Assembly: GCA_963422645.2 (NCBI GenBank)
Contig: CAXXVO010000005.1
Coordinates: 224,001 to 288,000 of the forward strand
DNA length: 64,000 bases
DNA from: Alphaproteobacteria bacterium
Lineage (GTDB): Bacteria; Pseudomonadota; Alphaproteobacteria; UBA828
Reading direction: 5' to 3'
Shown here: positions 1-64,000 of the stretch, piece by piece
Numbering within the stretch: the first letter of the stretch is position 1
Layout: each line of letters begins with the position of its first letter
The notes under the pieces: model-generated
Told to the model about the DNA's origin: nothing
The model's database searches: none
Seen by the model: only the letters and a program-made list of their open reading frames with translations
Position numbers and translations under genes: made by a program

Positions 1-56
1 GGCGGGTCGCCCCGATGCCGGAGCGGCAGGTATCGGCAAGGCGCCGGGCCCCGCCA

Positions 57-1571
57 TCACGCGAGCGCGTCGCCCTTCGACAGTGCCTCTCCCCCGAAGC
101 GCTCGATCGCCTCCAGGGTCTCGCGCACGTCGTTCCAGGTGGTGGCGTGATTGATGATGCACATCCTGAGCGCGAACGTTCCGCGCAGCAGCGTCGACGA
201 CATGAACGCGGGGTCGTCCCAGAACATGCGGGCGAGCACGGTCCTGTTGACCTTGTCCAGTGTCTCCTCGTCGAGCCCGCCGTCCGCCGGATTGACCCGA
301 AAGCAGACGATCCCCAGCTTCGGCGTGTTCAGGGACTGAAGGACCGGACTCGCACGGACATAGTCATTGGCCTGAGCGGCCAATTCCATTCCCTTCGCGA
401 CCGCACTGCGGAACGCCGCCATTCCGAAGGTCTGGATCGACATCCAGACCTTGAGCGCGCGAACCGAGCGGCTCAGTTGCAGGCCGAGGTTGGAGAAGTT
501 GGGATGATTCGCCCCCCAGACCGTGTCCTGAAGGATGTCGGGCCGGACCGCGAAGGCGTCCGTGAGCGTGCTCTCGTCCTTCACCAGCAGGCAGCCCGCC
601 TCGTAGGGCTGGAACAGCCACTTGTGGGCGTCCAACCCGATTGAGTCGGCGCGCTCGATCCCGCGCAGGAGCTGCTTGCCCCGCTCCGTCACGACCGCGA
701 AGCCGCCGTAAGCGGCATCGACATGCAGCCAGAGCCCTTCCGCCGCGCAGAAGTCGGCCATCTCCTCGAGCCGGTCGATGGCGCCTGTGCCCGACGTGCC
801 GGCGTTGGCGGCGACCGCGATGGGAGTGAGGCCGTCGTCGCGGTCGGCGGCCACGGCGCGAGCGAGAGCATCCATGTCCATGCGGAAGTGCGCGTCGCTC
901 GCGATCATGCGGATGCGGTCGCGCCTGACGCCCACGATCATCGCCGCGCGGAAGAGCGCGCTGTGGCTCTGGTCGCTCATGTAGACGGTCGCGCGATCGG
1001 GGTGACCCGCTGACTCGCGCGCCGCCACGAAGGCGTCGACGCTGGCCGCCGAGCCGCCGCTGGTGAAGAGCCCGCCCGCGCCTTCCGGATAGCCGATCCA
1101 GCGCCTGAACCAGTCGATGACGACCAGCTCCAGCTGGCTAGGACCGCTTGCGACCAGCCAGGTGCATTGGTTGATGTGGTAGCCGGCGGCCATGAAGTCG
1201 GCCACCACGCCGGGCCAGGTGGGCGACGACGGAATGAACCCGAAGAAGCGGGGGTGATCGTTGCGCGCCGTGAGCGGGAGGATCTCGCGCGCAGCCCTCT
1301 CGATCACCTCCGCTGCAGGCCTGCCGTCCTCGGGCGCATCCTCCAGCAGCTGGTCTTCGAGCACCTGCCGAAACTCGCCCTCCCAGGCATTCTCTCCGGG
1401 CAGGCTCTCGATCCGCTCCACCAAGAGCTCGAGCGCCTTCTGCCCGAGGTCGAGCATCTGTTCGCGCGACATCTGCAGATCGCCGCTGACTCGGGCGTCC
1501 GGATCTGCCTCGCGCTCGCGATTGTCTCTCAAGGAGGCATCATCCCTGCCGATCACCGGTCGATCCGCCAC
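57..1571 (-). CDS. PLP-dependent group II (aromatic-L-amino-acid-like) decarboxylase
   Basis: Motifs HPRFFGF, FTSGGS, WLHVDAAYGG and DAHKWL (PLP lysine). GTG start at 1571 chosen because GGAGGAGG lies just upstream. Confidence 0.85.
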   Translation of the reverse strand: MADRPVIGRDDASLRDNREREADPDARVSGDLQMSREQMLDLGQKALELLVERIESLPGENAWEGEFRQVLEDQLLEDAPEDGRPAAEVIERAAREILPLTARNDHPRFFGFIPSSPTWPGVVADFMAAGYHINQCTWLVASGPSQLELVVIDWFRRWIGYPEGAGGLFTSGGSAASVDAFVAARESAGHPDRATVYMSDQSHSALFRAAMIVGVRRDRIRMIASDAHFRMDMDALARAVAADRDDGLTPIAVAANAGTSGTGAIDRLEEMADFCAAEGLWLHVDAAYGGFAVVTERGKQLLRGIERADSIGLDAHKWLFQPYEAGCLLVKDESTLTDAFAVRPDILQDTVWGANHPNFSNLGLQLSRSVRALKVWMSIQTFGMAAFRSAVAKGMELAAQANDYVRASPVLQSLNTPKLGIVCFRVNPADGGLDEETLDKVNRTVLARMFWDDPAFMSSTLLRGTFALRMCIINHATTWNDVRETLEAIERFGGEALSKGDALA

Positions 1572-1661
1572 GTCAGCCTCCTCCCCTGACCGGCGATCCC
1601 AACACAAGTGCCGCGGGAGGGAAACCCCGCGTAGGGTCACGGGCACGCGGGCGAGCATCCC

Positions 1662-2942
1662 TTATGCTGCGGCGACCAGGCGCCCGAGACGCGCGTCGGC
1701 CCGCCATACGCCGGCGACCACCGCGAGGCCGAGAGAGGACCAGACCAGCATGGTCCACCACGCGGCGTCCCAACCGCCGAGAGCCTCGGTCACCGCGGCG
1801 AGCAGCGGCGGGCCGAGCACGGCGCCGAGCGCGGCCCCCTGCGCGACGAAGCCGCCCGCCATCGCCACCTGCGCCTGGCTCGGCGCATGTGCGACACCGC
1901 CTTCGAAGCACGCGGCGGGCAGCGGGCCGCTGGCCAGGGCGAAGCAGACGGCAAGCGGGATCTTGGCCGCAACGGGCGTGAAGGGTGCGAAGAGCGTCGC
2001 CGCGCAGACGCCCATGCCCGTGAAGGTGAGTCCGAGCAGCAGCCAGCGCGCGACGCCCCGGAGCATGAGCCAGGCACTGGCCACGGAGCCCACGGTGGTG
2101 GCGAGGACGAAGAGCGCGGTGAAGAGCGCGGCAGCGGCGAGCGAGCGGCCCTGGGTCTCGATCAAGAAGGTGGGCAGCCACGCCATCAGCGCCTGCCACT
2201 GCACGGCGAAAATCGCGAAGCAGAGGCCGAAGAGCCAGGGCCCCGGCCGCGCCAGCGTCACGCGCACGCCTGCACGATCGAACGTGCTGCCCGCCGCCGG
2301 CATGCTCAAGCGCCCCGGCGCCGCGCCCCATGCGAAGGCAAGCAGGAAGAGCACAATCAGCCCGGTGTTGATGAACCAGAGGGCGCGCCAGCCGAGAGGC
2401 TCCAGCAGCACCGTCGCGATCACCAGCGAGAGCGCGATGCCGACCGGCATGTAGGTGCCCCAGATGCCGAGGACGAAGCGGCGCACGGAGCCATCGGCCG
2501 CGGCGACGAGCATCTTGGGCCCGGCAACCGTAAGCGTGGCGAAGCCGAAGCCTTCGACGATGCGGGCCGCCAGCAGCTGTGCCCCGCTCTCCGCAAATCC
2601 GCCGGCAAGGCTCGAGAGCGCCATCACGGCACCCCCGACAAAGACCATCTGCCTGATGCCAAGCCGGTCGACCAGCAGCCCGCCGGCAACGCCCAGGACC
2701 GCGCCCATGCCGTAGAAGGACGACGCGATCAGTCCGGCGATGACGCGGGGCAGGCCAAGCTCCGCCTCCAGCATCGGGAGCGCCGGCGGCACCTTGCCGA
2801 CCTGCATGCCAACCATATAGCCGGCCGCGAAGGCCAGGGCCACGATGTCCCAGCGCGTGCGGGCCGGGGACACGATCAGCGTCGTCGCGGCCTGCCGCGC
2901 CGCCTCCCGTCGCGGTCCGTCATCGAGTTCCAGGGCTCGCAC
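1662..2942 (-). CDS. MFS transporter (CynX/NimT-like)
   Basis: About 12 hydrophobic segments, motif A-like GLLVDRLGIR and ARIVEGFG. True start is probably nearer the rnr stop (~2876). Confidence 0.8.
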   Translation of the reverse strand: MRALELDDGPRREAARQAATTLIVSPARTRWDIVALAFAAGYMVGMQVGKVPPALPMLEAELGLPRVIAGLIASSFYGMGAVLGVAGGLLVDRLGIRQMVFVGGAVMALSSLAGGFAESGAQLLAARIVEGFGFATLTVAGPKMLVAAADGSVRRFVLGIWGTYMPVGIALSLVIATVLLEPLGWRALWFINTGLIVLFLLAFAWGAAPGRLSMPAAGSTFDRAGVRVTLARPGPWLFGLCFAIFAVQWQALMAWLPTFLIETQGRSLAAAALFTALFVLATTVGSVASAWLMLRGVARWLLLGLTFTGMGVCAATLFAPFTPVAAKIPLAVCFALASGPLPAACFEGGVAHAPSQAQVAMAGGFVAQGAALGAVLGPPLLAAVTEALGGWDAAWWTMLVWSSLGLAVVAGVWRADARLGRLVAAA

Positions 2943-5077
2943 TTTGCGGCCGAGAGGGAAAAGACGAGGCTGCCGGCAACGGGATCGGCCTCCTTGAGTG
3001 TCACGACCACGGGATCGCCCAGGCGGAGTGTGCGCCCATCGACTGCGAGTGTGTGCCGGCGGGCGTCGAAACGCGGGCGGGCGGCACCGAGGGAGCGCCC
3101 CGGCACCAGGCCTTCGGCGCCGGTCTCGTCGAGGGAGACGAAGATCCCGAAGCGGGTGACGCCGGCGATGCGGCCCTGAAATTCAGCGTCCAGGCGATCC
3201 GCCAGATAGGCGGCGCAGTAGCGATCTCCGGCAGCGCGCTCGGCGGCCTGCGCGCGCCGCTCGGTGGACGAGATGTGCGTGCCCAGATGTTCCAACGCCT
3301 CTGCCTCCGTGCGCCCGAAGCCGCCCGCCCCGAGACCGTAGGCGTCGATCAAGGCGCGATGCACCAGCAGGTCGGCGTAGCGGCGGATCGGTGAGGTGAA
3401 GTGGGCGTAGCGCACGAGGCCGAGCCCGTAGTGGCCGATGTTGCGCGGGCTGTAGACGGCCTGCGCCTGGGTGCGCAGGATCATCAGGCTGGCGATGCCG
3501 ACATCGCGCGGGTTCTCGAGCAGGGCGAGGAAGCGGTTGAAGGCATCGGGACGCATCGCGCCGCTGCGCGGCATGGCGATCCCGCGGCTGCGGAGAAACT
3601 CACGCAGCACCTCGAGCTTCGCGGAATCGGGCAGGTCGTGGACGCGGTACATGCAAGGCGCGCGCTTGGCTTCGAGGGCGCTGGCGGCGGCGACATTGGC
3701 CGCGATCATCAGCTCCTCAATCAAGCGGTGGCTGTCGTGGCGGCGGACGAAGCCGATGCGCGCCACCCTGCCGTCCTCGGCCACCGTCACCTCGCGCTCC
3801 GGCAGCTCCAGGTCGAGCGCGCCGCGGCGCTCGCGCGCCGCCCGGAGCGCGCCGTAGACGCCGTAGAGCGCGGTGATCGCGGCCCGGACCGGCGCCGCCA
3901 GGCCGTCGCAGTCGCGCTCCGCCGCGGTCTGAACTTCGTCATAGGTGAGCCGTGCCGCCGAGCGCATGAGCGCGCGCTCGAAGCGCCAGTTGAGCAGTTC
4001 GCCCGCGGCGTCGATGCGGAGATGCGCGGCGAGGCAGGCGCGGTCCACGTCGGGCTTCAACGAGCAGAGGTCGGCGGAGAGCGCCTCCGGCAGCATCGGC
4101 ACAACGCGGTCGGGGAAGTAGGCGGAGTTTCCGCGCTCGCGCGCCGCCTTGTCGAGGGCGCTGCCGGGCAGGACGAAATGCGCCACGTCGGCGATGGCGA
4201 CGAGCGCGCGCCAGCCTCCCGGATTGTCCGGCGCGGGATCGGCCTCAGCCCAGACCGCGTCGTCGAAATCGCGGGCGTCGGCGCCGTCGATGGTGACCAA
4301 AGGGAACGCCCGCAGATCGGTGCGGCCTTCAGGTCCCGGCGGCACCGCGCGCTCGGCCTCCGCCAGTGCCGCGTCGGGGAAGCGCATCGGCAAGCCGTGA
4401 GCGTGAATTGCGGCGAGGCTGATCGCGCCTGGCGAGTCCGCATCGCCCAGCCGCTCGACCACCCTGGCGTCGGTCAGGCCGAGGCGGCTGCCGGGCTCGG
4501 TTTCGCCGACCACCAGCTCGCCCGACCGGGCGCCGGCGGTCTTGCCCGCCGGTACTGCGAGATCGCGGCGGGAGCGGCGCTCCGCCGGCTCGATCACGCC
4601 CCCGCCATTGCCCGTGGCGTGGAAGACCCCGACCACCCGGCGGGGGCCGGCATCGAGCACGCGCAAGGGCCGCGCCAGATAGCCGCCATCGGGCGCGCGC
4701 CTGAGCCGCGCGAGCACGCGATCGCCCTCACCCGGTTCAGGAACGCCGCGGGGTGCCGGGTCGAGGGTGATCGGAGGCGGCGGATCGGGCTCCTCCCAAC
4801 GCGCCGGCCGTGCTCTGAGCGCGCCGTCGGCATCGAGGCCGTCGACCTCCAGCACGGTAACTGAGGGCAGTGTGCCGGCGGGGCGGCGCCGCTTGCGACG
4901 GCCATCGAGCGCGCCTTCCTCCTCCAGCGAGCGCAGGAGCTCGGTCAGCGCGGCCCGGTCGTTGCCGCGAATTCCGAAGGCCCGCGCGATCTCGCGCCGA
5001 CCGACCTTGCCCGGGCTCTCCCGAACAAAGCGCAGAACTTCATCCTTGGTCGGAAAGGGAGCCGGCTTGCCCGCCAA
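2876..5077 (-). CDS. rnr: Ribonuclease R
   Basis: RNB motifs TIDGADARDFDDA, VAIADVAHFV and YAHFTSPIRRYADL; N-terminal HTH; C-terminal S1 domain. Confidence 0.95.
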   Translation of the reverse strand: MAGKPAPFPTKDEVLRFVRESPGKVGRREIARAFGIRGNDRAALTELLRSLEEEGALDGRRKRRRPAGTLPSVTVLEVDGLDADGALRARPARWEEPDPPPPITLDPAPRGVPEPGEGDRVLARLRRAPDGGYLARPLRVLDAGPRRVVGVFHATGNGGGVIEPAERRSRRDLAVPAGKTAGARSGELVVGETEPGSRLGLTDARVVERLGDADSPGAISLAAIHAHGLPMRFPDAALAEAERAVPPGPEGRTDLRAFPLVTIDGADARDFDDAVWAEADPAPDNPGGWRALVAIADVAHFVLPGSALDKAARERGNSAYFPDRVVPMLPEALSADLCSLKPDVDRACLAAHLRIDAAGELLNWRFERALMRSAARLTYDEVQTAAERDCDGLAAPVRAAITALYGVYGALRAARERRGALDLELPEREVTVAEDGRVARIGFVRRHDSHRLIEELMIAANVAAASALEAKRAPCMYRVHDLPDSAKLEVLREFLRSRGIAMPRSGAMRPDAFNRFLALLENPRDVGIASLMILRTQAQAVYSPRNIGHYGLGLVRYAHFTSPIRRYADLLVHRALIDAYGLGAGGFGRTEAEALEHLGTHISSTERRAQAAERAAGDRYCAAYLADRLDAEFQGRIAGVTRFGIFVSLDETGAEGLVPGRSLGAARPRFDARRHTLAVDGRTLRLGDPVVVTLKEADPVAGSLVFSLSAAKCEPWNSMTDRDGRRRGRPRRR

Positions 5078-5092
5078 GAGCGTCGCGCGCCG

Positions 5093-7675
5093 CTAGGGCG
5101 CGCCGTCGGCGGGCGTGCCCGCTTGCCGGCGCGACGCGCGCTTCGCCTTGGGCCGCCCTCGCCCCGATGTCTTCTTCTTGGTGCCGCCCTTGGCCGCCTT
5201 GGCGGCGAGCAGCTTGACGGCGTCATCCAGGGTGAGCTCGTCGGCGGACGCGCCCTTGGGCAGCGACGCACGCACGCGGCGATGCTGGACATAGGGCCCG
5301 TAGCGGCCGCTGCGGAGACTCACCGGCTCGCCGCCATCCGGGTGGGCGCCGAGCTCCCGCAGCACCTGCGCCCCACCCTTCTTCTCGGCGATCAGCACCA
5401 CCGCCCGGTTCAGGCCCACCTCCAGCACGCTCTCGCCGCGTGGCAGCGAGCGATAGGCGCCGTCGTGCTTGACGTAGGCGCCGAAGCGGCCGATGCCGGC
5501 GGTGACCGGCTTGCCGGACTCGGGGTGGATGCCGATCTCGCGCGGGAGCGCGAGCAGGCCGAGCGCCGTCCGCAGATCGACCAGGTCCGGCGCCAGGTCC
5601 TGGGGCAGGGAGACGCGCTTGGGCTTCTCCTTTGATGTCTCCTCGACAGCCTGCTCGATGTAGAGGCCGTAGGGGCCGCGCTTGAGCATGATCGGCAGAC
5701 CGGTCTCCGGGTCGTTGCCGAGCGTGCGCGGCTCCGACGCATTGTCCCCGTTCTCGGCGAGCGGGCGCGTGTACTTGCAGTCGGGATAGTTGGCGCAGCC
5801 GACGAAGGGGCCGTAGCGCCCGAGCTTGAGCCCGAGCCGCCCGTCCTCGCAGGAGGGGCAGCGGCGGTCCTCGCTGCCATCCTCGGCCGGGAACAGGTGC
5901 AGCCCGAGCGTCGCGTCGAGGGCATCGAGCACATGCTTGACCCGGAGCCCCTTGGTCTCCTCCACCGCGCCGGCGAAGTCCCGCCAGAAGTCGCTGAGCA
6001 CCTGCCGCCAGTCGATCTCGCCGGCGGAGATGGTATCGAGCTGGCCTTCGAGCGAAGCCGTGAAGTCGTACTCGACGTAGCGGCTGAAGAAGCTTTCGAG
6101 GAACACCGTGACGATGCGCCCGCGATCCTCCGGCACGAAGCGGCGCTTCTCCAGGCGCACGTAGTCGCGGTCCTGCAGCACCGAGATGATCGACGCGTAG
6201 GTGGAGGGACGGCCGATGCCGAGCTCCTCCAGCCGCCTGACCAGGCTCGCTTCGGAGAAGCGCGGCGGCGGTTCGGTCACGTGCTTGTTCGGGGTGACGC
6301 CGGCGACCGCCATCGCCTCGCCCACGCTAACCGCCGGCAGCCGGCGCTCGTCGTCGGCATCGCCGTTGTCGCGCTGGGCGTCGTCCCGGCCCTCCTGATA
6401 GACGCGGAGGAAGCCGTCGAAGGCGACGGTCGACCCGGTGGCGCGCAGACCGATGCGGCCATCGTCCGAGGCGATGTCCACGCTCACCCGGTCGATCTCG
6501 GCGCTCGCCATCTGGCTGGCGAGCGCGCGCTTCCAGATCAGCTCGTAGAGCCGCGCCTGATCCTTCTTCAGTGCCGACGAGAGCGACTGCGGCGTGCGGG
6601 CGAGATCGGTGGGGCGGATCGCCTCGTGCGCCTCCTGCGCGTTCTTCGCCTTGGTGCGGTAGCGGCGGGGCTTCTCCGGCACGTAAGCCTTGCCGTAGCG
6701 CTGGCCGATCACGTCCCGCGCCTGGCGCATCGCCTGCTCCGCGATCTGGACGCCGTCGGTCCGCATGTAGGTGATGAGGCCCACCTGCTCGCCACCCACC
6801 GCAATGCCTTCGTAGAGCTGCTGGGCCACCTGCATGGTGCGCCGCGCGGCGAAACCCAGCTTGCGCGAGGCCTCCTGCTGCAGGGTCGACGTGGTGAAGG
6901 GAGGCGCCGGATTGCGCTTGACCCGCTTGGGCTCGACGGCGCCAATGCTGTAGCGGCCGGAGCGGACGAGTTCGGCTGCCTGCTCGGCCGCTTCCTGGTC
7001 TCCGAGCGCGTACTTGCCGAGCTTCTCGCCATCGAGGGCGGCGAGGCGGGCGATGATGCGCTCGCCCCGAGGCGTGTCCAGGTCAACCTCGATCGACCAG
7101 TATTCGCGCGGCTTGAAGGCCTCGATCTCGAGCTCGCGTGCGCAGATCAGGCGGAGCGCGACCGATTGCACGCGGCCGGCCGAGCGCGAGCCCGGGAGCT
7201 TGCGCCAGAGCACCGGCGAGAGCGTGAAGCCCACCAGATAATCGAGCGCGCGGCGCGCCCTGTAGGCATCGATCAGGTCGTCGTCGAGGTCGCGAGGGGC
7301 GGCCATGGCGTCGAGCACGGCGGACTTGGTGACCTCGGTGAAGACCACGCGCTTGACGGCGACGCCGTCCAACAGCCCGCGCCGGCCGAGCTCGTCCCGC
7401 ACATGCCAGGAGATCGCCTCGCCCTCGCGGTCGGGGTCAGTGGCGAGATAGAGATGGTCCGCGCCCTTGAGCGCCTTGCGGATGGTACCGATGTGCTTCT
7501 CGGCACCGTCGGCGACGGTCCAGTCCATGGCGAAGGCATCGTTCGGCCGCACCGAGCCGTCCTTGGGCAGGAGATCGCGCACGTGGCCGTAGGAGGCCAC
7601 GACCGTGTAGTCCGGGCCCAGATATCGACCGATGGTGGACGCCTTGGTAGGCGATTCGACGACGACGACGTTCAT
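5093..7675 (-). CDS. topA: DNA topoisomerase I
   Basis: VVESPTK, LATDPDREGEAI, SAGRVQS, GLITYMRTD (catalytic Tyr), zinc ribbon and C-terminal GRYGPY repeats. Confidence 0.97.
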   Translation of the reverse strand: MNVVVVESPTKASTIGRYLGPDYTVVASYGHVRDLLPKDGSVRPNDAFAMDWTVADGAEKHIGTIRKALKGADHLYLATDPDREGEAISWHVRDELGRRGLLDGVAVKRVVFTEVTKSAVLDAMAAPRDLDDDLIDAYRARRALDYLVGFTLSPVLWRKLPGSRSAGRVQSVALRLICARELEIEAFKPREYWSIEVDLDTPRGERIIARLAALDGEKLGKYALGDQEAAEQAAELVRSGRYSIGAVEPKRVKRNPAPPFTTSTLQQEASRKLGFAARRTMQVAQQLYEGIAVGGEQVGLITYMRTDGVQIAEQAMRQARDVIGQRYGKAYVPEKPRRYRTKAKNAQEAHEAIRPTDLARTPQSLSSALKKDQARLYELIWKRALASQMASAEIDRVSVDIASDDGRIGLRATGSTVAFDGFLRVYQEGRDDAQRDNGDADDERRLPAVSVGEAMAVAGVTPNKHVTEPPPRFSEASLVRRLEELGIGRPSTYASIISVLQDRDYVRLEKRRFVPEDRGRIVTVFLESFFSRYVEYDFTASLEGQLDTISAGEIDWRQVLSDFWRDFAGAVEETKGLRVKHVLDALDATLGLHLFPAEDGSEDRRCPSCEDGRLGLKLGRYGPFVGCANYPDCKYTRPLAENGDNASEPRTLGNDPETGLPIMLKRGPYGLYIEQAVEETSKEKPKRVSLPQDLAPDLVDLRTALGLLALPREIGIHPESGKPVTAGIGRFGAYVKHDGAYRSLPRGESVLEVGLNRAVVLIAEKKGGAQVLRELGAHPDGGEPVSLRSGRYGPYVQHRRVRASLPKGASADELTLDDAVKLLAAKAAKGGTKKKTSGRGRPKAKRASRRQAGTPADGAP

Positions 7676-7710
7676 CCTGAAACGCTTGCTGGTAGCGCCA
7701 TCGGGCGGTG

Positions 7711-8859
7711 CTACGCCGCCGGCTGGGAGAGTGAAACACGGTTGCCGGGCTGGCGTTCCAAGTGCCCCGCCAGCTCAAGCTCAAGCAAAATGGTCGCCAC
7801 CGTCGCGGGAGTCAACCGGCTCTGCCTGACCAGCATGTCCACCGGCACCGGGCTCGAACCGAGCAAAGCGATGACGGACTCGCGTGCATTGGCGGGCGCG
7901 TCGTCGTCCTTTGGCGTGCCGAGAGCGGCGGCATCCGGCCAAAATTGCCGGGGTTCGTTGAGCACCTGGCGGCCGCCTTCGGCCAGCGCTTCGAGCACGT
8001 GGTCGGCGTTCTCCACCAGCGTGGCGCCTTGGCGAATCAGGCGGTTTGGGCCGCTGGCGCGCGGGTCGAGGGGCGAGCCGGGCACCGCCATCACCTCGCG
8101 TCCCTGCTCCAGCGCGAGGCGCGCCGTGATCAGCGAGCCCGAGCGCGCCGCGCCCTCGACGATCACGACGCCGCGGGCGAGCCCCGATATGATTCGATTG
8201 CGGCGCGGGAAGTGGCGCCCCATGGGCACCGTGCCGAGCGGCGCCTCCGCGGCGACCGTGCCCTCCTCCAGCAGACGCTCGAAGAGCGACCGGTTCTCCT
8301 TGGGATAAAGAACGTCGATTCCGCCGCCCATGATCGCGACCGTGCCGGTAGGCAGCGCGCCGGCGTGGGCGCGGGCGTCGATGCCGCGGGCCATGCCGGA
8401 GACCACGGTGAGACCTGCGGCGCCCAAGTCCGCCGCCAGCCGCTCGGCGAAGTGGAGCCCGTTCGCTGACGCGTTCCGCGCGCCCACCACGGCGACGGAG
8501 TCGCCCGCGAGCAGGTCCGCGCGCCCGCGCAGGGCGATCACCGGCGGCGGGTCGTCGATGGCGGCGAGCGCCTGCGGATATGCAGGCTCGCCCAGTGCGA
8601 TCAGGCGTCCGCCAAGCGCGGTGAGGTCCTTGAGCTCACGCTCGGCTATTGCGCGCGAGCAGACCTTGATGGGGCGCCGCCTGCCGCCGCGCCGCGCGAG
8701 CGCGGGCAGCGCGTCGAGCACGGCGGCGGGCGTGCCGAAGCGGTCCAGCAGCGCGAAGAAGGTGATCGGCCCGACGTTCTCGCTGCGGGCGAGGCGCAGC
8801 CAGTCGAGCCGTTCGGCCTCGCTAAGCGTGCGCGTCTCGCTGGAGTCAGAAACGTTCAT
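7711..8859 (-). CDS. dprA: DNA-processing protein DprA
   Basis: VVGARNAS, VSGMARGID, FPRRNRIISGL and SGSLITA; ATG at 8859; conserved position next to topA. Confidence 0.95.
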   Translation of the reverse strand: MNVSDSSETRTLSEAERLDWLRLARSENVGPITFFALLDRFGTPAAVLDALPALARRGGRRRPIKVCSRAIAERELKDLTALGGRLIALGEPAYPQALAAIDDPPPVIALRGRADLLAGDSVAVVGARNASANGLHFAERLAADLGAAGLTVVSGMARGIDARAHAGALPTGTVAIMGGGIDVLYPKENRSLFERLLEEGTVAAEAPLGTVPMGRHFPRRNRIISGLARGVVIVEGAARSGSLITARLALEQGREVMAVPGSPLDPRASGPNRLIRQGATLVENADHVLEALAEGGRQVLNEPRQFWPDAAALGTPKDDDAPANARESVIALLGSSPVPVDMLVRQSRLTPATVATILLELELAGHLERQPGNRVSLSQPAA

Positions 8860-9505
8860 TGGTCGCCGGAGGGTTGGCTTCGGGGGCGGCCGGGTTACTC
8901 CAGCCGATGCGGGGCTCGCGGCCCCGCGCGAGGCGCACGATGTTCGCCCCATGGCGGAGCGTCACGATGACCGCGAGGAAGCCCGCGAGCCACGCGATCT
9001 GCGGCATGTCGAAGAGGATCGCGAACCCCGGCGCGGCGCAGATCGCGATCAAGGCGGCGAGGGAGGAATAGCGGAAGAGCCCGGCGACGGCGAGCCAGAG
9101 CCCGCAGGCGATGAGCCCGACAGGCCACGCGATCGCGAGCAGGACGCCCAAGGTCGTGGCCACGCCCTTGCCACCCTTGAAGAGCAGCCAGACCGGCGCG
9201 ATGTGGCCCACGACCACGCAGCCTGCGGCGATCACCGCCATGTCGGGGCCGAAGCGCTGGGCGATGACCACGGCGACGGCGCCCTTGCCGCCGTCGAGCA
9301 GCAGGGTGAGCGCGGCGGCCGCCTTGTTGCCGGTGCGTAGCACGTTGGTGGCGCCGATGTTGCCGGAGCCGATGCGCCGCAGGTCGCCGAGCTTGAAGAG
9401 GCGCGCCACGATCAGCCCCATGGGCAGCGCGCCGATCAGATAGGCGATGACCCCGCCGAGATAGAAGGGCCAGATAAAGGCGAAGTTGCCGAGCGGATCG
9501 GGCAC
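8846..9505 (-). CDS. plsY: Glycerol-3-phosphate acyltransferase PlsY
   Basis: GSGNIGATNVLR, FKGGKGVAT and RHGANI motifs. Confidence 0.95.
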   Translation of the reverse strand: MPDPLGNFAFIWPFYLGGVIAYLIGALPMGLIVARLFKLGDLRRIGSGNIGATNVLRTGNKAAAALTLLLDGGKGAVAVVIAQRFGPDMAVIAAGCVVVGHIAPVWLLFKGGKGVATTLGVLLAIAWPVGLIACGLWLAVAGLFRYSSLAALIAICAAPGFAILFDMPQIAWLAGFLAVIVTLRHGANIVRLARGREPRIGWSNPAAPEANPPATNERF

Positions 9506-9520
9506 CGCGACTGGCTCTGC

Positions 9521-10552
9521 TCAAGGCCGCATGATCATGCGGCCGAAGAAGTTGCGGCTCTCCATCAGCGCGTGGGCCGCCGGCGCGTCACTCAGGGGGA
9601 AGACCTGGTGGATCACCGGCGCGAGATGGCCCTCCGCCATCAGCCCGAGCACGCGCTCGACATGGGCTTTGGTCGAGCGCCCGCAGCCGTGCACTGCGAT
9701 GTGCTTGCGGAAGAACTCGACGAAGTCGATCTCCACCCGCTCGCCGCCGTGAGCGCCGATGGTGGCGAGCCGGGCACCGGGCGCGAGCGCGTCGATGGCG
9801 CCCACCAGAATTGCGCCGCCGGTCATCTCCAGCGCCGCATCGACGCCGCGGCCATCGGTGAGCCGCCGCGCCGCGCCGCCGATGTCCTCACGCGCGTAGT
9901 CGATCGCCGCATCGGCGCCGAGGGTGAGGGCCTTCTCCAGCTTCTCCCCGGAGCCTGCGGCGGCGATCACCCGCGCGCCCGCGAGCTTGGCGACCTGGAC
10001 CGCGGCGGAGCCCACGCCGCCGCATGCCGCGGTGATCAGCACCGTCTCGCCTGCACGAAGGCCGATCTCCTCGATCAGCGCCTCCCAGGCGGTGGCGAAG
10101 GGAATCTGGCCGGCCACCGCATCCTCGTAAGAGAGCGAGTCGGGGATACGGACGACGTGGTCGTGGCGCACCTTTACGTACTCGGCATAACCGCCCCAAT
10201 GGGTGACGCCGAGCACGCCCGCGTTCATGCAGAGGTTCTCCTGGCCGTCGCGGCAGTCGACGCAGGTGCCGCAGCTCAGCATGAAGTGCGGCGCGACCCG
10301 GTCGCCTTCGCTGAACCCGGTCACGCCGGCGCCGACATCGGCGACAGCGCCAGCCGCGTCGACGCCCATGACGTGCGGCATCGGGCTCTCCACGCCGAAG
10401 AGCCCCTTGCGCAGGTCGGTGTCGCAATGGTTCACGCCCGAGGCATGGACCTTGATCAGGAGCTCGCCGGGGCCCGCCGCCGGGGTCTGAACATCCTCGT
10501 AGACAATCGTGTCGAAGGCCTCGCCGTAGCCGTGGATCACCGCCGCCTTCAT
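9521..10552 (-). CDS. Zinc-binding alcohol dehydrogenase / quinone oxidoreductase (MDR family)
   Basis: Structural zinc site CGTCVDC...C, MDR fold motifs and Rossmann GGVGSAA. Confidence 0.85.
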
Positions 10553-11499
10553 GCTCTCCCTCCTGCGACCCGCACCCGTGCCCGCCCGTCCGCCGAAGCC
10601 GCCACCAGGGCTGCGGCCCGATGGAGGCTCGTGTGCCGGCGCGCCAGGCGGTCGAGATCGTCGGCGTAACCGCCGCCCACCACGCAGGCGGTGGGCACGC
10701 CGGCCTCGCGGCAGGTCTCGATCACATAGCGATCGCGCCTGGCAAGCCCCCCGTCGCCGAGGGCGAGCCGGCCGAGCTTGTCCTCCACATGAGGATCGAC
10801 GCCGGCATTGTAGAACACGATATCCGGCCGATGACCCGCGAGCAGCGCCGGGAGGTGGGTCGCCAGCACGGAGGAATAGACGTCATCGCCGGTGCCGGGG
10901 GGCACGCCGATATCGAGATCGCCGGTCTCCTTCGAGGGCGGATAGTTAGCCTCGCAATGGAGCGAGAAGGTGAAGACCTCCGGCTCGTCCTGGAAGATCG
11001 CCGCCGTGCCGTCGCCCTGATGGACGTCGAGATCGACCACCAGAGCCCGCTCGATCAGCCCCTCGCTGCGCAGCACGCGGATTGCGACGGCGACGTCGTT
11101 GAAGAGGCAGAAGCCCGCGCCGTGGTCGGCGAAGGCATGGTGACTGCCACCCGCCGTGTTGCAGGCGAGCCCGTGCTCCAGCGCGAGGCGGCCGGTGAGC
11201 ACGGTCCCGCCCACGGCGGCGCAGCCGCGGCGCACCAGCGCGTCGGAAAGCGGCAGCCCGAGGCGGCGGATGGCGCGGCGGTCGAGGGCGAGGGTCAGCA
11301 CCGCGTCGACGTAGGCCTCTTCGTGAGCGAGCGTCAGCCACTCCCGCGGCGCGGGCGTGGGCCGGGCGAGGCTCGCCGGCGTAATCACGCCGTCCTCCAG
11401 CAACACGTCCTTGATCCGGCCGAACTTCCCGATGGGGAAGCGATGCCCGGGCGGCAGCGGGACCGTGTAGTCCGGGTGAAAGACGACCGGGAGGGTCAC
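10549..11499 (-). CDS. Histone deacetylase family protein
   Basis: C-terminal part of the long ORF: [41 protein letters not shown] start at 11499. Confidence 0.9.
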
Positions 11500-11516
11500 A
11501 GGCGCGAGACGCGCGG

Positions 11517-11864
11517 CTAAAGGATCGACAGCACGCTCTCGGCCGGCCGGCCGAGGGCCGCGCGGGCGCCGTTCACGACGATGGGCCGCTCGATGACGAT
11601 GGGATTGGCCACCATGAGGTCGATCAGCTGGCGGCGCGAGAGTTTCTCGTCGGCCATGCCGGCCTCGCGGTAAGCGGCCTCCTTGGTGCGCATCAGCGTG
11701 CGCGGCTCGATCCCGAGCTTGGCGAGCACTGCGTCCATCTCGTTGGCCGAGGGCGGAGTCTTCAAATACTCCACGATCTCCGGCTCGATGCCCCGGTCCT
11801 GCAACAACTGCAATGTTTGACGGGACTTGGAGCAGCGCGGGTTGTGGTAAATAGTCACCGCCAT
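11517..11864 (-). CDS. arsC: Arsenate reductase (glutaredoxin-dependent family)
   Basis: [21 protein letters not shown] and LGRP motifs; ATG at 11864. Confidence 0.9.
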
Positions 11865-14307
11865 GTCGTCTCTCCCGGTGCATCGCGCGGCGGCGGCACT
11901 CTGGCACGCGCTCACGCGGGGTGTCCAGCGGCCTGCGATTCGTGCCCCGCAAGCGTGCTTCGCGGGGGCTGCGGCGCTGCTGCTGGTGACCCTGTGGCTT
12001 GCCGCGAGCGCGCCGGCGCTCGCCCAGGAAGGCACGCCCGCCGCCGACGCGGCCGACGCCCAGGCCCTCGAAGGCCTGGTCGAGACCCTCGAATCGCCGG
12101 AGCAGCGCGAGCGCTTCATCGCCGACCTGAAGACTGCGCTCGAGGCCCAGCAGGCGGCGGAAGCGAGCGAGGATGCGGAGAGCGCGTCCGCCATGCGCGC
12201 GTTCTCCGACGGGATCGCCACCCTCGGCGGGCATATCGTCGATCTCGCGGGCGCGATCGCCGACATTCCTGAGGCCATCGATTGGTTGATCGAGCACTGG
12301 GGCGAGCGGGAGCAGCGCGACGCCTGGCTGGTTTCCTTCGGCAAGCTGGTCGCGATCATCGTTGCCGGGGTCGTCATCGGCCTGGTCGTCTTCCGCGCTC
12401 TGCGGAGACCGCGCCGCTGGGTCGAGGGGCTGGAAAAGCCATCCCCGTGGCTCCAGCCCGCGCTGCTGCTCTACAACGCGCTGCTGAGGGCCTTGCCCAA
12501 TCTGATCGCGGCCGGCGCGGGCTACGGCGTGCTCACCGTCATCGAGCCGGCGGACGCGCTGCGCGTGGTCGCGCTCGCGATCATCAGCGCCCACCTGATT
12601 GCGAGCGTGGTCAAAGCCGCGGGCACCCTGGTGCTGGCGCCCTACGCGCCGCAGCTCAGGCTCGTGCCGATTACCAACGTGAACGCGGCCTATTGCTCGA
12701 TCTGGTGGCGGCGGCTCGTGAACATCGGTGCCTACGGCTACGTCTTCTGCTACGCGGCACTGCTGCTCGGCCTGCCCGAAAGCGGCCATGCGGCCTTGAT
12801 CCGGCTGCTCGGCGTCCTGCTGGTCGGGCTCCTCGTCACCTTCATCCTGCAGAACCGCGTATCGTTCGCGCGCTGGCTGCACGAGACCGGGCGGACCAGC
12901 GGCACGCGGGCTCACCTCCGGGTCTTCGCCTTTCTGGGCAAGCTCGCGGACTTCTGGCACATCCCGGCGATCCTTTACGTGGTCGCGGGCGGGCTGCTGG
13001 CTGCGGCGGAAGGGCTGGAGGGCTTCCTCTTCCTGGTCAAGGGGAGTGCTGCCACGATCGTGATCGCCTGGGCCACGGGCTTCGGCTTTGCCGGGGTCCG
13101 GCGCGGCTTCGAGCGGGGCTTCCGCATCCGTGCCGAGCTGCACGAGCGCTACCCGGGGCTGCAGGTGCGGGTCAGCCGCTACCTGCCGGTGGCGCGCCGG
13201 GCGGCGCAGACGGTGATCCTGCTGCTGGGGCTCTGCCTCGTCCTCGAAGCGTGGAGCGCCGACATCTTCACCTGGCTCGCGAGCGAGACGGGCACCGCCG
13301 TGATTGCCACGCTCGCCTCGATCGTCGCCATCGCCCTGATCGCTACGATCGTGCTCGAGGTGGCGACGAGCCTCATCGACCGCTACCTCACCCAGGTCGA
13401 CGAGCAGGGCGAGCTGGTGGAGCGGAGCCAGCGCGCGCGCACCCTGCTGCCGCTCGCGCGCAACGCGCTCCGCGTCGTCGTGGGCGTGATCGCGATGCTG
13501 ATGATCCTCTCGGAGATCGGCCTCGACATCGCGCCGGTGCTGGCGGGCGTCGGCGTCGCGGGCCTCGCCATCGGCTTCGGCGCGCAGACGCTGGTGAAGG
13601 ACATCATCACCGGGCTCTTCATCCTGCTGGAGGATAGCGTCGCCGTGGGCGATGTCGTGACTGCTGGCGGCCATACCGGCACCGTGGAGGCGATGACGAT
13701 CCGCACCATCCGCCTGCGCGACCTGCAGGGGCACGTGCATACCGTGCCCTTCAGCGGCGTCGACACGATCTCCAACATGACCAAGGAGTTCTCCTACTAC
13801 CTGATCGACATGGGCGTGGCCTACCGCGAGGATTACGACGAGGTGGTCGACGTCATGCGCGAGGTCGGCGCTGAGCTGCAGCAGGACCCCGAGTTCGGGC
13901 CCAACATGCTGGAGCCGCTGGAAATCATGGGCCTCAACAGCTTCGGCGATTCCGCCGTCATCGTTCGCGCCCGGCTCAAGACCAAGCCGCTCACGCAATG
14001 GTCGACGGGGCGGGAGTACAACCGCAGGCTCAAGGCCGCGTTCGACCAACACGGCATCGAGATTCCCTTCCCTCACACGCAGATCTACTTCGGCGAGGAC
14101 AAGCAGGGCCGCGCGCCAGCCGCCCGGGTTGTCATCGAGGACGCGCGGGCGGGCGACGACGACGCTCCCGCGCCGCTCGAGGCTTCTGCCGACGACGACG
14201 AGAAGCGGGGTCGACGGGTGCGGCAGCGCGAGCGCCCGCCGCGCGAGCGGACCGGTGACGGGCCGGAAGACGCAGGCAGCAGCTCAGGCGACGACGCGCC
14301 GGGTTAG
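11863..14307 (+). CDS. MscS-family mechanosensitive channel (YbiO-like, long N-terminus)
   Basis: Signal peptide-like N-terminus, many TM helices, [18 protein letters not shown] and GIEIPFP. Start uncertain. Confidence 0.9.
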
Positions 14308-14403
14308 GAGTACTTCATTTCCCTCAGGCGCCGGGCGCTCGCTCCGAGCCTGCGGCCCGGTGCCGTTAAGCCTTCATACCGTGCCGTCCGCCGGGAGAAT
14401 GCG

Positions 14404-14432
14404 TTGACACAGGTAGGCCATTGGCCTACATC
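14404..14432 (+). promoter_or_regulatory. Sigma70-like promoter overlapping a palindromic operator for the brnT-HTH operon
   Basis: TTGACA (14404-14409), 17-nt spacer, TACATC. Perfect inverted repeat GTAGGCCA-T-TGGCCTAC at 14413-14429. Confidence 0.7.
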
Positions 14433-14437
14433 ATGTC

Positions 14438-14584
14438 ATGGAATTCGAGTGGGACGATGCCAAGAGCGACGCCTGTTTCGCGCAGCGCGGCTTCGATTTC
14501 GCCTACGTCATCCGCATCATTTCGGCGCGCAAGGCTAAGCGCAAGGAGGTTCGGGACTATGAGCAGAACACGCGTCAGGATTGA
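14438..14584 (+). pseudogene. BrnT-family toxin, internally deleted (48 aa)
   Basis: Manual translation MEFEWDDAKSDACFAQRGFDFAYVIRIISARKAKRKEVRDYEQNTRQD keeps the BrnT N-terminal FEWD..K and C-terminal RIISARKA motifs but has no middle. Confidence 0.75.
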
Positions 14585-14894
14585 CCCGGACGATCTGCGC
14601 AGCCTTCCTCGGGGACGGGTCGATCATGCGGTGCTGGATGCGACGAGCGAGGAGGTTATCGCGCAGCAGGCGCGCGATGACGACGCCGAGGCGATGCAGG
14701 ATATGGCGCGGTTTGCCCGACGGGTGCGCAGGCGCGTGGGGCTAACGCAGGTAGAGTTCGCGCGCCGCATCGGCGTGCCGCACGAGACCATCCGCAACTG
14801 GGAGCAAGGCAAACGCGGGCCCACGGGCGCCGCCAGGGCCCTGCTCAGGATTCTCGACAAGGCGCCCGAGACGGCCCTGCGCGTGCTCGACTGA
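14559..14894 (+). CDS. XRE/HTH transcriptional regulator, putative antitoxin
   Basis: GLTQVEFARRIGVPHETIRNWEQGKRGP HTH. ATG at 14559 with an AGGAGG RBS, overlapping the brnT remnant. Confidence 0.85.
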   Translation: MSRTRVRIDPDDLRSLPRGRVDHAVLDATSEEVIAQQARDDDAEAMQDMARFARRVRRRVGLTQVEFARRIGVPHETIRNWEQGKRGPTGAARALLRILDKAPETALRVLD

Positions 14895-15049
14895 CATCCT
14901 GGCCTGCGGCCCGGCACGATCCTTCAACAATTCAAACGGTGACGTGATCCGCGCCGCGGGCGCGTTGACTCGGCCGCGGCCGGGTCGCATCGTGCGCCGC
15001 GAACTCAGGCGGGCGCGGCGGCAGGGATCGCGCCCTGGAAAGGGACTCC

Positions 15050-16717
15050 ATGAAAGCGTCCGATCTTCTGGTCAAATGCCTCGAAACCGAGGGCGTGACC
15101 CACATCTTCGGGATTCCCGGCGAAGAGAACGCCGACGTGATGATGTCGCTGATGGACAGCGACATCGATTTCGTCCTCTGCCGGCACGAGCAGGCGGCGG
15201 CGTTCATGGCCGACGTCTATGGCCGGCTGACGGGCAAGGCGGGCGTCTGCCTCGGTACTCTCGGCCCCGGCGCCACCAACCTCGTGACCGGCGTCGCCGA
15301 CGCCAACATGGACCGCGCGCCGCTGGTCTGCCTCATCGGCCAGGCCGGCACCCAGCGCCTCCACAAAGAAAGCCACCAGAACATGGATTCGGTCTCCATG
15401 TTCCGCCCGATTACCAAGTGGGCGCAGACGGTGCACCAGGCGGACAACATCCCCGAGATCGTGCGCAAGGCCTTCAAGGTTGCCGAGGCCGAGAAGCCGG
15501 GCGCGGTGCTGATCGAGCTGCCGGAGGACATCGCCGAGCACGACGCGAGGGGCGCGCCGATCGCCCCGATCAAGACGCGGCGCCCCGGCGCCGACTACAA
15601 GGCTGTGGCGCGGGCGGTTGACGCGATCATGGGCGCCAAGAACCCGCTGATCCTCGCTGGCAACGGCGCCATCCGTAAGCGCGCCTCCACCCAGCTCCGG
15701 CGGCTCGCGGACCTCACCGGCATCGGTGTCGTCAACACCTTCATGGGCAAGGGGGCCGTGCCAAGGAGCGACGAGCACTGCCTCTTCACCGTGGGCTTGC
15801 AGGGCAAGGACCACATCATCGCGGCGCTGCGCGAGGCCGACGTGATCGTCTCCGTCGGCTACGACCTGGTGGAATATTCGCCGGCCTTCTGGAACCGCGG
15901 CGTGGAGAAGACCATCGTCCATATCGACTTTTTGCCGGCCGAGGTGGACGGCGACTACGAGGTGGAGGTCGATGTCGCCGGCGACATCGCCGATGCGCTC
16001 TGGCAGATCAACGAGGAGATCGAGCGGCGCAGCGCGGACGGCGGCGCCAGCCTGCCGCTCTTCGATATCGGCGAGCGGCAGGCGCTCCGCACGACCATCC
16101 ACGACGACCTCACCGCCGAGCGGGGCAGCAGCCACTTCCCCATGCGCCCGCAAAAGGTGCTCCACGACGTGCGGAACTTCATGGGGCCGGAGGATGTTCT
16201 GCTCTCCGACGTGGGCGCGCACAAGATGTGGATCTCCCGCTACTACCAGTGCGACGAGGCGAACACCTGCCTGATCTCCAACGGCTTCTGCACCATGGGC
16301 TTCGCCTTTCCCGGCTCGATCGGAGCCAAGATCGCCATGCCGGAACGGCGGATCCTCTCGATCAACGGCGATGCCGGTTTCTTCATGAACGCGCAGGACA
16401 TGGAGACTGCGGTCAGGCGCAAGCTCAACGTCGTCGCCGTGATCTGGATGGACGGCGCCTACGGGCTGATCGAGTGGAAGCAGCGCAACGCCTTCGACGG
16501 CCGGCACTTCGACCTCTCGTTCACCAATCCCGACCTCGCGCTCTGGGCCCAGTCCTACGGTGCCTGGGGGCGCACCATCGAGAAGGCCGATGAGCTTGTG
16601 CCTGCGCTGGAGGAGGCCTTCCAGCAGCCGGGGCCGGCGGTGATCGGCGTGCCCATCGACTACGGCGAGAACATGAAGCTGTCCGCGCGCCTCGGGAAGA
16701 TCGAATACACGATTTGA
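15050..16717 (+). CDS. Acetolactate synthase large subunit (ThDP-dependent)
   Basis: FGIPGEEN, RHEQAAAFMA, TLGPGATN and the GDAG ThDP-binding motif. Confidence 0.9.
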   Translation: MKASDLLVKCLETEGVTHIFGIPGEENADVMMSLMDSDIDFVLCRHEQAAAFMADVYGRLTGKAGVCLGTLGPGATNLVTGVADANMDRAPLVCLIGQAGTQRLHKESHQNMDSVSMFRPITKWAQTVHQADNIPEIVRKAFKVAEAEKPGAVLIELPEDIAEHDARGAPIAPIKTRRPGADYKAVARAVDAIMGAKNPLILAGNGAIRKRASTQLRRLADLTGIGVVNTFMGKGAVPRSDEHCLFTVGLQGKDHIIAALREADVIVSVGYDLVEYSPAFWNRGVEKTIVHIDFLPAEVDGDYEVEVDVAGDIADALWQINEEIERRSADGGASLPLFDIGERQALRTTIHDDLTAERGSSHFPMRPQKVLHDVRNFMGPEDVLLSDVGAHKMWISRYYQCDEANTCLISNGFCTMGFAFPGSIGAKIAMPERRILSINGDAGFFMNAQDMETAVRRKLNVVAVIWMDGAYGLIEWKQRNAFDGRHFDLSFTNPDLALWAQSYGAWGRTIEKADELVPALEEAFQQPGPAVIGVPIDYGENMKLSARLGKIEYTI

Positions 16718-16813
16718 TTCCACTGAGGTCTTGGCCCGAAGCGCCCGCTCACGTTGACTTAGAGGCGCCGTGAACGGATAGTGCGCGCTTTCCAAATCTT
16801 GGGAGGCGCTGCC

Positions 16814-17983
16814 GTGTCCACTTCAGTGATGGCCAACTATGGCCGCTTCGACCTCACCTTCGAGCGGGGTGAGGGGTCGTACCTCTATGCGGCTGACGGC
16901 GCGCGCTACCTGGATTTCGGCTGCGGCATCGGCGTGACCAGCCTGGGCCATGCGCATCCGCACGTGGTCGCCGCGCTTGAGGCCCAGAGCAAGGAGCTCT
17001 GGCACGTCTCGAACCTCTACCATATTCCGCCGCAGGCACGCCTCGCCGAGCGGCTCACCGCCGCGTCCTTCGCCGACCGCGTACTCTTCTGCAATTCCGG
17101 CGCGGAGGCGATGGAGTGCGCGATCAAGCTCGCGCGCATCTATCAGACCAGCCGCGGCGCGCCGGAGCGTTATCGCGTGGTTACCTTCCGCAACGCTTTC
17201 CACGGGCGGACGCTCGCGACCATCGCGGCGGGCGCCCAGGCCAAGCACCTCAAGGGATTCGAGCCTGCCGTCGATGCCTTCGACCAGGTGGATCTGAACG
17301 ACCTGGATGCGACCCGTGCTGCCATCGGCGACGAGACCGCGGCACTGCTGGTCGAGCCGATCCAGGGCGAGGGCGGAATTCATCCAGCGACCGACGCGTT
17401 CCTGCAGGGCTTACGCGCCTTGGCGGACGAAGCGGGCCTGGTTCTCATCTTCGACGAGGTGCAGTGCGGCGTGGGGCGCACCGGCCGGCTCTTCGCCCAC
17501 GAGTGGGCGGGCGTCGCGCCCGACATCATGGCGGTCGCCAAGGCGCTGGGGAACGGCTTCCCCATCGGCGCATGCCTCGCGCGGGAGGATGTGGCAGCGG
17601 CGATGGTTCCCGGCAGCCACGGCACCACCTTCGGCGGCAACCCGCTGGCGACCGCAGTGGCCAACGCCGTGCTCGACGTGGTGCTTGCCGATGGCTTCCT
17701 CGATAGCGTGCAGAAGAAGGGCGCGCTGCTCGCCGAGCGGCTGACCGCGCTTGCCGGCAACAAGAGCGTTTACACCGGCGTGCGCGGCCGAGGCATGATG
17801 CTGGGGCTCGAGTGCGTCGTGCCCAACATGGAGCTGCTCGGCGCGCTGCGCGAGAACAAGGTGCTGGCGCTGCCGGCGGACAGCAACGTGCTTCGCATGC
17901 TGCCCCCGCTCAATATCGGCGAGGCCGAGATCGACGAGGCCTGCGATGCGCTGGAGCGGGCCTTGGCCCAGGTAGGGTCGTGA
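16814..17983 (+). CDS. argD: Acetylornithine aminotransferase
   Basis: FCNSGAEA, FHGRT, FDEVQCG, AKALGNG and HGTTFGGNPL. GTG at 16814 after GGAGG; adjacent to argF. Confidence 0.92.
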   Translation: MSTSVMANYGRFDLTFERGEGSYLYAADGARYLDFGCGIGVTSLGHAHPHVVAALEAQSKELWHVSNLYHIPPQARLAERLTAASFADRVLFCNSGAEAMECAIKLARIYQTSRGAPERYRVVTFRNAFHGRTLATIAAGAQAKHLKGFEPAVDAFDQVDLNDLDATRAAIGDETAALLVEPIQGEGGIHPATDAFLQGLRALADEAGLVLIFDEVQCGVGRTGRLFAHEWAGVAPDIMAVAKALGNGFPIGACLAREDVAAAMVPGSHGTTFGGNPLATAVANAVLDVVLADGFLDSVQKKGALLAERLTALAGNKSVYTGVRGRGMMLGLECVVPNMELLGALRENKVLALPADSNVLRMLPPLNIGEAEIDEACDALERALAQVGS

Positions 17984-18885
17984 CCCGGCCGCGCCACTTC
18001 CTCGATTTCGACGGGATCAACGCCGCCACGCTGCGCGCCACCATCGACCGGGCGCGCACGCTCAAGGGGCGGAACGGCGCCGCGCCGCTCGCCGGCAAGA
18101 CGCTGGCCGCGATCTTCGAGAGCCCGTCGACACGGACGCGGGTCTCGTTCGAGGTCGCCATGGACGAGCTCGGCGGCAAGACCATCACCATGACGGCGTC
18201 CGACATGCAGCTCGGGCGCGGCGAGACCATCGAGGACACCGCGCGCGTGCTCTCGCGCTACGTCGACGCGATCGCGCTGCGCACCCGCTCCCACGAGACG
18301 CTGCTGGCGCTGGCGGAGGGTGCGAGCGTGCCGGTTATCAACGCGCTCTCCGACCGCAGCCATCCCTGCCAACTCGTGGCCGACGTGATGACCTACGAGG
18401 AGCACCGGGGCCCCATCGCAGGCCGCACGGTCGCCTGGCTGGGCGACGGCAACAACATGGCCGCGACCTGGGTGCAGACCGCCGCGCACTGCGGCTTCAG
18501 CCTGCGCGTCGCCTGCCCGGCGGCCTACCCGCCGCCGCCCGGGATCGTCGCCTGGGCGAAGGGGCGGGGGGCAGACATCAGGGTGGGTACCGATGTGGCC
18601 GGCGCGGTGACCGGTGCCGACTGCGTGGTGACCGACACCTGGGTGTCGCTGCACGACGACCCCGCGCGCAAGGGCAACGTGTCGTTCGAGCCCTTCCGGG
18701 TCGACGAGGCGGTGATGGCGATGGCGGCGCCCGATGCGATCTTCATGCACTGCCTGCCGGCGAAGCGAGGCTGCGAGGTGACCGACGCGGTGCTCGACGG
18801 CCCGCAGTCCGTGGTGTTGGACGAGGCGGCCAACCGCGTGCCCGCGCAGAAGGCGATCCTACTCTGGTGCCTCGAGGGCGGCTGA
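17980..18885 (+). CDS. argF: Ornithine carbamoyltransferase
   Basis: STRTRVSF, HPCQ and FMHCLP. GTG start overlaps the argD stop (GTGA). Confidence 0.93.
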   Translation: MTRPRHFLDFDGINAATLRATIDRARTLKGRNGAAPLAGKTLAAIFESPSTRTRVSFEVAMDELGGKTITMTASDMQLGRGETIEDTARVLSRYVDAIALRTRSHETLLALAEGASVPVINALSDRSHPCQLVADVMTYEEHRGPIAGRTVAWLGDGNNMAATWVQTAAHCGFSLRVACPAAYPPPPGIVAWAKGRGADIRVGTDVAGAVTGADCVVTDTWVSLHDDPARKGNVSFEPFRVDEAVMAMAAPDAIFMHCLPAKRGCEVTDAVLDGPQSVVLDEAANRVPAQKAILLWCLEGG

Positions 18886-19018
18886 GTATTTCAGCCCTGC
18901 CACCCATCCTCTGACGGACGATACCGATCCATGCTGGATTCGGTATTGACACTTTAAGTGAGTCGTAACATTATCACACTCCAATAAGATCACATCGTCG
19001 CGTTCGGGGAATGGTGCC

Positions 19019-19581
19019 GTGCCGACAATCCGCATTTCTGACCAATCGATGCAGCGACTGAAGGCGTGGGCGGAGCCGCTCGTGGACTCGGCGGACTCGG
19101 CCCTTGCGAAGGCGCTGGACGCCGCCGAACGCTATCGTGAAACACACGACCCAACGGCCACAGGCCCCGTCCAAGGGAGCGGCGATCATGCTCCGGGGCT
19201 ACCGGAGGAGACGGTTAGAGAGCCCCTCATGGACGTCATCTATGAGCGAGGTGGCCGCGCGAGCGGGCGCGATCTTTATCCGGCCCTGAGAGAGCGCATG
19301 AAACGTTACATGACGCCCGGCGATTTCGACCGAATCAGCTCGGGCGACGACAGATGGAGAAGTACCGTGAAGTCGGCACGCGAAGACCTGGTTCAAGAGG
19401 GATATCTCCGCGACGATTCGCCACGGGGGGTCTGGGCGCTCTCCGACGCGGGCGTCGCATTGGTCGAGAGCCGTCGTGTGGCTTCCTCGGGAAGCTTCGT
19501 CGATCACCTTCTCGCGTTCCCGGACGTGGGTGAGGATTCCGACTTCGATCAGCCGCGCTCGGGCCCGCGGCCGGTGGACCT

Positions 19582-19585
<4 letters not shown>
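19019..19585 (+). CDS. Mrr-N-like winged-helix protein with an antitoxin-like C-terminal tail
   Basis: RW...AREDLVQEGYL...SPRGVWAL resembles Mrr_N. The tail SFVDHLLAFPDVGEDSDF..PR...RPVDL resembles VapB/FitA tails. Stop overlaps the PIN gene start. Confidence 0.6.
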
Positions 19586-21514
<1,929 letters not shown>

Positions 21515-21537
21515 GAGAGACGAGGGGAGGCAGAGCG

Positions 21538-21776
21538 ATGAGTGACGACATCATCTCGGTGGACGAGTTCGAGAAGACGCGGGTGGCGCGCTTCAACCAG
21601 CTCGAAGGCAGCACGCTGCCCATGCTGGACGCGGTGATTCCCGGCTGCGAGCGCGAGATCTACCAGATCATCGGCCGCGGTGTCGGCGAGGACGCGACTC
21701 AGAAGGCCGCGATCACCGACAATCGGGATTTCAACGTCGCCGTGGTGCGCTGCGCGCCCGGCAAGGGCACGCTGCA
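21538..21776 (+). pseudogene. Cupin-domain protein truncated by a prophage end
   Basis: ATG after GGAGG. Reads to ...CAPGKGTLH (start of a cupin motif 1), then switches abruptly into TG plus repeat sequence. Confidence 0.6.
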
Positions 21777-21783
21777 TGTAGCC

Positions 21784-21826
21784 GGCCGAAAGTCTTTGCG
21801 AATCGCGGCCGGAAGTCTTTGCGAAT
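21784..21826. repeat. Tandem direct repeats GGCCGRAAGTCTTTGCGAAT, putative transposase-binding sites
   Basis: Copies at 21784-21803 and 21807-21826, 19/20 identical, 23-bp period, starting 7 bp in from the terminal T. Confidence 0.75.
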
Positions 21827-21948
21827 GGCCTGGAAAATCGTCTGGTTTTCGGGGCTGAATCGGGCTGGAAAAACCGGCCTGTGCATGGGCCGTGAAGGAG
21901 CGCTGCGCGGGGGGTTCAGGGCCCGTGCACGGGCGGTGCGTGAGGGTT

Positions 21949-22833
21949 TCAGGCGCGGTCGGGACCGGGGCGGGCGCCGGGGCGGCACGGGCGTTCGAGT
22001 TCGGCCTTCCACCATTCGGGGTCTTCGACGGCGCGTTCTGCGGCGTCGTATCCGTCGTGACCGGTCCATCTTCCGGGGTCGGCGTCGGCGTACCATCGGC
22101 CTGCGCCGCGGTGTCGTTCGAGGGCGTCGTCGATGCGGGCGATCCCGTCCGCCGGGCGTCCCCGGCAGAAGCGCTCGAAGAAGGCGTTGAGGCGGCATCG
22201 GGGGCAGCGTCCGCAGGGCTCTGCCGCGACGGTGCATCGCCAGGTGAGCGCCTCCAGCCCGGGCGGGAGCAGGGCCTGGAGCATGAAGCGCCCGGCGACG
22301 GGTCCGAAGGGGTCGTCCCGCGACGGCGGCCACTGCGCGCCGTCCTCCCAGCCGGGGAAGAAGGGGAGTTCCATGGGGACGGCGGTGCGCGCGCGGTAGG
22401 CCGGATGCCAGTACATGCGGTGCATGTCGTCGGCGGTGTCCCACGAGGTGATGCCGAGCATCACCCGGTCGGCGCGGTGGCGCTCGGCCTCGTCGGCGTG
22501 GGTTGCGTACCGGTCGAGGCCCCAGGGGCCGAATGTGGGGTCGCAGACGCCCTCCCACCCTCTCCCGTCCCTGATCGGGTATCCGGCGCCGGCATCGAGG
22601 TCGAGGCGCAGGGCGTCGCGCGACACGTGGCGCACGGGCCGGACGTTCCGGGAGAGCCAGTCTGCGACGGCCTCGCTTGCGGCCTGCTCGCGGGCGATGC
22701 GCGCGGGCAGTTCGCGGGCCGGCTCGCGGTAGTAGGAGAGGACGACCTCGTCTTCGGTCTCGCGCAGGACGAGGAGGGCGAGGGCGGTGCTGTCGATGCC
22801 GCCGCCTGCGGGGACGAGGGTGCGTCTTGGCAT
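21949..22833 (-). CDS. QueC-like PP-loop ATPase (phage-borne)
   Basis: N-terminal GGGIDST (SGGxDS-type PP-loop) and C-terminal TWRC-x6-CGRCPRC zinc site; ATG at 22833. Confidence 0.7.
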   Translation of the reverse strand: MPRRTLVPAGGGIDSTALALLVLRETEDEVVLSYYREPARELPARIAREQAASEAVADWLSRNVRPVRHVSRDALRLDLDAGAGYPIRDGRGWEGVCDPTFGPWGLDRYATHADEAERHRADRVMLGITSWDTADDMHRMYWHPAYRARTAVPMELPFFPGWEDGAQWPPSRDDPFGPVAGRFMLQALLPPGLEALTWRCTVAAEPCGRCPRCRLNAFFERFCRGRPADGIARIDDALERHRGAGRWYADADPGRWTGHDGYDAAERAVEDPEWWKAELERPCRPGARPGPDRA

Positions 22834-22834
22834 C

Positions 22835-23647
22835 CTAGCCCCACTCGATGACGATATAGCCGGCGGAGACCGGGGAGGGCACGGTGAGCTGGGTGTGTCG
22901 GCTGACGCCGCTTGCGCCGGCGGGGGCGGAGGAGGTTCCGTCTGCGCCGTCTGCGCCGTTGCGTCCGTAGACCGCTCTCTTGCCGCCCTTGCCGCCGCGC
23001 GCCGTGCCGCCGAGGACGGCGGTGTTGCTGCCGTCGCCGCCGTCGGTGCCGGGGCGCGCCGTGCTGGTAAGGAGGGTGGGCGGTCCGTCCGTGCCGTCCA
23101 CGCCGTTGCTTCCCACGGACCACCAGTAGGAGCTGCCCGGCGAGACCGCGATCTCGAAGTAGATGAAGCCGCCGCCGCCGCCGTCGCCGCCACGCCAGGT
23201 GGTGCGCCTGTCGGGGCCCCTGCCGCCGGAGGTGATGCGGGTATAGCTGCCGCCGTCGCCGGCGGCGCCGCCCCGCAACTGCACGCGCACGCGGGTCACG
23301 CCCGTGGGCGCGACCCAGTACCCGGAGTCGGGCGTGGTGAAGGTCTTGCGCCCGCGCGGCGTGGGCCGGGGCGCCGGCTCGGGCGCGGGACGCGGCGGCG
23401 CCGTGCGCTCGCTGAGGTTGGCCAGCCGCGTGCGCTCGGCCGCGCTGAACACCTCGCCCCGCATCTGGCGGAAGGGGTGCAGGCCGGAGCCGTCGAGGGT
23501 GGCGACGCCGCCCGGATCGCCGAAGGCGTCGATCATGGCGTTGATTGTGTCGGCCATGGCCTTTATGGCGACGCGGGCGTGGGCGGGCGAATCGCTGCCC
23601 TGGTCGAGGTGGGTGGTGTCGATCTTCCGGGTGGGCCATGCGGTCAT
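22835..23647 (-). CDS. Glycine-rich phage tail fibre-like protein
   Basis: KTFTTP..YWVAPTGVTRVRVQLRGG followed by Gly-rich GGGGGG repeats; lies downstream of the tail tip gene. Confidence 0.65.
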   Translation of the reverse strand: MTAWPTRKIDTTHLDQGSDSPAHARVAIKAMADTINAMIDAFGDPGGVATLDGSGLHPFRQMRGEVFSAAERTRLANLSERTAPPRPAPEPAPRPTPRGRKTFTTPDSGYWVAPTGVTRVRVQLRGGAAGDGGSYTRITSGGRGPDRRTTWRGGDGGGGGFIYFEIAVSPGSSYWWSVGSNGVDGTDGPPTLLTSTARPGTDGGDGSNTAVLGGTARGGKGGKRAVYGRNGADGADGTSSAPAGASGVSRHTQLTVPSPVSAGYIVIEWG

Positions 23648-23668
23648 TGGGTTTCCTTTCGCGCCCAC

Positions 23669-25499
23669 TCAGCTCGCCGGCGCGGCGATATGGGCGCGGG
23701 CGAGGCCGAAGCAGAGGTACTTGACGGTGGGGAGTTGCCCGCGCTCCCAGGTCCAGGTCCACTCGACCTGGACGATGCGTCCTGCAATCCTGTCCCCGGC
23801 GGCGTAGCCGGTCCAGGCGGCGGAGGCGAGGTCGTCTCGGAAGTCGGCGGCGCGCACGCGCACCGTCGGCTGGACGGCGGCGTCGGAGTCCCAGGCGAGC
23901 ACCGAGACGACGCCGTCCTGGCCGAGGTCTGCCGGCATGGAGGTGTAGACGGTGGGCTCGGCCGCCCAGGCCGCGCCGGGGAGCGCCCATCCGGTCCAGG
24001 CGTCCCAGGTGGTGAGGCCGCGCCAGGCGTAGTCGGCGGCGCCGGTGGCGGGATCGGCCCAGGAGAAGTCGAGGGCCGCGCCGGCGAGCGTGCCGCGGGT
24101 CCATCCCTCGGCGCTGGGGCAGGCCCAGAACAGGCTCTCGCCCCGGCGCTGGGCGCCGAGGCGCGCGGTGACGCGGCTCTCGGGGCCGTAGCGCCCGCCG
24201 GTGTCGAGGGCGCGGAAGGAGAATACCCAGTCGCCGGCGGCGGGCTCGACGGCCTCCCACGGGCTTGCGGTGAGCCACCCCCGGTGGATCGCGCGCAGCT
24301 CTTCCCACGGCGTGCCCGGATCTGCGGGCCAGCCGGGCGCGGGTCCGTATCTGATGCGGACGCCGAGCAGGTCGGGGTCGGGCGGCTCGGCCCAGCGGAA
24401 GCGCCGGGTTCCGTCGCCGAGGCGCTCGACGTGGGCCTCGCCGACGGCGCCGGGGGGCGTGCGCAGGCCGCGGATCGTATATGCGATGCGGTGCCGCGGG
24501 CCGCCGCCGCGGGGCAGGACGACGATCTCGATCCAGCCCTCGGGCGGGCTGGTCCAGCGCGCCTCCGTGTCGCCGCCGTCGAGGCTGGCGACGGTGCGCA
24601 TGGGCCGGCGCTCCCACGACGCGCGGACCTCGGCGCCGCGCCAGTCGCCGGCGACGGTGAGGGAGAGCGCGATCTCGACGAGGAAGGCGGCGCCGACGCG
24701 GATCAGGGTCTCGGTGACGGTGGCGTGCAGGACCCGCGGCAGATTGCGCCGTATCTGCGGCAGATCGACCGAGAGGTCGGCGGTGGCGGCAGCGTAGTAG
24801 GCGCCGAGCTCGTCGACGGCCTCGAGGCGCACCCGGTCCCCGGATCTGGGGCTGACGCCCACGACCTTCACCCTCGCCGGCCCGGCGCCTGCGGGATAGA
24901 GGCGCCAGAGCGTGTCGACGGGCTCGCCGATTCCGTCCTCCGGCGCGGGTGTCGTCCACACGCGGGCGGTTTCGGCGCCGTTCGCGCGCGCGCCGGAGCC
25001 GGGCGGGCCGGCATGGGCGCGCACGGTCTCGAGCGCCCCTTCGGGCCGGCGCAGCATCAGCCAGTCGGTCCCCGCCGCGCCGGCGATCCGCACGGCGCGG
25101 TCGAGGGTGCATCCGTCGTCGTGCAGGGCGACGAGCCGGCCCGTGCGGCCCCCGTCGAGCAGGCCGTGGCTGAGGTGGACCACGTCGCCGCGCCTGATGG
25201 AGAGGCCTTCCGGCCCCGTCTCCCAGGCGATCCGCCGCCGGTGGTAGCGCTGGCGCGCGGCCTGGAGGTTGCACTCCAGGGCGGCCTGTTCGCGCGTCGT
25301 GACCCCGGCGAGCGTGAGCGTGGCGGTGGACGCGGGCGGGTATTCCGCGTCCGGCACGGTGCGGCGCACGGTGTTCCACTGCCAGTCGAGATCGGGGTCG
25401 ATATAGCGACAGGCGATCTCGTCCGCGCCGCGGCCTGCGGCCCAGTCCACCTCGAGGGAGCCTGCGACGATGTTGCCGGGGGTTATCATGGCCGTCGCT
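23669..25499 (-). pseudogene. Tail tip / host-specificity (TipJ-like) protein, C-terminal portion only
   Basis: ITPGNIV..S, YIDPDLDW, GVTTREQA and RRGDVV motifs plus FN3-like segments. The 5' part is replaced by tape-measure sequence. Confidence 0.7.
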
Positions 25500-25925
25500 G
25501 AGCGCGCCGAGCGCGCGGAAGGTCAGCAGCAGCGACTGCATCTCCAGGATCGCCTCGTCGCCGAAGGTCGTGACCTGCTGAAGCTCCGCCGCCATCCGGC
25601 GCAGGTCCCCGGTCGTGAGCTCCGTGGCCTCGCCGAGGTTGCGGATGCCGCGCTCCACCTGCGCGATCGCCTGCTCCTGGCGCACCGTGGCGCGCACGAC
25701 GCCGCGGATCGCGCCCGCGAGGCCCAGGCCCGCCAGCACGCCGCGCAGGCTGAAGACGCTCCGCCGCGCGCGCTCGGCGGCGGCGCCCATCGCACGCATG
25801 CTCGCAGCCGCGCGGCCGCCCTGGCGGGCAGTCCCGCCGAGACGGCCCTCCAGCCGCTTCATGCCGCGTACCGCCTGCTCCAGGTCGGCCCGGACCCGGA
25901 GCGCAAGCTCGAGATCGCGCGCCAT
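25500..25925 (-). pseudogene. Tape measure protein, N-terminal fragment
   Basis: MARDLELALRVRAD...ELQQVTTFGDEAILEMQSLLLTF is a typical TMP N-terminus; it ends after about 140 aa at a deletion junction. Confidence 0.75.
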
Positions 25926-26081
25926 CTAGCGGGCCGCCGTCATGATGTTGTCCGTGCGCCGCGCGCGTCTCATACTCGCGGCCATGAGATGCACCGGCGG
26001 GATCGACGCCCTGATCGGGCGCGTCGCAGGGGACTGCGCCGCGGCGGCCTGCTGGCTCGCCGTCCTGTTCGCAGTGCTCAT
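25926..26081 (-). CDS. Small hypothetical phage protein (51 aa)
   Basis: ATG overlaps the upstream TGA (ATGA), and the stop abuts the TMP ATG. Confidence 0.35.
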   Translation of the reverse strand: MSTANRTASQQAAAAQSPATRPIRASIPPVHLMAASMRRARRTDNIMTAAR

Positions 26082-26178
26082 CCTGACAGCCTGACCCCGA
26101 GGCCGGCGGCGAGCGCCTCCAGCTCCTCCGCGCGCCGTTCCCCGGCGCGCCGCCAGAACAGCTCCATCTGCCGCCATG

Positions 26179-26715
26179 TCAGTGTCTCGCAGAGCTCCCG
26201 GTGCCCGCGCCCGTGGCCGGCGGCGGCGAGGTCGCCAAGGACGCGGGAGAGCGGAACAGGCGCGCCGTCTCCGCCCGCGCCGCGACGGCGCCCACGACGC
26301 GGCGCATGAAAAAACCCCCGTTCGCCCCCCACATCGCCATGGTGAGAGCATGAGCGTCGCCGTCGCCGAGCCGCGCGAGCCAGGCCGCATCGCGCCCGCA
26401 CGCGCGGGCCACCAGATCGAGCCAGAGATCGGCATGCGCGCCCAGCGCGGCATCGAGCGCCATGAGGTCGGGCAGCGCCGCCTCCGCGTCCTCCGGCGCC
26501 AGCTCCACAAGCGCCGCGATCAGCGGCCGCGCCAGCGCGCCCGCCTCCAGCCCCTCGCGGAAGCGGAACTCGCGCACCGTGAGCGTGACCGGCCGGCCCG
26601 TGTCCGGGTCGCGGACCTCGATATCGACATCGGGAAAGAGGATGCCGAGCTCGGCCGCCGTGTCCGGGGCCTCCGCCTTCGCGGCGGCCTTCGCCTCGCC
26701 CTTGCGCGCCGCCAT
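26179..26715 (-). CDS. Phage tail assembly chaperone (G-type, DUF6631-like)
   Basis: Lies between tail tube and TMP; ILFPD..., TVREFRFREG and MWGANGGFFMRRV motifs; contains a slippery GGGTTTT. Confidence 0.65.
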   Translation of the reverse strand: MAARKGEAKAAAKAEAPDTAAELGILFPDVDIEVRDPDTGRPVTLTVREFRFREGLEAGALARPLIAALVELAPEDAEAALPDLMALDAALGAHADLWLDLVARACGRDAAWLARLGDGDAHALTMAMWGANGGFFMRRVVGAVAARAETARLFRSPASLATSPPPATGAGTGSSARH

Positions 26716-27092
26716 CACGCCGCCTCCCCGTCGATCCAGAGCGCCGCCCTGGCGCCGCCCGGATCGAGGATCGAGCAGACCAGCGAGATCTGCTGCTCGG
26801 TGTCCCGGCTCTTCAGCGCGAACTCGCCGGACGGCCCGATCGAGCACTTCGGCGCGTAGTAGTCCCGCCCCTCGCCGGTATCCGCGTCCTCGATGTAGCG
26901 CACCGCGGCCAGAACCTCGCGCGGAGAGGACGAGGCCTTGACGATCCCGCGCTTCGGCCGGCCCTTGGCAGGCGTGTAGCTCACCCGGCAGCCGTCGTCG
27001 CCCGACACCGCCTCGCTCTTCAGGTAGATGCGCCCGCGCGCCTCGTCGATCTCGTAGTCCGTGCCCTTCACGGCGGCCGTGCTCCCCTTGGC
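26715..27092 (-). pseudogene. Major tail tube protein, C-terminal fragment
   Basis: GTDYEIDEARGRIY...YAPKCSIGPSGEFALK; the 5' end is removed at the IS21 left end. Confidence 0.65.
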
Positions 27093-27211
27093 TGTTGTTA
27101 AGCGTGGAAAAGTGACCCCCTATTGGGGGTGATCGGCGTCCAAAATTGACCCCCTTGGATTTGTGTCCATGAACACACCTCGTCGTTTGGACGGACGGGG
27201 TGGTGGGGGAG

Positions 27212-28726
27212 ATGCTGGTTGTGGAAACGATCGCGAAGATCCGTCGGGATCATCTGGTGAAGGGCGTTCCGATCAAGAAGCTCGCCCGGGATTTGAGGGT
27301 TTCCAAGAACACGATACGCAAGGTGGTGCGGGGCGATGCGACCTCGCACAGCTACGAGCGCAAGATCCAGCCGATGCCGAAGCTTGGGCTGTGGGTGGAG
27401 GAGCTTGAGCGCCAGCTGAAGGCCAACGAGAAGAAGGCACGCAAGGATCGGCTGTCTCTTCTGCGGATTCATGAAGACCTTGTGTCGCTGGGCTACAAGG
27501 GCGGCTATGACGCGGTTCGCCGCTATGCCAGGGCCTGGCGGCGCCGGTGGCGGCTGTTGTCGCCGGCGCAGGCCTATGTGCCGCTGATCTTCGATCCCGG
27601 CGAGGCCTACCAGTTCGACTGGAGCCACGAGTACGCGCGTCTGTCGGGCGCGACGACCAGGGTGAAGGCGGCGCACATGCGGCTGTGCCACAGCCGGATG
27701 TATCTGGTCCAGATCTTTCCCCGCGAGAGCCAGGAGATGGTCTTCGAGGCGCACGAGCGTGCCTTCCGCTTCTTCGGCGGGGTCTGCCGGCGGGGCATCT
27801 ACGACAACATGAAGACGGCGGTGAGCACGATCTTCGTGGGCAAGAAGCGGGACTACAACCGCCGCTTCCAGGAGCTGTGCTCGCACCATCTGGTGGAGCC
27901 TGTGGCGTGCACGCCAGGGGCTGGCTGGGAGAAGGGGCAGGTCGAGAAGCAGGTGGGTGACCTTCGCGGCCGCCTGTTCGTGCCCATCCCGCGGGGCCGC
28001 TCCTACGCCGAGATCAACGAGTGGCTGATGGATCGGTGCATCGAGGACGCCAAGAAGCATCCGCATCCGACAATCCCGGGCAAGACGGTGTGGCAGGTGT
28101 TCGAGGAGGAGCAGCCCTTCCTGATGGCGTATCGCGGCCCCTTCGACGGCTTCCATGCCAGCGAGGTGTCGGTCTCGAAGACCTGTCTGGTGCGCTTCGA
28201 CAACAACCAGTACAGCGTCGCGGCCCGCGCCGTCGGCCGGCCGGTGGACGTGCGGGCCTATGCCGATCGGATCGTCATCCGCCAGGACGGCGAGACCGTT
28301 GCCGAGCACCCCCGCAGCTTCGGGCGCGGCCGGTTCGTCTACGATCCGTGGCATTACGTGCCGATCCTGACGCGGAAGCCCGGCGCGCTACGCAATGGCG
28401 CGCCCTTCAAGGACTGGCAGTTGCCCAACGCGCTCGGCCGCCTGCGAACCCGGCTCGCGGGCCACGACGACGGCGACCGGCAGTTCGTCAAGGTGCTCGC
28501 GGCGGTGCTGGAGGACGGACTGGAGGCGGTTGAGGCGGCCTGTGCCGAGACGCTCGACTGCGGTGCCTGCAGCGCCGACGTGGTGCTCAACATCCTCGCC
28601 CGGCAGCGCCAGCCGGCACCGCCGGCAATCATCCCGACGCCCGAGGGCCTGCAGCTTCGCCACAAGCCGGTAGCCGACTGTCAGCGCTACGACAGCCTGA
28701 GGGAGGCCGGTCATGGAGCGTCATGA
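27212..28726 (+). CDS. istA: IS21 transposase IstA
   Basis: N-terminal HTH, DDE motifs [14 protein letters not shown] and EKGQVE; ATG at 27212. Confidence 0.95.
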
Positions 28727-29441
28727 TGTGCTGGAGATGATGACCCAGCTGAAGCTCGCAGGTATGCGCGCCGCTTACGACGACATCCTTGCCGACGGGC
28801 TCAAGCGCCGCCATCCGGTGCAACAGATCATCGGTACGCTGCTGCAGGTCGAGATCGCCGACAAGAGGGCCCGCTCGATCAAGTACCAGATGGCCTCCGC
28901 CAAGCTGCCGACGGTCAAGGAGCTGGCCGACTTCGACTTCGCCGCCTCGCCGGTCAACGAGCCCCTGATCCAGGAGCTCGCCGGCGGCGGCTTCCTCGAG
29001 GGCAAACGCAACATCGTGCTGGTCGGCGGCACCGGTACCGGCAAGACCCATCTCGCCGTCGCCATCGCGCGGTCCTGCATCCGCAAGGGCGCGCGCGGCC
29101 GGTGCTACAACGTCGTCGACCTGGTCAACCTCCTCGAGGCCGAGCTTCGCGCCGGACGCCAGGGCCGCACTGCAGACCAGCTCGTCCGCCGCGACTTCGT
29201 CATCCTCGACGAGCTCGGCTACCTGCCCTTCGCCCAGGCCGGTGGGCAGCTGCTCTTCCATCTGATGAGCCGGCTCTACGAGCGCACCTCGATCGTCATC
29301 ACCACAAACCTCGCCTTCGGCGAATGGCCATCCGTCTTCGGCGACCCCAAGATGACCACAGCGCTGCTCGATCGCCTCACCCATCATTGCGAGATCATCG
29401 AGACCGGCAACGAGAGCTGGCGCTTCAAGAACCGCTCCTGA
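28713..29441 (+). CDS. istB: IS21 helper ATPase IstB
   Basis: Walker A GGTGTGKT, Walker B ILDELGY and LLDRLTHH. Confidence 0.95.
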
Positions 29442-30388
29442 CCCGCCGCCGGCCTCCCTTGCGGCCCGGTTGCCCCGGTGGGCCAACAGGGACCCCCCAC
29501 GCGGCTTCGCTCCGCGTAGCGCAGGGCGCCACACGAAGCCGCGCGGGTCCCCCCTATTGGCTACCGGGACAACCTCCGCCGTGCCACTCAGGGGGGTCAA
29601 TTTTGCACGCCGATCGGGGGTCAGTATTGAAAGCCGATTGACAACCAGGCCCCAGAAGGCGAGGTAGGGGTCGTCCCAGCCGGGGTCGGCCTCCTCCACG
29701 GTGCAGCCGAGCTCGCTCTCGAACACGCGGGCGGCATCGCCCACGATCTGGCGCACCTCGGGATCGACAGCGGCGTAGCCCCAGTCCGCGCTGTAGGCGA
29801 CGCGGCAGCCCTTGAGGTCGGTGCCCACGTCGGTCCAGTCGAAGTCGGCGGCCGGGAGCGAGTGGCGGTCGCGGTCGTCGGGGCCGGCCATGACCGAGAG
29901 CATGAGTGCCGAATCGGCCACCGTCCGCGACAAGGGGCCGATATGTTCGATCCCCTCCCAGCTGGAGACGCCGGGGTAGCGCTCGTCCCGGCACCCGGGG
30001 TAGAGCGGCACTCGCCCCATCGACGCCTTGACCCCCACCAGCCCGCAGAAGGAGGCCGGGATGCGCACCGACCCGCCGCCGTCGCTGCCGACCGCGAGCG
30101 GCCCCATGCCTGAGGCCACCGCCGCGCCGGAGCCCGCGCTGGAGCCGCCGGGCGAGCGCTCCAGGTTCCATGGGTTGCGCGTCGACTCGAACACGGGGTT
30201 GTGGCTCGCGCCGCTGTAGCCGAACTCCGGCACGTTGGTCTTGCCCAGGATCACCGCGCCCGCGTCCCGCAGGCGCTCGACCACCACGTCGTCCTCCTCC
30301 GCCACAAAACAGTCATGGTCCCCGCGGTTCTGAGCCACCCCGTGGCATGAAACAGGAGCGGTTCGGCTGACGTTTTCCTTGCGCTTGC

Positions 30389-30596
30389 ACCCATTTGCCG
30401 TGTCAGGATGGGTATTGGCGGAGGTGGGGACGTGTGAGCGTCGTTATATCGGTGACGTAGTTCCCGATGACAAAACTGCTTCCGGCGGCCGGCTCCGCAC
30501 CCCGTATTGTACCCGGCCCGTGGCCGTGGACGCGCGGCAAATTGCACCGCACCCGCTCGTCGGATGCGTGTTCTTCCGACCGCTGTCCCCGCCTCC
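30389..30596 (+). ncRNA. Candidate IS110 bridge RNA
   Basis: Hairpin ACCCAT/ATGGGT; 12-bp closing stem 30420-30431/30585-30596; loop sequences matching the donor and target junctions (see findings). Boundaries approximate. Confidence 0.6.
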
Positions 30597-30661
30597 ACCG
30601 TGGCGATGCCACGGCGTGATCGTACGCCGCCGTGGCGAGAGCGCAAATGAGGAGGAAGGCG

Positions 30662-31912
30662 ATGAAGACGGAAGGCTTGCACGTCGTCCGGCCGCGCGCG
30701 GCGGGTCTGGACGTGCACAAGATGGAGATCACCGCGACGGTTCGCCTCTGTGAGGGCGAGGGTGAGCCGGTGGTGGAGACGCGCTGCTTCGGCACGCTGC
30801 CGAGCGGTCTGGAGGAGATGGTCGCGTGGCTGACCGGTCACGGCGTCGAGGCTGCGGTGATGGAAGGGACCGGGGTCTACTGGCAGGCGCCCTTCGCGGC
30901 CCTGGAGGCGGCCGGGCTCGAGGCGATCCTGGTGCATGCGCGTCAGGTGAAGCAGTTGAAGGGGCGCAAGACCGACGTGGCGGACAGCGTGTGGCTGGCC
31001 TGCGTGTGCCAGTTCGGGCTCTGCACGCCTTCCCACGTTCCGCCTGAGCCGTTCCGGGAGCTGCGCGCACTGAGCCGCCAGCGCCGCGTCCTGGTCAGGC
31101 AGCGCTCCGCCGTGCGCAACCGCGTGCAGAAGATCATCGACCGCGCCGGTGCGCGCATCGGCGGCATCCTCTCCGACGTCTTCGGCGTCAACGGCCGGAA
31201 GATCCTCGACGGCCTGGCGCAGGGGACGGCGCGCGAGGTCATCCTCGCCTCGCTCACCAGCCACGTTGCGAACAAGCTGGAGGGGCTCGGCGAGGCGCTC
31301 ACCCTGAGCCTGGGCGACAACGACCGCTTCATGCTCAACGACCTGCTGGAGGAGCATGACGCGCTTGAGGCGCGCATCGCGTCCTACACCAGGAAGATCG
31401 ACGGGCAGATGACACCGTGGGAGGAGCAGCTCCGTCTGCTGACCACCATCCCCGGCATCGACCGCACCGCCGCCTCGACCATCCTCATCGAGATCGGCCC
31501 CGACATCGGCGTGTTCGCCTCCAAGGAGCACTTCGCCGCCTGGGCCGGGCTCTGCCCCGGCAACAACGAGAGCGGGGGCAAGCGCCGCAACGCACGCACC
31601 CGCATGGGCTCCAAGACCCTGCGCGCCTGCCTCGTCGAGTGTGCCCACGGCGCGGCCCGAACCAAGGGGTGCCAGTTCGAGGCTCATCACCGCGCCCTCG
31701 CCGCCCGGCGCGGCTACAAGCGCGCCATCGTCGCCGGCGCTCACAAGATGCTGCGCATCATCTATGTGGTGCTCAAGACCGGCAGGCCCTACTACGACCG
31801 CACGGCCGACTACGACGCTCTGATGGTCAAGCGCAACGCTCCTCGGTGGATCCGCATGCTCCGCCGCTACGGCTACATCGAGCCCGTAGGCGCGGAACTC
31901 AAGGCCGCCTGA
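30662..31912 (+). CDS. IS110 family recombinase/transposase
   Basis: DEDD RuvC-like residues in GLDVHK, MEGTG and KTDVAD; C-terminal NESGGK serine; RBS GAGGAGG before ATG 30662. Confidence 0.93.
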   Translation: MKTEGLHVVRPRAAGLDVHKMEITATVRLCEGEGEPVVETRCFGTLPSGLEEMVAWLTGHGVEAAVMEGTGVYWQAPFAALEAAGLEAILVHARQVKQLKGRKTDVADSVWLACVCQFGLCTPSHVPPEPFRELRALSRQRRVLVRQRSAVRNRVQKIIDRAGARIGGILSDVFGVNGRKILDGLAQGTAREVILASLTSHVANKLEGLGEALTLSLGDNDRFMLNDLLEEHDALEARIASYTRKIDGQMTPWEEQLRLLTTIPGIDRTAASTILIEIGPDIGVFASKEHFAAWAGLCPGNNESGGKRRNARTRMGSKTLRACLVECAHGAARTKGCQFEAHHRALAARRGYKRAIVAGAHKMLRIIYVVLKTGRPYYDRTADYDALMVKRNAPRWIRMLRRYGYIEPVGAELKAA

Positions 31913-32609
31913 GCGGCCCGCATCTCGTCAGCCGGCTACGCGGGACCGCTTCGGACCACATCGGGGAAGTCCACCGCTCGTCTCCGCCGCGCCGACCCTG
32001 GCGGTCTCAGCCAACGCCGTGACCTCGGGGTTGGAGCGTCACCGCGCGTCCCTCGCCAGAATCTGTTTCACGGCAAATCCTTGTAGGCGATGGAGCCCGA
32101 GACCGTGCGCAGGTCCTTGGTGCAGACGAGGTCCTTGATCCCGACCGGCACGCCCGCGAGCGGGCCCGGGTCCTCGCCCGCCGCGATCCTGGCATCCACC
32201 TTGCGGGCGGCGGCGCGGGCGTAGTCGGGCGCCGGCGTGCAGAAGGCGTGCAGGTCGGGTTCCACCTGCTCCATGTGGGCGATCACCGCCTCGGCAACCT
32301 CGATCGCCGAAAGCTCTCTGGCCCGCACCCGCGTGGCCAGGGACACGGCGTCCATCCGGCAGATTTCGTTGGCCTGCGGCATGCGCCCTCTCCCGTCCTC
32401 AGGCTGCCGCCGAGGCGGCCCAGCTTGGCAACCTGTGTGGCCCGGCGGTGCGCCGAACGCAACCCCGGCGGGCCGCAGGAGGTCCGGCGCGCGGGCGGGG
32501 AGGCCAGCGCTGCGCGCGGCCTTTGGGGCCCCGACCTTCACCTTTTGGACCTAATGTGATATAAGGGTTACGCAATTAAAAAGACCAATGGTTATGGGGA
32601 GATACAACT

Positions 32610-34007
32610 GTGAGTGTTCATGCGATCCCGGGGGCAGCGGTCCTGCGAGAGTGGTCGAGCGCGAACCGCCCACGTGATCTGAAGAGTTCCGCGCAATCGG
32701 TCGGCAAATTCAAAGCGCTGACCCGGAGGAATCTCGATTTAATTTCTCAACACGGTAACGTGACCGAGGACGACTTGTTCGCCATGAAAGTCGTCAGTGC
32801 CGTGCTGCCCTTCCGCACCAACCGCTACGTGATCGAGCACCTGATCGACTGGGACCGGATCCCGGACGATCCGGTCTACCGGCTGGTATTCCCGCAGCGG
32901 GGAATGCTGGAAGAGGGCGACTTTAGCCGGATCGCCGATCTCATGACCCGCGACGCCACGGCGCAGGAAATTGAACGCGCGGCCGCCGAAATTCGCGTGC
33001 GCCTCAATCCGCATCCGGCAGGGCAACGCGAGCTCAACATTCCGCATGAAGAAGGCGAAACTTTAGAGGGTCTTCAGCACAAGTATCGGGAAACTATCCT
33101 GTTCTTCCCGAGCCAGGGCCAGACCTGCCACGCCTACTGCACATTCTGCTTCCGCTGGGCGCAATTCGTGGGCGAGAAGGAGCTGAAGATCGCGTCGAAG
33201 GATGCGGTCAACCTGCACCGTTATCTCGCCGACCATCCCAACATCTCGGATGTTCTTTTCACCGGCGGCGACCCGATGATTATGAAGACCCGGGTGATGG
33301 AGGGCTATCTCCGGTCCTTCATCGAAGATCCGGCGCTGGCCCATGTGCAGAACATCCGGATCGGCACCAAGGCGCTCACCTTCTGGCCGCATCGCTTCGT
33401 CCACGACGAGGATGCGGACGATCTGCTGCGCCTCTTCGAGAACCTCGTCAAGTCGGGCCGTCACGTCGCGATCATGGCCCACTTCAATCACTGGCAGGAG
33501 CTCAGGACCGACGTCGTGCAGGACGCGATCCGCCGCATCCGCGATACCGGCGCGGTCGTGCGCAGCCAGGCGCCGCTGCTCGCCAACATCAACAACGACC
33601 CCGACATCTGGGCGCGGATGTGGCGTGAGCAGGTGCGCCTCGGCGTCATCCCCTACTACATGTTCGTCGAGCGCGACACCGGCCCCAGGCACTACTTCGA
33701 GGTGCCGCTGGAGCGCTGCTGGGAGGTTTTCCGGGGCGCGATCCAGCAGGTCTCAGGCCTGGCGCGGACGGTCCGGGGCCCGAGCATGAGCGCAACGCCG
33801 GGCAAGGTCGAGGTGCTGGGCGTGCAGGAGGTCGCGGGCGAGAAGGTCTTCGTGCTGCGCTTCCTGCAAGGGCGCGATCCCGACTGGGTCGGCCGGCCCT
33901 TCTTCGCGCGCTTCGACCCGGAGGCGACCTGGCTCGATCAGCTCGAACCCGCCTTTGGCGAAGAGGAGTTCTTCTTCGAGGACGGCCTCCGGGCGCTGAG
34001 CGCATAG
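32610..34007 (+). CDS. KamA-family radical SAM protein (lysine 2,3-aminomutase-like)
   Basis: GLQHKY, CHAYCTFCFR (CxxxCxxC), LFTGGDPM and PYYMF motifs. Confidence 0.85.
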   Translation: MSVHAIPGAAVLREWSSANRPRDLKSSAQSVGKFKALTRRNLDLISQHGNVTEDDLFAMKVVSAVLPFRTNRYVIEHLIDWDRIPDDPVYRLVFPQRGMLEEGDFSRIADLMTRDATAQEIERAAAEIRVRLNPHPAGQRELNIPHEEGETLEGLQHKYRETILFFPSQGQTCHAYCTFCFRWAQFVGEKELKIASKDAVNLHRYLADHPNISDVLFTGGDPMIMKTRVMEGYLRSFIEDPALAHVQNIRIGTKALTFWPHRFVHDEDADDLLRLFENLVKSGRHVAIMAHFNHWQELRTDVVQDAIRRIRDTGAVVRSQAPLLANINNDPDIWARMWREQVRLGVIPYYMFVERDTGPRHYFEVPLERCWEVFRGAIQQVSGLARTVRGPSMSATPGKVEVLGVQEVAGEKVFVLRFLQGRDPDWVGRPFFARFDPEATWLDQLEPAFGEEEFFFEDGLRALSA

Positions 34008-34103
34008 CCCGCGCGCCGGGCGGCACCCCGGCGCATCCGAAACGCTTCCCTCCACCGCCGCAGCGTTGCGCGACGGCGGACGCTGCGCCACCTTGCGCCT
34101 GTC

Positions 34104-35024
34104 ATGGGACAAGCCGGAGATAGCCGGGCGATGCTGCGCATCGTCCTTGCCGACAATCTGGAGGTGCTGCGGACGCTCGAAGCCGGCAGCATCGACCTGA
34201 TCTATATCGACCCGCCCTTCAACACGGGGCGCACGCAGACGCGGGTTGCGCTCAGGACGGAGCGTGACGCAGCGGGCGACAGGACCGGCTTCCAGGGCCA
34301 GCGCTATCGCACGACCACGCTCGGTGCCACCAGCTACGCCGACAGCTTCGACGACTACCTAGCCTTCCTCGAGCCGCGCCTGACCGAGGCCCACCGGGTG
34401 CTGGCCGCGAGCGGCTCACTCTTCTTCCACATCGACTACCGCGAGGTGCACTACTGCAAGGTGCTGCTGGACGGCATCTTCGGGCGCGAGAGTTGCATCA
34501 ACGAGATCGTCTGGGCCTACGACTACGGCGGGCGGCCGAAGCGGCGCTGGCCGGCCAAGCACGACACCATCCTCTGGTATGCGAAGGACCCCGCCGACTA
34601 CACCTTCCACCTGGACGCCGTGGACCGCATCCCCTACATGGCACCGGCGCTGGTGGGGGCGGAAAAAGCCTCGCGCGGCAAGACGCCGACGGACGTCTGG
34701 TGGCACACCATCGTGCCCACCAACTCCAAGGAGAAGACCGGTTACGCCACCCAGAAGCCGCTCGGGCTGTTGGAGCGCATCGTCAAGGTGCACTCATCGC
34801 CGGGCGACAGGCTGCTGGACTTCTTCGCAGGCTCCGGCACCTTCGGAGAAGCCGCCGCCAAGCACGGCCGCTCCTGCCTCCTGGTCGACAACAATCCCGA
34901 GGCGGTGCGCATCATGGAGCGCAGGCTGGCGCGCTTCGGGGCTGAGGTGGAGGCGGCGGAAGCAGAGTTGGAAGCGTCGTCCGAACTGCACAGTCAAATG
35001 CCGGTTGACAGCAGTGTTGGCTAG
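34104..35024 (+). CDS. Site-specific DNA methyltransferase (N6/N4, beta-type), orphan
   Basis: Motif IV IYIDPPF precedes motif I DFFAGSGT; YATQKP present; no adjacent endonuclease recognised. Confidence 0.9.
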   Translation: MGQAGDSRAMLRIVLADNLEVLRTLEAGSIDLIYIDPPFNTGRTQTRVALRTERDAAGDRTGFQGQRYRTTTLGATSYADSFDDYLAFLEPRLTEAHRVLAASGSLFFHIDYREVHYCKVLLDGIFGRESCINEIVWAYDYGGRPKRRWPAKHDTILWYAKDPADYTFHLDAVDRIPYMAPALVGAEKASRGKTPTDVWWHTIVPTNSKEKTGYATQKPLGLLERIVKVHSSPGDRLLDFFAGSGTFGEAAAKHGRSCLLVDNNPEAVRIMERRLARFGAEVEAAEAELEASSELHSQMPVDSSVG

Positions 35025-35161
35025 GCGGCGAGAGGTCTTGGCCGCTGCCGCCGGCCTCTTAGTTCAGGCGGCGACTATTGAGCGATGGACCATTCTATGC
35101 ACACAACCTGATCAACACCCTGCGATGAAAATCGCCTTCGAGCCGAAAACTCGCCATCCAC

Positions 35162-35710
35162 CTATTTGGACAGAAAGTCCTTCACCTCAGCAATCGCATT
35201 TCTGACTTCCATTTGAGAATACTTTGGCTTCAGAGCCATTACATGCTTCGCGAGTTTCCCGTTGTCTTCAAATTCCTCCTGCGGCGCGTGTCGACGCAAG
35301 TAGGCAATCGTAGAAACAAGTTCCAAGCCTTTCGCCGATCTATTTCCGAAGGTCGCCAACACCTTGTTGATAGTCGTGTGGTTGTGCTCGAAAAACTCCC
35401 GCCCCCTCTCTATCATACGGTCGGTGTTCTCGTCAGGGTCTATCAGGTAGTGGTTATCCCAGCTGATGTAACGAACTATCGCGCCACCGCTATTTGCAAT
35501 TACATCTAAATCTCCAGAAAGACTGACCGAATACGGCCCATACGTGTAGAACGAAAATCGATACCCCGTATCGACGCCTCCCAATTCCTGTATGAGATGC
35601 ACTTTCTTCTGAAGCGCCTTCTTACCGAGTTGCTGGTGGACCTGCGCCGCTTGCTTGATCAAAAATGCGACCAGAGCGTACTGATCAATCTTTCCGGTTA
35701 TCCCTATCAT
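35162..35710 (-). CDS. YwgA/SocA-like protein
   Basis: LQKKVHLIQ...YRFSFYTYGPYS..L..DL and LELVSTIAYL motifs; AT-richer than the flanks. Confidence 0.6.
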   Translation of the reverse strand: MIGITGKIDQYALVAFLIKQAAQVHQQLGKKALQKKVHLIQELGGVDTGYRFSFYTYGPYSVSLSGDLDVIANSGGAIVRYISWDNHYLIDPDENTDRMIERGREFFEHNHTTINKVLATFGNRSAKGLELVSTIAYLRRHAPQEEFEDNGKLAKHVMALKPKYSQMEVRNAIAEVKDFLSK

Positions 35711-35720
35711 GTGATTCCCC

Positions 35721-36571
35721 TCAATCCTCCGTCCATTGTCGAACGGCCGTCTCGGCAGCCCGGCGATTGCACACGGGTACGTATAGTCGGCGCTGGTTGA
35801 CCCTGATAAGTCCTCTAACGACGGGCGATAGCGTTTGTAGAGGCACTGAACGCTCGATACTACCCGAGGTACGCCATACCTTAATCTCTTCCGATCCGGA
35901 TTTGTACCACGACTTCTCGGCGTCGCGGACTACACACCCGTAAGGCTCGAGTTCGTTTGCGAGCTCCTCCACTTTTCTTATCTCATCGTCGGTAACGACT
36001 TCAGTGGTGGTAAACACCATCCGATAATGCTTTCTGGAACTGAGAATCTCACCGTGATTGCCCCCGGTTCCTTGGGAAATTTGACCGAGCACCTTCCAGT
36101 CGTCCCAGTCAAGAAACTCAGCGATGGAGATAGGAGACGGAAATTCGCCGCCACTACTCTCAAGTAGCTTCCCCAAACACTCAATCAGATGATAGTCATA
36201 AATCGTGCGAGTCTTATGGAAATAGAGCTGTGTGAACATCATGAAGCGAGCGATGAGTAATCCTTCAACGGCATGGACACCGTCTTCCTCGACACCGATG
36301 TAGTGGCCTTCCGTTTCGGGGTCTGGGCAGAGCCGCAAGGTATAGATGACTCTGTCCAAGTCGTATCGCCCGTACTGTACGCCGGCGTGGTGCGCATCAC
36401 GTAGCAAGTAGTCCATCCGGTCAGCATCCATCTGTCCGGAGACAAGGTCTTTCCAAACCAACACGCCTGGCGAGTGAGCGGGCGTCTCAAATATCTCGAG
36501 AATATCCGCAACGTGAATCCCGTTTGTTCTCGACTCTTGGTGGTTCTCAATTAAGTCGTCCAGAAATAGTC
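35721..36571 (-). pseudogene. HD-domain phosphohydrolase (YwfO/SAMHD1-like dNTPase family), N-terminus lost
   Basis: SGQMDADRMDYLLRD..HAG..YG and ARFMMFTQLYFHKT. The frame stays open up to the IS end at 36572, and the HD motif itself is missing. Confidence 0.75.
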
Positions 36572-38930
36572 TCAGACTTCCTGACCTCTGCTGATTTTAG
36601 GTGACACGAGCCGCGCGGATTCCGAGGCCCCGTCGATGTCGTAGACTATGCGCAGACGGGTGCCGGGGAAGACCGTTTCGGTGGCGTTCAGGTCGCTCAG
36701 AACCGCATCGATCCAACGGTCGCAGGCGTCGTTTGCGAGGCCAAGAATGTGGACCCGCAGGAGGCCATTGCCAGGATCCGGCAGGATGTCGGCATCGGCG
36801 GTGAGCAGCGCTTGAAGCAGTTTCCGGGGATGGGGCTTGTGGCCCTGCGCCTGCATGACGGGAAGCATCATGCGGGTTTCGGCGCGGTAGGCGATCATCC
36901 GGATGACGTCGAGGAGGAGGCGCTCGCGCGCGGGCAAGGCATCGAGCTGCTCGGCTTCGTCGAGGTCGCCGGCCCGGCAGTGCTTGGGCGTCTCCCTGCG
37001 GCTGGCCCTGACGATGTCGCGGACATCCTGGAGGTCCCTGACTTCCCTCCTGAGTTCCGCCGTCGGCTGCTTCTTCCGGGCCGTGTCGGCGATGCGGTTG
37101 CGCAGGCGGCCAAGCTGGCGGTCGAGGCGATGGATTGCCTTGTCATAGGCCCGCCGCAGCGGGTTGACGACCATGGCGGCGGGATCGAGAGGCTCGAGCT
37201 CGTGGGTCGGCAGGGCGTCGAGATTGAACTCGTCACGCATGTACTTGAAGAAGTTCTCCTGCGACCAGCGCGAGAACATGGCGCCCGCAACCTCAGCCAT
37301 CGGCTTGTGCGGATCGGTGGTGATCAGCGGCACCTGACGGCCGTTGTCGAGCAGGCGGCGGATCTGGCGCACCCTGAAGCCGTTCGGCAACGTCACCGGC
37401 TTCTCAGCCAGCCGCATGGTGGCGCTGCCGTCCGCCGCCGGTCCGTGAATGGGAACGGTCATCGCGCCGAAGTCCTCGGCCGGCCAGTCCTCGCCCCTGA
37501 AGTTCTTGTGCCAGGTCAGGCAGGCGACGCCGCGCCTCGCCAGCCGGCGGAACAGATCCGGGCTCCAGCCCTCGCGGTCGAAGACCAGGGTGAGCGCCGG
37601 CTGGCCGGGATGCTCGGCGGTCAGGTCCGGCGCCCCGGCGCCAACGATCCCAAGCTCCTGCAGCGCCGGCACCACGTCGGCTTCGATGGCCGCGACCATC
37701 TTCGGGTCCAGCGGCTTGTGCAGACAGAGCAGCGGCTTGCCGCCCAGAGCGTTGATCCAGTAGCTGGCGCTCGCCGGCAGGCACAGCTTCTCGCGCGAGA
37801 CGAAGTGCTTGGGCAAGCGCCCCTTGCGGCCGGAGTAGACCTTGACGTGCCCGTCGATGGCCAGCGTCGCCCAGAGCTCCGGCTCGTCGGCCTTGCCAGC
37901 GCCTGGCAAGGGCGAGCTGCCACGCCCGCACGCCGGCCTCGTCGTCGGCGATGAGAGCGATCTTGCGGCGCAGCGTCTTGACCTCGGGGCAGCGATCGAG
38001 GCCGAGAATGGCGCCCCATTCGCCCGGCGCCTGGTAGCGCAGGCTCTCGGGGTTGCGCACCCGCGCCAAGGTCATGAAGGCCAGGAAGAGCAGGATCGTA
38101 GGCAAGCCGTAATAGCCCTTCGGCAGCAATGGCAGGAGACCGGTCTCGGAGAGAAGACCTTCCTTCAGCAGGGCCGGCAGGGCGGCGAGCACGCCGCCGA
38201 AGCGGACACCGCGGGCGGCGGCGGCGAACTGCGGTTCGACCGGCCCCGCCTGTCCACAACTGGCCAGAACCCGAGCCGGAACATCGCAAGTCGCACGCCC
38301 CATCGGCGCCTGCCGGTCCCGCCGATCGCGCGCGCTGCGATCCGTTTGCGGCTGCGCTTCCAGCCCCGGCGCCGTCTCCGGCCCCGGGGCACCGGTACTC
38401 TCTTCATCGACACGGCCTTCAGGAGCCGCACCCGCGTCAGGCGGCGCAGCCAGCGCTGAGCGTCCGGGCTCCCCATCCGCCTCCGTGTTGCCGATCAGTC
38501 CCTGACGGCGCCACTTGTTGACCGATGGCGCTGACACGCCGAGAACCCGGGCCGCCGCAGAGCCGCTCAGGCCCGATGCCAGCAACGCCGTCGCCTTCTC
38601 CGCCAACTCCGGAGTGAACACCGACGGCCCGCGACCGCGCCGGGGCTTCATGAACCCCGCTTCGCCCTCGGCCAGGTAGCGCCGTCGTGCGCGCTGCACC
38701 GTCGCGCGCGAGACAGCGAAAGCGTCAGCCAGTTCCTGCGGCGAGACCGCGCTGATCGCCGCGAGGCGGCCGATCCGCAAGAGCATGGCCGTGCGGTCAT
38801 CGGCGGCGTGGCTGTCAAAGGGAATGAGGTTGGAAAAGTAGGTGAAGGTGTCGTCCGAGATCAGGACGGCGAAGCAGCTGTTGCCGATCGAGACCGCCTC
38901 TGGAGGGCACATTGGGAGGGTACTGGGCAT
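36572..38930 (-). pseudogene. Transposase of element A with a single frameshift near 37893
   Basis: HTH N-terminus and GLDRCPEVKTLRRK; after the shift IDGHVKVY, VFDREGWS and RWSQENFFKY. Confidence 0.8.
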
Positions 38931-39086
38931 GGTTGAGACCCCGTGCAATTGGTATCAAATTATACTATCAGACCTCGGGCGCGACACCCAGCGAAAAACC
39001 GCCTGAAACAACCGAAATGTATCAGAATTCAAGGAGTTCCCGGCACGCTGCCCAGAACAGCCAGCATCACGAGGTCAGGAAGTCTG
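36573..39086 (-). mobile_element. Unclassified DDE insertion sequence, element A
   Basis: Perfect 16-bp TIRs CAGACTTCCTGACCTC at 36573-36588 and 39071-39086; the transposase ORF runs through the TIR. Confidence 0.85.
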
Positions 39087-39343
39087 AACCTCAGACTTCC
39101 TGACATTACGCTGGTAAGTGATTGAATCATTGAGAATGTTTTGGGAACCGCCGGCCGACCTTCGTAATGTCAAGTGTTGAGGCGAAAAGATGCGGGACGA
39201 GCGGCAGAAAGAAGCGGTCAGAATAGCAGGGTATTCCAACTAATGTCAATGATATGGGCGCTGTAAAGGGGCCTCGTAGTGAGCAGCCGAACTCGCTTAC
39301 AATGCGCGGCAAAGGGGCACAACGCGGTTCAGGAACATAGCCG

Positions 39344-41623
39344 ATGCAGCTTCAGTTTCCGCTGTGGCCGGAAAACGCCATCGTCATCTCCGAGACGCTC
39401 GCAATGGTCGAAGAGGACGGAAGGGTCGTCTTTTTCAACAGCGCGGGCCCGATCTTCACCTATGCCGAAGACGATGCCCTCGGGAAACGCCACGCAATGG
39501 CGATGCTCACTGCACAGCGTCTGGTCTCAGCCGAAGCTCTGGCAAGGGCGATGGGTGTCAGCGGGCAGACCGTCCGGCGCAATCGTGACAAGTATCTCGA
39601 CGGTGGGCTGGAGGCGCTCATCGCGAAGCCGCGTCCAAGAAAAGGATACAAGCTGGCCGGGGCCGAGCTCACCCTGGCACAGGAGCTGCTCGACGCAGGT
39701 GCGAGCGTGTCGGCAACAGGGCGTGCCGTCGGGGTCTCGGAAGGGTGCGTCAGGGCGGCGATCAAGACCGGCAAGCTGGTGCGGCCGGGCAAGCGGACGG
39801 CGCGAGGAGGCAAGGGTGCCGGGCCGGCGCAGGGTTCGGTTGCAGCTGCACCGGCGCCGGGCGCTCAGCGAACGGAAGCGCCGGTATCGTTGTCGCTCCC
39901 ACAGGGCATCCTGGAGACCGGGCCGGGACCGTCGCTGCGTTCGGCGGCGGATGCGCAGTGCAGCGCCGGTGTTGCCGTCAAGCGGATTGAGGAACGGACT
40001 CTGGCGATGGCCGGCCGCCTGACGGAGGCGCCGATGCAGGTGCAGGCGGCGGAAGCGGTGCCGGGAGCCGGTGTGCTGCTGGCGCTGCCGGCGGTGCTGG
40101 ATCAGGGCCTGTTCGCGGCCGGCGAGCAAGCCTACGGCCATCTCAAGAAGGGCTTCTTCGGTCTGTGCAGCGTGCTGTTGTTGCTCACCTTCATGGCGCT
40201 GCTGCGGATACGCACGCCGGAGCAGCTCAAAGCCCATGCGCCGGGCGAACTCGGCCTGCTGCTCGGCCTCGACCGCGCGCCGGAGGTGAAGACCTTGCGC
40301 CGCAAGCTCGCGGAAATCGGCGCCATGGGCAAGGCGCGCCACTTCGCCGATGCGCTGGCCCGGCGTTGGGCGCGCCCCGAGGCGCTGGGCTATCTCTATG
40401 TCGACGGCCATGTCCGGCCCTATCATGGCCGCAAGTACAAGATCCCGAAGACCTGGTCGCCGCAGCGTCGGCTGTGCATGCCGGCGACCTCCGATACCTG
40501 GGTGAACGACGCGCAGGCGCAGCCCTGGTTCTTCGTCACCGCCGAAGCCAATGACGACCTGCTGTCGATGCTTGAGAACGCGGTTCTCCCGAAAATCCGC
40601 GACGAGGTCGGCGCCGGGCCGCGGCCGACCGTGGTGTTCGATCGCGGCGCCTGGAGCCCGGCTGCCTTCCAGCGCTGGTCGATCGCCGGCTTCGACATCA
40701 TGACCTATCGCAAGGGTCGCTACGCCCCCTGGCCACAGCAGGACTTCGTCACCGTTGTCGATCCGAGCGGCCGGCAGAAGGCAGGCAAGCCGATGACCTG
40801 GAAGCTGGCCGAAAAGCCGCTCGCGCTCAGCACCGGGGGCGGTGACTCTCTGACAGTGCGCGAAGTTCGCAGGCTATGCGACAACGGCCACCAGACCTCG
40901 ATCGTGACCACGCGCACCGACCTGTCGACCGGCGCCGTCGCCGCCCGGATGTTCGCGCGATGGCGGCAGGAGAACTACTTCAAATACATGCGCCAGGAAT
41001 ACGCCCTCGACCATCGGTGCAGCTATGCCGCAGAAGCCGCAGACCCCGACCGCCCGATGGCAAATCCTCAGATCAAGGCTCTGGAGAAAAGCCGGAAGAT
41101 CGTGAAGAAGGCGCTCGACAAGCTTCGCATTCGCTACGGCGAACTGCGCGACCGGAAGCCGAGCGATCCGGACCTGCCGGACATCAGGGAATGGATCGGC
41201 GAGTTCGACCGTATCCTCAAGGAGATCCGGGCCGGGAAGAGAGCCTTGCCGAAGAAGGTGTCGGCCAAGACCGTGATGGACGAGGCGGACATCGTTCGTC
41301 TCGAGATCGAACGCAAGCGCTTCACCGACCTGATCCGCATGATCGCATACCGCGCCGAGAGTGCGATGCTGCCCATGATCGCACCGCTGTTCATGCGCGA
41401 TGCCGAGGAGGGCCGCACTTTCCTCAAGGCGGTCTACCAGCTTCCGGCCGACATGATCCCGCGACCCGAACGACAGATACTCATCCTCCGCTTCCACTCC
41501 ATGGCCAACCCGCGATTCAACCGCGCTCTCGCTCATCTCTGCGAAAATCTCACCGCCGAATCGCACCTCTATCCGGGAACGCAACTCCGATTCGTCGTAA
41601 CTACCCAGGTACCCCAATCCTGA
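39344..41623 (+). CDS. Transposase of element B, C-terminus altered by the IS66-like insertion
   Basis: GLDRAPEVKTLRRK, YVDGHVRPY, VFDRGAWS and RWRQENYFKY. The native tail FQPPALSAI* continues at 42820-42849. Confidence 0.85.
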   Translation: MQLQFPLWPENAIVISETLAMVEEDGRVVFFNSAGPIFTYAEDDALGKRHAMAMLTAQRLVSAEALARAMGVSGQTVRRNRDKYLDGGLEALIAKPRPRKGYKLAGAELTLAQELLDAGASVSATGRAVGVSEGCVRAAIKTGKLVRPGKRTARGGKGAGPAQGSVAAAPAPGAQRTEAPVSLSLPQGILETGPGPSLRSAADAQCSAGVAVKRIEERTLAMAGRLTEAPMQVQAAEAVPGAGVLLALPAVLDQGLFAAGEQAYGHLKKGFFGLCSVLLLLTFMALLRIRTPEQLKAHAPGELGLLLGLDRAPEVKTLRRKLAEIGAMGKARHFADALARRWARPEALGYLYVDGHVRPYHGRKYKIPKTWSPQRRLCMPATSDTWVNDAQAQPWFFVTAEANDDLLSMLENAVLPKIRDEVGAGPRPTVVFDRGAWSPAAFQRWSIAGFDIMTYRKGRYAPWPQQDFVTVVDPSGRQKAGKPMTWKLAEKPLALSTGGGDSLTVREVRRLCDNGHQTSIVTTRTDLSTGAVAARMFARWRQENYFKYMRQEYALDHRCSYAAEAADPDRPMANPQIKALEKSRKIVKKALDKLRIRYGELRDRKPSDPDLPDIREWIGEFDRILKEIRAGKRALPKKVSAKTVMDEADIVRLEIERKRFTDLIRMIAYRAESAMLPMIAPLFMRDAEEGRTFLKAVYQLPADMIPRPERQILILRFHSMANPRFNRALAHLCENLTAESHLYPGTQLRFVVTTQVPQS

Positions 41624-41738
41624 GTTGAGGACGGTGATTATGGCGGCGGCCGCGGCCTGGTTCTGCCACCGCGATTGGTTCTTGACCTCATAGAGTTGCG
41701 GGACTATGGACTGCTCTCTCGCGTGACGGGAGCGGTCC

Positions 41739-42404
41739 ATGGGGTATTTCGGCTCGAAGGCGACAGCAGGTCTGTGCCAAGCGCTGATTGCGCTGATGCC
41801 GCCGCACTCCGTCTACATCGAAAGCCACCTTGGGGGCGGGGCGCTGACGAAGCGCAAGCCGCCGGCCGTGCGTTCGATCGGCATCGACCGCGATGCGCAG
41901 GCGCTCGAGGCCTTCGTCTGCGACTACCCGGTCGATCTGGTTCACGGCTGTGCCCATGACTTCCTGGCCTCGTTCCCGTTCCTGGGCCCGGAGCTGGTTT
42001 ACAGCGATCCGCCCTATCTGCACGCGACCCGCCGCTCGGCGCAGCGCTACCGCTTCGAGTACGAGGAGGCCGGCCACGTCGCGCTTCTCGCGCTGCTCAA
42101 GGCTCTGCCCTGCCAGGTCATGATCTCGGGCCATCCGTCGGCGCTCTATGACGAGGTGCTGGCGGGATGGCGCCGGCTGGCGCTGCAGGTCACGACCCAG
42201 GGTCTGGTGCGAACCGAGGTCGTCTGGTTCAACTACGCCCCCGACCGGATGCATTGGGCCAGCCACGCAGGCCGGAACTTCACCGACCGCCAGCGCATCA
42301 AGCGCAAGGCAGCCAACTGGGGCCGGCGCTACCAGGCCTTGCCGCCGGGCGAACGCCTCGCCGTGCTCGCCGCCATGATGGCCGTCGAGGCCGAAGACAC
42401 GTGA
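41739..42404 (+). CDS. Dam-like DNA adenine methyltransferase
   Basis: YFGSK, YIESHLGGG (motif I variant), YSDPPY, VMISG and TEVVWFNY. Confidence 0.85.
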   Translation: MGYFGSKATAGLCQALIALMPPHSVYIESHLGGGALTKRKPPAVRSIGIDRDAQALEAFVCDYPVDLVHGCAHDFLASFPFLGPELVYSDPPYLHATRRSAQRYRFEYEEAGHVALLALLKALPCQVMISGHPSALYDEVLAGWRRLALQVTTQGLVRTEVVWFNYAPDRMHWASHAGRNFTDRQRIKRKAANWGRRYQALPPGERLAVLAAMMAVEAEDT

Positions 42405-42646
42405 CGGTGTCGCACTGGCACGAAGACCTCGCCGCCCGTAACGAGGCCTTCTGCTGCCTGAAGGAGCTTCTCGAGCCATCATCCCTCGCAACCACTGTCG
42501 TCGTTGCCGTCCGGGAATGGGGGCAGGGGCTGCTGCGATCAGCCACCGCGCTCGCCCGGGAAAATGCCGCACTCGAGCAGGAGAACGCGGCCCTGCGCGA
42601 GCGCATCGCCGAACTCGAGCGCAGCGCTCATATACTGCGCTCCTGA
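42401..42646 (+). pseudogene. Probable IS66 TnpC N-terminal remnant
   Basis: GTG overlaps the methyltransferase stop; coiled coil LEQENAALRERIAELER, then an early stop; no catalytic domain. Confidence 0.5.
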
Positions 42647-42874
42647 ACTTCTCCGGCTCATCCTGAGTATCGCTGTCCTCTCATCTTGTTCGCGACGCGG
42701 CGTTCATCATCCTCTCGCGCTCAAGAGAGTAGGCACCCCCGCGGCGTGGGGGCGTTGACGCAAAAGGAACTGGCTTGTTCCATAAGAGAGAGGGGGTACC
42801 TGGGCAGTTACGATTCGTCTTCCAGCCCCCGGCTCTTTCCGCCATTTGAAATTGCACCATGTCAGGAGTTCTGA

Positions 42875-43454
42875 TATTGTGACCCCTTTCCGCGCCTTCT
42901 TCTCCAATTCTCGAAGCTCGCGCTCCAAGTTGCCGAGTTCTTGTTCGACCGCTCGCGCAATCTCGTCGGCGAGGAACTTCAGAACCATCCTGCTCTGCAG
43001 GGCATTCATTCTGGAATGCTCCGCCTCGTATTCCTCTAAAACCTCATCGACACGAAAGGAGCGCCGTGCGTCGAAATAGCGATGCATTCTGTCTGTATAT
43101 TCCGCGTAGCTTCCGATGCTTTCATTTTCCGGGCCTTCACATACGTGACAGAGCGCTGTGAACTTATCCGGTCCACGCCATTCGCGATAAGCTCGGGTGT
43201 TCACGAGTGCTTCCTCTATCGCCGCAAGCTTCTTTTCCAGTTGTTTGACCTTTTGCCCCAATGAGGACGCTTCGACAGCCTTGTTCGCACGCTCTACCGC
43301 GCGCCTGTAAAGCTTCCAAGGCCGTCGCTTCGGCCTCCAGTTCCCGCTCGACAGCCTCGACATCAGCGGCGTCATCGGCGAGAGACTGGACCGCAGGGAG
43401 TGCCAAGGCGAAGGCGAGAGTTGCAACAGCCAACGCGAGATAAATCTTGCCCAT
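42875..43454 (-). pseudogene. Secreted coiled-coil hypothetical protein, frameshifted (~43300) and cut by element B
   Basis: Signal peptide MGKIYLALAVATLAFALALPAVQSLA; helical sequence continues in a second frame and runs into the TIR. Confidence 0.5.
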
Positions 43455-43704
43455 CGGTCTCGCCTTCTCCAGGATGGTGGCGCTCAGAGCGAGGCGTGGC
43501 CAGTGGGAACGTTCGGGATTCCGCCATCCGAGACAGGATGCGCTAACCATCCAGCCCGATGCGGAGTGCGTCGTTCCGCTACCGGCCACGCCTCAGTTAT
43601 AGATGGTAGAATGGGCGCTGTCACTTAGGCAAGCGGATAATCCCCCATCGCACCCACGTCTGCTCGGTCGATGCACTCCGCGCACTCTCCCTTCCGTCAG
43701 CACC

Positions 43705-46307
43705 TCAGAACCGCATGTTGAGGGTTACGAAGAAGGTGCGTCCCCAGCCGGCCGCGCGCGGCCCGTCGGTCACGGAGGGGTTCGCGGTGTTCGTGGAGAG
43801 CTTCGTGTCGGTGACGTTGTACAGGCCTGCGGTTATCCGCGTGCTTTCGAGCCCTACTGGCTCTCTCCAGTCGAGGGTCAGGTCGTGGCCGGTCCAGGAC
43901 TTGAACCGTCCGTCGCCCCACCGGCTCTCGATCTCATCGCGGTAGTTCACGGCCCAGAAAGCGGTGAGGTCGCCGCGCCCGACCGAGGTCACGATGCGCA
44001 CGGCGTTGCGCGGGAGCGGGTACGGCCGTTCCTCGCCTGCGATGTGCTCCTCGCTGCTGGTGACGTAGCGCCAGAACCCACGCATTGCGACGAAGCCCCA
44101 GCCGGTCTCCGCGCGGGCTCCGAACCTGGTGTTAACTCCCGAGATCTCGGTCTTGACGATGTTCGCGAAGCTATCGTGGATGGTGATGTCTCCGGCCGCG
44201 CGCGCGATGCAGCTGCCGCCGCCGCCCGGCGGACACTCGGGGTGGTTGAGTATCGCCCAGGTGGCATCGTGCTGCCCCGGCAGCTCCGAGGTCGTGAGCC
44301 AGTACCAGTCGGCGACGAGGTAGAATGGCCCCCTGCGGACCTCGGCGCCGATGGAGCGCCTCCCCGATCCCGACGGCTCGAGTTCGGGGTTGCCGCTCGT
44401 AAGACGGGTCACCTGCCGGTAGTTCGCCGTGTCGCACGTGCGAGGCGGCGGTCCACTCTCCGGGACGCAACGGACATAGGGGTGGTCCTGCGATGCGGTG
44501 CTGTGCAGATGGTGCATCGAGGGCGCTTTATCGCCCGTGCTCAACGAGCCGCGCAGCGTCACGATGTCCATCGGGCGGTACTCGGCCCCGAGGCGCCACG
44601 CGCGCAGCCCGCCGACGTCGTCGTACTCGTCGGCCCGTGCTGCGGCTCTCACATCCACGCGGTCGGCGAGGGGCAGGGACGCCTCGGCGAAGGCTCCAGC
44701 CGCATTGCGCTCGCCGGCGTAGCTGGTGCCGCCCGACCCGAGCACGCCATTTACGTCGAGGGTCCGGCCGTCTCTCGCCCGGAACGCCAGCCGGCTGTGG
44801 GCCTCCACGTCGGCGAGTTCGACCCCCGCAGTCCATGCCGAGTCGCGCCCGCCGATGCCCGGCCCGGCGCCCTCGAGCGCGAGACGCGCGCCCAGATATC
44901 GCGAACCGAGGTCCTCCTCCTCGCGTAGGCTGCTCCTCTTGATCGCTTCGAGGTGGTCCGATTCCACCGACAGCGGATCGGTCAGGTCGTACCTTCCGGC
45001 CTCGATCTCTTGCCCGATGATTTCGCGGCGTCCACGAAGGTATCGCCTCTCACCGCGCCGTCGAACCTGAAGGCGCTGACGAGGGCGTCGTAGCCAAGGC
45101 CTTCGCTGAACCGGCCCTTGACGCTTGCCGAGACGTCGTACTCCTCGGTGCTCGTCCTCCAATCCCGGTTGCCATGTCCGATGAAACGGTGCCCGACCGC
45201 GAAGACATCCTCTCCCGTCGCCTCGAACACCGGGTCGGCGTTGCGCGCCGATGCGTTGATTGCGTTGAGCAGGCTCTCGCTCGGGGAGGCGGAGAAGACA
45301 TCGACCGACGGTGCGTAGCGGAAGGCCGAGCTTCCGTCCGTGACGTTTGCGTCCACGTGGAGCTCGGTGTGCTCTCCGAGCGGGTGGTCGAGGCTCAGGA
45401 TTGCGTTTCTCTGGTCGTAGCTCGCGCTGTCCCACCAGAAGTCGCCGTAGGCGAACCCGCAGCCCTTGTCGCCCGAGTCGATCCCCGGCGGGTTGCTGAG
45501 CGGGCCGGTGTAGCCGTGCGCCGGGTCGCATGTGCCGAGCGGCACCGTCCTCAGCGCGCCTTCACTTCTATCGAAGACGTAGACCGTGTTGCCGCCGACG
45601 CTCACGTTTTTCGCCTCGGCGAAGCTCCCGCCCTCCGTCCAATCCGAGCGGCTGTGCTCGCGGGTGCTGCCCGTGATCTCCTGGCGGTCGAGGATGTCGA
45701 CGCCGATGGTCATGTGTCCGCCATCGCCGATCGCGCCGCCCCATACGACGCTGCCCTGACGCGCGTCGCCGCCGTCTTGGCTCGGCATCCTGGCGACCGA
45801 GCGCACGTCGAAGCCGTCCAGATCCTTTCTCAGCACGAGGTTGAATGCGCCACGTACCGCGGCGTGGCCGCCGATCGTCCCCAGGCTCTCGCCTCTCAGC
45901 ACCTCGATGCGCTCGACCGCCGAGAGCGGGAGGGAGTCCAGATTGTGCGCGGTCGTCGCGTAGGGCCGACCGTTCAACATGATGAGCAGGTCGCGCCCTC
46001 CGGTGAAGAAGTAGCGGATGATGCCCGTGTCGAGCATCTCGCCGAACGTCTGGGCGCCGGAGCGCTCAATGAAGCTGCGGTCGTACTCGGCGATGATCTG
46101 CGGGGCCGGCGCGAGGGAGCCGGCTTCGGCTGCGCTCACTCCCAGCAGGGCCAAAACGGCAAGCGATGCCAAAAGGGCCTTCATCGGATATTTCGTTGGG
46201 GTTCGCCTGCCACGATCCGCCGCTTCCGTGCGTCGCTCGACCTGCACGATCCCCCGCGATCGGAACAGACGGCCTAAGGCGGATGGGTACAGATGTGTCG
46301 CGTTCAT
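43705..46307 (-). CDS. TonB-dependent receptor (frameshift near 45025)
   Basis: Plug motif LDSLPLSAVERIEVLRG, GNPELEP, barrel strands and C-terminal GRTFFVTLNMRF. Split across two frames; start at 46307 or 46184. Confidence 0.8.
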
Positions 46308-46435
46308 ACGGGTGCCCTCCCCTCACCCTATGCCGCCGAATCGAACTCGCGGCGTCCGGACGATGGCGCGAGCATAATCGCAACGCTCCCCTGATCGAAG
46401 AGTGACTTTCTTATAGCGGCAATAACATAATCGAA

Positions 46436-47461
46436 GGCTCAATTCGCAAAGCGTAGGCGCGGTCTGGCCATCGCCGCCTCGAGGCACGCTCTGGGCGATG
46501 GCTGATCGCCGAGTTCGATGAGATGGAACCACCTCAGATAGCTGTCCAGGTACTTGGTGGCGATGCCGCGGAAGCCGCGCAGGAAGCCCTTGATCTGGCT
46601 GTGGCGGCTATTGACCGTCTGGATGTGCAGCGCGCCCCGGACCCGCTCGCCAGCAGAAGCGTTGATGCTCTCGTGAGGTATGTCGAGCGCCGCCGCGACG
46701 GGCGGATAGCAGCGCTTGGCGTCGGAGACGAGCAGCGCATCCGCTGCGACCGGCTCCAGCACCTCCTTCACGCTCTTTGCGTTGAGGGCGGGCAGGCTAT
46801 GGCTGAGGGTCTCGCCCGCACGGTCGGCGGCGACCAGGATCGGCACCTGCTCGCGCGAGAGGCCGCGTTTGCGGGCCTTGCCGCCGCGACGGCGCGGCTT
46901 GCGATCCAGCTTCCGCTCCCCCTTGCGGCTCTCGAGAACGAAGGTCTCGTCGGCCTCGACAATCCCGGCAAGCCGGTCCGGCGCTTGCCGAACCGCCGCC
47001 AGGAAGCGGTGGCGCCAGCGATGCGCCGTGCTCGGCGCAATCCCGCAGCGCTCGGCGGACTCCTTGATCGTCTCGCCCTCGGCAAGCGAGGCGCCGAAGG
47101 CCAGCCAGCGCTCCTTGTGGTGCAGCCCTGACAGCGCCGTGCCCGTGAGTGCACCGAAGGTCTTCCCGCAGTCCTTGCACCGGAAGCGGCGAAGACCTCG
47201 CGCCTTGCCCCGCGACACCGCCCCGCCTGCGCCGCAATGCGGACAGCGCCGCTCGTCATCCACGCCCAGCTCGATCGCCGCCAGCGAGGCCGCGCCCTCC
47301 GGAGGCTCCGACAGCACCGCCCCGACCTCCTTGCGCTGCGCCGCCGTCAACTCATCGACACGCGAGAACCACTCCCGAAACCGCTCGTGATCCATCTGCC
47401 TGACCTCCAAGGCGAACCGGGAAAGATTCTATCACAATGCATACGATTCACGAATTGAGCC
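46436..47461 (-). mobile_element. IS1595-family insertion sequence
   Basis: TIRs begin GGCTCAATTCG. 8-bp TSD TAATCGAA at 46428-46435 and 47462-47469. Confidence 0.93.
46439..47395 (-). CDS. IS1595 transposase
   Basis: Zinc ribbon CPHC..CKDC, HTH, IVEADETF, LVSD, HIQTVNSRH and RGIATKYLDSYLRW. Confidence 0.92.
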   Translation of the reverse strand: MDHERFREWFSRVDELTAAQRKEVGAVLSEPPEGAASLAAIELGVDDERRCPHCGAGGAVSRGKARGLRRFRCKDCGKTFGALTGTALSGLHHKERWLAFGASLAEGETIKESAERCGIAPSTAHRWRHRFLAAVRQAPDRLAGIVEADETFVLESRKGERKLDRKPRRRGGKARKRGLSREQVPILVAADRAGETLSHSLPALNAKSVKEVLEPVAADALLVSDAKRCYPPVAAALDIPHESINASAGERVRGALHIQTVNSRHSQIKGFLRGFRGIATKYLDSYLRWFHLIELGDQPSPRACLEAAMARPRLRFAN

Positions 47462-47510
47462 TAATCGAATGGTTGCGAGGGCCGACGGCCTCGTCGCGGA
47501 GGGGCGGTAC

Positions 47511-48368
47511 TTAGCGACCGTAGTTGAAGTCTGTCTCTTCGCTGTCCTCGTACTCGGCGAGCATTTCATCCATCTCCGCGTACATCGCCTCTTCTTCTTC
47601 CTGCTTCTTGCGGCGCTTCTTCTCGACGAAGCCGACAGAGATGATCGAGATCTCATAGAGCGCGATCAGCGGGATGCCGAGACCGATCTGGCTGAACAGA
47701 TCGGGCGGGGTGAGGATCGCCGCCGCAATGAACACGATGACGATGGCGTACTTCCGCTTGCGCCTGAGCCCGGCAGAGGTGGCGAGGCCGGCGCGGCCCA
47801 TCAGCGTCAGCATCACCGGAAGCTGGAAGGCAATGCCGAAGGCGAAGATCAGCTTCATCACCAGCGAGAGGTACTCGCCAATTCTTGGCAGCAGCTCGAG
47901 ACCGAGGCGGTCGTCGGTACTTCCTTCCTGGAAGGAAATGAAGAAGTTGAAGGCCTGCGGAAAGATGAAGTAGTAGACCAGCCCGCCGCCCGAGAAGAAC
48001 AGGATCGGCGTGATGAAGAGGAAGGGCAGGACAGCCTTCTTCTCGTTCCTGTAGAGTCCCGGCGCCACGAACATCCAGAACTGCATGGCGATCAGCGGGA
48101 AGGAGACGAAGAAGGCGCCCCAGAAAGCGATCTTCAGCTCGGTGAAGAACGCCTCCAGCAGGTGGGTGTAGATCAAGTTGGTATCGTACCCTCCCTCGGC
48201 GAGCACGTCGCGCAAGGGCTCGACCAGAAAGGCAAAAATTTCCGGGGCCACGTACCAGCAGCCGAGAAAGGCGATGACGAGCCCGATGGCCGCGAAGGCG
48301 AGACGACGCCTGAGCTCGATCAGATGTTCGATCAGCGGCGCGCGCGATTGTTCGATCTGGTCAACCAC
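47511..48368 (-). CDS. tatC: Twin-arginine translocase TatC
   Basis: PLIEHLIELRRRL, FVAPGLY..EK, AFQLP and ILTPPD. Confidence 0.97.
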   Translation of the reverse strand: MVDQIEQSRAPLIEHLIELRRRLAFAAIGLVIAFLGCWYVAPEIFAFLVEPLRDVLAEGGYDTNLIYTHLLEAFFTELKIAFWGAFFVSFPLIAMQFWMFVAPGLYRNEKKAVLPFLFITPILFFSGGGLVYYFIFPQAFNFFISFQEGSTDDRLGLELLPRIGEYLSLVMKLIFAFGIAFQLPVMLTLMGRAGLATSAGLRRKRKYAIVIVFIAAAILTPPDLFSQIGLGIPLIALYEISIISVGFVEKKRRKKQEEEEAMYAEMDEMLAEYEDSEETDFNYGR

Positions 48369-48505
48369 GGGCTAAGCTCTCGCCGGGGCAGCGCCCCGCA
48401 TCGTCCTGAAAAGATTGCACCGCACGCGCGCCCCCGGGTCGGGCCTGCGCGGCGCTGACACGCCAAGCGTGAGCCGCTTCGACATCCAACTAATCTACCC
48501 TGCGC

Positions 48506-49033
48506 CTAGGCGCTCGCGCCACGCGGGGGTGGGTCGTCTGTGCCGCTGCCTTGAGCCTCCCCAGCCGCCGTCGGTGCCGCCTGTGCCGTTGCGGGCTCGC
48601 TCTCGGCCGCTGATGCGGCAGCGGTCTCGGCCTGGCCGCCGTCGGTTTCGGCCGGCTGGCTGGCCGGCGGCTCCCCACCGTTGGGCTTGGCCGCCGCGGT
48701 CTTGGCCGACGCCATGGCGTCCTCGCTGAACATTTTGTTCACCGAATCCGTGCCCTCGGCGACATCCTTCTTGATCGCGTCCGCACCTTCAGCCACATCG
48801 CGCTGGGCGGTGGAGAGCTCGCGGTTGGCCTCATCGATTTCCTTCTTGACCGCATCGATCTCGGTCGCGTCCGCGGCCTCCTCGATGGTCCTCTGGAAGT
48901 CGCGAGCGTAGCCGCGCGCCTTGCCCATCCACTGCCCTGCGGTCTTGACGATGCGAGGCAGATCCTTCGGCCCGACGACGATCAGGGCGATCAGCATCAG
49001 GATGATGAGCTCTTGCCAACCGATGTCGAACAT
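48506..49033 (-). CDS. tatB: Twin-arginine translocase TatB
   Basis: MFDIGWQEL...VVGPKDLP. Confidence 0.95.
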   Translation of the reverse strand: MFDIGWQELIILMLIALIVVGPKDLPRIVKTAGQWMGKARGYARDFQRTIEEAADATEIDAVKKEIDEANRELSTAQRDVAEGADAIKKDVAEGTDSVNKMFSEDAMASAKTAAAKPNGGEPPASQPAETDGGQAETAAASAAESEPATAQAAPTAAGEAQGSGTDDPPPRGASA

Positions 49034-49097
49034 TGTTTCCCCCGCTGCAGTAGCGGGTGATCTCCCTATTTCTGTTCAGCCGCTCGGCGTCTAGCGT

Positions 49098-49364
49098 CTA
49101 GGTCTTGGCGGCTTCGTCCTTCTTGACGGCGCTGGCTTCGATGGTTGCGGCATCGCCCTCGATCACCTTGGGCTCCTGCGGAGCCTCAGCGGTCGCGGTC
49201 GCGGTCTGTGCCGGCGGCGGAGGCGCCTCGCCTTCCCGCATACCGCTCTTGAAGCTCTTGATGCCCTTGGCGAAGTCGCCCATCAGGCGCGGCAGCTTGC
49301 CGGCGCCGAACAACACCACGACCACCAGGACGATCAGAAGGATTTGCCAAATCGAGATACCCAT
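49098..49364 (-). CDS. tatA: Twin-arginine translocase TatA
   Basis: SIWQILLI...LFGAGKLP...KGIKSFK. Confidence 0.95.
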   Translation of the reverse strand: MGISIWQILLIVLVVVVLFGAGKLPRLMGDFAKGIKSFKSGMREGEAPPPPAQTATATAEAPQEPKVIEGDAATIEASAVKKDEAAKT

Positions 49365-49458
49365 GACACGGCTCCAGTTTCACCACGGCTGCGGCGGCAC
49401 GACGCCCGGTCGCGGGCGCTTCATCCGCCGTACGTTATCGGTCCCGCAGCCTTGTCGC

Positions 49459-50559
49459 CTACAGGTCCCGTGTCGCAGGGAACACAAAAGTTCGGCGTGG
49501 GTCAAGCCGAATGCGGACAACGTCGTCGACGCCAGGTGCGCAGTCGTCGGCGACGTTGAGCGTCAGCGGCTCCGCGTGGCCGTCGATCGCGAGCTTCAAT
49601 TGGCTGGTCGAGCCCATCGGCCGGCTGTCCAGAACCCGGGCAGACGGCAGCCCGTCGGCGTCGTCCGCCGCGCCCTTCAGCAGCGCCACGGCCTCGGGCC
49701 TGACGTAGACACGCACCTTGCAGCCCTCGCCGCAGCCGGTGGGTGCGCGCCCGATGGGCGTCTCCACCGCGCGGTCTCTGACCCGGCCGTCGAAGGCCGG
49801 GAGCGCGCCGAAGAAGCGCGCGACGAAGGGGCTCGCCGGCTTTCGGCAGAGCCGGTCCGGGCTCCCCACCTGGACCAGCACGCCGTCCCGCATCAAAGCG
49901 ATCTGGTCCGCCATCAGCAGCGCTTCGTCCGCATCGTGGGTGACCAGCACGATCGGCACCCCCGCCTCGCGGAGAAAGCGCAGAGTGTCGTCGCGGACCT
50001 GCTCCCGAAGGCGTTCGTCCAGGCCGGAGAAGGGCTCGTCCAGCAGCATGGCGCGGGGCGCCGGCGCGAGCGCGCGGGCAAGCGCCACGCGCTGCTGCTC
50101 CCCGCCGGAGAGCTCGTGCGGATAGGCCTTGGCGAGCGCCGCGAGCCCGAGCCGCTCCAACATCCCGAACGCCACGCGCCGGCGCTCCGCCCTTGGCGCT
50201 GCCGTCAGCCCGAAGCCCACGTTGTCGATGGCGCGCACGTGCGGGAAGAGCGCGTAGTCCTGGAACATCAGGCCGATGCGGCGCTTCTCCGGCGCGACGA
50301 AGCGGTGCGGGCCGGCGACTTCCTCGCCATCGATCAGAACGCGGCCTGCGTGCGGGCGCTCAAGGCCGGCGGCGATCCTGAGCAGGGTGGTCTTGCCGCA
50401 TCCTGACGGGCCCAGCAGGCACATGATCTCGCCGGGTCCGACCACCAGATCGACGCCCTTGACCACCGGCGCCGCGTCGTAGGCGTGGTGGATGCCTTCG
50501 AACGCCAGCCACCTCGACGCGCCGGTGCCCGGCGCACGCGCCGCCCTTTCGGCCGCCAT
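49459..50559 (-). CDS. ABC transporter ATP-binding protein (Fe3+/polyamine class)
   Basis: GPSGCGKT, FQDYALFPH, LSGGEQQR, LLDEPF and a TOBE-like C-terminus. Confidence 0.9.
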   Translation of the reverse strand: MAAERAARAPGTGASRWLAFEGIHHAYDAAPVVKGVDLVVGPGEIMCLLGPSGCGKTTLLRIAAGLERPHAGRVLIDGEEVAGPHRFVAPEKRRIGLMFQDYALFPHVRAIDNVGFGLTAAPRAERRRVAFGMLERLGLAALAKAYPHELSGGEQQRVALARALAPAPRAMLLDEPFSGLDERLREQVRDDTLRFLREAGVPIVLVTHDADEALLMADQIALMRDGVLVQVGSPDRLCRKPASPFVARFFGALPAFDGRVRDRAVETPIGRAPTGCGEGCKVRVYVRPEAVALLKGAADDADGLPSARVLDSRPMGSTSQLKLAIDGHAEPLTLNVADDCAPGVDDVVRIRLDPRRTFVFPATRDL

Positions 50560-50742
50560 CGGCTCAGCCAATCCGTGCACGATCAAGACCCTGCGAGTGC
50601 AAGTCATTGTCAGAATAGCGCGACGGCAGACCACTGTCTATCCCCCGAGCGGGCGGTATCGCCTGTCTCGGCAGCCCGGGTTGATGAGGCCCTAATCTAT
50701 GACTACGGTGCCGCCCGTCACCGCGCCATATCGGGGGAGAGC

Positions 50743-52549
50743 ATGGAGCTTCGACGGGAAGCCTTGATCGACGTGGCGATGGGCTACAAGCCCGCCGACA
50801 CGGTCATCACGGGCGGCCGTGTGGTCAATGTCCACACCGGCACCATCAAGGCGGAAGGCATCGCCATCAAGGGCGAGCGCATCGCGGCCGTCGGCGACGT
50901 CACGTACGCCGTCGGCGACGACACCGAGGTCATCGATGCCGAGGGCCGTTTCCTGGTGCCGGGGCTGATCGACCCCCACTGCCATCAGTGGCACACCTAC
51001 GCCAACTCCACCGTCTTCGCGGCCTGCAGGCTACTACACGGCTCGACGACCATCGTGGACGGGGCTTCTACGGCCACGCCATCGTCAACGGTATGCGCGC
51101 TTCGCGCTTCTTCCTCGACGAGCTGCTGGCGACGCCGGTCAAGCCGCTCTTCGTCACCCCCACCATGTGCTACACCCAGAACCGCGGCATCGGCTTCCCC
51201 GCCTCGCCCAATGCGCCCAGCATCGACGACCTGCGCGACTCGCTGACCTGGCCGGAGACCAAGGGCATCGAGGAGATCAGCCCGGAGCTGATGCTCTATC
51301 AGAACCAGCGTGACCGGGCGCTGCTCAGCCTCATGGAAGAGGCGCTCGACATGGGCAAGGTGATCCAGGGCCACTCGGCGGGCATGACCGACGAGAAGAT
51401 CACCAACGCGCCTGGGTCGCCTCCGGAATCATGCACAACCACGAGATCGTCAACGCCTCGGAGACCCGCCGTCAAGCCGAGCTCGGCATCTGGATCGTGA
51501 TCCGAGAAGGTAGCGCGTGCAAGGACATAGAGGCGTGCCTTCCGGTGATTACTGAGGAAGGCTATCACGCCCGCGCCTTCCAGCTCTGCACCGACGTGAT
51601 CACGCCCGACTGGATGCTGGAGCGGGGCCAGATGGACAACGCCATCCGCGTCGCCGTGCAGAAGGGCTTGGACCCGATGACCGCGATCCAGATGTCCACC
51701 ATCCAGCCGGCGGAGTTCTATCGGGTGAACCACGACATGGGCATGATCGCGGCGGGGCGCTTCGCCGACATCGTCTTCGTCGACACCCTCGAAGGATTCG
51801 AGATCGACCGTGTCATGGCCAACGGCAAGGTATGGGTCGAAGGCGGCAAGCTCATAGCCCCGCTCAAGAACCCGGATTACCCCGACTGGCTCTACGGCAC
51901 CATGAACATCGACCGGGTGCTCAGGCCCGAGGACTTCCGCATCGAGGCGCCGGCCGGCGCCGGGGATACCGTGAAGGTCCAGTGCATCAACACGCGGGAC
52001 GGCTCGCTGGAGACTCCGGGGTCGGTCGAGACGCTCCGCGTGGTCGACGGCTGCGTCGAGGCGGATCCCGAGAAGGGCATCAACAAGATCTGCATGATCG
52101 ACCGGATCATGGGCACCGGTGAGGTGGGCGTCGCCTTCGTCAAGGGTTTCGGGATCAAGGAAGGCTGCATCGGCACCACCGCCAACGTCTTCAACCAGAA
52201 CATCGTCCTGGTCGGCGCCTCGGACGAGGACATGGCGGCGGCTGCCAACGAGACCATCAAGATGGACGGCGGCTTCATCGCGCTGCGCAAGGGCAGGGTC
52301 GAAGCGTCGCTGCCGACGCCGCTGAACGGGCTTGCCTCCGACCTCCCTTTCGACGAGCTTTTCGAGCGTCAATACAAGCTTCTAGACGCTTGGCGTGACA
52401 TGGGTTGCGAACTCGAAACGCCGCAGATGAACCTCGAATTCGTCTCTCTCGTCACCATCCCCTACTACCGCATCAGCACCAAGGGCCTCGCCTACATGAC
52501 CCAGGACCGCTTCGAGCTCGCCGAGCTCTTCGTCGACGAAGCGGCCTGA
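50743..52549 (+). CDS. Adenine deaminase-like amidohydrolase, two frameshifts (~51062, ~51409)
   Basis: PGLIDPHCH, QGHSA, HNHE, IREGS, LCTD, GRFADI and an adenine-deaminase-type C-terminal domain, spread across three frames. Confidence 0.75.
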
Positions 52550-52556
52550 GGCGGCT

Positions 52557-53549
52557 GTGGCGCAGGGAGCGGAGGCGGAGCAGGGCGCAGCCCGCGAGAT
52601 CAGGCTCGGCGTGATCGGCGCCGGCCACTTCGGGCGCTACCACGCCCAAAAGTATGCAGCGCTCGACCGCGCCCGCCTGGTCGCGATCGTCGACGTCGAT
52701 ACTGACCGAGCCGCCGCCGTCGCGGGCCCGCTCGGCGCCGATGCCTTGACCGACCACCGCGCGCTGATCGGCCGGGTGGACGCGGCATCGGTCGCTGTGC
52801 CCGCCGCCGCGCACTACGCGGTGGTGAAGGATTTTCTCGATGCCGGCATTCACGTGCTGGTGGAAAAACCCTTCACCGAGACCGTCGCCACCGCCCGGGA
52901 ACTGACGGCCCTGGCCGAGGCCAAGGGGCTGGTGCTGCAGGTCGGGCTGATCGAGCGCTTCTCCGACACCTTCCGCGCCGTCGCCCCGTGCATCACCCGT
53001 CCGCTCTACATCGAATCCATCCGCGTCGGCCCCTTCTCGGAGCGTGGCACCGACGTGAGCGTGGTCTTCGACCTGATGATCCACGACATCGACATCATCC
53101 TGGCGCTGGTCGACGCGCCGGTCGCCGACATCGATGCCGTCGGTACGCCGGTGTTCTCCGGTAGCGAGGACATCGCCAACGCCCGACTCAAGTTCGCCAA
53201 CGGCTGTGTCGCCAACGTCACCGCGAGCCGGGTCAGCCTCAAGACCGAGCGCTCGCTCCGCATCTTTCAGCCCGACATGTACATCGCGGTCGACCACGGC
53301 GAGCGCAGCGTCAGGATCGCGCGCAAGAAGAACGACGGCGCGCCAGCGTCACCCGACAACGTGGCGATGGAGCAGGCGAGCTTCGAGCAAGGCGACGCGC
53401 TCATGCGCGAGGTCGAGGCGTTCGTGCACGCGGTGCGGACGGGCGGGACGCCGGAAGTGACCGGTACCGACGGCGTGCGCTCGCTCGAGGTCGCCCACCG
53501 CATCACCGCCAGCATGAGCGAGAACCGGGCGGCCGTGAAGCTCTCCTGA
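52557..53549 (+). CDS. Gfo/Idh/MocA oxidoreductase (GnnA-like)
   Basis: GAGHFG, HVLVEKP, DLMIHDID and TASRVS. Confidence 0.88.
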   Translation: MAQGAEAEQGAAREIRLGVIGAGHFGRYHAQKYAALDRARLVAIVDVDTDRAAAVAGPLGADALTDHRALIGRVDAASVAVPAAAHYAVVKDFLDAGIHVLVEKPFTETVATARELTALAEAKGLVLQVGLIERFSDTFRAVAPCITRPLYIESIRVGPFSERGTDVSVVFDLMIHDIDIILALVDAPVADIDAVGTPVFSGSEDIANARLKFANGCVANVTASRVSLKTERSLRIFQPDMYIAVDHGERSVRIARKKNDGAPASPDNVAMEQASFEQGDALMREVEAFVHAVRTGGTPEVTGTDGVRSLEVAHRITASMSENRAAVKLS

Positions 53550-53572
53550 GTCCCGGTCGCGCGTCTGGTGCG

Positions 53573-54340
53573 TTACTCCGCCGCGTCGCGGGCCAGTCCG
53601 GCTGCCGGCAGCGGCTCGTAGCCGACCACGGGCTTCGACGGCGGCTGCTCGTAGGTGATCTTGCTGTGGCTCAGCCCGGCGTCCACCAGGCTCGCGGCCG
53701 TCTTGATCGCCCACGGGATCGGATCGACCACGGGAACGTCGTAGCCCCGGGCAAGCAGCCCCTGGCGCACGGCCTCGGCGCATCCCAGCATGCCGGTGCA
53801 GCCGAAGATGATCGCATCGGCGCCGTCGTCCTCGACCGCGCGGACCGCCTCTTCGACGAGGGCTTCCTTGGTGCGTTCCAGGTCCTGCTCCAGCTCCAGC
53901 ACCGGGATCGAGACCGAACGAACCGAAGCGAGCTTCTCACGCACGCCGTAGATCTGCGCCTGATGCTCGAACTGGGCCCGCAGGCGCTTGAGCACGGTGA
54001 GGACGCTGAAGGTGTGCCCCAGCATCGAGGCCACGTGCATCGCCGCCTCGCAGGGCCCGACCACGGGGATGGAGACGCATTCGCGCCCCGGAAACATGCC
54101 GGGGTCGCCCATGCAATCGATCACCACCGCGTCGCAGCCGTCGCGCTCGGCCTCGACGATCTTGGTGATCGTGCCGGGAACGGCGACGGCCTCGTCGTAC
54201 TTGCACTCGATCGAAGCCGGCCCGGTCTCGATCTCGATGTGGCTGATCGTCAGACCCGGCCGCTCCAGAGCGCGAAACTCGGACTTGTCGCGAAATCCCC
54301 AGGTCGTGATTGGGGTCACCACCCTTACGTCCATTGCCAT
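53573..54340 (-). CDS. Hydantoin racemase / Asp-Glu racemase family
   Basis: GPASIE, IDCMGDPG and FGCTGM (two catalytic Cys). Confidence 0.88.
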   Translation of the reverse strand: MAMDVRVVTPITTWGFRDKSEFRALERPGLTISHIEIETGPASIECKYDEAVAVPGTITKIVEAERDGCDAVVIDCMGDPGMFPGRECVSIPVVGPCEAAMHVASMLGHTFSVLTVLKRLRAQFEHQAQIYGVREKLASVRSVSIPVLELEQDLERTKEALVEEAVRAVEDDGADAIIFGCTGMLGCAEAVRQGLLARGYDVPVVDPIPWAIKTAASLVDAGLSHSKITYEQPPSKPVVGYEPLPAAGLARDAAE

Positions 54341-54596
54341 CGTCGGGCCCTCCCTTTGCCGTGCTTGTGACCGGAGTACCGCCAGTGCCCGTCTCGTTCA
54401 AGGAAATACGTGGGCGCAAGCCTTCGGGCGGGGTGCGGTCCGGGCGCAAACGCATCGGTGCCGGCGAGGGCTTGGTGCGATTTGATCCGGCCTTGCCGAG
54501 TGTGTATCCATGCCGGCCGCCGTCGCCGGCAGGCGCACGACCGCCCGGCGATCACGCGGCTGCGCTCCTGAGCAACCAACCTCGACGAGTGCGACC

Positions 54597-55286
54597 ATGA
54601 ATGAGAAGCAGCTCGACACCGGGCTCCTGCCCTACCCCCTGCCGCCGTGGAAGCATCGCTTCCGCACCCTCAGCATATTCTGCGAGGTCGACGAGGCGGC
54701 GCTCCGCCCCCGCGTGCCGGCGCCGCTGGAGCTCGCCACCAACGTCGTACAGATCACGGTCATGCACTTCGAAAGCAGGGTGCCGACGCGCCCCTATTAC
54801 GACAGCGCCGTGATCGCCCAGGTGCGCTACGGCGGCGAGATCGGAGGGCACTGGGTGCACGCCTTCACCAGCACCGACCAGGTATGCGCGGGCACCCGCG
54901 AGCTCTGGGGCTTCCGCATGAAGCTCGCGTCCATGGAGCTGCACGTCGACACCAGCCGGATCTGGGGCTTCACCGAGCGCCTGGGCCGGCGCGTGATCGA
55001 GATCGACATGCAGCCCACCGGCCGGGTATTCGAGCCGCTCAAGACCTTCCCCCGCCTCTTCGTGAAGGCGCTGCCCGAGGCGGACCGGCCGGACGCGGTG
55101 AAGCGGCAAGTGGTTCAGCTCCCGGCGGAGACCGAGATCACCGAGACCCTCTGGGGCGAAGGCAGGGTGCGCTTCGAGCCGAGCGACGACGACCCCACCC
55201 ACCTGCTGAAGCCGACCCGCATCCTCGGCGCGAGCCTCGTTTCCGGCAACCAGGTCCTCCCCTGGGGCGTGGTGCTCTCGGAGTAG
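54597..55286 (+). CDS. Acetoacetate decarboxylase family protein
   Basis: YPLPPW and RELWGFRMK (conserved Lys position); ATG at 54597. Confidence 0.75.
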   Translation: MNEKQLDTGLLPYPLPPWKHRFRTLSIFCEVDEAALRPRVPAPLELATNVVQITVMHFESRVPTRPYYDSAVIAQVRYGGEIGGHWVHAFTSTDQVCAGTRELWGFRMKLASMELHVDTSRIWGFTERLGRRVIEIDMQPTGRVFEPLKTFPRLFVKALPEADRPDAVKRQVVQLPAETEITETLWGEGRVRFEPSDDDPTHLLKPTRILGASLVSGNQVLPWGVVLSE

Positions 55287-55334
55287 TGGTTTGCAGATAA
55301 TAACTTAGATAGTCCCGCCTCCCCCTGCCACCGT

Positions 55335-55421
55335 CCCCAAAGGCGGAGGGGGAACGCAGGGGGCGCCGCCCGTTCTCCCTCTCCGCCCCTGGGGGCGGAG
55401 AGGGCCGGGGTGAGGTGGGGG
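55335..55421. repeat. Alphaproteobacterial REP-like palindromic element
   Basis: 13-bp hairpin CCCTCTCCGCCCC/GGGGCGGAGAGGG (55377-55404) followed by CCGGGGTGAGG; a partial second copy at ~55335-55353. Confidence 0.7.
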
Positions 55422-56369
55422 GCGGTCGCGCCGTCCAATGGCATTCATTTGGCGCGAAGATTGTTCCGGGGTTTTTTTGGTGGTGTCGTAACGAGTTGAT
55501 TTCTTGTGTGGATTGTCGGTCTCGGCGTTTCCCGCACGAGGGGGATTGACCGGCGGCGTGTGCTTTGGCACACTGTGGCTGTCCCCCTGTCAGTGGAGCC
55601 GGCCCATGGACCCCCGCATCACCGCGCTGAAGTCGACGACCTTTTTCGGCAGACGTCTGACCCGCCGGCAGATTGCCGACATCCAGGAGACGGTGGCGCT
55701 GTTTCCGGCGATCAGCCGCAACGAGCTCGGGCACACGATCTGCGAGCATTTGAACTGGCGCGCGCCGAGCGGGCGGAACCGTGTCGCGGTCTGCCTGCGG
55801 ATGCTGGAGGAGTTGGAGCGGCTGGGCATCCTGACCCTGCCGGCGCGGGACGAGGCGCAGGTGCGGGGGCCGCAGGAGGCGATGGCCCGGAGCGAGCGGA
55901 CGGCGCCGGCCGCGGCGATCGCGGAGGACCTGGCCGCGCTGATGCCGCTGCGCCTGTCGATTGCGGCGGGCAAGGAGGAGGGCGGGCTGTGGAACGAGTT
56001 CGTCGCGCGCCACCACTATCTCGGGCTGCATCGTCTGGTCGGCGCGCATCTGCGCTATTTTCTCCTGGACCGCCACGGGCGGCCTCTGGGCTGCCTTCTG
56101 TTTGCCCGGGCGTCGCGCGCGGTGCCCTGCCGCGACGAGTGGATCGGGTGGCCGGCGGAAGGCTTCCGCAAGCACCTCGATCTGGTCGTGGGTCACACGC
56201 GTTTCCTGATCTTTCCCTGGGTCCGGGTCGACAACCTGGCGTCGAAAGCGCTGTCGATGGCGCTGCGCCAGCTGCCCGGCGACTGGGAGGCGCGCTTCGG
56301 AGCGCGCCCGGTTCTGGTGGAGATGAAGGCTTCATAATGCTTCTCCGTTGTGCAGGTGGGCGGGCGTTT

Positions 56370-56510
56370 CTACCGCATTGATAGAAAAGGCGGTTTGGAT
56401 TCCGTTGTTGCCGCCGCGGCGACCTTTACATCGTGCCGGACGTGATTTTCCAGTATCGCACGTTGGAGGTGCGGATCTGCATCGGGCGTTTTGCCTGACG
56501 GTCCGGGCAT
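56370..56510 (-). CDS. Small hypothetical protein (46 aa) downstream of the recombinase
   Basis: Manual translation MPGPSGKTPD...FLSMR*; ATG 2 nt after the recombinase stop. Confidence 0.3.
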   Translation of the reverse strand: MPGPSGKTPDADPHLQRAILENHVRHDVKVAAAATTESKPPFLSMR

Positions 56511-56512
56511 GG

Positions 56513-58693
56513 TCACCCCCCATCACCGTTGAGCCCGCGCAGCAGCGGCAGTTCGTCCTCGACCGGCAAACGCACATACAGTCCGCGCGTCTTGCCGCGG
56601 GTCACATGGCAGCTGTCCAGCCTGCCCGCCTTGATCCGTTCCCAGACCGTCTGCCGCGTGACACCCAGACGATCCATTGCCACAGCGAGGGGAACAAACC
56701 CCTCCGGAGGCGCCTCACGAAAGCGCTCGCGCAAGGTCGGGGTCATCCGGATCCGAAGAGGAGCACCTTCGATATCGGGCTGGGCAACCGGAACCAGCCC
56801 CTCGCGGATCCAGCGATAGATGGTGTCATCCGAGACTCCGATCTCCTTCGCCACATCGGCAACGCCCATGAGCACCGGCTCGTCCCCGTCGGGCTGGTAG
56901 GGCGCAATGCCATGGCGGCGACGCAGGCTGCCAACAAGCTCGGCCGTGAAATCCAGACCCCGTGCTGTGCGCCGTCCCTGGCGGGTGAGAACCTTCGCGG
57001 TCTCCCGGTCGTTGTAAAAGCATGACAGCTTGCGCACGAGCTCGACCGTGCTGCGCTCATCGCGCCGGGGTGTCGGAGAGCCCGCGAGCATCGGCAAAGT
57101 GATCTCGTCGATCTGCCCGCCACGCCAGCGCAATGTTGCCATGATCTCACGCTCCTGTCGCGCAAGCTCGATCGTCACCTCGTCGAGGAGGCAGGCGAGC
57201 AGGCGCTTGCGCTCGCGCATGGTCGTCGACGACGCCCCCCAGACCTGCGACAGGCGCGCGCCGAGACCCTCGAAAACCGCCGGGGCAGGGGCCGCGGGCT
57301 GACGCGCCCGTGCCGCCTCAAGCGCTTCCTGTGCAGCCTTCTCGGCGCGAAGCGCCTTCTCCCACTCGCGCTCCAGCGTTGCCGCAATCAGACGGTTGTC
57401 GGGATCGACCTGCTTGTAGCGCCGCTCGGCAAGCCGCGCCTCGTACCGGCAGTGCTCAAGATCCAGCTCCCAACGGCGCAACGCGCGCAGGCCGCGTTCA
57501 GCAACATCACAAGCCGCCTGCCGGGCCGCCTCCACCCCCGCCGGCGTGACCGCATCGAGAAACAGACGGGCAACTTCCGCATCAACGCGCTTGCCGCCTG
57601 TCGACCAACAACCGCCGCGCCGGCGCGCAGCATCGCGCTTGCGGCACTCATACCCCCAGCCCGTCTTGCTGTAGTAGACGGTCATCGGCAATCCGCAGCC
57701 GCCGCAGACCGCGAGACCCTGGAGCAGAGCCGACCCTTCCCGCGCCGCGCCGCGGGCTCCGTCCGGAGCCATGTGGTTGCGGGCCAGCTGCTCCTGTACT
57801 TCAAGCCATTCTGCCCAACTGACATATCCCTCATGCTTCTCCGGCTGAAGAATATCCCAGCGCTCCTGGACCGGCCGCAGCGGCGCACCGTGACCAACGC
57901 CGCGTTTGAAGCCGTAGGCATAGGCGCCGCCCATCGCCGGGTTGGTGAGGATGCGGTACACCCGTTCATAGCGCGCCGGGCCCCATTCCAATGCTGCCCC
58001 CGGGTGCCGGCGAGAGGGAACATCCTCGCCCGCCTCACGCAGCAGCATCGTCGCCTGGCGGGCCGAACCGGCTTGCCGAAAACGCGCAAAGACCGTTGCA
58101 ATCGCCGCCTGAACCCGGGCATCCGGATCCTTCCGCAAAGTCGAGCCATCCCGCACAAATCCGATCGGAACGCGCGAGTACAACTCGCCACGAAGCGCCT
58201 TGTTCCGCTTTCCGCCCTCCATCCGGGCGCGAATAAGAGACAGCTCAGCGGCGCTCACGGTTCCCTTGATCCCCAGGACAAGGGAGTCGTCGTCCCGGCT
58301 CGGGCAGTAGATGTGGCAGTCCTCAACCAGAACCGTGTCGTGCCTGCGACATAGATCGAGAAGCTGAAACCATTCCATCGTGTTCCTGGCGAGCCGCGAA
58401 ACCTCAATCCCGAAGATGCCCCCGACATGGTCCCGGGCGATCAGGTCGCACATCTCCCGAAAGCCGCCACGCTCGCCGCGCGCCTTCTCGCTTGCGCTCT
58501 CGCCAAGATCGGCGTCGATCGTCCGTATCCGCTCGGCCGGCCAGCCAATCTCCCGGGCACGCTCGCCAAGCGCGTATTGGCGCAGCTGCGATTCCTGGTG
58601 CGCGTTCACTTGCAAGGGTGTCGACTGGCGAACGTAGACAACTGCAAGACGCTCAAGATGACGCTGGGTGATCTTCGACGGATCGACCGTCAT
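56513..58693 (-). CDS. Large serine recombinase with C-terminal HTH domains
   Basis: YVRQST (catalytic Ser), DLGESA, EVSRLARN, recombinase domain, zinc ribbon CGGCG...C..C, coiled coil and two excisionase-like HTHs. RBS GGAGG before ATG 58693. Confidence 0.93.
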   Translation of the reverse strand: MTVDPSKITQRHLERLAVVYVRQSTPLQVNAHQESQLRQYALGERAREIGWPAERIRTIDADLGESASEKARGERGGFREMCDLIARDHVGGIFGIEVSRLARNTMEWFQLLDLCRRHDTVLVEDCHIYCPSRDDDSLVLGIKGTVSAAELSLIRARMEGGKRNKALRGELYSRVPIGFVRDGSTLRKDPDARVQAAIATVFARFRQAGSARQATMLLREAGEDVPSRRHPGAALEWGPARYERVYRILTNPAMGGAYAYGFKRGVGHGAPLRPVQERWDILQPEKHEGYVSWAEWLEVQEQLARNHMAPDGARGAAREGSALLQGLAVCGGCGLPMTVYYSKTGWGYECRKRDAARRRGGCWSTGGKRVDAEVARLFLDAVTPAGVEAARQAACDVAERGLRALRRWELDLEHCRYEARLAERRYKQVDPDNRLIAATLEREWEKALRAEKAAQEALEAARARQPAAPAPAVFEGLGARLSQVWGASSTTMRERKRLLACLLDEVTIELARQEREIMATLRWRGGQIDEITLPMLAGSPTPRRDERSTVELVRKLSCFYNDRETAKVLTRQGRRTARGLDFTAELVGSLRRRHGIAPYQPDGDEPVLMGVADVAKEIGVSDDTIYRWIREGLVPVAQPDIEGAPLRIRMTPTLRERFREAPPEGFVPLAVAMDRLGVTRQTVWERIKAGRLDSCHVTRGKTRGLYVRLPVEDELPLLRGLNGDGG

Positions 58694-58844
58694 CGGCCGC
58701 CTCCCGATCCGCAATCCGAACCATCAGATCGGCCAGACCCTGCACGACGCGATCCCGGTCCGGAGCCGGAAACGCCAGCCACCGGTCCCGGCGCTCCTCC
58801 CACTCCATCAGCGCGATCAGCGCCAACTCCTGCTCCGCATCCAT
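58653..58844 (-). CDS. Small recombinase-associated protein
   Basis: MDAEQEL...RWLAFPAPDRDRVVQGLADLM; overlaps the recombinase start. Confidence 0.55.
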   Translation of the reverse strand: MDAEQELALIALMEWEERRDRWLAFPAPDRDRVVQGLADLMVRIADREAADDGRSVEDHPASS

Positions 58845-59148
58845 CGCGCCTGAGTTCCCTCTCATCAAGGTCATTCAGAAGATTAAGGAGGGTGAGGAAA
58901 TCAGACAACTCTCCGATCAGGCGTGGTGCATCCTCGGGACGGGCTCCAAGGCTCGTCCATGCCGCTGGTATCCAACAACAGCTGCCGTCCGGCATCCGAA
59001 CCTTCAGAGTCCGGCCCCCGTAACCTCCTTTGCGCCGATCGAGAATCTCGATCGCCTCACCGTCGAAAGGATGCTTGTAGCGTCGAATGCGAACGGGCTC
59101 AGGAGCCTCGGAAGCCTGCAAGATAGTAGTCTGTGACGTTCGTGGAGA
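58690..59148 (-). CDS. DUF5372/Y4bD-like accessory gene body; its start codon lies at the other end of the element (56335)
   Basis: VRI..YKHPFDG...DGSCCWIPAAWTSL motif; no ATG inside the element ahead of the HPF motif. Confidence 0.65.
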   Translation of the reverse strand, partial: SPRTSQTTILQASEAPEPVRIRRYKHPFDGEAIEILDRRKGGYGGRTLKVRMPDGSCCWIPAAWTSLGARPEDAPRLIGELSDFLTLLNLLNDLDERELRRDGCGAGVGADRADGVGGAPGPVAGVSGSGPGSRRAGSGRSDGSDCGSGGGR

Positions 59149-60734
59149 CCTTCGTGGACCCCAGCCTCTTCGACGGCGCCTGCTACCGCGCGGCCAACTG
59201 GCGCTGTCTCGGCGAGACCGGGGGCGGCAAGGGCAAGACCCGCAAAAGCGTCTACGTCTACCCGCTGACGCCGGACTTCCGCTCGATCCTGCTCGAAGGC
59301 CCGCGGCCGGCGCGGCGCGGGAACAGGACACGGCCGGCAGCGCTGGCGCCGGACGATCCCTTCGTGGCGCTGTGGCAGGACCTGATCGGCGCACTGGCGG
59401 CGGTGGCCGCCGATCACGACCGGGTGTGGCAGAGCCGCCGGCGGGTCCTCGACACCCTTCTCGTCATGCTCTTCATCTTCCGGCTGGCGTTCTCGAACGG
59501 CCGCGCGGGCTACGCCACGACGCTGGCCGGGCTGTGGGAGCAGTGCCGGGTCCTGGGCGTCGCACTGCCGCAGCCGGCGCCGGTCTCGGCCTCGGCGATG
59601 TGCATGGCGCGGGCCAAGGTCGACGAGGCGGTGTTCAAGACGCTGCACGCCGAGATCCTCAAGCGCGCCGACGGCCCGGCCTGGAAGGGCCACCGCGTGT
59701 TCGCGGTCGACGGCTCCAAGCTCAACCTGCCGCGGCCGCTGCTCAAGGCCGGCTACCGCACGCCCTCCGAGGCGGCCCACTACCCGCAGGGCCTGCTGAG
59801 TTGCCTCTACCGGCTGCACGCGAACATCCCGGTGGACTTCGACCTGGTCGCGCACGGCGACGAAAGAAGGGCCGCCCTCGCCCACCTCAAGGCGCTCTCG
59901 GCCAACGACATCGTGGTCTATGACCGCGGCTACTACTCTTGGGAGATGCTGCACGCCCATGTCGCCCGCGGCCTGCACCCCGTGTTCCGGATCAAGAAGA
60001 AGGCAGGCGCCGCCCTCGACGCCTTCATCGCCGACGGCCGCACGGACGCGCCGATCACCGTCGCTCCCGGAAAGGACACCCTGAGAAAGCTGCGCCGCAA
60101 GACGCCGCACGTCGACGCCACCCCGCTGCGCCTGCGACTGGTCCGCTACCGCATCGGCAGCACGGTCTTCATCCTCGCCACCACCCTCCTCGACCCCAAG
60201 GCCTGGAGCGTCGCGGAACTGGCCGAGCTCTATCACGCGCGCTGGGGAATCGAGGAACTCTACAAGACCTCGAAACAGGCCATGGCCGTCGAGGCCTTCC
60301 ACAGCCAGACCGAGCGCGGCGTCCGCCAGGAGCTCTTCGCCCACTTCAACCTCATCGCCATGACCCGGCTCTTCACCAACCGCAGCAACGCAAGCCTCGA
60401 CGCCGAGCGCCCTGCCGACGGCAAGCCGGCGATGAAAGCCAACTTCAGCAACGGCCTCGCCACCGTCGCGCGCAACCTCGAAGCGCTGCTGCTGCGCCAT
60501 ACGGCGATGGTCGCCGAAACCCTCAGCCATGTCCTCTCCTGCATCAACCAGGCGCGTCAGCGCCCGCACCCCGGCCGGTCCTGCGAACGCAGGTCGCGCA
60601 AACCCCGCGGCAAGTGGGCACGCGCAAAGCGGGCCGTCGCCTGAACACCTGAACGACAGAAACGCACGCAACCGACAGCGCAAGAACACGACTCCTTAAG
60701 TGAACAGTCGAAAACCGCTAAGTGAATGCCATTG

Positions 60735-61343
60735 GTCGGCGCCCAGGGTGTCGATCCCGCCCGCGAGCGTGACGAGTTCCGGCACCCAATTGCCGGCTGT
60801 CATGGGCGGGTCGCTCCATTCAACGGTGAGCACTCGCTTGGGCGGAAGCGCCTTGGCACGTTCGGCAATCGCGGCCACCCGGGCAAGCAAGCCCGCGCTA
60901 ACCGGTTGGGCATTGACGCCGAGGGCGTCACCCACGCGCGCGATATCGTCCCAGACGTCGCCGAGGCGCATCGGCGCGAGCGAGACGATCTGCACCGGTG
61001 CTTTCAGGAACTCTGCGGCTGCGGCCTCGACTTCGGGCAGGCCCACCGCGCAGACGTCGCACTGGTCCTGGGTGACGATGTGGCTCGGGCGCGCGGCGCG
61101 CAGGATCCCGGTATCGAGGTCGTAGAGGCTGAGCGCTGCGGCGAGCAGCTTGCCCACCTCCTCGTGAATCGCGCCGCTCGGCTTGCTCGCGTCAATCCTG
61201 GCGCGGGTGCAGGCCGGCGCCTCGGCAACCTCGGGCGGCCAGTCGCACTCGTGGCTGCGGTCGACGATGCTGTCCGCGAGCCCGAGCGCCGCGACGATCT
61301 CGGTCGCGCTCGGCACCAGCGAGGCGATGCGGAATGCGCTCAC
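60735..61343 (-). pseudogene. Cobalamin-binding periplasmic protein (BtuF-like), 3'-truncated by IS4
   Basis: RIASLVPSATEI, SHECDWP, TQDQCDVCAV and EW.DP...GNWVPEL; the ORF runs into the IS4 TIR. Confidence 0.8.
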
Positions 61344-61350
61344 GACACTC

Positions 61351-61890
61351 TTACGGCTTGATCGTCATCGGCAGGCCGGCGGCGACGAAGACCACCCGCT
61401 CGGCGGCCTGGGCCACGGCCTGGTTGAGCCGCCCGGCATGGTCGCGGAAGGCGCGTGCCGCGGCGTTCTCCGGCACGATGCCGAGGCCGACCTCGTTGGA
61501 GACCAGCACCGTGCGCCCTTCGAGCCGGCCGAGGCAGGCGGTGAGGCGCTGGGTCTCGGCAGCGACGTCGCGGCCGGCCTCCATGATGTTGCTGAGCCAG
61601 AGGGTGAGGCAGTCCACCAGCAGCGCGGCGCCGGGGCGGCTCTCGGCCTCCAGCGTCTCCGGGAGCGCGAGCGGCGCCTCGACCGTGCGCCAGCCGGGCC
61701 CGCGCCGGGCGCGGTGCGCCGCGATCCGCTCTGCCATCTCGGCATCGCGGGGCTCGGCGGTGGCGATGTAGAGCCGGGGGCCGGCGTGATCGCCCAGCAG
61801 CGCCTCCGCATGGGCGCTCTTGCCCGAGCGGGCGCCGCCGAGAACGAGGGTGATGCGCGCCGGAGACGGCGCCTGGTCGAGACCCGCCAT
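61351..61890 (-). CDS. cobU: Adenosylcobinamide kinase / cobinamide-phosphate guanylyltransferase
   Basis: GGARSGKS, YIATA, VDCLTLWLSN, VSNEVGLG and FRD.AG.LNQ. Confidence 0.95.
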   Translation of the reverse strand: MAGLDQAPSPARITLVLGGARSGKSAHAEALLGDHAGPRLYIATAEPRDAEMAERIAAHRARRGPGWRTVEAPLALPETLEAESRPGAALLVDCLTLWLSNIMEAGRDVAAETQRLTACLGRLEGRTVLVSNEVGLGIVPENAAARAFRDHAGRLNQAVAQAAERVVFVAAGLPMTIKP

Positions 61891-61923
61891 GATCCTCCCT
61901 CCGAGGACGTTGCAGCCCTGCCG

Positions 61924-62122
61924 CGCAGCCGGTCTCCTGGCTCGGGGTCGTCGACGGAACCCGGCCTTCCCGATCCCTCCGGATCAGTGGCCCGCGCGAA
62001 GCGCACTGGTTCCGTCTCGCCGCTTACAGTTGCGGGGGCAGCGCCGGACTGGCCCGTACCTTCCTCCAGAGCGGGCGTCACCGGCTTCCCACGCTGCGTG
62101 ACGTGTGCACGCTACCACGGAC
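61924..62122 (-). ncRNA. Cobalamin riboswitch
   Basis: Minus-strand motifs GGGAAGCCGGTG, CCGGCGCTGCCCCCGCAACTGTAA, GCCACTG, GGGAAGG and the B12 box GAGCCAGGAGACC; upstream of cobU. Confidence 0.92.
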
Positions 62123-62357
62123 TCCTCTCAACGGCCATGGTCCGCGGGGCACGGGTGACGTACGCGATTGTGTGTCAGGCGGGAAGGGGGTACCTCTATG
62201 CGCTCTCATTGGATAGTTCGCTGATATAGCGGCGATAATTTATCCGGTCGCCACGAAGATCCCCTTGCATCGAAGACACGGCTCCGCTTGATTGAGGTGT
62301 CAACGGCGGCGCATTCTCGTGCCGGCGCGGCGGCAAGCGCATGGGAAGGAGAGGCCG

Positions 62358-63305
62358 ATGACTGTCCCTGCAACGCTCGATACCGTTGCCGTCGTCGGTA
62401 ACGGCCTCGTCGGCCACGGCATGGCCCAGATCTTCGCGGCTGCGGGCCGCCGGGTCGTCATGATCGGCCGGCGCGAGGAGAGCCTCGGCGCGGCGATGGA
62501 GAGGATCGCGAAGAGCCTCGCCGCCTTCGAAGCACACGGGCTCGTCACGTCCGCCGAAGCGAGTGCCGCCCTGGGGCGCATCCGGGCCTCGACCGAACTC
62601 GAGGACGCGGCGGAGGCGCAGCTCGTCCTCGAGGCGGTTCCGGCCGAGCGCGCCGTCCAGGACGAGGTGTACGGGCGGCTCGACGCGATCTGCGCGCCGC
62701 CCGCCGTCTTCGCCTCCGGGAGCGGGCAACCCGCGAGCGAGCTTGTGTCGAACGTCACGCACCGCGGGCGCGTCGTCGCCGCCCACTTCTGGTACCCGCC
62801 GCAGCTCATCCCGCTCGTCGAGGTCTGCGCGGGACCGGAGACCGACCCGGACGTGGCGCCCTGGCTCTGCGACGTGCTGCGGGCAGCGGGCAAGGAGCCG
62901 GTGATCGTCGACAAGGAGGTTCCGGGCTTCATCGGCAACCGGCTCCAGTACGCGATCCTGCGCGAGGCCTGGGCGCTCTGGGCGGAGGGGGCGGCGTCGG
63001 CCGAGGCGATCGACACGGTGGTGAAGGCGTCCCTCGGGCGGCGTCTCGCGATCACCGGGCCCATCGAGTCCGCCGACGTGGGCGGCCTCGATACGCTGCA
63101 CGCGTTCGGCGCCTATCTCATCCCGCACCTGACGACGGGCTCCCAGCCCGCGTCGGCGGTGACCGCGCTGGTGGACGCCGGGCATCGCGGCCTGCCCTCG
63201 GGCCGGGGGGTGTACGACTGGAGCGGGCGCGACGGCCCGGCGCTGCTCGAGCGACGCGAGTCGGAGCTATTCCGTCACCTCGCCCGGGACAAGGCCGCGC
63301 GCTGA
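62358..63305 (+). CDS. 3-hydroxyacyl-CoA dehydrogenase family protein
   Basis: VGNGLVG, LEAVP, HFWYPPQLIPLVEV and PGFIGNRLQ; AGGAG RBS before ATG 62358. Confidence 0.88.
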   Translation: MTVPATLDTVAVVGNGLVGHGMAQIFAAAGRRVVMIGRREESLGAAMERIAKSLAAFEAHGLVTSAEASAALGRIRASTELEDAAEAQLVLEAVPAERAVQDEVYGRLDAICAPPAVFASGSGQPASELVSNVTHRGRVVAAHFWYPPQLIPLVEVCAGPETDPDVAPWLCDVLRAAGKEPVIVDKEVPGFIGNRLQYAILREAWALWAEGAASAEAIDTVVKASLGRRLAITGPIESADVGGLDTLHAFGAYLIPHLTTGSQPASAVTALVDAGHRGLPSGRGVYDWSGRDGPALLERRESELFRHLARDKAAR

Positions 63306-63564
63306 GGCTGGAACCGACATGGCCACAGGGGGACGGACTGACGCTGGGGCGCGTCGGTCTTTGACGGACGCGCAAACAGGCCGCGACCGCGGCCCGCCGC
63401 TGATGCGGCGCGCCCGCGCAGGCGCCGGCCTCAGGCCGGCTGCCGTGAGCGACAAATGGCCAGAGCGACACTGGCCGTGACATTGGCGAGACATGCGGGT
63501 TGGCCCGGCCCGCCGCGGTTGACCGGTGCGGCTAAGTCAGTAGTATTGCTGCACCGGTCTTGCA

Positions 63565-63770
63565 GATGAACCCCGCGGGAGAGTTCGCGTGGCCCGGCCG
63601 CGCGACGCCGAAGGAGCAAGCGTCCCGGAAACTCTCAGGCATCAGGGACCGCGGGGGGATGCAACTCTGGAAAGCAGGTGGCGCGCACCGCGCCGCCTCA
63701 CCGACGGGGTAAGCCGGCGGCAGGTCATCGGCCGCAGGGTTAATCTCTCAGGTTCCGAGACAGAGGGGGC
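63565..63770 (+). ncRNA. Tandem glycine riboswitch
   Basis: Aptamer 1: GGAGAG...CGCCGAAGGAGCAA...ACTCTCAGGC. Aptamer 2: CTCTGGAAAG...CACCGACGGGGTAA...TCTCTCAGGT...GACAGAG. Upstream of gcvT. Confidence 0.92.
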
Positions 63771-63827
63771 ACCGGACGATCCCGCACGGGATCGTTCACG
63801 GTCGACTCTGTTTGCCTGGGAGATGCC

Positions 63828-64000
63828 ATGAGTGACGACGCCGGCACCGACGCCCTCGCCCGGACTCCGCTCTTCATCGAGCATCGCGCCCTCGGCGCCA
63901 CGCTGGTGCCCTTCGCCGGCTATGCCATGCCGGTGCGCTACGGCCCCGGCATCATGGCGGAGCACACGCACACGCGCACCGCCGCCGGGCTCTTCGACGT
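63828..64000 (+). CDS. gcvT: Glycine cleavage system aminomethyltransferase (5' part, runs off the window)
   Basis: Manual translation [39 protein letters not shown]; follows the glycine riboswitch. Confidence 0.9.

What the first reader, a model, noticed from the sequence alone, without database searches (positions are those of the whole stretch)
56317..59148. A gene split across the att site that is complete only on the excised circle and is coupled to the recombinase
Seen: the element's left end reads, on the minus strand and pointing outward, GGAG-AAGCATT-ATG AAG CCT TCA (ATG at 56335) and then the core TCTCCAC. The right end starts with the same core and continues as an ORF with no ATG before its conserved-looking HPF...WIP..WT motif. 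Joining the ends through the core gives an in-frame 156-aa gene, MKPSSPRTSQTTILQASEAPEPVRIRRYKHPF... Its TGA (58692-58690) overlaps the recombinase ATG (58693-58691) as ATGA. All genes are co-oriented, so on the circle the operon closes on itself. The junction also shows imperfect dyad symmetry around a central GA, as expected for a serine-integrase attP. Established: excision-created promoters are known for IS circles, and large serine recombinases need directionality control. Inference: this is a DNA-topology switch at the level of translation, with the accessory protein (DUF5372/Y4bD-like, function unknown) and coupled recombinase synthesis switched on only after excision. I am not aware of a description of this architecture.
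Basis: partly seen in the sequence, partly recalled or inferred. Interest (0 to 1): 0.85.

Follow-up and report, generated by a model that had tools for sequence, protein, structure and literature searches.

The report
Mobile-element gene completed only by circularisation
A 2.8-kb jumping element keeps the ribosome-binding site and start codon of its first gene at its far end, so that gene is whole only when the element has excised as a circle; relatives in several bacterial groups and in soil metagenomes are built the same way.

Summary
Window 56317-59148 is a 2825-bp element (genes on the minus strand) inserted antisense in an IS transposase gene. Thirteen empty IS copies in the same genome fix its ends, and three flank types narrow the crossover to TC (GA on the + strand). 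It encodes a DUF5372-like ORF, an overlapping 73-aa ORF and a 726-aa large serine recombinase (LSR). The first ORF has no ATG or GTG before its conserved HPF motif. GGAG-N7-ATG plus four codons lies at the other end, and joining the ends gives an open 156-aa frame.

The design is conserved. The join is in frame in 9 of 9 element families tested by script, with LSRs only 34-42% identical to the window's. The same holds in 18 of 18 independent soil-metagenome insertions. In that soil family 35 of 35 far ends keep a purine-rich stretch plus ATG 14 nt before the crossover. None of 47 near ends has a canonical start in the first 15 codons. Third-position variation shows that stretch is translated. 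One stored public protein (P0051) carries the N-terminus expected of the joined form.

Not shown: circles in this organism, expression, or what DUF5372 does. Dependence of the recombinase on the split gene is only partly supported, because the LSR has its own GGGAGG-N6-ATG. My searches found no description of this design.

The parts
56317..56323 (-). Left-end copy of the 7-nt core TCTCCAC. The crossover dinucleotide TC is at 56321-56320.
   Evidence: 13 empty IS copies carry the heptamer once. Other flank types share only TCTC or TCC with the element.
56322..56346 (-). Far-end translation start region inside the left arm of attP: GGAG (56346-56343), a 7-nt spacer, ATG (56335-56333), then 11 nt of coding sequence up to the crossover.
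   Evidence: for the sequence and for the in-frame join. The start codon lies 14 nt before the crossover here and in the L055, G020 and soil families (script outputs). A GTG stands at that position in L060 and L066 (my reading).
56336..56512 (-). 177-nt non-coding spacer between the recombinase stop and the far-end ATG. It may hold a promoter facing the junction; none was found.
   Evidence: The sigma-70 scan found 0 sites. In the soil family this spacer is only 13 nt or absent.
56513..58693 (-). Large serine recombinase, 726 aa, with C-terminal excisionase-type HTH domains. It has its own GGGAGG-N6-ATG.
   Evidence: Resolvase 62 bits, Recombinase 41 bits, Zn_ribbon_recom 24.2 bits, HTH_17 39.9 bits. 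XisF-like match and an excisionase-family domain.
58653..58874 (-). Conserved 73-aa ORF in the +1 frame, overlapping the tail of the first ORF and the start of the recombinase gene. No known family.
   Evidence: tblastn matches of 50-93% in L051-L054. L051 has GTG where the window has ATG. A similar ORF is present in soil locus L107. No family hit.
58690..59148 (-). Near-end part of the split first gene (DUF5372-like). It is open from the core with no ATG or GTG before HPF, and its TGA overlaps the recombinase ATG.
   Evidence: Substitutions against L051 in the domain fall 8/2/25 at codon positions 1/2/3.
59119..59148 (-). Right-end core copy (59148-59142, crossover TC at 59146-59145) and right arm of attP, read in frame as the N-terminal residues of the protein.
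   Evidence: dyad 12 of 26.
55504..56316 (+). 5' part of the interrupted target gene: the DruA-like N-terminal domain of an IS transposase. The element lies antisense to it.
   Evidence: PF14236, 92.6 bits. Empty copies.
59149..60644 (+). 3' part of the interrupted target gene (DDE_Tnp_1 transposase domain).
   Evidence: 76 bits. At least 17 near-full-length matches to this IS part in the genome.

Best explanation
What it is. This is a compact, IS-like mobile element driven by a large serine recombinase. It moves as an excised circle, by attL x attR excision and attP x attB integration with a 2-bp crossover (TC here). It inserts site- and orientation-specifically, antisense, into a conserved stretch of another mobile element's gene. 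Here the target is an IS transposase; in relatives it is the reverse transcriptase of group II introns.

How the split works. The attP site lies inside the first cistron. The left arm carries a Shine-Dalgarno sequence, the start codon (14 nt before the crossover) and four more codons. The right arm is read as the next residues of a DUF5372-family protein, predicted as an SH3/Tudor-like barrel plus a helix. In the chromosome this gene has no translation start of its own. On the circle, or in a tandem copy, it is complete, and the genes form a closed ring: first gene, small overlapping ORF, recombinase, then back across attP.

Shown. The anatomy, the ends, the conserved in-frame join, the conserved far-end start region, the lack of a near-end start, and the coding signature reaching upstream of any internal start.

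Inferred. The full-length protein is made only after excision. By analogy with junction promoters of IS circles and the promoter switch of ICEKp1, this gives a burst of an accessory function while the non-replicating circle must reintegrate. The activity of DUF5372 is a guess: an LSR accessory that favours integration or blocks reversal.
For: Ends. There are 13 empty target sites and 7 full copies in at least 3 flank types.

Frame across the junction.
- The window join gives an open 156-aa ORF.
- The join is in frame in 9 of 9 families tested by script. These are window, L055-type and L060; G020, G005, G009b, G008 and G011; and G009a. Their LSRs are 34-42% identical to the window's.
- In the L055-type the split gene is a different first ORF of 140-142 aa, so the design is kept even where the first gene differs.

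Soil family.
- 35 of 35 far ends have a single ATG with the crossover AA at +14/+15, preceded by a G-rich stretch.
- 47 of 50 near ends have AA at the fixed place.
- 18 of 18 loci with both ends join in frame (151-167 aa), in 18 distinct flank pairs.
- 0 of 47 have a canonical start in codons 1-15 after the junction. The GTG at codon 16 is another Val codon in 14 of 47.
- Entropy by codon position between the junction and HHPF is 4.11/6.19/16.3; for codons 9-22 it is 3.28/3.66/12.99.
- In 5 of 18 integrated loci a stop codon lies 3 codons upstream of the junction.

Other support.
- Window against L051 and L054: the indels between the junction and HPF are multiples of 3.
- Gene callers place the N-terminus of homologues anywhere from 0 to 138 residues before HPF. 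Homology starts abruptly at the junction motif.
- Stored protein P0051 begins with the far-end-type pentapeptide joined to the near-end motif. It matches 4 of 5 residues of the in-silico join of L119 and 0-2 of 5 of any integrated reading.
- The equivalent positions of the right half-site are neither ATG nor purine-rich. This is my own reading.
Against: No physical evidence of a circle in this organism. The contigs of 4 runs show only the empty-site joint, and the junction is not in the assembly. No expression data were available.

The start codon sits at a fixed distance from the crossover, inside the attP arm. Within subgroups, part of the frame conservation may therefore come from recombinase-site geometry rather than from translation. 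Codons 1-8 after the junction show only weak periodicity, 0.83/2.53/3.31.

Internal starts exist in some lineages: TTG at codon 8 in the window and L051, and GTG just before the domain in L060, the G020-type and 33 of 47 soil loci. They could give a shorter protein in the integrated state.

The degraded relative L053 has an in-frame TGA just after the core (my reading).

At the window's insertion site the frame stays open 82 codons into the flank, up to a GTG, so a fusion protein is conceivable.

The origin of P0051 (circle, tandem copy or misassembly) could not be inspected.
Confidence: 0.75

Rival explanations
1. The first gene is translated from an internal start in the integrated state (TTG at codon 8 in the window, GTG near the domain elsewhere). 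The far-end ATG and purine-rich stretch are simply part of the recombinase's attP half-site, and the open frame across the join is a by-product of fixed att geometry in GC-rich DNA.
For: Internal TTG or GTG codons exist in 9 of the 10 elements listed (all but L054), and a GTG at codon 16 in 33 of 47 soil loci. About 15 of 66 predicted homologues start 4-15 residues before HPF. The start codon abuts a half-site motif, and its distance to the crossover is constant.
Against: In the soil family the coding periodicity extends at least 7 codons upstream of the GTG. That GTG is GTA, GTC or GTT in 14 of 47 loci. L054 has no canonical start at all. The window's TTG is the conserved Leu of the family's N-terminal motif. 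By my reading, the far-end position is ATG or GTG only, while the symmetric position of the other half-site varies and lacks a purine-rich stretch. No Shine-Dalgarno sequence precedes the TTG.
Confidence: 0.12
2. In the integrated state the gene gets its start from the flanking DNA, as a fusion with whatever lies upstream. The far-end start serves another purpose, such as outward translation or transcription into the disrupted target gene.
For: At the window's site the frame is open for 82 flank codons, up to a GTG. The far-end ATG opens a 207-aa frame into the flank. Gene callers often extend homologues into the flanks.
Against: The flanks differ between insertions: 18 distinct pairs and at least 3 types in this genome. 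In 5 of 18 soil loci a stop codon closes the frame 3 codons before the junction. The ORFs from the far-end ATG into the flank are 8-99 aa of unrelated sequence.
Confidence: 0.06
3. Chance: a 7-nt repeat and an ATG that happens to be in frame, in a GC-rich genome where long spurious ORFs are common.
For: GC-rich DNA gives many long open frames here. One in three random joins is in frame.
Against: 9 of 9 families and 18 of 18 soil insertions are in frame. 35 of 35 far ends carry the start region. The ends are fixed by empty sites.
Confidence: 0.02

Closest known systems
Tn4451/Tn4453 and the large resolvase TnpX. The promoter at the circle joint is my recollection of Lyras and Rood, Mol Microbiol 2000, which I did not read here. 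The 2-bp target and circular form are from passages of PMC3158075.
   Same: An LSR-driven transposon that excises as a circle and recombines at a 2-bp site. As I recall it, joining the ends creates the signal for expression from the circle.
   Different: There the joint is said to create a promoter for the recombinase gene. Here the joint completes a coding sequence (ribosome-binding site, start codon and first codons) of an accessory gene. No promoter hexamers were found. The window element carries no cargo or mobilisation genes.
Junction promoters of IS circles (IS911, IS30, IS110/IS1111 types, recalled) and the state-dependent promoter switch of ICEKp1 (PMC13023037, abstract read).
   Same: Expression depends on whether the element is integrated or excised. 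The 3' end of the element supplies the signal for genes at the 5' end after ligation of the ends.
   Different: Those switches act on transcription and involve DDE or DEDD transposases or tyrosine integrases. Here the switch is at translation initiation and protein completeness, in a serine-recombinase element.
SSV-type integrases of fuselloviruses (PMC5861418, Introduction passage).
   Same: The att site lies inside a gene of the element, so the gene is interrupted on integration and intact only on the episome.
   Different: There the split gene is the tyrosine integrase itself, cut within its body. Here the recombinase stays intact. The accessory first gene loses only its start region and 5 codons.
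Integration-dependent immunity of mycobacteriophage BPs and relatives (PMC4557955, search listing and start of the abstract only; details recalled).
   Same: attP lies within a coding sequence, so integration changes which protein is made.
   Different: As I recall it, integration there removes the 3' end of the repressor gene and yields an active shorter protein. Here integration removes the 5' start, so no full-length protein is expected.

Membership tests
Large serine recombinase (serine integrase / TnpX-like) | N-terminal resolvase catalytic domain followed by the recombinase domain | tested here: met
   PF00239 at 62 bits (cut-off 23.3) and PF07508 at 41 bits (cut-off 21.1) in the 733-aa ORF.
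Large serine recombinase (serine integrase / TnpX-like) | Zinc beta-ribbon domain | tested here: inconclusive
   PF13408 at 24.2 bits, against a cut-off of 25.3. The Cys columns C330, C333 and C350 are invariant in 12 homologues.
Large serine recombinase (serine integrase / TnpX-like) | Conservative recombination at a 2-bp crossover, leaving one copy of the core at the empty site | tested here: met
   13 empty sites carry the core once. The flank types narrow the shared bases to TC. Recombination activity itself was not tested.
Large serine recombinase (serine integrase / TnpX-like) | Imperfect dyad symmetry of attP around the crossover | tested here: met
   12 of 26 in the window (control mean 7.0, sd 2.3), 15 of 26 in G020 and 11 of 26 in L107.
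DUF5372 (PF17342) | Score at or above Pfam's gathering threshold (25 bits) | tested here: not met
   The window protein scores 17.1 bits. Relatives pass: L055 27.7, L060 31.4, G020 74.6 and L097 74.1 bits. The window protein is linked to them by phmmer and alignment. It is best called a divergent relative.
IS-circle junction-promoter systems | -35 and -10 hexamers brought together by joining the ends; DDE or DEDD transposase | tested here: not met
   The enzyme is a serine recombinase. No sigma-70-like site was found in 56200-59400. The hybrid junction itself was not scanned.
SSV-type split integrase | The att site lies inside the recombinase gene; tyrosine recombinase | tested here: not met
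   The recombinase ORF is intact in the integrated copy. The split gene is the first, accessory cistron.
Recombination directionality factor of serine integrases | A small protein that binds the integrase and switches it to attL x attR | not testable with these tools
No family hit for the DUF5372-like protein or the 73-aa ORF. The fold search gave only weak SH3/Tudor-like matches, E >= 0.04.

The most novel reading that the evidence does not exclude
DUF5372 proteins are circle-specific commitment factors of a widespread and so far undescribed class of serine-recombinase insertion elements that parasitise other mobile elements (IS transposase genes and group II intron reverse transcriptase genes). 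Their ribosome-binding site and start codon are physically separated from the gene by integration. The protein therefore reports DNA topology and acts on the recombinase only after excision, for example by driving reintegration or blocking the reverse reaction. That would be the inverse logic of a classical recombination directionality factor.
Probability: 0.3. Interest if true: 0.9.

Novelty: new variant of a known kind. Interest (0 to 1): 0.8.

Why it matters
Serine recombinases are intrinsically one-way enzymes, and how small LSR transposons control direction and timing is poorly understood. This work defines a compact natural module of 2.7-3.4 kb. It occurs in an alphaproteobacterial genus, in actinobacterial genomes and in soil metagenomes, where at least 553 stretches were found. 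In it, a protein can be made in full only from the excised form.

That gives a directly testable handle on three things. The first is the function of an uncharacterised family (DUF5372). The second is a translational version of the junction switches known from IS circles and ICEs. The third is a class of elements that target conserved motifs of other mobile elements.

It also matters for annotation. Gene callers give these proteins arbitrary N-termini (0 to 138 residues before the HPF motif) because the true start is 2.7 kb away. The attP/attB pairs and their accessory proteins may also interest people who use serine integrases as tools.

Tried and rejected
Read evidence for the circle.
- No RNA holder was listed.
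- Only Logan contigs of four runs (X1, X2, X5, X7) could be laid.
- They show the joint that skips 2825 nt (56316 to 59142). That is what the empty IS copies give. No back-joint was seen.
- Contigs drop rare forms, so this says nothing either way.
- The junction 42-mer is not in the organism's own assembly.

Promoters. The sigma-70 scan found none in 56200-59400. A look for embedded signals in the last 60 codons of the soil-family LSR found patches of low synonymous variation but no clear hexamers. I draw no conclusion from it.

Function of DUF5372.
- The AlphaFold model has mean pLDDT 79.8.
- Foldseek against the PDB gave no match below E = 0.04, only generic SH3, Tudor and chromo barrels.
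- NCBIfam and PHROGs gave nothing for it or for the 73-aa ORF.

Circular contigs. None of the 80 metagenome loci has a terminal overlap. None of 47 integrated copies has the joined form.

The contig behind P0051.

G009a. I first took it as a counter-example, with a first gene that has its own ATG. Longer flanks showed that a DUF5372 gene lies further upstream and that the join is in frame.

By-eye error. I had read the G020-type elements as having no internal start. That was wrong: they have a GTG 1-2 codons before THPF.

Hand-only cases. L091 and L095 (single copies) look in frame by hand. They were not script-checked and are not counted.

Literature.
- 'DUF5372' is in 0 papers.
- Searches found no description of an ORF split by a serine-recombinase attP, or of LSR elements in intron or IS genes.
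- Subscription journals and supplementary files were not searched.


Full report
WHAT IS THERE

On the minus strand, window 59148-56317 is a 2825-bp unit (core counted once) bounded by the heptamer TCTCCAC. It holds three ORFs.
- An ORF runs from the right-end core to a TGA at 58692-58690. It contains a weak DUF5372 match of 17.1 bits, below the 25-bit cut-off.
- A 73-aa ORF (58874-58653) lies in the +1 frame.
- A 726-aa large serine recombinase (58693-56513) has resolvase, recombinase and borderline zinc-ribbon domains plus C-terminal excisionase-type HTH domains.

After the recombinase stop come 177 nt without an ORF. Then come GGAG, 7 nt, ATG (56335) and 11 more nt up to the crossover.

The unit sits antisense inside an IS transposase gene. 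The halves of that gene (55504-56316 and 59149-60644, + strand) match DruA and DDE_Tnp_1.

THE ENDS ARE REAL

The genome holds 13 empty copies of this IS in which the two flanks overlap by exactly the 7-nt core. It holds 7 full-length and about 4 interrupted copies of the element. Four copies have identical flanks; the others lie in related but different transposase genes.

In two of those sites only TCTC is shared between the element end and the flank. In the 92%-identical relative L053 only TCC is shared. The bases common to all cases are TC, which is GA on the + strand and is the inferred crossover.

The arms show modest dyad symmetry: 12 of 26, against a control of mean 7.0, sd 2.3, with 83 of 2778 positions as good.

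THE SPLIT GENE IN THE WINDOW

Between the crossover and the HPF motif the only canonical in-frame start is a TTG at codon 8, with no Shine-Dalgarno sequence before it. Joining the ends in a script gives an open 156-aa frame that starts at the far-end ATG.

The domain part is clearly coding: substitutions against L051 fall 8/2/25 at codon positions 1/2/3. In the window, L051 and L054, the indels between the junction and HPF are multiples of three.

DOES THE DESIGN RECUR?

I collected relatives in three ways: the genome search in the same genus (extended), genome contigs and metagenome contigs.

Ends were fixed by uninterrupted targets, by copies in unrelated flanks, or by a repeated core.
- Uninterrupted group II intron RT genes fix the ends of the actinobacterial L055-type and L060.
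- Copies in unrelated flanks fix the ends of G020, G005 and G009a.
- For G008, G009b and G011 the flanks are homologous, so the ends rest on the repeated 4-5-nt core.

In all 9 families the far end carries a start codon preceded by a purine-rich stretch, and the join is in frame with the first ORF. Their recombinases are 34-42% identical to the window's.

In the L055-type the first ORF is a different gene of 140-142 aa, and DUF5372 follows it with its own GGAGG-N7-GTG. What is conserved is therefore the split of the first cistron, not of one particular protein.

THE SOIL FAMILY GIVES NUMBERS

At least 553 stretches matched, and 80 loci were kept. In all 72 loci that have a recombinase match, DUF5372 is directly followed by the recombinase; the other 8 are short contigs that end too soon.
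- 35 of 35 far ends have exactly one ATG within 30 nt of the recombinase stop, with the crossover AA at +14/+15 and a G-rich stretch upstream. In 3 of them the ATG overlaps the recombinase stop.
- 47 of 50 near ends have AA at the fixed place. The 3 exceptions are truncated copies.
- 18 of 18 loci with both ends, all in different flank pairs, join in frame to ORFs of 151-167 aa. The elements are 2710-2734 bp, so the circle is almost entirely coding.
- None of 47 has a canonical start in codons 1-15 after the junction. The GTG at codon 16 is another valine codon in 14 of 47, which a start codon would not tolerate.
- Variation is concentrated at third positions: 4.11/6.19/16.3 over the 22 codons, and 3.28/3.66/12.99 for codons 9-22. 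Translation therefore starts upstream of any internal candidate.
- In 5 of 18 integrated loci a stop codon closes the frame three codons before the junction.

INDEPENDENT HINTS

Among 66 homologues found in 1.84 billion representatives, predicted N-termini lie 0 to 138 residues before HPF. Homology begins abruptly at a motif that coincides with the junction. The window's TTG encodes the conserved Leu of that motif.

One stored protein, P0051 (ENA, two contigs, longest 1768 nt), begins with a pentapeptide of the far-end type followed by the near-end motif. It shares 4 of 5 residues with the in-silico join of L119 and 0-2 of 5 with any integrated reading. A joined form therefore exists in public assemblies. 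I could not see whether it is a circle, a tandem copy or an assembly artefact.

CAVEATS

In the window, L055, G020, G008 (one of its two candidate cores), G011 and soil families the start codon is always 14 nt before the crossover and abuts a half-site motif. G009b differs by 1 nt in the script output. Within subgroups the frame is therefore partly held by att geometry, and the families are not independent trials.

Against a purely DNA-level reading, the position is ATG, or GTG in L060 and L066. The symmetric position of the other half-site varies and has no purine-rich stretch. This is my reading, not a scripted count.

No circle, RNA or protein was observed for this organism. The degraded copy L053 has an in-frame TGA after the core.

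COUPLING TO THE RECOMBINASE

The TGA of the first ORF overlaps the recombinase ATG as ATGA in the window, L051 and L054 and in 49 of 54 soil loci.

However, the recombinase has its own GGGAGG-N6-ATG. The last 60 codons of the first ORF overlap the conserved 73-aa ORF. In that stretch the substitutions against L051 fall 5/7/10 in the ORF73 frame and 10/5/7 in the first-ORF frame. Dependence of recombinase synthesis on the split gene is therefore possible but not shown.

MECHANISM PROPOSED

Shown: the anatomy and its conservation.

Inferred: in the chromosome the first cistron cannot be initiated properly. After excision the circle carries a complete gene. Because the far-end start follows or overlaps the recombinase stop, the genes form a ring in which expression must cross attP. 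By analogy with junction promoters of IS circles and the ICEKp1 promoter switch (abstract of PMC13023037), this would give circle-specific production of an accessory protein while the element must reintegrate.

The protein is predicted as an SH3/Tudor-like barrel plus a helix (pLDDT 79.8) with no informative structural match. Its role is a guess: favouring attP x attB or blocking reversal.

COMPARISON AND NOVELTY

The idea that integration state changes what an element expresses is known. Examples are junction promoters (recalled), TnpX of Tn4451 (recalled), ICEKp1, SSV-type integrase genes split by att (passage in PMC5861418) and integration-dependent immunity (listing of PMC4557955).

My searches found no description of two things. 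The first is a start region plus the first codons separated from an accessory gene by a serine-recombinase attP. The second is a family of such elements that insert antisense into genes of other mobile elements. I rate it a new variant of a known kind, with high interest.

Noticed in passing
window 55504-56316 and 59149-60644 (+): The target IS encodes an unusually long transposase of about 770 aa when uninterrupted, with a DruA-like (PF14236) N-terminal domain fused to DDE_Tnp_1. The 3' part has at least 17 near-full-length matches in the genome.
   Followed up: partly
window 58653-58874 (-); also L051, L053, L054, L107: A small ORF of 50-73 aa in the +1 frame overlaps the tail of the DUF5372 gene. 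It is conserved at the amino-acid level from the alphaproteobacterial elements to the soil family. It matches no known family and is a candidate second accessory factor.
   Followed up: partly
L055-L060, L062-L081, L100-L179: Actinobacterial and soil relatives insert antisense into group II intron reverse transcriptase genes, at the codons of the conserved DIKxCFD motif. The window family targets IS transposase genes. These elements seem to specialise in parasitising other mobile elements.
   Followed up: partly
L055:5579-5986, likewise L056, L057, L059: The L055-type elements carry an extra first ORF of about 140 aa with no family match. It is the split gene there, and it ends in a GTGA overlap with the DUF5372 start.
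   Followed up: partly
L027:693-1187 and equivalents in the G008, G009 and G011 loci: Same-genus elements carry a homeodomain-like HTH protein between DUF5372 and the recombinase. It matches HTH_32 and HTH_23 and resembles the N-terminus of IS630 and IS481 transposases.
   Followed up: no
window 56516-56870 (-), LSR residues about 609-700: The recombinase has one or two C-terminal excisionase/MerR-type HTH domains (HTH_17, 39.9 bits). The placement recalls the HTH of IS607-type serine transposases.
   Followed up: no
G000 copies at C8:597731, C13:39278, C5:429204, C8:744310, and C5:27665-34072: Several copies are decaying. Two have a TAA inside the recombinase gene, two have a frameshift, and about four are interrupted by other insertions.
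   Followed up: no
L100-L179, last 60 codons of the recombinase gene: There are patches of very low synonymous variation (codons -38 to -33 and -18 to -14 before the stop). They could be embedded regulatory or att-related signals.
   Followed up: partly
window 56350-57970, runs X2 and X5: The contigs of two runs carry a second variant of the element, with many substitutions and small indels, beside the reference form.
   Followed up: no
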